DNA from: Escherichia coli | GTDB taxonomy: Bacteria; Pseudomonadota; Gammaproteobacteria; Enterobacterales; Enterobacteriaceae | Assembly: GCF_003334255.1 (NCBI RefSeq) | Contig: NZ_QOWU01000210.1 | Direction: 5' to 3' (one strand) | DNA: 616 nucleotides | Shown: positions 1 to 616 of the stretch, piece by piece | How the letters are laid out: every line of letters begins with the position of its first letter | How positions within the stretch are numbered: position 1 is the first letter of the stretch | Made by a program: the position numbers and the translations under genes | Notes under the pieces: generated by a model | Databases searched by the model: none | What the model was told of the DNA's origin: nothing | The model's input: the letters and a program-made list of their open reading frames with translations, nothing else

Positions 1-616
1 CCTGAATCAGACGGCCCAATTCATCATATTCCCGGCGCAATTCCAGCCCGTCAGGCCCGGTGGCTGACGTTAACTGGTTGTGGTGGTTATAGTAAAACGC
101 CGATGCCCTGCCATCCGGCGTGGTTATGCGCGTGATGAGGCCCGTCACCACATCCGGGCTGTACTCTGTTGTCCTGCCTGCGGCATCCGTCTGTGCCCTG
201 AGCCTGCCCACGGCGTCAAACTGACTCTGCGTGACGCTGCCGTCCGCGTGTTCCTTTTTCACCACCCGCTTCAGCCCGGCTTCGCCCTGCGTGTGCAGCA
301 CTTCACGGCGGTCCAGGCTGTCGGTGATGGTGATGCGGTCTTTCTCATACTGATACGTGTAGCTTAAGCCTGCCGGGTTTAGCTGTTCTGTCACCCGCCC
401 GTCGCTGTCGTAACGGTAACGGATTTCCGGCCGGCCCGTGTGACGGTGCGCCACCATCCGGCCCCGGTATTTATCATCGTAAGTAAAGCTGCGCACCTGT
501 TTGCCACTACGGTCATACACCACCGCCAGTTCGCCGCGTGGCGTCCAGCCATAGCGCACCAGCGGCGCGGCAGGTAAATTCTCCGGGTATTCCGGGTCGT
601 GCGTCAGCCACACGGC
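1..616 (-). CDS. rhsD: Rhs-family core protein (YD-repeat polymorphic toxin scaffold), internal fragment, partial at both ends; RhsD/E-like rather than RhsA/B/C-like by recollection only
   Basis: Reverse-complement translation (first full codon at 616..614, last at 4..2) gives 205 codons with no stop: AVWLTHDPEYPENLPAAPLVRYGWTPRGELAVVYDRSGKQVRSFTYDDKYRGRMVAHRHTGRPEIRYRYDSDGRVTEQLNPAGLSYTYQYEKDRITITDSLDRREVLHTQGEAGLKRVVKKEHADGSVTQSQFDAVGRLRAQTDAAGRTTEYSPDVVTGLITRITTPDGRASAFYYNHHNQLTSATGPDGLELRREYDELGRLIQ. It contains at least eight YD-repeat-like units (e.g. VYDRSGKQV, RYRYDSDGRV, REYDELGRL), the hallmark of Rhs/YD-repeat proteins. The peptide matches my recollection of enterobacterial (E. coli-type) Rhs core sequence. 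The symbol rhsD is tentative: I cannot run an alignment, so the paralog could equally be another rhs copy. Family-level confidence is high, paralog-level confidence is low. Confidence 0.9.

Follow-up and report, generated by a model that had tools for sequence, protein, structure and literature searches.

The question raised by this locus is what a stretch of 616 bases of Escherichia coli DNA (the whole of the DNA analyzed, referred to here as the window) encodes and, if it is part of a gene, which copy of that gene it belongs to and what the encoded piece contributes to the protein. Rhs elements in E. coli have been known since 1984, and an earlier note on the window had placed it wholly inside an Rhs (YD-repeat) core gene on the minus strand, based on a stop-free reverse-strand frame of 205 codons. 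The same note had described the system as a known one and the window as conserved scaffold only. We consider it very probable that the window comes from the interior of an E. coli rhs gene on the minus strand, one of the enterobacterial clade I and of the rhsA/rhsB/rhsC (RhsABCF) subfamily; this confidence applies jointly to the segment and to the shell-toxin mechanism discussed below.

Open frame and family membership of the encoded peptide

The window has a G+C content of 61.2% over its 616 bases. Following six-frame translation, minus-strand frame 1 (read from base 616 to base 2) was found to contain 205 codons and no stops, with 5, 7, 10, 11 and 11 stops in the remaining five frames; window base 1 is the start of an incomplete codon 206 on the minus strand. 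Because the 205-codon frame is open at both window ends, it is missing from the ORF listing, which contains only short ORFs (24-95 codons), all in frames other than the Rhs frame. By itself, an open frame of this length at 61% G+C is only moderately unusual. Minus-strand frame 1 was stop-free in 19 of 20,000 mononucleotide shuffles and at least one of the six frames was stop-free in 302 of 20,000 (~1.5%), so that the open frame alone is modest evidence. The G+C content at codon positions 1, 2 and 3 (0.64, 0.47 and 0.73, respectively) follows a coding-like pattern. What decides in favour of a gene is homology: the peptide matches the RHS_core model, and annotated rhs genes in many E. coli genomes are 100% identical to the window in nucleotides.

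The NCBIfam equivalog model RHS_core (NF041261) matches window residues 1-205 (E-value: 2.4e-117) at profile positions 301-505 of 1261, with a score of 393 bits that must be read against fragment length, as the curated cut-off of 2000 bits applies to the whole protein and a fragment of 205 residues, whose score scales with its length, is too short to reach it. When the complete K-12 proteins are compared with the same cut-off of 2000 bits, RhsA scores 2647 bits and RhsB 2644 bits, and profile positions 1-1261 are covered. The YD-repeat model TIGR01643 (YD_repeat_2x) recognizes four stretches of the window peptide with 59.7 bits (cut-off: 15.8), and Pfam RHS_repeat (PF05593) gives four significant matches (E-value ≤ 6e-6; Table 1) and two weaker ones. 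Members of the YD-repeat family have multiple tandem repeats of ~20 residues with the consensus YxYDxxGR[LI], and the window peptide belongs to this family by its TIGR01643 and PF05593 matches and by its ~nine units in register. The profile searches proposed in the earlier note (RHS_core across the full 205 residues, TIGR01643 and Pfam RHS_repeat) were therefore all positive, and the re-translation that it also proposed (616 to 2) revealed no stop in the 205 codons. Its placement of the window wholly inside an Rhs core gene on the minus strand is upheld by the RHS_core match and the 100% identity to rhs genes.

Repeat units and position in the whole protein

The window peptide starts with a lead-in of 17 residues, which is followed by ~nine units of 20-23 residues each (Table 1). 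Some of these units are canonical (YRYDSDGRV, EYDELGRLI) and others are degenerate. The repeats were not seen in a DNA repeat search because they are too diverged at the DNA level; what this search did identify in the window was limited to two pairs, one of 19 nt (79% identity) and one of 15 nt (inverted, imperfect), both of which are compatible with chance.

Table 1. Coding segment and YD-repeat units of the 616-base window (positions in the window; residues of the window peptide unless RhsA/RhsB is named; E followed by residue numbers, predicted beta-strand)
Feature	Position	Strand	Sequence	Basis
Internal coding segment of Rhs core gene	2-616	minus		205 codons = RhsA/RhsB residues 293-497
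Lead-in, residues 1-17	566-616	minus	AVWLTHDPEYPENLPAA	Without YD register or RHS_repeat match
YD unit 1, degenerate	497-565	minus	PLVRYGWTPRGELAVVYDRSGKQ	Register; strands E21-24, E30-34; weak RHS_repeat match at residues 26-59 (E-value: 0.49)
YD unit 2	428-496	minus	VRSFTYDDKYRGRMVAHRHTGRP	Register; strands E40-46, E54-59
YD unit 3, canonical YxYDxxGR	365-427	minus	EIRYRYDSDGRVTEQLNPAGL	YRYDSDGRV at residue 67; RHS_repeat 69-100 (E-value: 6.1e-06)
YD unit 4	305-364	minus	SYTYQYEKDRITITDSLDRR	Register; strands E85-91, E94-99; within RHS_repeat match 69-100
YD unit 5, degenerate	236-304	minus	EVLHTQGEAGLKRVVKKEHADGS	Register; strands E104-110, E117-122
YD unit 6	173-235	minus	VTQSQFDAVGRLRAQTDAAGR	RHS_repeat 133-171 (E-value: 8.9e-08); best TIGR01643 stretch 117-152
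YD unit 7	107-172	minus	TTEYSPDVVTGLITRITTPDGR	RHS_repeat 158-190 (E-value: 3.6e-06); strands E149-152, E161-165
YD unit 8	44-106	minus	ASAFYYNHHNQLTSATGPDGL	RHS_repeat 176-204 (E-value: 4.4e-06); strands E171-176, E182-186
YD unit 9, truncated by window end	2-43	minus	ELRREYDELGRLIQ	YDELGRL at residue 197; within RHS_repeat 176-204

The window peptide was modelled with AlphaFold over its 205 residues, based on a shallow alignment of 3 paralogue sequences; the model has a mean pLDDT of 79.7 and a pTM of 0.63 and contains 17 beta-strands and no helix. Confidence is low only for residues 1-18 (pLDDT below 50, no predicted strand), which cover the lead-in before the repeats. When this model was compared to the PDB using Foldseek, the top 42 matches were all Rhs, Tc-BC or teneurin shells, with the Rhs effectors first. 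The leading matches were 8cp6, 7q97, 7pq5 and 8qjb (E-values: 1e-14 to 1e-11), and the first non-shell match, at rank 43, was to engineered OspA single-layer beta-sheets. The repeat region is predicted to have the beta-cocoon (YD-shell) fold; this holds as a prediction only, and a closed cocoon is beyond a piece of 205 residues.

The window is an exact, in-frame match to bp 8001-8616 of the K-12 MG1655 rhsA locus (L001), inside the rhsA CDS (bp 7125-11258), and the segment that it encodes is found at the same residues of the 1377-residue RhsA and of RhsB. The context of the whole protein can be read from these identical K-12 genes. A literal PAAR is located at RhsA residue 5, where the Pfam PAAR_motif match is weak (E-value: 0.13, residues 2-20, only the last ~19 model positions), and DUF6531 is clear at residues 46-123 (E-value: 2.8e-18). 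The Rhs-associated core domain (TIGR03696) is found at RhsA/RhsB residues 1170-1247, and PxxxxDPxGL is located at residue 1238 (PVTNTDPLGL in RhsA and PISDIDPLGL in RhsB). The C-terminus of K-12 RhsA carries the Pfam RHS domain (PF03527) and Ntox34 (E-value: 6.2e-43). The yibA gene is directly downstream of rhsA in K-12, and PMC3150448, citing Vlazny & Hill (1995), describes the RhsA C-terminus as growth-inhibitory and as neutralized by yibA. Neither rhsA nor rhsB has an annotated vgrG as a neighbour in K-12.

The window lies ~740 residues before the PxxxxDPxGL boundary and ~800 residues before the Ntox34 tip, and the 616 nt contain neither a toxin nor an immunity gene, nor do they contain a regulatory element. 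To judge from the context of the identical copies, the toxin and immunity partners would be located outside of the window. Conserved scaffold is thus all that the window contains, as the earlier note had stated, with RhsA 293-497 falling far upstream of the cleavage motif and the tip. The system is likewise an already described one, in agreement with that note, as the 616 bases are identical (616/616) to both K-12 rhsA and K-12 rhsB. The discovery value of the window is small, the shell-toxin-immunity logic and the structures having already been established.

In the K-12 rhsA locus (L001 7125-12121), the G+C content is 0.62 in the core, 0.41 in the last 430 nt (the tip) and 0.34 in yibA, and that of the upstream chromosomal genes is 0.53. 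With this sharp break, the locus shows the mosaic signature that is classical for Rhs elements. A G+C-rich core with an A+T-rich tip is the pattern described by Hill and colleagues, as summarized in PMC2935791. The K-12 rhs genes are also followed by "RHS repeat-associated core" fragments that stand as orphans (L001 12151-14725, L003 7134-10962 and L002 7388-8524), and beside them are ISAs1-family transposase genes as well as the small ORFs yibG, ybfC and a frameshifted Imm57 gene. These downstream orphans are displaced toxin tip/immunity cassettes and the old "H-repeat" element.

Copies in E. coli and assignment to a locus

When the four intact K-12 rhs loci were compared, a second exact copy (616/616 identical) was found in K-12 rhsB (L002 3078-3693). 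The neighbours by which the loci can be told apart are yibF/selA for rhsA, nikR for rhsB and ybfA/kdp for rhsC. The rhsA and rhsB coding sequences are identical from nt 82 to nt 1892, a run of 1811 nt in which the window lies; outside this run, scattered differences at 22 positions precede CDS nt 3690, from where the two genes diverge completely in the toxin tip. Assignment of the window to a single paralogue was tried and ruled out, as rhsA and rhsB are identical over all 616 nt. Because of this identity, it is impossible to assign the window, a stretch without flanks, to one rhs locus or allele.

Similar copies are widespread: a match to the window was found in 3885 of 5426 complete E. coli genomes, and 986 records are ≥ 99% identical to it. 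The number of places per E. coli genome has a median of 3 and a maximum of 7, and nearly all of these are chromosomal. Matches of 100% are annotated as rhsA/rhsB/rhsC genes in many E. coli genomes. Among the matches listed, the identical 616 nt are variously named rhsA, rhsB, rhsC, "RHS element protein RhsA" or "RHS element core protein" in RefSeq, and the copy of strain 11899A_LBHALD at the kdp/ybfA position (the rhsC site in K-12) is labelled rhsB. Automated paralogue names in the Rhs family are not reliable. The practical value of the window is in annotation: it is a multi-copy repeat, so reads or windows from these 616 nt are not uniquely mappable.

At the DNA level, a repeat of this kind, long and close to perfect between the rhs loci, can also act as the substrate of unequal crossing-over that depends on RecA, from which the name "rearrangement hot spot" derives. 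Laboratory selection in 1984 yielded such a recA-dependent event between rhsA and rhsB (PMC2935791). The "hot spot" role is an event obtained under laboratory selection and not a function. A scrambled core was identified in E. coli 11899A_LBHALD (NZ_CP130447.1, L005 4157-8244), in the rhs locus adjoining kdp/ybfA. The order of the segments is rhsA CDS nt 1-560, 591-1287 and 1158-2703, followed by 1-1287 again, and the scrambled core is annotated as frameshifted/incomplete pseudogenes. A 130-nt duplication junction in this strain is located inside the window region, and the window matches at 100% across a junction. The scramble is a true rearrangement or else a misassembly of a repeat, and assemblies can be scrambled across the rhs core repeat.

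Proposed mechanism, alternatives and known relatives

The open frame, family, repeat content, position in the protein, predicted all-beta fold and multi-copy identity have direct support, and the mechanism proposed beyond these points is modelled on solved and characterized relatives and on the literature with respect to encapsulation, autoproteolysis, type VI secretion system (T6SS) delivery and toxin/immunity activity. Each of the ~nine YD units would form a beta-hairpin, and together these would make up part of the N-terminal third of a spiral beta-sheet cocoon wall. By analogy, the full shell would enclose the variable C-terminal toxin (Ntox34 in K-12 RhsA), and an aspartyl autoprotease domain beside PxxxxDPxGL would free this toxin inside the shell. 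The N-terminal PAAR-like motif and DUF6531 may mount the protein on a VgrG spike for T6SS injection into neighbouring bacteria, as in the characterized relatives, while the product of a small downstream gene (yibA in the case of rhsA) would shield the producer. For K-12-like copies, delivery is the weakest step of this mechanism and is proposed by analogy only, because there is no adjacent vgrG and K-12 is not known to have a T6SS.

The latter observations bear on the reading that the Rhs protein encoded here is not a T6SS-delivered toxin at all and that it has another role, such as that of an intracellular toxin-antitoxin-like module or a role in envelope/capsule export. K-12 carries copies identical to the window although it is not known to have a T6SS, and no vgrG adjoins either rhsA or rhsB. 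A toxin-antitoxin-like role is reported for Salmonella Rhs (PMC7043789), and RhsA is linked to group 2 capsule export in the discussion of PMC2935791. However, long rhs genes in T6SS-positive E. coli are regarded as T6SS effectors (PMC7216683), all of the close solved relatives are T6SS effectors and the N-terminus has both a literal PAAR motif and DUF6531. Furthermore, this reading concerns the whole protein, and the window encodes shell either way. We consider it unlikely. It is highly doubtful that the copies in T6SS-less lineages (two in K-12) stay intact for a T6SS-independent role of the shell and toxin, be it another export route or an intracellular toxin-antitoxin-like function. If this were the case, the window's shell segment would do something other than package T6SS cargo.

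Two other readings concern the window more directly. The same sequence could come from a rearranged or pseudogenized rhs core remnant without a working function, given that the broken 11899A_LBHALD locus carries it at 100% and that pseudogenes annotated as partial "RHS repeat-associated core" also lie downstream in the K-12 loci. This is very unlikely: the K-12 remnants correspond to the 3' end of the core and not to residues 293-497, the window runs without a break and matches intact K-12 rhsA and rhsB exactly, its 205 codons contain neither a stop nor a frameshift and most of the matches listed lie under full-length annotated rhs genes. The remaining reading is that the minus-strand frame is incidental and that the real feature is on the plus strand, where it would be a structured RNA or an ORF at 80-367 together with a promoter-like site (64-93). 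This ORF does exist (95 codons, GTG, antisense to the rhs frame), and just upstream of it one weak plus-strand match to sigma-70 promoters, at 64-93, agrees at 9 of 12 positions (shuffles: 0.3 ± 0.6); the promoter-like count in the window is no more than chance. The ORF nevertheless falls far short of the minus-strand frame in length and has no NCBIfam match, long antisense ORFs are expected opposite a gene with 73% GC3, neither strand of the window has an Rfam match (E-value ≤ 1) and a promoter/terminator scan identified no terminator-like site in the window. As an incidental frame is ruled out by the minus-strand homology (E-value: 2.4e-117), we give this reading almost no weight. The 80-367 ORF, for which no family match was found, was rejected as a feature and most likely owes its existence to the GC3 richness of the gene to which it is antisense.

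The preferred reading, that of a shell segment of an RhsABCF-type protein, can be compared with known systems at increasing distance. K-12 RhsA (WP_000015300.1) and RhsB (WP_000015298.1) have zero differences from the window and share its core and YD register. K-12 RhsC is 96.1% identical at the nucleotide level (24 substitutions, 9 amino-acid differences) and has the same repeat layout. K-12 RhsD shares the family and the repeat layout with the window, but is a diverged paralogue (75% nucleotide and 73% amino-acid identity), and RhsD has been placed in a separate RhsDE subfamily (PMC2935791).

Following a sequence search against solved structures, the best match was to Tse5 of Pseudomonas aeruginosa (8cp6, E-value: 2.7e-30), followed by Vibrio RhsP (8h8a), 8qjb-d, 7q97, 7pq5, 8uy4 and, remotely, teneurin-like proteins. 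Tse5, a T6SS effector with an Rhs cocoon, is the closest solved structure, and the window aligns to residues 213-353 of its chain. It is related to full RhsA with an E-value of 6.9e-128 and is the top Foldseek match to the window model (E-value: 1.9e-14); unlike RhsA, it has another toxin tip and comes from another species, with ~25% identity in the structural alignment. In P. protegens RhsA (7q97), the window aligns to residues 432-619, downstream of the plug domain (residues 268-386; 10.1101/2021.09.14.460138), and the window would therefore represent cocoon wall just after the plug.

P. protegens RhsA, Photorhabdus Rhs-Tre23 (7pq5), Acinetobacter Tse15 (8uy4) and the Salmonella bongori core (8qjb-d) all have a YD cocoon around a toxin that is cleaved at an aspartyl protease motif (10.1101/2021.09.14.460138; PMC11461821), but they differ in their N-terminal loading modules (prePAAR/TMD/PAAR, clade domain or VgrG fusion). 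Tc toxin BC (4igl, 4o9x) and the animal teneurins (6fb3) have the same YD-shell fold (Foldseek E-values: 1e-9 to 1e-6, query-normalized TM-score up to 0.59) and are remote homologues. Tc-BC docks on the TcA pore and not on a T6SS, and the shells of the teneurins are empty and act as scaffolds at the surface of eukaryotic cells (10.1101/2021.09.14.460138).

Follow-up and report, generated by a model that had tools for sequence, protein, structure and literature searches.

The 616-nt stretch of Escherichia coli DNA analysed here (the window) is almost certainly a fragment of an rhs core, encoding nine consecutive YD hairpin units of about 21-22 residues that form part of a toxin-enclosing shell and that arose from old, diverged duplications. 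The hairpin sheet of this segment is predicted, and its closure into a shell is judged from homologous proteins, not from the 205-aa fragment. The repeat is evident in the protein as a regular period, in curated family models and in the predicted fold, and the DNA of the window carries no repeat of unit length.

Identity and Genomic Distribution of the Window

On the minus strand, positions 2-616 of the window constitute a single open reading frame of 205 codons (205 aa), which is free of stop codons and open at both ends. The window is an internal coding piece of an E. coli rhs core gene, the rhsA/rhsB toxin gene: it matches both rhsA and rhsB of E. coli K-12 MG1655 at 100% (nt 877-1492 in both genes) and rhsC of the same strain at 96.1% identity, and its peptide corresponds to RhsA residues 293-497 of 1377 (codons 293-497). 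Since the window is identical in rhsA and rhsB, its assignment to one locus is impossible. Genes annotated as rhsA, rhsB or rhsC in hundreds of complete E. coli genomes show 100% identity to the window, which is contained in 3885 of 5426 E. coli genomes, at a median of 3 places per genome and a maximum of 7. The rhsA and rhsB genes of MG1655 share 99.4% identity across 3689 nt. The whole window sits within this kind of large dispersed genomic repeat (3.7 kb), though it has no internal DNA repeat. A recA-dependent unequal crossover between rhsA and rhsB has been described (PMC2935791), and the homology shared by the rhs copies is the source of the name "rearrangement hot spot".

Antisense and other-frame ORFs were dismissed as artefacts of a GC-rich gene; minus frame 0 is the only one without interruption across the window, and all the homology lies in it. 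The longest of the dismissed ORFs, an antisense ORF of 95 aa on the plus strand (window 80-367, GTG start), had neither homology nor any further evidence in its favour and most likely exists only because the coding strand is GC-rich. Searches of both strands of the window against Rfam at the gathering thresholds gave no match to a structured RNA.

The GC content of the window is 61.2%, rising to 72.7% at third codon positions (GC3), and is high for E. coli, in which the genome average is about 51%. The rhs core has been described as G+C-rich and joined to an A+T-rich C-terminal extension (PMC2935791); together with the high GC measured here, this description suggests a foreign origin of the rhs core.

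Parent Protein and Locus

The window peptide aligned with positions 301-505 of the 1261 positions of the NCBIfam model RHS_core (NF041261; E 2.4e-117). Its score of 393 bits is as expected for one-sixth of the model, and the parent MG1655 protein passes the curated cutoff (2647 bits vs 2000), covering model positions 1-1261. The YD_repeat_2x model (TIGR01643) matched three stretches of the window peptide with 59.7 bits against a cutoff of 15.8, and Pfam RHS_repeat (PF05593) recognised four domains (E 9e-8 to 6e-6) and gave two weak matches in addition. With repeat models above threshold, a period of about 21 residues and a predicted antiparallel hairpin sheet, the peptide belongs to the Rhs/YD-repeat proteins.

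Concerning the parent gene, its layout is that of an Rhs polymorphic toxin, in which the protease motif comes after the repeats and a C-terminal toxin domain is followed by an immunity gene (Table 1). According to Vlazny and Hill (1995), as relayed in PMC3150448, the C-terminal region of RhsA is growth-inhibitory and is neutralised by yibA.

Downstream of rhsA-yibA in MG1655 (locus excerpt L001, 10151-11832), the annotation lists two pseudogene fragments named "RHS repeat-associated core domain". One small gene comes after each of them, namely yibG, which encodes a sel1-repeat protein, and a pseudogene of the Imm57 family. These fragments and their small genes are orphan modules of toxin tip and immunity gene, as reported from rhs loci (PMC2935791, PMC3150448).

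No PAAR domain was matched in RhsA residues 1-1200, the N-terminal region (residues 1-292) carrying only DUF6531, and vgrG was absent within 6 kb of rhsA in MG1655. K-12 RhsA thus has neither of the marks, a PAAR/prePAAR domain or an adjacent vgrG, by which an Rhs effector delivered by a type VI secretion system (T6SS) is recognised, and the locus (L001 5125-9258) gives no indication of how the protein would be exported in K-12. In addition, Pfam and NCBIfam scans of the parent protein revealed no beta-propeller gate, FN-plug, NHL or eukaryotic transmembrane architecture, and what it has in common with Tc toxins and teneurins is the shell fold alone.

Table 1. Coordinates of the linker and hairpin units of the window peptide, of the domains of its parent protein RhsA and of the window in MG1655.
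Feature	Residues	Window position	Strand	Sequence	Predicted strands (AF2)	Description
Linker	1-19	560..616	-	AVWLTHDPEYPENLPAAPL		non-repeat, precedes the first hairpin; lower confidence
Unit 1	20-39	500..559	-	VRYGWTPRGELAVVYDRSGK	20-24, 30-34	degenerate YxW...GxL hairpin
Unit 2	40-64	425..499	-	QVRSFTYDDKYRGRMVAHRHTGRPE	40-46, 54-59	YD hairpin, turn with 2-residue insertion
Unit 3	65-85	362..424	-	IRYRYDSDGRVTEQLNPAGLS	65-69, 75-79	canonical YxYDxxGRV
Unit 4	86-103	308..361	-	YTYQYEKDRITITDSLDR	86-91, 94-99	short, tight 2-residue turn, without glycine
Unit 5	104-127	236..307	-	REVLHTQGEAGLKRVVKKEHADGS	104-110, 117-122	degenerate, without Y or D (LHTQGEAG)
Unit 6	128-148	173..235	-	VTQSQFDAVGRLRAQTDAAGR	128-133, 139-143	canonical FDxxGRL...TDxxGR
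Unit 7	149-170	107..172	-	TTEYSPDVVTGLITRITTPDGR	149-154, 161-165	second aromatic replaced by proline (YSPD)
Unit 8	171-191	44..106	-	ASAFYYNHHNQLTSATGPDGL	171-176, 182-186	YN variant, first turn without glycine
Unit 9	192-205	2..43	-	ELRREYDELGRLIQ	192-194	canonical YDxxGRL, cut by window end
DUF6531	RhsA 46-123					
RHS repeats	RhsA 318-981					
PF03527	RhsA 1143-1179					
TIGR03696 Rhs-associated core	RhsA 1170-1247					
DPIG-x18-DPLG	RhsA 1221-1246	outside window				DPxG-x18-DPxG aspartyl-protease motif
Ntox34 toxin domain (PF15606)	RhsA 1298-1372					E 2e-43
yibA						directly downstream of rhsA in MG1655
Window in MG1655 locus excerpts						L001 6001-6616; L002 1569-2184; L003 1460-2075

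Anatomy of the Hairpin Units

A search of 1.84 billion representative proteins with the window peptide returned 31,486 matches at E <= 0.001, and the trimmed best segments of this search were used for a 32-row alignment, designated A1. From A1 and the strands predicted by AlphaFold2 (AF2), nine hairpin units of 18-25 residues each were delineated, the ninth being cut by the window end. The first strands end at residues 24, 46, 69, 91, 110, 133, 154, 176 and approximately 197, a spacing of 19-23 residues. The first strand ends at the second aromatic of YxYD; a DxxG(R)-type turn leads into the second strand, after which comes a second turn, usually (T)DxxG. Glycine was present in 13 of the 16 predicted loops, which agrees with the published description of Rhs cores as having "G residues, often followed by R" every 9-11 amino acids (PMC2935791).

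The consensus of A1 is itself periodic (...YxYDxxGRLxxxxDxxGxxx...), with invariant or nearly invariant positions at Y46, Y69, Y90, D99, G126, D144, G169, Y176 and Y197. Among these, Y69 in unit 3 and G169 in unit 7 are invariant, and Y46 in unit 2, Y90 and D99 in unit 4, Y176 in unit 8 and Y197 in unit 9 are nearly so. Matches of Pfam RHS_repeat lie at residues 69-100 (unit 3, E 6e-6), 133-171 (unit 6, E 8.9e-8), 158-190 (unit 7) and 176-204 (unit 8), and the repeat-HMM scored 17.5 for unit 3, 13.5 for unit 6 and, at unit 9, 19.0 for RhsA 482-501. The linker before the first hairpin is essentially strandless in the AF2 model (one bridge residue, 2) with a block pLDDT of 73-77, and neither Pfam nor the repeat-HMM matched a YD motif in its residues.

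The YD dipeptide is absent from units 1, 5 and 7. Unit 1, whose loops in the AF2 model are TPRGE and DRSGK, aligns with the canonical YxYDxxGxL...TDxxG pattern in both A1 and hhalign; unit 5, which has a weak Pfam match at 117-139, falls on the pattern YxYDxxxRxVK...DG in A1 and pairs with unit 1 in hhalign. In solved Rhs proteins, the tyrosine of the YD motif points into the cavity, and His, Arg, Trp or Phe often stands in its place (PMC10684867); the substitutions in units 1, 5 and 6 resemble these published replacements. The degenerate units are conserved in orthologs. We consider it unlikely that units 1 (RYGW), 5 and 7 (YSPD) are more than relaxed hairpin copies and constitute a conserved, specific docking surface, for which the partner might be, for example, the N-terminal DUF6531/plug region or a non-T6SS export partner of the K-12 Rhs proteins, at whose locus no PAAR or vgrG was seen.

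An earlier note, made by reading the letters of the window, had listed eight YD-like units at the protein level. All eight quoted peptides were found exactly at the plus-strand coordinates that it gave, in the minus-strand frame, and the periodicity that it suspected stands, at about 21 residues; its count and register, however, had to be revised, since there are nine units, of which two had been missed, and one of the eight was out of phase. The peptide VYDRSGKQV (494..520), which had been taken as a unit of its own, is actually the second, TDxxG-type turn of unit 1 and lies half a period off, which explains the 11-residue spacing in that reading. The degenerate units overlooked at first, VRYGWTPRGEL (window 527-559) and REVLHTQGEAGLKRVV (window 260-307), explain its 45-residue gap. 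The earlier register outscores the homology-based register (4.04 vs 0.78) because it picks the best YD-like strings; the register from homology and structure was preferred, being the one on which A1, hhalign and the AF2 strands converge.

Predicted Fold and Solved Shells

The AF2 prediction based on A1 (mean pLDDT 93.8, pTM 0.76) consists of 17 antiparallel beta-strands, one per 10-11 residues, and contains no helix except a three-residue turn at 113-115. In a Foldseek comparison with the PDB, the top 40 matches were all YD shells of Rhs proteins, Tc-toxin BC components or teneurins. Among the Rhs shells, which gave the best matches, were Tse5 (8cp6_B, E 8.5e-15), Tse15, RhsP and Photorhabdus Rhs1; the model fitted P. 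protegens RhsA (7q97_A) with a TMq of 0.73 and an rmsd of 3.2 A, and S. bongori Rhs (8qjb_A) with a TMq of 0.76 and an rmsd of 2.7 A. Tc-toxin BC components and teneurins, such as teneurin-2 (6fb3_A, TMq 0.66), came next. Unrelated single-layer sheets such as OspA ranked below the YD shells, with TMq < 0.3.

In these shells, the DXXGR motif makes the turn, for which its glycine gives torsional freedom (PMC10684867). The solved Rhs shells enclose a C-terminal toxin that is released autoproteolytically (PMC10684867); the toxin-holding cocoon of P. protegens RhsA is a spiral of 76 antiparallel strands. The N-terminal plug occupies residues 48-124 in Tse5 (PMC10684867) and 268-386 in P. protegens RhsA. 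By sequence alignment, window residues 12-152 correspond to Tse5 (8cp6) 213-353 (E 2.7e-30), and the window corresponds to P. protegens RhsA 432-619. As the aligned stretches of both proteins lie shortly after the plugs, we infer that the segment is the start of the first spiral turn.

In an older view of Rhs proteins and teneurins, the YD repeats would be mainly a cell-surface array binding ligands or carbohydrates, not the wall of a toxin shell. The link of RhsA to group 2 capsule export through KpsD, cited by Jackson et al. (PMC2935791), would be in line with such a role, but we regard it as very improbable for this segment: the close structural and sequence homologs are all closed toxin-enclosing shells, the parent gene has the full toxin layout with the DPxG motif, Ntox34 and a downstream immunity gene, and no lectin-like family was matched in the NCBIfam and Pfam scans of the window peptide. 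A piece of the wall of a toxin shell is therefore the preferred reading of the segment.

Periodicity of the Peptide

In the BLOSUM62 autocorrelation of the 205-aa peptide, lags 21 (z 4.2) and 64 (z 5.4) stand out, accompanied by lesser peaks at 22 and 43, and its maximum was reached by none of 2000 composition-preserving shuffles. For residues 1-1250 of the parent protein RhsA, the top lags were 21 (z 5.4), 62 (z 4.8) and 42 (z 4.0). Nine 13-aa cores placed in a register of about 21.6 residues scored 9.2 standard deviations (z) above shuffles, a value that 0 of 5000 shuffles attained. A register-shift control keeps the period, as all anchors slide together, and is uninformative; the shuffles were relied on instead.

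As a local stand-in for HHrepid, units 1-4 were aligned with units 5-8 by hhalign, and the two halves matched over 80 aligned columns at 16% identity (probability 99.6%, E 7e-24). Since A1 includes segments of giant YD proteins that were picked by best local match, the canonical motif is enriched in it, and this probability is probably inflated. With the 205-residue query, many giant YD-repeat proteins gave matches at 10-38 distinct sites each, which is the behaviour of a repeat.

The units are barely alike (mean identity 11%) and three of them lack the YD dipeptide, which might speak for a chance or compositional effect of a peptide rich in Y, D, G and R; this explanation has a negligible probability in view of the shuffles, the curated repeat models above threshold, the hhalign match between the halves and the predicted strands, which share the same period.

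Absence of DNA Repeats and Age of the Units

Tandem Repeats Finder reported just two trivial arrays of 19-20 nt (scores 31-33), and a direct-repeat search just two imperfect pairs of 17-19 nt, so that neither method found a DNA repeat of unit length in the 616-nt window. The longest exact direct repeat is 9 nt, equal to that of codon-shuffled versions. A faint in-frame excess of nucleotide identity was observed at lags of 63, 66, 129 and 192 nt (z 2.5-3.6), with 38 of 2000 shuffles matching its maximum. This excess is the shadow of the protein repeat, in which codons for Tyr, Asp, Gly and Arg recur.

Between sister units of the window, amino acid identity averages 11% (maximum 29%) vs 6.5% in shuffles, and nucleotide identity 31% vs 27.8% in shuffles. 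When the same unit was compared between RhsA and orthologous Rhs proteins, which are 45-64% identical overall, the identity was 44-64%, and different units compared across Rhs proteins were 11-13% identical. As each unit stays distinct in orthologs at 44-64%, the duplications long predate the divergence of the lineages. These comparisons support the view that the YD units are very old duplications, diverged almost to noise level. Recent tandem duplications of the DNA, with a nucleotide similarity overlooked by eye, could claim the small in-frame excess, yet they have hardly any likelihood left beside the lack of a unit-length repeat, an exact-repeat length at the chance value, an identity between units close to that of shuffles and orthologs that keep every unit distinct.

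Further claims of the earlier note concerned the nature and the history of the repeat, and they are borne out by the data above. Its statement that the DNA holds no matching exact repeats agrees with Tandem Repeats Finder, the direct-repeat search and the exact-repeat length, all at a trivial or chance level. Its description of the units as ancient and diverged is upheld by the contrast between sister units and the same unit in orthologs, and its assignment to beta-hairpins of an Rhs/teneurin-type shell by the RHS models, the AF2 sheet and the Foldseek matches, at the level of a predicted fold. The two checks that it had proposed, for internal periodicity and by structure prediction, gave a period that no shuffle matched, with hhalign agreeing between the halves, and a model of antiparallel hairpins with the YD-shell fold.

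Discussion

Concerning the architecture of the segment, each unit is predicted to be a beta-hairpin in which the first strand ends in (Y/F)x(Y/F)D and passes through a DxxG(R) turn into a second strand of the (R)Lxxxx type, followed by a second turn, usually (T)DxxG. The hairpins would stack side by side into a continuous antiparallel sheet which, as in the solved homologs, would spiral into the hollow Rhs shell, or cocoon. The segment would be situated early in the spiral, directly after the N-terminal plug region, with its aromatics facing the cavity and its glycines permitting tight turns. The shell would enclose the C-terminal toxin, which would be released by the Rhs-associated aspartyl protease motif; in RhsA, this toxin is the Ntox34 domain, counteracted by the downstream gene yibA. 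For E. coli RhsA itself, we infer shell closure, toxin encapsulation and cleavage by homology with the solved shells. The repeat originated in very old duplications that diverged until recurrence was limited to the structural positions (aromatic, D/N, G, R/L), the repeat in the DNA having been lost.

The closest systems are E. coli K-12 RhsA and RhsB (NF041261), which are identical to the window in sequence and show no difference from it. The original description of the rhsA repeat was reportedly given by Feulner et al. in 1990, a paper cited in PMC2935791. As relayed in PMC10684867, YD repeats (YDxxGRL[I/T]) were first defined on E. coli Rhs proteins.

The next closest are the solved Rhs shells of the T6SS, namely P. 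aeruginosa Tse5 (8cp6), P. protegens RhsA (7q97), S. bongori Rhs (8qjb-d), A. baumannii Tse15 (8uy4), RhsP (8h8a) and P. laumondii Rhs1 (7pq5). Common features are the YD-hairpin spiral, a plug formed by the aspartyl protease at the C-terminus and the enclosed C-terminal toxin, the enclosure in E. coli being judged by homology. The window model superposes on them with TMq 0.70-0.76 and rmsd 2.7-3.7 A, at a sequence identity of only 20-28%. The N-termini of the solved shells carry PAAR or are linked to VgrG, and their delivery by the T6SS has been demonstrated, whereas the K-12 rhsA locus has DUF6531 and no PAAR or vgrG was found there. The toxins also differ: RhsA carries Ntox34, Tse5 a pore-former and P. 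protegens RhsA a DNase.

The same YD hairpin shell fold occurs in the BC components of Tc toxins (TcdB2-TccC3, 4o9x; YenB/YenC2, 4igl) and in teneurins (6fb3), which the window model matched in Foldseek with E 1e-5 to 1e-8 and a TMq of 0.65-0.68 for teneurins and about 0.5 for Tc toxins, at 14-19% identity to the window. Tc shells differ in being built from two proteins, with four turns and a beta-propeller gate; teneurins are membrane proteins of eukaryotes that possess FN-plug and NHL domains and whose plug stays uncleaved.

The segment is already known, being a piece of the textbook E. coli Rhs core, for which several homologous shells have been solved. Its value is that of a calibration case, in which a repeat at the protein level without a trace in the DNA was recognised from sequence alone and the structural reading passed every test. 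For the biology of the Rhs family, the segment illustrates that a repeat can be maintained purely by the constraints of the fold, which keep the aromatic, Asp, Gly and Arg/Leu positions in place at an identity of about 11% between units and 44-64% between orthologs.

Follow-up and report, generated by a model that had tools for sequence, protein, structure and literature searches.

The window, that is, the whole stretch of 616 nucleotides of Escherichia coli DNA analyzed here, lies within a 3.7-kb GC island with sharp boundaries in a genome of 51% GC, and it is coding sequence for the YD-repeat shell of an Rhs core. It contains 204 C, 173 G, 145 T and 94 A, which gives 377 G+C out of 616 bases (61.2%), and the GC content is high throughout the 616 nt, with values of 54-66% in 100-nt windows.

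Analysis of the six reading frames of the window revealed a single stop-free frame, frame 0 of the minus strand, with GC1, GC2 and GC3 values of 0.639, 0.468 and 0.727. The open frame and the identity to K-12 mark the window (positions 1-616, minus strand) as an internal segment of the Rhs core ORF and part of its YD-repeat shell. In E. coli K-12, codons 293-497 of rhsA and the same codons of rhsB are 100% identical to it at the nucleotide level; window bases 616 down to 2 on the minus strand correspond to these codons and base 1 begins the following one. Strain MG1655 of K-12 contains the exact window sequence in rhsA (L001 20001-20616, within the gene at L001 17359-21492) and in rhsB (in L002, where the gene lies at 19947-24182), and the window sequence alone does not tell rhsA from rhsB as its source. 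The full gene that holds it is annotated as RhsA in K-12, and the Rhs N-terminus, MSGKPAARQGDMT..., is conserved across loci.

The 205-residue translation gives four matches to Pfam RHS_repeat (PF05593) with E < 1e-5, plus two weak ones. The four RHS/YD repeat units, all on the minus strand, span residues 69-100 (window positions 317-412, i-E 6.1e-06), 133-171 (104-220, i-E 8.9e-08), 158-190 (47-145, i-E 3.6e-06) and 176-204 (5-91, i-E 4.4e-06), the last being truncated by the window edge. TIGR01643 (YD_repeat_2x) matches with an E-value of 2e-16 and its best stretch at residues 117-152. The NCBIfam profile NF041261 (RHS_core) is matched at positions 301-505 of 1261 with an E-value of 2.4e-117 and 393 bits, a score to be read against a whole-protein cut-off of 2000 bits that is out of reach for a 205-aa fragment. 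In Rhs effectors, the YD-repeat beta-shell forms a cocoon around the C-terminal toxin. The window translation aligns with Rhs YD-repeat shells in the PDB, with E-values from 2.7e-30 (Tse5, 8cp6) to 1e-13, and therefore encodes wall of such a toxin-enclosing cocoon; no solved structure of K-12 RhsA is found among the PDB matches to the window.

Antisense to the Rhs frame, positions 80-367 of the plus strand hold an ORF of 95 codons that starts with GTG, and several shorter ORFs are also seen. No support for these ORFs as genes was seen. They run antisense or out of frame to a well-supported open frame and were taken as by-products of GC-rich coding sequence, in which long ORFs on the opposite strand are to be expected. 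The coding (minus) strand of the window is purine-rich (A 145 vs T 94, G 204 vs C 173), and the AT skew of the plus strand falls to -0.45 at mid-window.

The host baseline consisted of seven regions of the E. coli K-12 chromosome from which the rhs elements had been removed, 312,475 bases in all, with a GC content of 50.83%. Host windows of 616 nt have a mean GC content of 50.8% with an SD of 5.3% and a maximum of 63.6%, and only 0.6% of them reach 61.2% (z = 1.95). A single 616-nt window at 61% is thus unusual, not unique, and the exceptional part is the extent, since the whole 3,741-nt core keeps 61.6-61.7% GC. With the core defined as running from the start codon to the PxxxxDPxGL motif (nt 1-3741), its GC content in K-12 is 61.6% for rhsA, 61.7% for rhsB, 61.3% for rhsC and 63.3% for rhsD. 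None of the 2,791 host windows of core length (3.7 kb) attains the core GC content, the maximum being 58.8%, and none of the 236 host ORFs reaches 61.2%, the maximum being 61.0%. In the 312-kb sample, the host 616-nt windows at or above 61.2% fall only in a type I-E CRISPR array, fecA, fecCD, nikBC, hycD and hypF (L004 4901-5700; L007 6501-7700 and 10501-11400; L002 26401-27200); fecA and fecCD belong to the IS-flanked fec cluster of K-12.

The edges of the island are sharp. The core-end motif is found at residue 1238 as PVTNTDPLGL and PISDIDPLGL (L001 and L002), and the C-terminal tips are AT-rich, with 40.2% GC in rhsA and 36.6% in rhsB. Downstream of rhsA, yibA has 33.7% GC and yibG 32.3%, while upstream the intergenic region and yibF have 39-53%, with 39% right before the start codon; the local flanks of rhsA stand at 52.4%. 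According to the annotation only, yibA adjoins rhsA downstream and is followed by two RHS repeat-associated core pseudogene fragments, yibG and an Imm57-family pseudogene. An earlier note on this DNA, made from its letters, had described an Rhs core of about 61% GC, set it against E. coli Rhs cores of about 62% and a genome average near 51%, and read it as a compositional island provided that the host is an enterobacterium. Its hand count of 378 G+C was off by one, and the rest agrees with what was measured: 61.2% in the window; 100% nucleotide identity to genes annotated rhsA, rhsB or rhsC, with Pfam RHS_repeat and NCBIfam RHS_core matches; 61.6, 61.7, 61.3 and 63.3% in the cores of rhsA to rhsD; and flanks of about 52%, a tip of 40% and downstream genes of 32-34%. 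The host average, which would leave the composition ordinary if it lay near 61%, is 50.8%.

To decompose the excess, host codon usage was taken from the 236 ORFs of the K-12 sample, which comprise 82,506 codons. The average host ORF has 51.9% GC, the window protein written with host codon usage would have 55.5%, and 61.1% is observed. The excess over the average host gene is therefore 9.2 points, of which about 3.6 come from the amino-acid make-up and about 5.7 from synonymous choice, that is, about 40% amino-acid composition and about 60% G/C-ending synonymous codons. The window GC2 is 0.468 compared to 0.409 in host ORFs, and its GC3 is 0.727 compared to 0.542 expected under host codon usage. 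The core contains 9.8% Arg, compared to 5.5% in host ORFs; it is also enriched in Thr, Tyr, Asp and Gly and depleted in Lys, Ile, Phe, Asn and Met. G/C-ending codons are preferred throughout the core (CGG 0.30 vs 0.11 and GTG 0.72 vs 0.36 in the host), the rare codons CGG and GGG are among those favored, and the core GC3 is 0.72 vs 0.56 in the host. The Karlin B of the core is 0.394, with values of 0.20-0.42 for the five longest host ORFs. With ribosomal-protein and elongation-factor genes as the reference set, the CAI of the core is 0.387, at the host median (host mean 0.406), and that of the window only is 0.34, the 27th percentile of the host. The comparison with highly expressed genes that the earlier note had suggested thus bears out a GC-shifted codon usage, with an adaptation of the core that is neither good nor particularly poor.

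Since host GC in the genome scan described below spans only 50-58%, too narrow a range for a regression of core on host, distant YD-shell homologues were searched with tblastn in plasmids and chromids (158 plasmid records). YD shells outside the enterics track the GC content of their hosts, with at most a small positive offset. The shell has 41.9% GC in Enterococcus (flanking ORFs 39.5%), 42.3% in Calothrix (38.4%), 46.5% in Streptococcus (35.6%, from two ORFs only) and 46.8% in Moraxella (45.4%), and it has 66.4% in Streptomyces (68.0%), 69.9% in Burkholderia (69.1%) and 71.0% in Ralstonia (65.1%). The excess of 10 points in E. coli, or 17 at GC3, is thus specific to the lineage and not intrinsic to the fold.

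To collect Rhs cores of other enterobacteria, species-representative genomes were searched with an alignment of varied homologues, seeded with Escherichia, Shigella, Salmonella and Citrobacter protein fragments of at most 358 aa, which yielded 37 loci. In E. albertii, Pseudocitrobacter, Buttiauxella, Citrobacter, Lelliottia, Phytobacter, Superficieibacter, Trabulsiella, Yokenella and Atlantibacter, the segment homologous to the window has 59-70% GC and a GC3 of 0.68-0.85, with flanks of 50-58%; the core of Citrobacter sp. Res13, described below, departs from this. The GC excess is found in E. albertii and in 10 of the 11 other enterobacterial genera sampled, Serratia silvae being the exception, with a core GC3 of 0.606 vs 0.622 in the flanking ORFs. 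The third-position divergence among the enteric cores is 0.40-0.51, near saturation. The highest enteric composition is seen in an Rhs fragment of Yokenella regensburgei (L033 260-2791; 70.8% GC, GC3 0.85); a second Yokenella core (L032) has 61.4% GC.

In Citrobacter sp. Res13-Sevr-PEB04-36, an Rhs ORF (L019 9092-13267) occupies the exact rhsA slot between yibF and yibH, in the order aldB-yiaY-selBA-yibF, rhs, yibH-yibI-mtlA. The flanks are collinear with K-12 (L019 1-6800 and 14150-18089 vs L001 28532-21660 and 13432-9481) and 79-85% identical to it. The core is 31% divergent against 15-21% for the flanks, and therefore belongs to another subfamily sitting in the rhsA slot; the comparison indicates that the slot was re-used or the core replaced. 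This core has 57.7% GC and a GC3 of 0.653, with 55.3% and 0.620 in the flanking ORFs. In the remaining genera, synteny with the K-12 slot neighborhoods was found for Atlantibacter only, where a stretch of the lld operon upstream of the rhs gene is shared with K-12 neighborhoods.

An E. coli-like rhs core, with 46-100% amino-acid identity, is also present on eight short contigs (L008, L011, L022, L034, L036, L041, L042 and L044) labeled as Oscillospiraceae, Lentisphaerae, Akkermansia, Collinsella and Comamonadaceae MAGs or as Rheinheimera and Methylobacterium drafts. On these contigs, among them L008 (98% identical) and L042 (100% over 77 aa), the core is most likely contaminating or mis-binned enterobacterial DNA. 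Among plasmid records, NZ_CP069926.1 is a 5,191-bp Klebsiella oxytoca 'plasmid' that holds part of rhsB, with 98% identity to the window; it seems to be a piece of an assembly that was deposited as a plasmid. Several E. coli 'plasmids' of 6.8-14.6 kb also carry an rhs core. No donor lineage was identified among the 37 genome loci or the 158 plasmid records.

Within E. coli, megablast detected the window segment in 3,885 of the 5,426 complete genomes. These carry 1-7 copies each (median three), and many of the copies match at 100% and have rhsA, rhsB or rhsC as their annotation. The rhsC gene lies next to kdp in 3,560 of the 5,426 genomes, and about a third of the genomes, e.g. that of Nissle, have nothing in this slot. 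The rhsA and rhsB genes differ at nt 17, 29, 77 and 80, once at 1892, and then densely from 3107. Between nt 81 and 3106, a tract that includes the window, there is only one differing site, a homogenization over about 3 kb that is consistent with recent gene conversion or duplication. In K-12, transposase genes or remnants of the ISAs1 family (H-repeat) lie just downstream of rhsB (L002 17860-18996) and rhsC (L052 1-1137), the H-repeat being a known accessory component of Rhs elements.

The age of the excess can be read at the rhsC locus. Over 11.7 kb, E. albertii (L009 1180-12865) is collinear with the K-12 rhsC locus (L052 16001-4259) with 91.7% identity, including the kdp operon, ybfA and the core, and rhsC was therefore in place before the species split. 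The rhsC core is 91.8% identical between the two species and kdpA to kdpD are 90.9-94.4% identical, so that the core has diverged about as fast as its neighbors since the split. Ancestral composition was estimated with a general Markov model of weak and strong bases on a three-leaf star tree that does not assume stationarity, with the cores of K-12 RhsD, E. albertii L016, C. youngae L018 and Phytobacter L015 as outgroups and 719-883 synonymous third positions depending on the outgroup. The common ancestor of RhsA and the E. albertii core had a GC3 of 0.71-0.75 (CI 0.66-0.80), compared to 0.73 and 0.71 today, and the long outgroup branches imply an equilibrium GC3 of 0.77-0.82 (CI 0.71-0.87); for the terminal branches, the CIs of the equilibria span 0 to 1. 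These estimates show that the GC excess is older than the E. coli/E. albertii split and that the deep branches between Rhs subfamilies evolved under a GC-rich regime. No decay of GC3 since the split is detectable in a comparison of little power, as only 1-2 points would be expected by a hand estimate.

More recent changes run toward AT. Polarized with close outgroups, the differences among K-12 rhsA, rhsB and rhsC are AT-ward by 73:48 overall and 50:27 at third positions; in the overall tally, changes specific to rhsA are counted twice. An excess of GC to AT changes among young variants is general in bacteria (PMC2936529), and amelioration was discarded as the explanation of the AT-ward excess in the rhs genes, as the same excess is seen in the native kdp control (four E. 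coli strains with E. albertii as the outgroup). At third positions of the rhsC core, there are 71 strong-to-weak against 42 weak-to-strong changes, implying an equilibrium GC3 of 0.59 for an actual 0.71, and in the adjacent native kdpABCD there are 135 against 87, implying 0.49 for an actual 0.60. The strong-to-weak share in the core is 0.63 vs 0.72 expected under the per-site rates of kdp (p = 0.036), a marginal hint of a higher local equilibrium in the core. Amelioration beyond that of native genes was not found in this comparison, the core being slightly less AT-biased than kdp relative to its composition. In a parsimony analysis, the differences between RhsA and E. albertii were polarized with three distant outgroups; its counts (19:8 and 36:6) were set aside, as it left 209 sites unpolarized and is biased in GC-rich sequence.

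As to the cause of the excess, we follow, with about even confidence, the classical model of import from a GC-richer background and slow decay toward the host. The synonymous layer of the excess would then be an inherited property of the enterobacterial Rhs-core lineage, which would have evolved mostly under a GC-rich substitution regime with an implied equilibrium GC3 of about 0.8 and would have had its high GC content by the time the ancestor shared by E. coli and E. albertii carried the rhsC locus. The cores may have diversified in, or circulated through, a GC-richer background and entered Escherichia before the split, with a drift toward host composition that would be too slow to erase the signal. 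Import is favored because YD shells equilibrate to other hosts and some enteric cores are near-equilibrated, and because the distribution is patchy and most other genera show no synteny with the K-12 slots. The sharp edges of the island, the GC-rich equilibrium of the long branches and the ISAs1 transposase genes beside rhsB and rhsC are further points in its favor. The composition of Serratia silvae and Citrobacter Res13, near that of their hosts, also argues against a universal maintaining force. The following count against import: the excess extends to E. albertii and 10 of the 11 enteric genera despite near-saturated third positions; no decay is detectable since the E. albertii split, in a test of little power; the recent AT-ward bias is no stronger than that of kdp; the CAI of the core is ordinary (0.387 vs 0.406); and no donor was found among the loci and plasmid records searched. 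If the enteric cores diverged inside enteric hosts (PMC2935791), their GC-rich state was maintained there and not imported.

That the GC-richness is actively kept in place, whatever its origin, is a possibility that we take seriously and consider somewhat improbable. GC-biased gene conversion (gBGC) or selection on G/C-ending codons would act on recombining, multi-copy, near-identical cores and hold their GC3 about 15 points above that of the host. Rhs elements are named for being rearrangement hot spots, and the homogenized tract of rhsA and rhsB, with one difference between nt 81 and 3106 and the window inside, fits such recombination. The presence of the excess in E. albertii and 10 other enteric genera although their synonymous divergence is close to saturation, the equilibrium GC3 of 0.77-0.82 on the long branches, and the vertical inheritance of rhsC since before the E. 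albertii split with a GC3 unchanged within error also speak for maintenance. So does the implied equilibrium of the young differences, 0.59 in the core vs 0.49 in kdp, but the p-value of 0.036 is marginal, comes from one locus and may be confounded by conversion from paralogues. Maintenance further agrees with rhs as an ancient core component of enterobacterial genomes (PMC2935791) and with the proposal of gBGC in bacteria (PMC4450053). However, the excess is absent in Serratia silvae and in Citrobacter Res13, the latter in the very rhsA slot, and YD shells outside the enterics track their hosts. The narrower proposal that enteric Rhs GC is a steady state produced by gBGC among multi-copy recombining cores, and not a fossil of foreign origin, seems unlikely to us.

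Two simpler explanations fare far worse than import or maintenance. The high GC content could be the plain amino-acid cost of encoding YD repeats, carrying no historical or local signal, and the window GC2 (0.468 vs 0.409 in the host) and the recoding with host codons (already 55.5% vs 51.9%) do go in that direction; as this accounts for only about 40% of the excess, leaves a GC3 of 0.727 where 0.542 is expected, and has to contend with homologous YD shells of 42-47% GC in low-GC hosts, the explanation is very improbable, and the codon decomposition together with these shells rules out amino-acid composition as the sole cause. Hardly credible is an ordinary local fluctuation of E. coli composition with no island, which could point to the few native 616-nt windows also at or above 61% (nikBC, hycD and hypF), a z of only 1.95 and the somewhat GC-rich local flanks (52.4%), but the level persists for 3.7 kb between sharp boundaries, host windows of equal length all stay at least 2.8 points below it, and this 3.7-kb comparison rules out chance fluctuation as the sole explanation.

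The choice between import and maintenance matters for the use of such islands. If the excess is a slowly decaying import, the core is a long-lived marker of ancient gene transfer. If biased gene conversion or selection sustains it locally, such compositional 'islands' should not count as evidence of transfer, and Rhs repeats become handy for measuring gBGC; should the gBGC reading itself be true, Rhs elements would offer a natural example of bacterial gBGC at the scale of a locus. For annotation, a stop-free YD-repeat frame of 61% GC in an enterobacterial genome reliably flags an Rhs core.

The GC-rich Rhs core in E. coli is already known, and one more window adds nothing new in that respect. 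Since the early 1990s, Rhs elements have been defined in composition by the pairing of a GC-rich core and an AT-rich tip. Wang, Zhao and Hill reportedly argued in 1998 that divergence of the subfamilies took place in a GC-rich background and preceded their entry into E. coli. The G+C-rich N-terminal core and the A+T-rich extension are established in Jackson et al. 2009 (PMC2935791), where rhs is treated as an ancient enterobacterial family and rhs genes of one clade in different genomes are said to have dissimilar base compositions (data not shown there). The core is believed to have been brought into E. coli from a high-GC organism, according to PMC7259588, which cites Hill et al. 1994, and horizontal acquisition, given in the earlier note as the classical reading, agrees with that account.

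Compared with known systems, the window is closest to the cores of K-12 RhsA and RhsB (RhsA-B-C-F subfamily), to which it is identical, being a fragment of these genes. The RhsD-E subfamily and other Enterobacteriaceae cores (e.g. Citrobacter, Phytobacter and Trabulsiella) have the same architecture and a GC-rich core but differ from the window-type core by 22-31% nucleotide divergence and mostly occupy different slots. The size of the excess varies among Enterobacteriaceae, and it is nearly absent in the Citrobacter Res13 core; the core of Serratia silvae (Yersiniaceae) is 45% divergent and without GC excess. The shell regions of the solved T6SS Rhs effectors Tse5 (8cp6), the S. bongori Rhs core (8qjd), Tse15 (8uy4) and P. 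protegens RhsA (7q97) are alignable to the window, yet they come from hosts other than E. coli, and the comparison with them is one of protein sequence. The genome of Serratia marcescens has about 59% GC, which places the core of its gene SMA1610 about 8 points above the host as well. In strain Db11, this clade II rhs gene has 67.7% GC in the core vs 46.4% in the tip (PMC2935791), the same two-part pattern as in the window's genes, in a clade that differs from the window's and a host GC-richer than E. coli.

What the first reader, a model, noticed from the sequence alone, without database searches (positions are those of the whole stretch)
1..616. Paralog identity and multi-copy recombination substrate
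Rhs cores usually occur in several near-identical copies per genome and were first identified as rearrangement hot spots driving unequal recombination. From memory, this peptide resembles the RhsD/E-type core more than the RhsA/B/C-type, about three-quarters identical to the latter, but I cannot verify this. A 616-bp core fragment may map to several loci, which matters for assembly collapse and for deciding which locus it belongs to.
Basis: inference. Interest (0 to 1): 0.35.

Follow-up and report, generated by a model that had tools for sequence, protein, structure and literature searches.

The report
Ordinary RhsA/B-type Rhs core fragment

Summary
The minus strand is open across the whole window (205 codons) and encodes YD/RHS repeats. 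The window is 100% identical to both rhsA and rhsB of E. coli K-12 (CDS nt 877-1492, aa 293-497). It is 96.1% identical to rhsC and 75.5% to rhsD. The rhsE pseudogene lacks this part of the core. The "three-quarters identical" figure is correct, but it describes the distance to RhsD, not to RhsA/B/C.

The multi-copy claim holds. Of 5,426 complete E. coli genomes, 3,885 carry near-identical copies (median 3, maximum 7). The median rises to 6 when D/E-type cores are counted. In K-12 the window lies inside a 1,811-bp tract where rhsA and rhsB are exactly identical. In other strains the same exact sequence sits at the ybfA-rhsC locus, inside a mosaic core. Sequence alone therefore cannot assign the window to a locus.

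rhsA-rhsB unequal crossover is the founding, published example of an Rhs rearrangement. Public records also show contigs that break or scramble inside this core.

Nothing else was found in the window: no Rfam RNA family, no Chi site, no terminator, and no conserved antisense gene. Everything here is already known, so interest is low.

The parts
2..616 (-). Partial coding sequence: 205 codons, identical to residues 293-497 of E. coli K-12 RhsA and RhsB (CDS nt 877-1491). Base 1 is the first base of codon 498.
   Evidence: Open frame. 100% blastn match to the rhsA and rhsB loci. blastp 205/205 to RhsA and RhsB at aa 293-497. dN/dS 0.235 vs rhsC and 0.231 vs rhsD.
317..412 (-). RHS/YD repeat (window peptide aa 69-100; contains YRYDSDGR)
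   Evidence: Pfam PF05593 i-E 6.1e-06; motif scan
104..220 (-). RHS/YD repeat (peptide aa 133-171)
   Evidence: Pfam PF05593 i-E 8.9e-08
47..145 (-). RHS/YD repeat (peptide aa 158-190; contains FYYNHHNQ); overlaps its neighbours because the repeats are read in a sliding register
   Evidence: Pfam PF05593 i-E 3.6e-06; motif scan
5..91 (-). RHS/YD repeat (peptide aa 176-204; contains REYDELGRLI)
   Evidence: Pfam PF05593 i-E 4.4e-06
18..539 (.). Span holding the 24 single-base positions that separate this sequence from K-12 rhsC (+ strand 18, 38, 40, 78, 125, 158, 164, 212, 279, 284, 299, 313, 341, 362, 421, 431, 501, 503-506, 509, 522, 539). No position in the window separates K-12 rhsA from rhsB.
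   Evidence: Ungapped comparison; rhsA/rhsB differences lie only at CDS nt 18-81, 1893 and from 3108 on

Best explanation
The window is an internal segment of the conserved, G+C-rich core of an E. coli Rhs gene of subfamily I (the RhsA-B-C-F group, Jackson's clade I), read on the minus strand. It encodes the first well-formed YD repeats of the beta-sheet shell. In solved relatives that shell encloses a variable C-terminal toxin, which is cut off by the aspartyl-protease motif at the end of the core. At the DNA level the window is part of a 3.7-kb dispersed repeat. In K-12 it lies in an 1,811-bp stretch that is base-for-base identical in rhsA and rhsB. These two genes are direct repeats whose starts are 143 kb apart, so RecA-dependent unequal crossover between them gives the classic ~139-kb tandem duplication. 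Exchange of core segments between copies also produces mosaic cores. Shown here: the identity, copy number, mosaicism and coding constraint. Taken from the literature: the crossover and the shell function. Inferred: that the window's own source gene is intact and multi-copy.
For: Minus-strand open frame of 205 codons. Four significant RHS_repeat domains. 100% identity to K-12 rhsA and rhsB, 96.1% to rhsC, 75.5% to rhsD. Protein identity 100/100/95.6/73.5%. Full-length K-12 RhsA/B/C/D all pass the NCBIfam RHS_core equivalog NF041261 (2,644-2,788 bits, cut-off 2,000). Pfam layout of RhsA: DUF6531 at aa 46-123, RHS repeats from aa 318 to 981, PF03527 at aa 1143-1179. DPXG-X18-DPXG at aa 1221-1246 of RhsA/B/C. 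The closest solved relative is the Tse5 shell: E 2.7e-30 for the window and 6.9e-128 for RhsA, with aa 286-916 aligned. Shell and encapsulation function are described in PMC10684867. GC is 61.2% in the window and 61.9% in the core, against 37-40% in the tips. The exact rhsA=rhsB tract spans CDS nt 82-1892. Both genes are on the + strand at 3,619,192 and 3,762,183. Published sources: recA-dependent rhsA/rhsB unequal crossover, and the subfamilies rhsABCF / rhsDE / rhsGH (PMC2935791); 139-kb rhsB-rhsA amplification in five evolved lines (PMC4340650). Population counts. Mosaic RhsC allele: 7 runs over 93 informative sites, whereas the minimum in 200,000 permutations was 24.
Against: The source genome and the flanks of the window are unknown, so intactness and copy number in the source are inferred from the population. 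The lowest count among matching genomes is 1 place. The delivery route of these E. coli proteins is not shown: no vgrG, PAAR or Eag gene lies within about 2 kb upstream at the K-12 loci, where the neighbours are nikR, yibF and ybfA. The direction of the segment exchange (which allele is the recombinant, and whether the donor was in the same genome) is not resolved.
Confidence: 0.96

Rival explanations
1. One reading: the fragment belongs to an RhsD/E-type core and is about 75% identical to RhsA/B/C.
For: Only the size of the gap between subfamilies is right (73.5% aa, 75.5% nt).
Against: 100% identity to rhsA and rhsB and 96.1% to rhsC, against 75.5% to rhsD. The rhsE pseudogene covers only core aa ~726 onward and has no counterpart of the window.
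Confidence: 0.01
2. In its source genome the fragment is single-copy, so there is no mapping or recombination issue.
For: Some matching genomes have only 1 place, and 1,525 of 5,426 genomes have none at all.
Against: The median is 3 near-identical places per matching genome. All 40 listed records with a 100% match have 2-3 places.
Confidence: 0.06
3. The window comes from a dissociated or orphan core fragment, or from a disrupted rhs pseudogene, and not from an intact gene.
For: Rhs loci carry downstream partial cores (ybfO, yibJ, 'RHS repeat-associated core domain' pseudogenes). Strain 11899A has a broken core that includes this segment.
Against: The annotated orphan fragments lack the N-terminus and hold only the 3' part of the core (annotation notes), whereas the window is nt 877-1492 of about 3,700. 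The frame is intact over all 205 codons.
Confidence: 0.05
4. A separate feature on the + strand (the 95-aa antisense ORF at 80-367, an sRNA or a regulatory site) is the real content of the window.
For: An ORF at 80..367 on the + strand and one weak promoter-like match at 64-93.
Against: No Rfam match at E<=1 and no terminator. In the equivalent rhsD segment all three antisense frames contain stops (1, 8 and 7). Long antisense ORFs are expected in a 61% GC gene with 73% GC3. Substitutions follow the minus-strand codon structure, with 14 of 24 at third positions.
Confidence: 0.02

Closest known systems
E. coli K-12 rhsA (b3593) and rhsB (b3482) core
   Same: Identical over all 616 bases (CDS nt 877-1492, aa 293-497). 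Same frame, same GC-rich composition.
   Different: Nothing within the window. The source locus cannot be told apart from these two, and in other strains not from a mosaic rhsC either.
E. coli K-12 rhsC (b0700) core
   Same: Same subfamily; collinear without gaps; 96.1% nt and 95.6% aa identity.
   Different: 24 substitutions changing 9 amino acids. However, the RhsC allele WP_062914703.1 in strains M217, 51008369SK1 and 219 carries the window's exact sequence at the ybfA-rhsC locus.
E. coli K-12 rhsD (b0497) / rhsE (b1456), the RhsD-E subfamily
   Same: Homologous Rhs core with the same repeat architecture. RhsD passes the same NCBIfam equivalog.
   Different: Only 75.5% nt and 73.5% aa identity for rhsD. 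The rhsE pseudogene lacks this part of the core.
Tse5 of Pseudomonas aeruginosa (PDB 8cp6) and other solved T6SS Rhs shells (7q97, 8qjd, 7pq5)
   Same: YD-repeat shell. RhsA aa 286-916 aligns to the Tse5 shell chain at residues 189-829 (E 6.9e-128), and the window peptide alone scores E 2.7e-30. The shell encloses the cleaved C-terminal toxin (PMC10684867).
   Different: A distant relative. The N-terminal regions and toxins differ. T6SS linkage is not evident at the K-12 loci.

Membership tests
Rhs element core protein (Hill's Rhs family; NCBIfam NF041261 RHS_core) | Array of YD/RHS repeats (Pfam PF05593) in one long open frame | tested here: met
   Four significant and two weak PF05593 hits in the 205-aa peptide; no stop in the frame
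Rhs element core protein (Hill's Rhs family; NCBIfam NF041261 RHS_core) | G+C-rich core (about 62%) contrasting with an A+T-rich C-terminal tip | tested here: met
   Window 61.2% GC. K-12 cores 61.9%, tips 37-40%, upstream flanks 53-56%. The tip itself lies outside the window.
Rhs element core protein (Hill's Rhs family; NCBIfam NF041261 RHS_core) | Whole-protein score above the curated equivalog cut-off, and a DPXG-X18-DPXG motif closing the core | not testable with these tools
   These lie outside the window and the source flanks are not available. Both are met by the K-12 genes that contain the exact window: 2,647 and 2,644 bits against a cut-off of 2,000, and the motif at aa 1221-1246.
Rhs subfamily I (RhsA-B-C-F; Wang, Zhao and Hill 1998 as cited in PMC2935791; Jackson clade I) | Core DNA within a few percent of K-12 rhsA/rhsB/rhsC | tested here: met
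   100%, 100% and 96.1%
Rhs subfamily RhsD-E | Core DNA within a few percent of K-12 rhsD/rhsE | tested here: not met
   75.5% to rhsD; no counterpart in the rhsE pseudogene
Recombination substrate for the rhsA-rhsB duplication (Lin, Capage and Hill 1984) | Long, perfectly matched direct repeats flanking the duplicated interval | tested here: met
   In K-12 there is 1,811 bp of exact identity around the window and 23 differences in 3,690 nt overall. Both genes are on the + strand with 138.8 kb between them. The 139-kb amplification is reported in PMC4340650. The crossover itself was not observed here.
T6SS-delivered Rhs effector | Genetic linkage to vgrG, PAAR or an Eag chaperone | tested here: not met
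   At the K-12 loci the upstream neighbours are nikR, yibF and ybfA. Jackson et al. also note that vgr linkage 'is not true in E. coli'. Only about 2-6 kb of flank was inspected.

The most novel reading that the evidence does not exclude
Segments of the core, including this window, may be exchanged between the rhsA, rhsB and rhsC positions more often than the published view allows. Jackson et al. [quoted passage not shown] Here the ybfA-locus cores of three strain backgrounds show three different mosaic patterns over the window region, and one mosaic RhsC allele is spread over three continents. If such exchange is recurrent, it would keep kilobase-long perfect homology between loci and make 'which paralog' ill-defined for any core segment.
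Probability: 0.45. Interest if true: 0.25.

Novelty: already known. Interest (0 to 1): 0.1.

Why it matters
The value is practical, not conceptual. Short reads or fragments from this part of the core cannot be placed among rhsA, rhsB and some rhsC alleles. A read must span more than 1.8 kb to reach a site that discriminates the copies in K-12, and more than about 4 kb to anchor in a unique flank. Variant calls, coverage-based copy-number calls and assemblies at rhs loci therefore need care. Gene names given by annotation pipelines (rhsA/B/C) do not identify the chromosomal position. The biology (Rhs shell protein, rhsA-rhsB duplication) is textbook.

Tried and rejected
The following led nowhere.

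- Rfam scan of both strands at E<=1: no match.
- Promoter and terminator scan: one weak promoter-like site, no terminator.
- Chi site GCTGGTGG: no exact site. There are three one-mismatch sites, which 11 of 200 shuffles reach.
- Internal DNA repeats: only short, chance-level pairs.
- Antisense 95-aa ORF: not conserved in rhsD.
- Phage collection: only three unannotated fragments of 1.6-3.3 kb.
- Plasmid collection: 17 records, 16 of them typed non-mobilizable. The two I opened are chromosomal fragments.
- CP088628.1 (10.2 kb, circular) as one of the excised rhs circles proposed by Jackson et al.: rejected. It includes the unique selA/yibF flank and has 37 gap openings against K-12, so it is a noisy chromosomal contig.
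- Wang et al. 1998 (PMC107404) is not held in the library, so the subfamily scheme is cited through PMC2935791.
- I did not locate the rhsA and rhsB loci of strain M217, so whether the donor of its A/B-type tract lies in the same genome is open.

Full report
**What is in the window**

Translating all six frames shows one frame, minus strand frame 1, that is open from end to end (205 codons). Every other frame has stops. The peptide contains YD-type motifs (YRYDSDGR, FYYNHHNQ, REYDELGRLI). It gives four significant Pfam RHS_repeat matches, with i-E values from 9e-08 to 6e-06, plus two weak ones.

Substitutions relative to rhsC fall mostly on third codon positions (14 of 24). dN/dS in this frame is 0.235 against rhsC and 0.231 against rhsD. 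So the minus-strand frame is the constrained coding frame. G+C is 61.2%, and 72.7% at third positions.

**Paralog identity**

I fetched the five rhs loci of E. coli K-12 MG1655 and aligned the window to them.

| K-12 gene | Result for the window |
|---|---|
| rhsA | 100% nt identity, CDS nt 877-1492 |
| rhsB | 100% nt identity, same CDS positions |
| rhsC | 96.1% nt identity (24 mismatches, no gaps) |
| rhsD | 75.5% nt identity |
| rhsE | no match |

At protein level the identities are 100, 100, 95.6 and 73.5% for RhsA, B, C and D. The rhsE pseudogene corresponds only to core residues from about 726 onward, so it has no counterpart of the window.

Jackson et al. 2009, citing Wang, Zhao and Hill 1998, divide E. 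coli Rhs elements into the subfamilies rhsABCF, rhsDE and rhsGH (PMC2935791). The window therefore belongs to the ABCF subfamily. Its "three-quarters identical" is the correct distance between the two subfamilies, but the window sits on the other side of that gap.

**Copy number**

Against 5,426 complete E. coli genomes, megablast finds 12,116 places in 3,885 genomes. Per matching genome the median is 3 and the maximum 7. The best place is at least 99% identical in 986 records and 95-99% identical in 2,813. All 40 listed records with a 100% match have 2 or 3 places.

With blastn, which also reaches D/E-type cores, there are 20,823 places in 3,901 genomes, with a median of 6 and a maximum of 9. 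About 28% of genomes (1,525) have no match at all. The statement that Rhs cores usually occur in several near-identical copies is therefore correct for most E. coli, but not all.

**Which locus**

In K-12, rhsA and rhsB differ at only 23 positions in the first 3,690 nt. These lie at nt 18-81 (four positions), at nt 1893 (one) and from nt 3108 on (eighteen). The window sits in an exact-identity tract of 1,811 bp, CDS nt 82-1892. Homology begins at the ATG, and the upstream DNA is unrelated. So nothing in the window, or within 600-900 bp on either side, separates rhsA from rhsB.

Across strains the same exact 616 bases occur at three positions:
- the yibF-rhsA position (K-12, ECCHD184, STECUZB006);
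- the nikR-rhsB position (K-12);
- the ybfA-rhsC position (M217, 51008369SK1, strain 219).

These copies come with different C-terminal tips. Pipeline gene names do not track position: a ybfA-locus gene is named rhsB in two records.

**Mosaic cores**

I scored 93 sites where K-12 rhsA and rhsB agree with each other but differ from rhsC. At these sites the M217 ybfA-locus core is:
- C-type at nt 60-724 (7 sites);
- A/B-type at nt 954-2337 (63 of 65 sites);
- C-type at nt 2400-3678 (20 of 21 sites).

Its tip is C-type (503 of 504 positions). This pattern has 7 runs. The minimum in 200,000 permutations was 24.

The same protein accession is annotated in strains from Myanmar, Zurich and Boston. 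This is one inherited allele, not three separate events. A third ybfA-locus core (the fragment in L010) is mostly A/B-type, with short C-type patches inside the window region.

Divergence between K-12 rhsA and rhsC is itself uneven. 67 of the 103 differences fall in nt 900-2400. So at least one exchange of a core segment covering the window has occurred. I cannot say which allele is the recombinant, or whether the donor was a paralog in the same genome or an allele imported from another strain.

[quoted passage not shown] They also noted that several positions have almost identical cores. The mosaics seen here are a modest qualification of that view, not a new phenomenon.

**Recombination substrate**

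rhsB (3,619,192-3,623,427) and rhsA (3,762,183-3,766,316) are both on the + strand. Their starts are 142,991 bp apart, and 138.8 kb lies between them.

The name Rhs comes from the recA-dependent unequal crossover between these two genes, which duplicates glyS (Lin, Capage and Hill 1984, as described in PMC2935791). A 139-kb rhsB-rhsA amplification arose in five lines of one evolution experiment and was attributed to the 3.7-kb homology (PMC4340650). The window is part of that homology.

It has no special recombination signal of its own: there is no exact Chi site. The crossover was not observed here. What is shown is that the substrate has the required geometry and perfect homology.

**Protein role**

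Full-length K-12 RhsA, B, C and D all pass the NCBIfam RHS_core equivalog. In RhsA:
- DUF6531 lies at aa 46-123;
- RHS repeats run from aa 318 to about 981;
- the PF03527 RHS domain is at aa 1143-1179;
- the DPXG-X18-DPXG motif is at aa 1221-1246.

The window (aa 293-497) therefore covers the start of the repeat array.

The closest solved relative is the shell of P. aeruginosa Tse5. The window alone scores E 2.7e-30. Full-length RhsA scores E 6.9e-128, with aa 286-916 aligned to chain residues 189-829.

In Tse5 and the other solved Rhs proteins the YD repeats form a spiralling beta-sheet cocoon. The cocoon holds the autoproteolytically released C-terminal toxin until delivery (PMC10684867). 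By homology the window encodes part of that wall.

How the E. coli clade I proteins are delivered is not established by anything here. No vgrG, PAAR or chaperone gene adjoins the K-12 loci, and Jackson et al. say the same.

**Assembly consequences seen in public records**

- A 5,191-bp linear "plasmid" of Klebsiella oxytoca FDAARGOS_1334 is an E. coli kdpA-kdpF-ybfA-rhs fragment that stops 2,771 nt into the core.
- A 10,245-bp "circular plasmid" of E. coli C17EC0098 is a gap-ridden chromosomal contig that joins rhsA-locus and rhsC-locus sequence.
- Strain 11899A has a scrambled core at the ybfA locus. One breakpoint, core nt 1287 (window + strand 206/205), is used twice. One junction falls exactly on the rhs ATG. 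None of the junctions has microhomology.

Junctions at repeat edges suggest assembly-graph artefacts, though a real rearrangement in 11899A is not excluded.

**Other content**

No Rfam family matches the window and there is no terminator. Only one weak promoter-like site and chance-level short repeats were found. The 95-aa antisense ORF is not conserved in rhsD.

**Verdict**

This is an ordinary, already-described sequence: an RhsA/B-type core fragment. The multi-copy and recombination context is confirmed. The D/E assignment is refuted. Locus assignment is impossible from the window alone.

Noticed in passing
L007 5157-9244 (NZ_CP130447.1, E. coli 11899A_LBHALD): The rhs core at the ybfA locus is scrambled. 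It reads core nt 1-561, a gap of about 29 nt, 591-1287, then 1158-2703, then 1-1287, then directly the pdeA/tRNA-Ala/yfeC region. Breakpoint nt 1287 is used twice, one junction falls exactly on the ATG, and there is no microhomology. It is either a misassembly at repeat edges or a complex rearrangement.
   Followed up: partly
L010 1-5191 (NZ_CP069926.1, 'Klebsiella oxytoca plasmid unnamed17'): This linear 5.2-kb 'plasmid' is an E. coli chromosomal fragment (kdpA-kdpF-ybfA-rhs) that ends 2,771 nt into the rhs core. It is probably a contaminant or unplaced repeat-edge contig. The ybfA-locus gene is named rhsB there.
   Followed up: partly
L011 1-10245 (CP088628.1, E. coli C17EC0098 'plasmid'): This circular 10.2-kb 'plasmid' consists of the selA/yibF flank, an rhs core and rhsC-locus downstream sequence. 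It is 95.8% identical to K-12 with 37 gap openings, and its ORFs are broken. It is a noisy chromosomal contig, not an excised rhs circle.
   Followed up: yes
L006 5125-9318; L012 and L013 3125-7318: One mosaic RhsC allele (WP_062914703.1), with an A/B-type tract at core nt ~954-2337 inside a C-type gene, is shared by strains from Myanmar (human), Zurich (dog) and Boston (blood).
   Followed up: partly
E. coli genome collection: 1,525 of 5,426 complete E. coli genomes have no match to this core segment even at blastn sensitivity. NZ_AP023206.1, a 404-kb replicon of strain TUM18781, has three places, the listed one at about 73% identity.
   Followed up: no
phage records OR845342.1, OR844800.1, OR844789.1: Three unannotated 'Escherichia phage' records of 1.6-3.3 kb contain rhs core sequence at 95.6-99.7% identity. 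They look like host DNA fragments and not phage genes.
   Followed up: no
L002/L001 CDS nt 3108-3690 (K-12 rhsA vs rhsB): 18 of the 23 rhsA/rhsB core differences are packed into the last 583 nt of the core. At these sites rhsC agrees sometimes with A and sometimes with B, which points to further small exchanges near the core-tip junction.
   Followed up: partly

Follow-up and report, generated by a model that had tools for sequence, protein, structure and literature searches.

What lies to the left of a DNA segment that consists of nothing but the core of an Rhs gene, and could a novel toxin and its immunity gene be found there? The stretch of E. coli DNA analysed here (616 nucleotides, called the window throughout) raises this question at its left edge, where a sequence-only reading had placed the continuation of the gene, with a variable toxin tip and possibly a new toxin/immunity pair, at coordinates below position 1. 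Knowledge of Rhs cores in E. coli, with their DPxGL boundary, exchangeable tips, immunity genes and orphan cassettes, goes back to the 1990s, and the mechanism was described between 2011 and 2023. We conclude with high confidence that the window as a whole is best explained as an internal, GC-rich core segment of an Rhs polymorphic toxin gene of the E. coli RhsA/B/C ('neighbourless') clade, read from right to left.

An internal segment of the Rhs core

Six-frame translation of the 616 bases showed that frame 0 of the minus strand is free of stop codons over positions 2–616 (205 codons), and that the remaining five frames contain 5–11 stops each. The 205-aa translation matches the NCBIfam model RHS_core (NF041261, an equivalog named 'RHS element core protein') over profile positions 301–505 of 1261 with an E-value of 2.4e-117. 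This match amounts to 393 bits, to be read against a curated cut-off of 2,000 bits that was set for full-length proteins; full-length genes carrying exact copies of the window score 2,644–2,684 bits. The YD_repeat model TIGR01643 also matches the translation (E 2e-16), and four significant units of Pfam RHS_repeat (PF05593) were detected. The features of the window, all on the minus strand, are as follows.

2..616, minus: internal fragment of the Rhs core ORF, codons 293–497, open at both window ends, with the RHS_core match
5..91, minus: RHS/YD repeat nearest the left edge (PF05593, residues 176–204, i-E 4.4e-06)
47..145, minus: RHS/YD repeat (Pfam RHS_repeat, residues 158–190, i-E 3.6e-06)
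104..220, minus: RHS/YD repeat (Pfam RHS_repeat, residues 133–171, i-E 8.9e-08)
317..412, minus: RHS/YD repeat (Pfam RHS_repeat, residues 69–100, i-E 6.1e-06)

The left edge itself carries no special feature. Positions 2–43 encode, on the minus strand, ELRREYDELGRLIQ, which is one canonical YD repeat unit with the YDELGRL motif and falls within the leftmost Pfam repeat, so that positions 1–40 correspond to an ordinary YD repeat cut by the window edge. As the sequence-only reading had stated, the only open frame runs from right to left, and neither the PxxxxDPxGL motif nor a toxin domain is present: DPxGL is absent from all six frames of the window, and the profile matches to the window translation are RHS and YD matches only, with no toxin-like domain among them.

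The few plus-strand ORFs are short (34–95 aa), and they are all that could be put forward for a chance ORF or for a real feature on the plus strand. Given the strength of the RHS_core match, the stops that riddle the other frames, the lack of any Rfam family or tRNA on either strand of the window and the annotation of this region as rhs in thousands of genomes, we consider such an origin extremely improbable and discount all three possibilities: a feature on the plus strand, an RNA gene and a chance ORF. The Rhs core fragment in the window is already known biology.

At every exact-match locus, the window corresponds to nucleotides 877–1492 of the gene, that is, to codons 293–497 plus one base of codon 498, and falls in the N-terminal third of the YD-repeat core. 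The Rhs proteins that contain an exact copy are 1,377 (RhsA), 1,411 (RhsB) and 1,397 (RhsC) residues long, in good agreement with the earlier placement at residues 300–500 of about 1400. In all intact exact-match loci inspected, the distance from position 1 leftwards to the start of the PxxxxDPxGL motif is 2,220 nt, and that to the stop codon is 2,642–2,744 nt; the motif is missing or degenerate at two of ten sampled exact-match loci. The tip had been predicted at 2.5–3 kb, which is roughly the right place but a slightly high figure. The immunity gene begins at about the stop codon, with an overlap at the rhsB and rhsC loci, and reaches to about 3.1–3.5 kb left of position 1; orphan cassettes extend to about 6.0–6.6 kb. 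An extension of 3–5 kb, as had been proposed, would thus cover the tip and the immunity gene but leave out some of the orphan modules. The Rhs-associated core domain (Rhs_assc_core, TIGR03696) matches residues 1170–1247 of the full-length K-12 proteins. Base composition follows the modular layout: the GC fraction is 0.612 in the window and 0.613–0.617 in the cores, 0.37–0.41 in the tips and 0.31–0.34 in the immunity genes. Such a junction between a GC-rich core and AT-rich tip/immunity DNA is the signature of modules acquired by recombination.

The window as a multi-copy repeat

A megablast search of the 616-mer against 5,426 complete E. coli genomes located it in 3,885, where the median number of places is three, and 986 records have a place with at least 99% identity to the window. 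Alignment showed that the window is base-for-base identical to rhsA and rhsB of K-12 MG1655 and to rhsC of strain M217, whereas K-12 rhsC differs from it at ∼25 nt. The two identical K-12 genes share a much longer stretch: rhsA and rhsB are indistinguishable over gene nt 82–1892 (1,811 nt), which spans the window, and any window drawn from that interval maps to two K-12 loci at once. The first difference past the identical stretch is a single SNP at nt 1893 and the next lies at nt 3108, which places the bases that separate the two genes 401 nt and 1,616 nt to the left of the window; 400 extra bases in that direction would yield only one discriminating SNP between the two K-12 loci. The near-identity of rhsA and rhsB is the classical reason for the name of these genes, 'rearrangement hot spot', which derives from recombination between rhsA and rhsB (PMC3150448).

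An exact scan with window positions 1–40 across one genome per species gave no match, and the window allele has therefore been seen only in the E. coli collection.

Since the window lies inside the Rhs core, a multi-copy repeat, extending the sequence to the left is an ambiguous operation unless the source coordinates are given. In this respect the treatment of the left flank as one definable place does not hold: the 616-mer occurs verbatim in rhsA, rhsB and rhsC, and the tip to its left is not derivable from the window because the same bases precede at least four catalogued modules as well as some truncated or otherwise disrupted genes. For the same repeat, short-read assemblies can attach the wrong tip to an Rhs core.

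Tips and immunity genes behind exact copies

The reading frame was followed from exact copies of the window in 15 of 17 loci retrieved. As a less biased, though small, sample, ten exact-match (100%) records were taken at even steps of the ranking, with the best place per record. RhsA-CT (Ntox34) with YibA was found twice in this sample, RhsB-CT (DUF4329/Tox-JAB-2) with YhhH three times and RhsC-CT with YbfB three times; the other two loci are disrupted. A fourth module was encountered in strain FORC 064. Each tip plus immunity module was also searched alone against the 5,426 complete genomes, at a coverage of at least 80%, and the four modules and the genomes that carry them are given below.

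RhsA-CT: 130 aa; Pfam Ntox34 (PF15606), E 1.2e-42; YibA (HEAT repeats) downstream; RhsA-CT + yibA in 1,757 genomes
RhsB-CT: 164 aa; Pfam DUF4329, E 8.5e-39, equal to Tox-JAB-2 of Zhang et al. 2012; YhhH (Imm-NTF2-2, E 1.3e-24) downstream; RhsB-CT + yhhH in 2,684 genomes
RhsC-CT: 150 aa; no Pfam, NCBIfam or PDB relative; YbfB downstream; RhsC-CT + ybfB (4825–5603 in rhsC locus coordinates) in 2,536 genomes
yibJ-type tip of strain FORC 064: 162 aa, intact; no Pfam match; YibG (Sel1-like) downstream; yibJ-type + yibG (yibJ/yibG at 6222–7639 in K-12 rhsA locus coordinates) in 3,429 genomes

The pairings of Ntox34 with Imm-HEAT and of Tox-JAB-2 with Imm-NTF2-2 have been tabulated by Zhang et al. 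2012 (PMC3482391). That the C-terminus of RhsA is toxic and is neutralised by yibA was reported by Vlazny & Hill 1995, here as recounted in PMC3150448, a paper that also covers the PxxxxDPxGL boundary and the orphan 'silent cassettes'.

In strain FORC 064 (5127–9827), a core with the exact window continues into the yibJ-type tip, with yibG immediately behind it, and the locus lacks RhsA-CT and yibA. K-12 has the yibJ-type tip as a silent orphan cassette on the downstream side of yibA. Judged from its arrangement, the silent orphan of K-12 would be the expressed tip of FORC 064, a concrete case of tip replacement on the same core segment. The FORC 064 assembly has many annotated frameshifts near the rhs locus and is of doubtful quality. 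More orphan cassettes lie downstream of rhsA in K-12, with yibS and yibW at 7640–8257 and yibV at 8346–8681 (locus coordinates). YibV is a clear immunity protein of the Imm57 family (E 1.3e-46), and its gene is preceded by short pseudogene fragments of Rhs core ends.

At the rhsB locus, yhhH is followed by a pseudogene fragment that is annotated as a HEAT-repeat protein (10819–11169 in one locus; yrhC, 5888–6133, in K-12), and the search with RhsA-CT + yibA matches a genome at a median of two places. The fragment looks like the remnant of a yibA-type immunity gene, left by a past exchange of modules between rhsA and rhsB. In the top-ranked records of all four module searches, IS1 (once IS5) is inserted inside the module and splits the match in two; their high rank is probably owed to the second piece of the alignment, which raises the summed score. 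IS insertions in the AT-rich tip/immunity modules appear to be recurrent, across many different strains.

Disruption takes several forms at loci with the window or its equivalent. In LR-24 (∼8,830–9,631), the motif has degenerated to PVQYIDSMGL, with DSMGL where DPxGL would stand; five residues later comes a stop adjoining IS1A, which ends the frame 2,267 nt to the left of position 1, and neither the tip nor the immunity gene is left. In the laboratory strain ER1709, a frameshift occurs right after DPIGLKG. In 11899A_LBHALD, the frame is broken in the region equivalent to the window (6280–6540) by a 130-nt tandem duplication, in which catcaccatcaccgacag...gacgccgtgggc is present twice; the rhs gene is in pieces, and downstream of it lie pdeA and tRNA-Ala, which are not the neighbours seen at the rhsC locus. 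This points to a misassembly or to a rearrangement of the chromosome at an rhs repeat.

These loci bear on what may stand to the left of the window in its source. An origin of the window in an rhs gene disrupted by IS truncation, frameshift or rearrangement, with no functional tip attached, has precedents in two of the ten evenly spaced exact-match records (LR-24 and 11899A_LBHALD) and in the frameshifted ER1709. Nevertheless, eight of the ten sampled loci are intact, and the frame of the window is uninterrupted and identical to that of functional-looking alleles, so that we hold this origin to be unlikely. Far less likely still is an uncatalogued toxin tip and immunity gene to the left of the window. 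Rhs tips are exchanged by recombination, the exact core segment carries another tip, derived from an orphan, in FORC 064, and some exact or near-exact matches, of which a part was inspected, are labelled only 'RHS element core protein'; all of this leaves room for such a module. Against it stand the absence of any unfamiliar or uncatalogued tip among the ten sampled exact matches and the other inspected loci, the specific product names RhsA, RhsB or RhsC on 36 of the 40 exact-match rows among the matches listed, and the occurrence of each of the four modules seen in 1,757–3,429 complete genomes.

The prospect of a novel toxin/immunity pair, raised by the sequence-only reading, is thereby not borne out, as every intact exact-match locus examined carries a well-known, widespread pair. 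That reading had itself held that a well-known pair, or a frame ending in a truncated gene, would speak against novelty, and what was found downstream is a known pair or, at two of the ten sampled loci, a disrupted gene with no usable tip; by its own measure, therefore, there is nothing new. Overall, its observation is confirmed and its interpretation partly supported. As a discovery the window matters little, for it is the most conserved and most repeated part of a textbook gene family. The biology of interest lies nearby: RhsC-CT and the yibJ-type tip are both common, and their activities appear uncharacterised in the literature searched.

Neither of these two tips could be assigned to a family. 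A Pfam search with concatenated tips and immunity proteins gave clear matches for the RhsA and RhsB tips, YibA, YhhH and YibV; repeated matches to 'Serglycin' and CFAP143 fell on the Gly-Ser linkers of the concatenated query and were dismissed as artefacts. The full yibJ-type tip had no Pfam match even at E ≤ 10. When the three K-12 tips and six downstream small proteins were searched against NCBIfam, the tips had no match and only YibA had a strong one (PRK09687, 'putative lyase'); an article found through a mention of 'YibA' (PMC12945103) concerns the NADAR/YbiA family and is irrelevant to YibA of the rhs locus. A PDB sequence search with RhsC-CT and RhsA-CT returned nothing meaningful, and AlphaFold2 run without an alignment gave unusable models, with a mean pLDDT of 34.5 for RhsC-CT and 34.9 for the yibJ-type tip.

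RhsC-CT contains nine cysteines. According to a crude hydropathy scan, its partner YbfB is small with several hydrophobic segments, and YhhH and YbfC have a single N-terminal hydrophobic segment each; the N-terminus of YibG is a hydrophobic, signal-like run (MKACLLLFFYFSFICQLHG) that the 19-residue scan did not flag. Taken together, the hydrophobic partner proteins and the cysteines of RhsC-CT may hint at targets in the envelope. It is conceivable, if improbable, that the source locus is of the rhsC type, with RhsC-CT, the nine-cysteine tip without relatives, paired with YbfB. If so, the toxin would, from this pairing, be expected to act on the envelope or a membrane and to have an undescribed fold; the sequence of RhsC-CT has long been known (K-12 b0700/b0702), and only its activity would be new.

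Proposed mechanism and relation to known systems

In the intact genes that contain the exact window, the core continues for 2,220 nt past the window to PxxxxDPxGL, which closes the Rhs-associated core domain. The DNA past the motif is AT-rich and encodes a variable tip of 130–164 residues and then a small immunity gene, followed by orphan tip/immunity cassettes. By analogy with the solved homologues and with published work, the YD repeats would form a closed beta-shell (beta-barrel) around the C-terminal toxin. Encapsulation by the shell and autocleavage have been modelled previously (PMC8636562); on that model, the tip would be cut free by an aspartyl-protease plug that closes the core and ends in DPxGL, and a second cleavage would occur near the N-terminus. 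A PAAR-like N-terminal region may mount the protein on the type VI secretion spike (VgrG), from which it would be injected into neighbouring bacteria; sibling cells would be shielded by the immunity protein.

Delivery was considered from the N-terminal region, which lies outside the window, and from the gene neighbourhood. In residues 1–300 of K-12 RhsA, DUF6531 gives a clear Pfam match (E 2.9e-18), but the PAAR motif is picked up only weakly (E 0.13 over 19 residues). No vgrG or eagR adjoins rhs at any inspected locus, where the flanks are the housekeeping genes yibF/selA, nikR and ybfA/kdp; upstream of the rhs start, yibF marks rhsA, nikR marks rhsB and ybfA marks rhsC. In the literature, the rhsA/B/C clade is described as 'orphan' or 'neighbourless' and unlinked to vgrG, and K-12 and B strains lack a T6SS. 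Delivery of this clade by a T6SS, which would follow from analogy, is the weakest link of the mechanism.

The closest known systems are those of K-12 itself. The window is 100% identical to rhsA nt 877–1492 of RhsA (b3593)/YibA (b3594), whose core ends in PVTNTDPLGL ahead of the 130-aa Ntox34 tip and whose immunity protein is the HEAT-repeat protein YibA. It is equally 100% identical to rhsB nt 877–1492 of RhsB (b3482)/YhhH (b3483), and nothing in the window tells RhsA and RhsB apart, although the RhsB tip (164 aa, DUF4329 = Tox-JAB-2, with YhhH of the Imm-NTF2-2 type) is unrelated to RhsA-CT. An exact copy is also present in the RhsC-type protein of strain M217 (WP_062914703.1), paired with YbfB, whose core ends in PISNIDPLGL and is followed by a tip of 150 aa, whereas K-12's own rhsC allele departs from the window at the ∼25 nt noted above.

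Beyond E. coli, sequence comparison showed the core to be homologous to the solved Tse5 of P. aeruginosa (8cp6, E 7e-128), followed by 7q97, 8qja-d, 8h8a and 7pq5. Residues 189–829 of Tse5 align to RhsA 286–916, which includes the region of the window, and the solved effectors RhsA of P. protegens (7q97), Rhs of S. bongori (8qja-d) and Rhs1/Tre23 of P. laumondii (7pq5) are likewise homologous in the YD-repeat shell. These T6SS Rhs effectors have other N-terminal delivery regions and tips and are encoded beside vgrG/eagR, in contrast to the 'neighbourless' rhsA/B/C of E. coli. More distant relatives are the TcC subunits of ABC insecticidal toxins and the eukaryotic teneurins, whose delivery is not by a T6SS. 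They share the Rhs-associated core with its aspartyl protease plug, and RhsA 1149–1248 matches teneurin-like proteins and YenC2, a homology that lies far outside the window.
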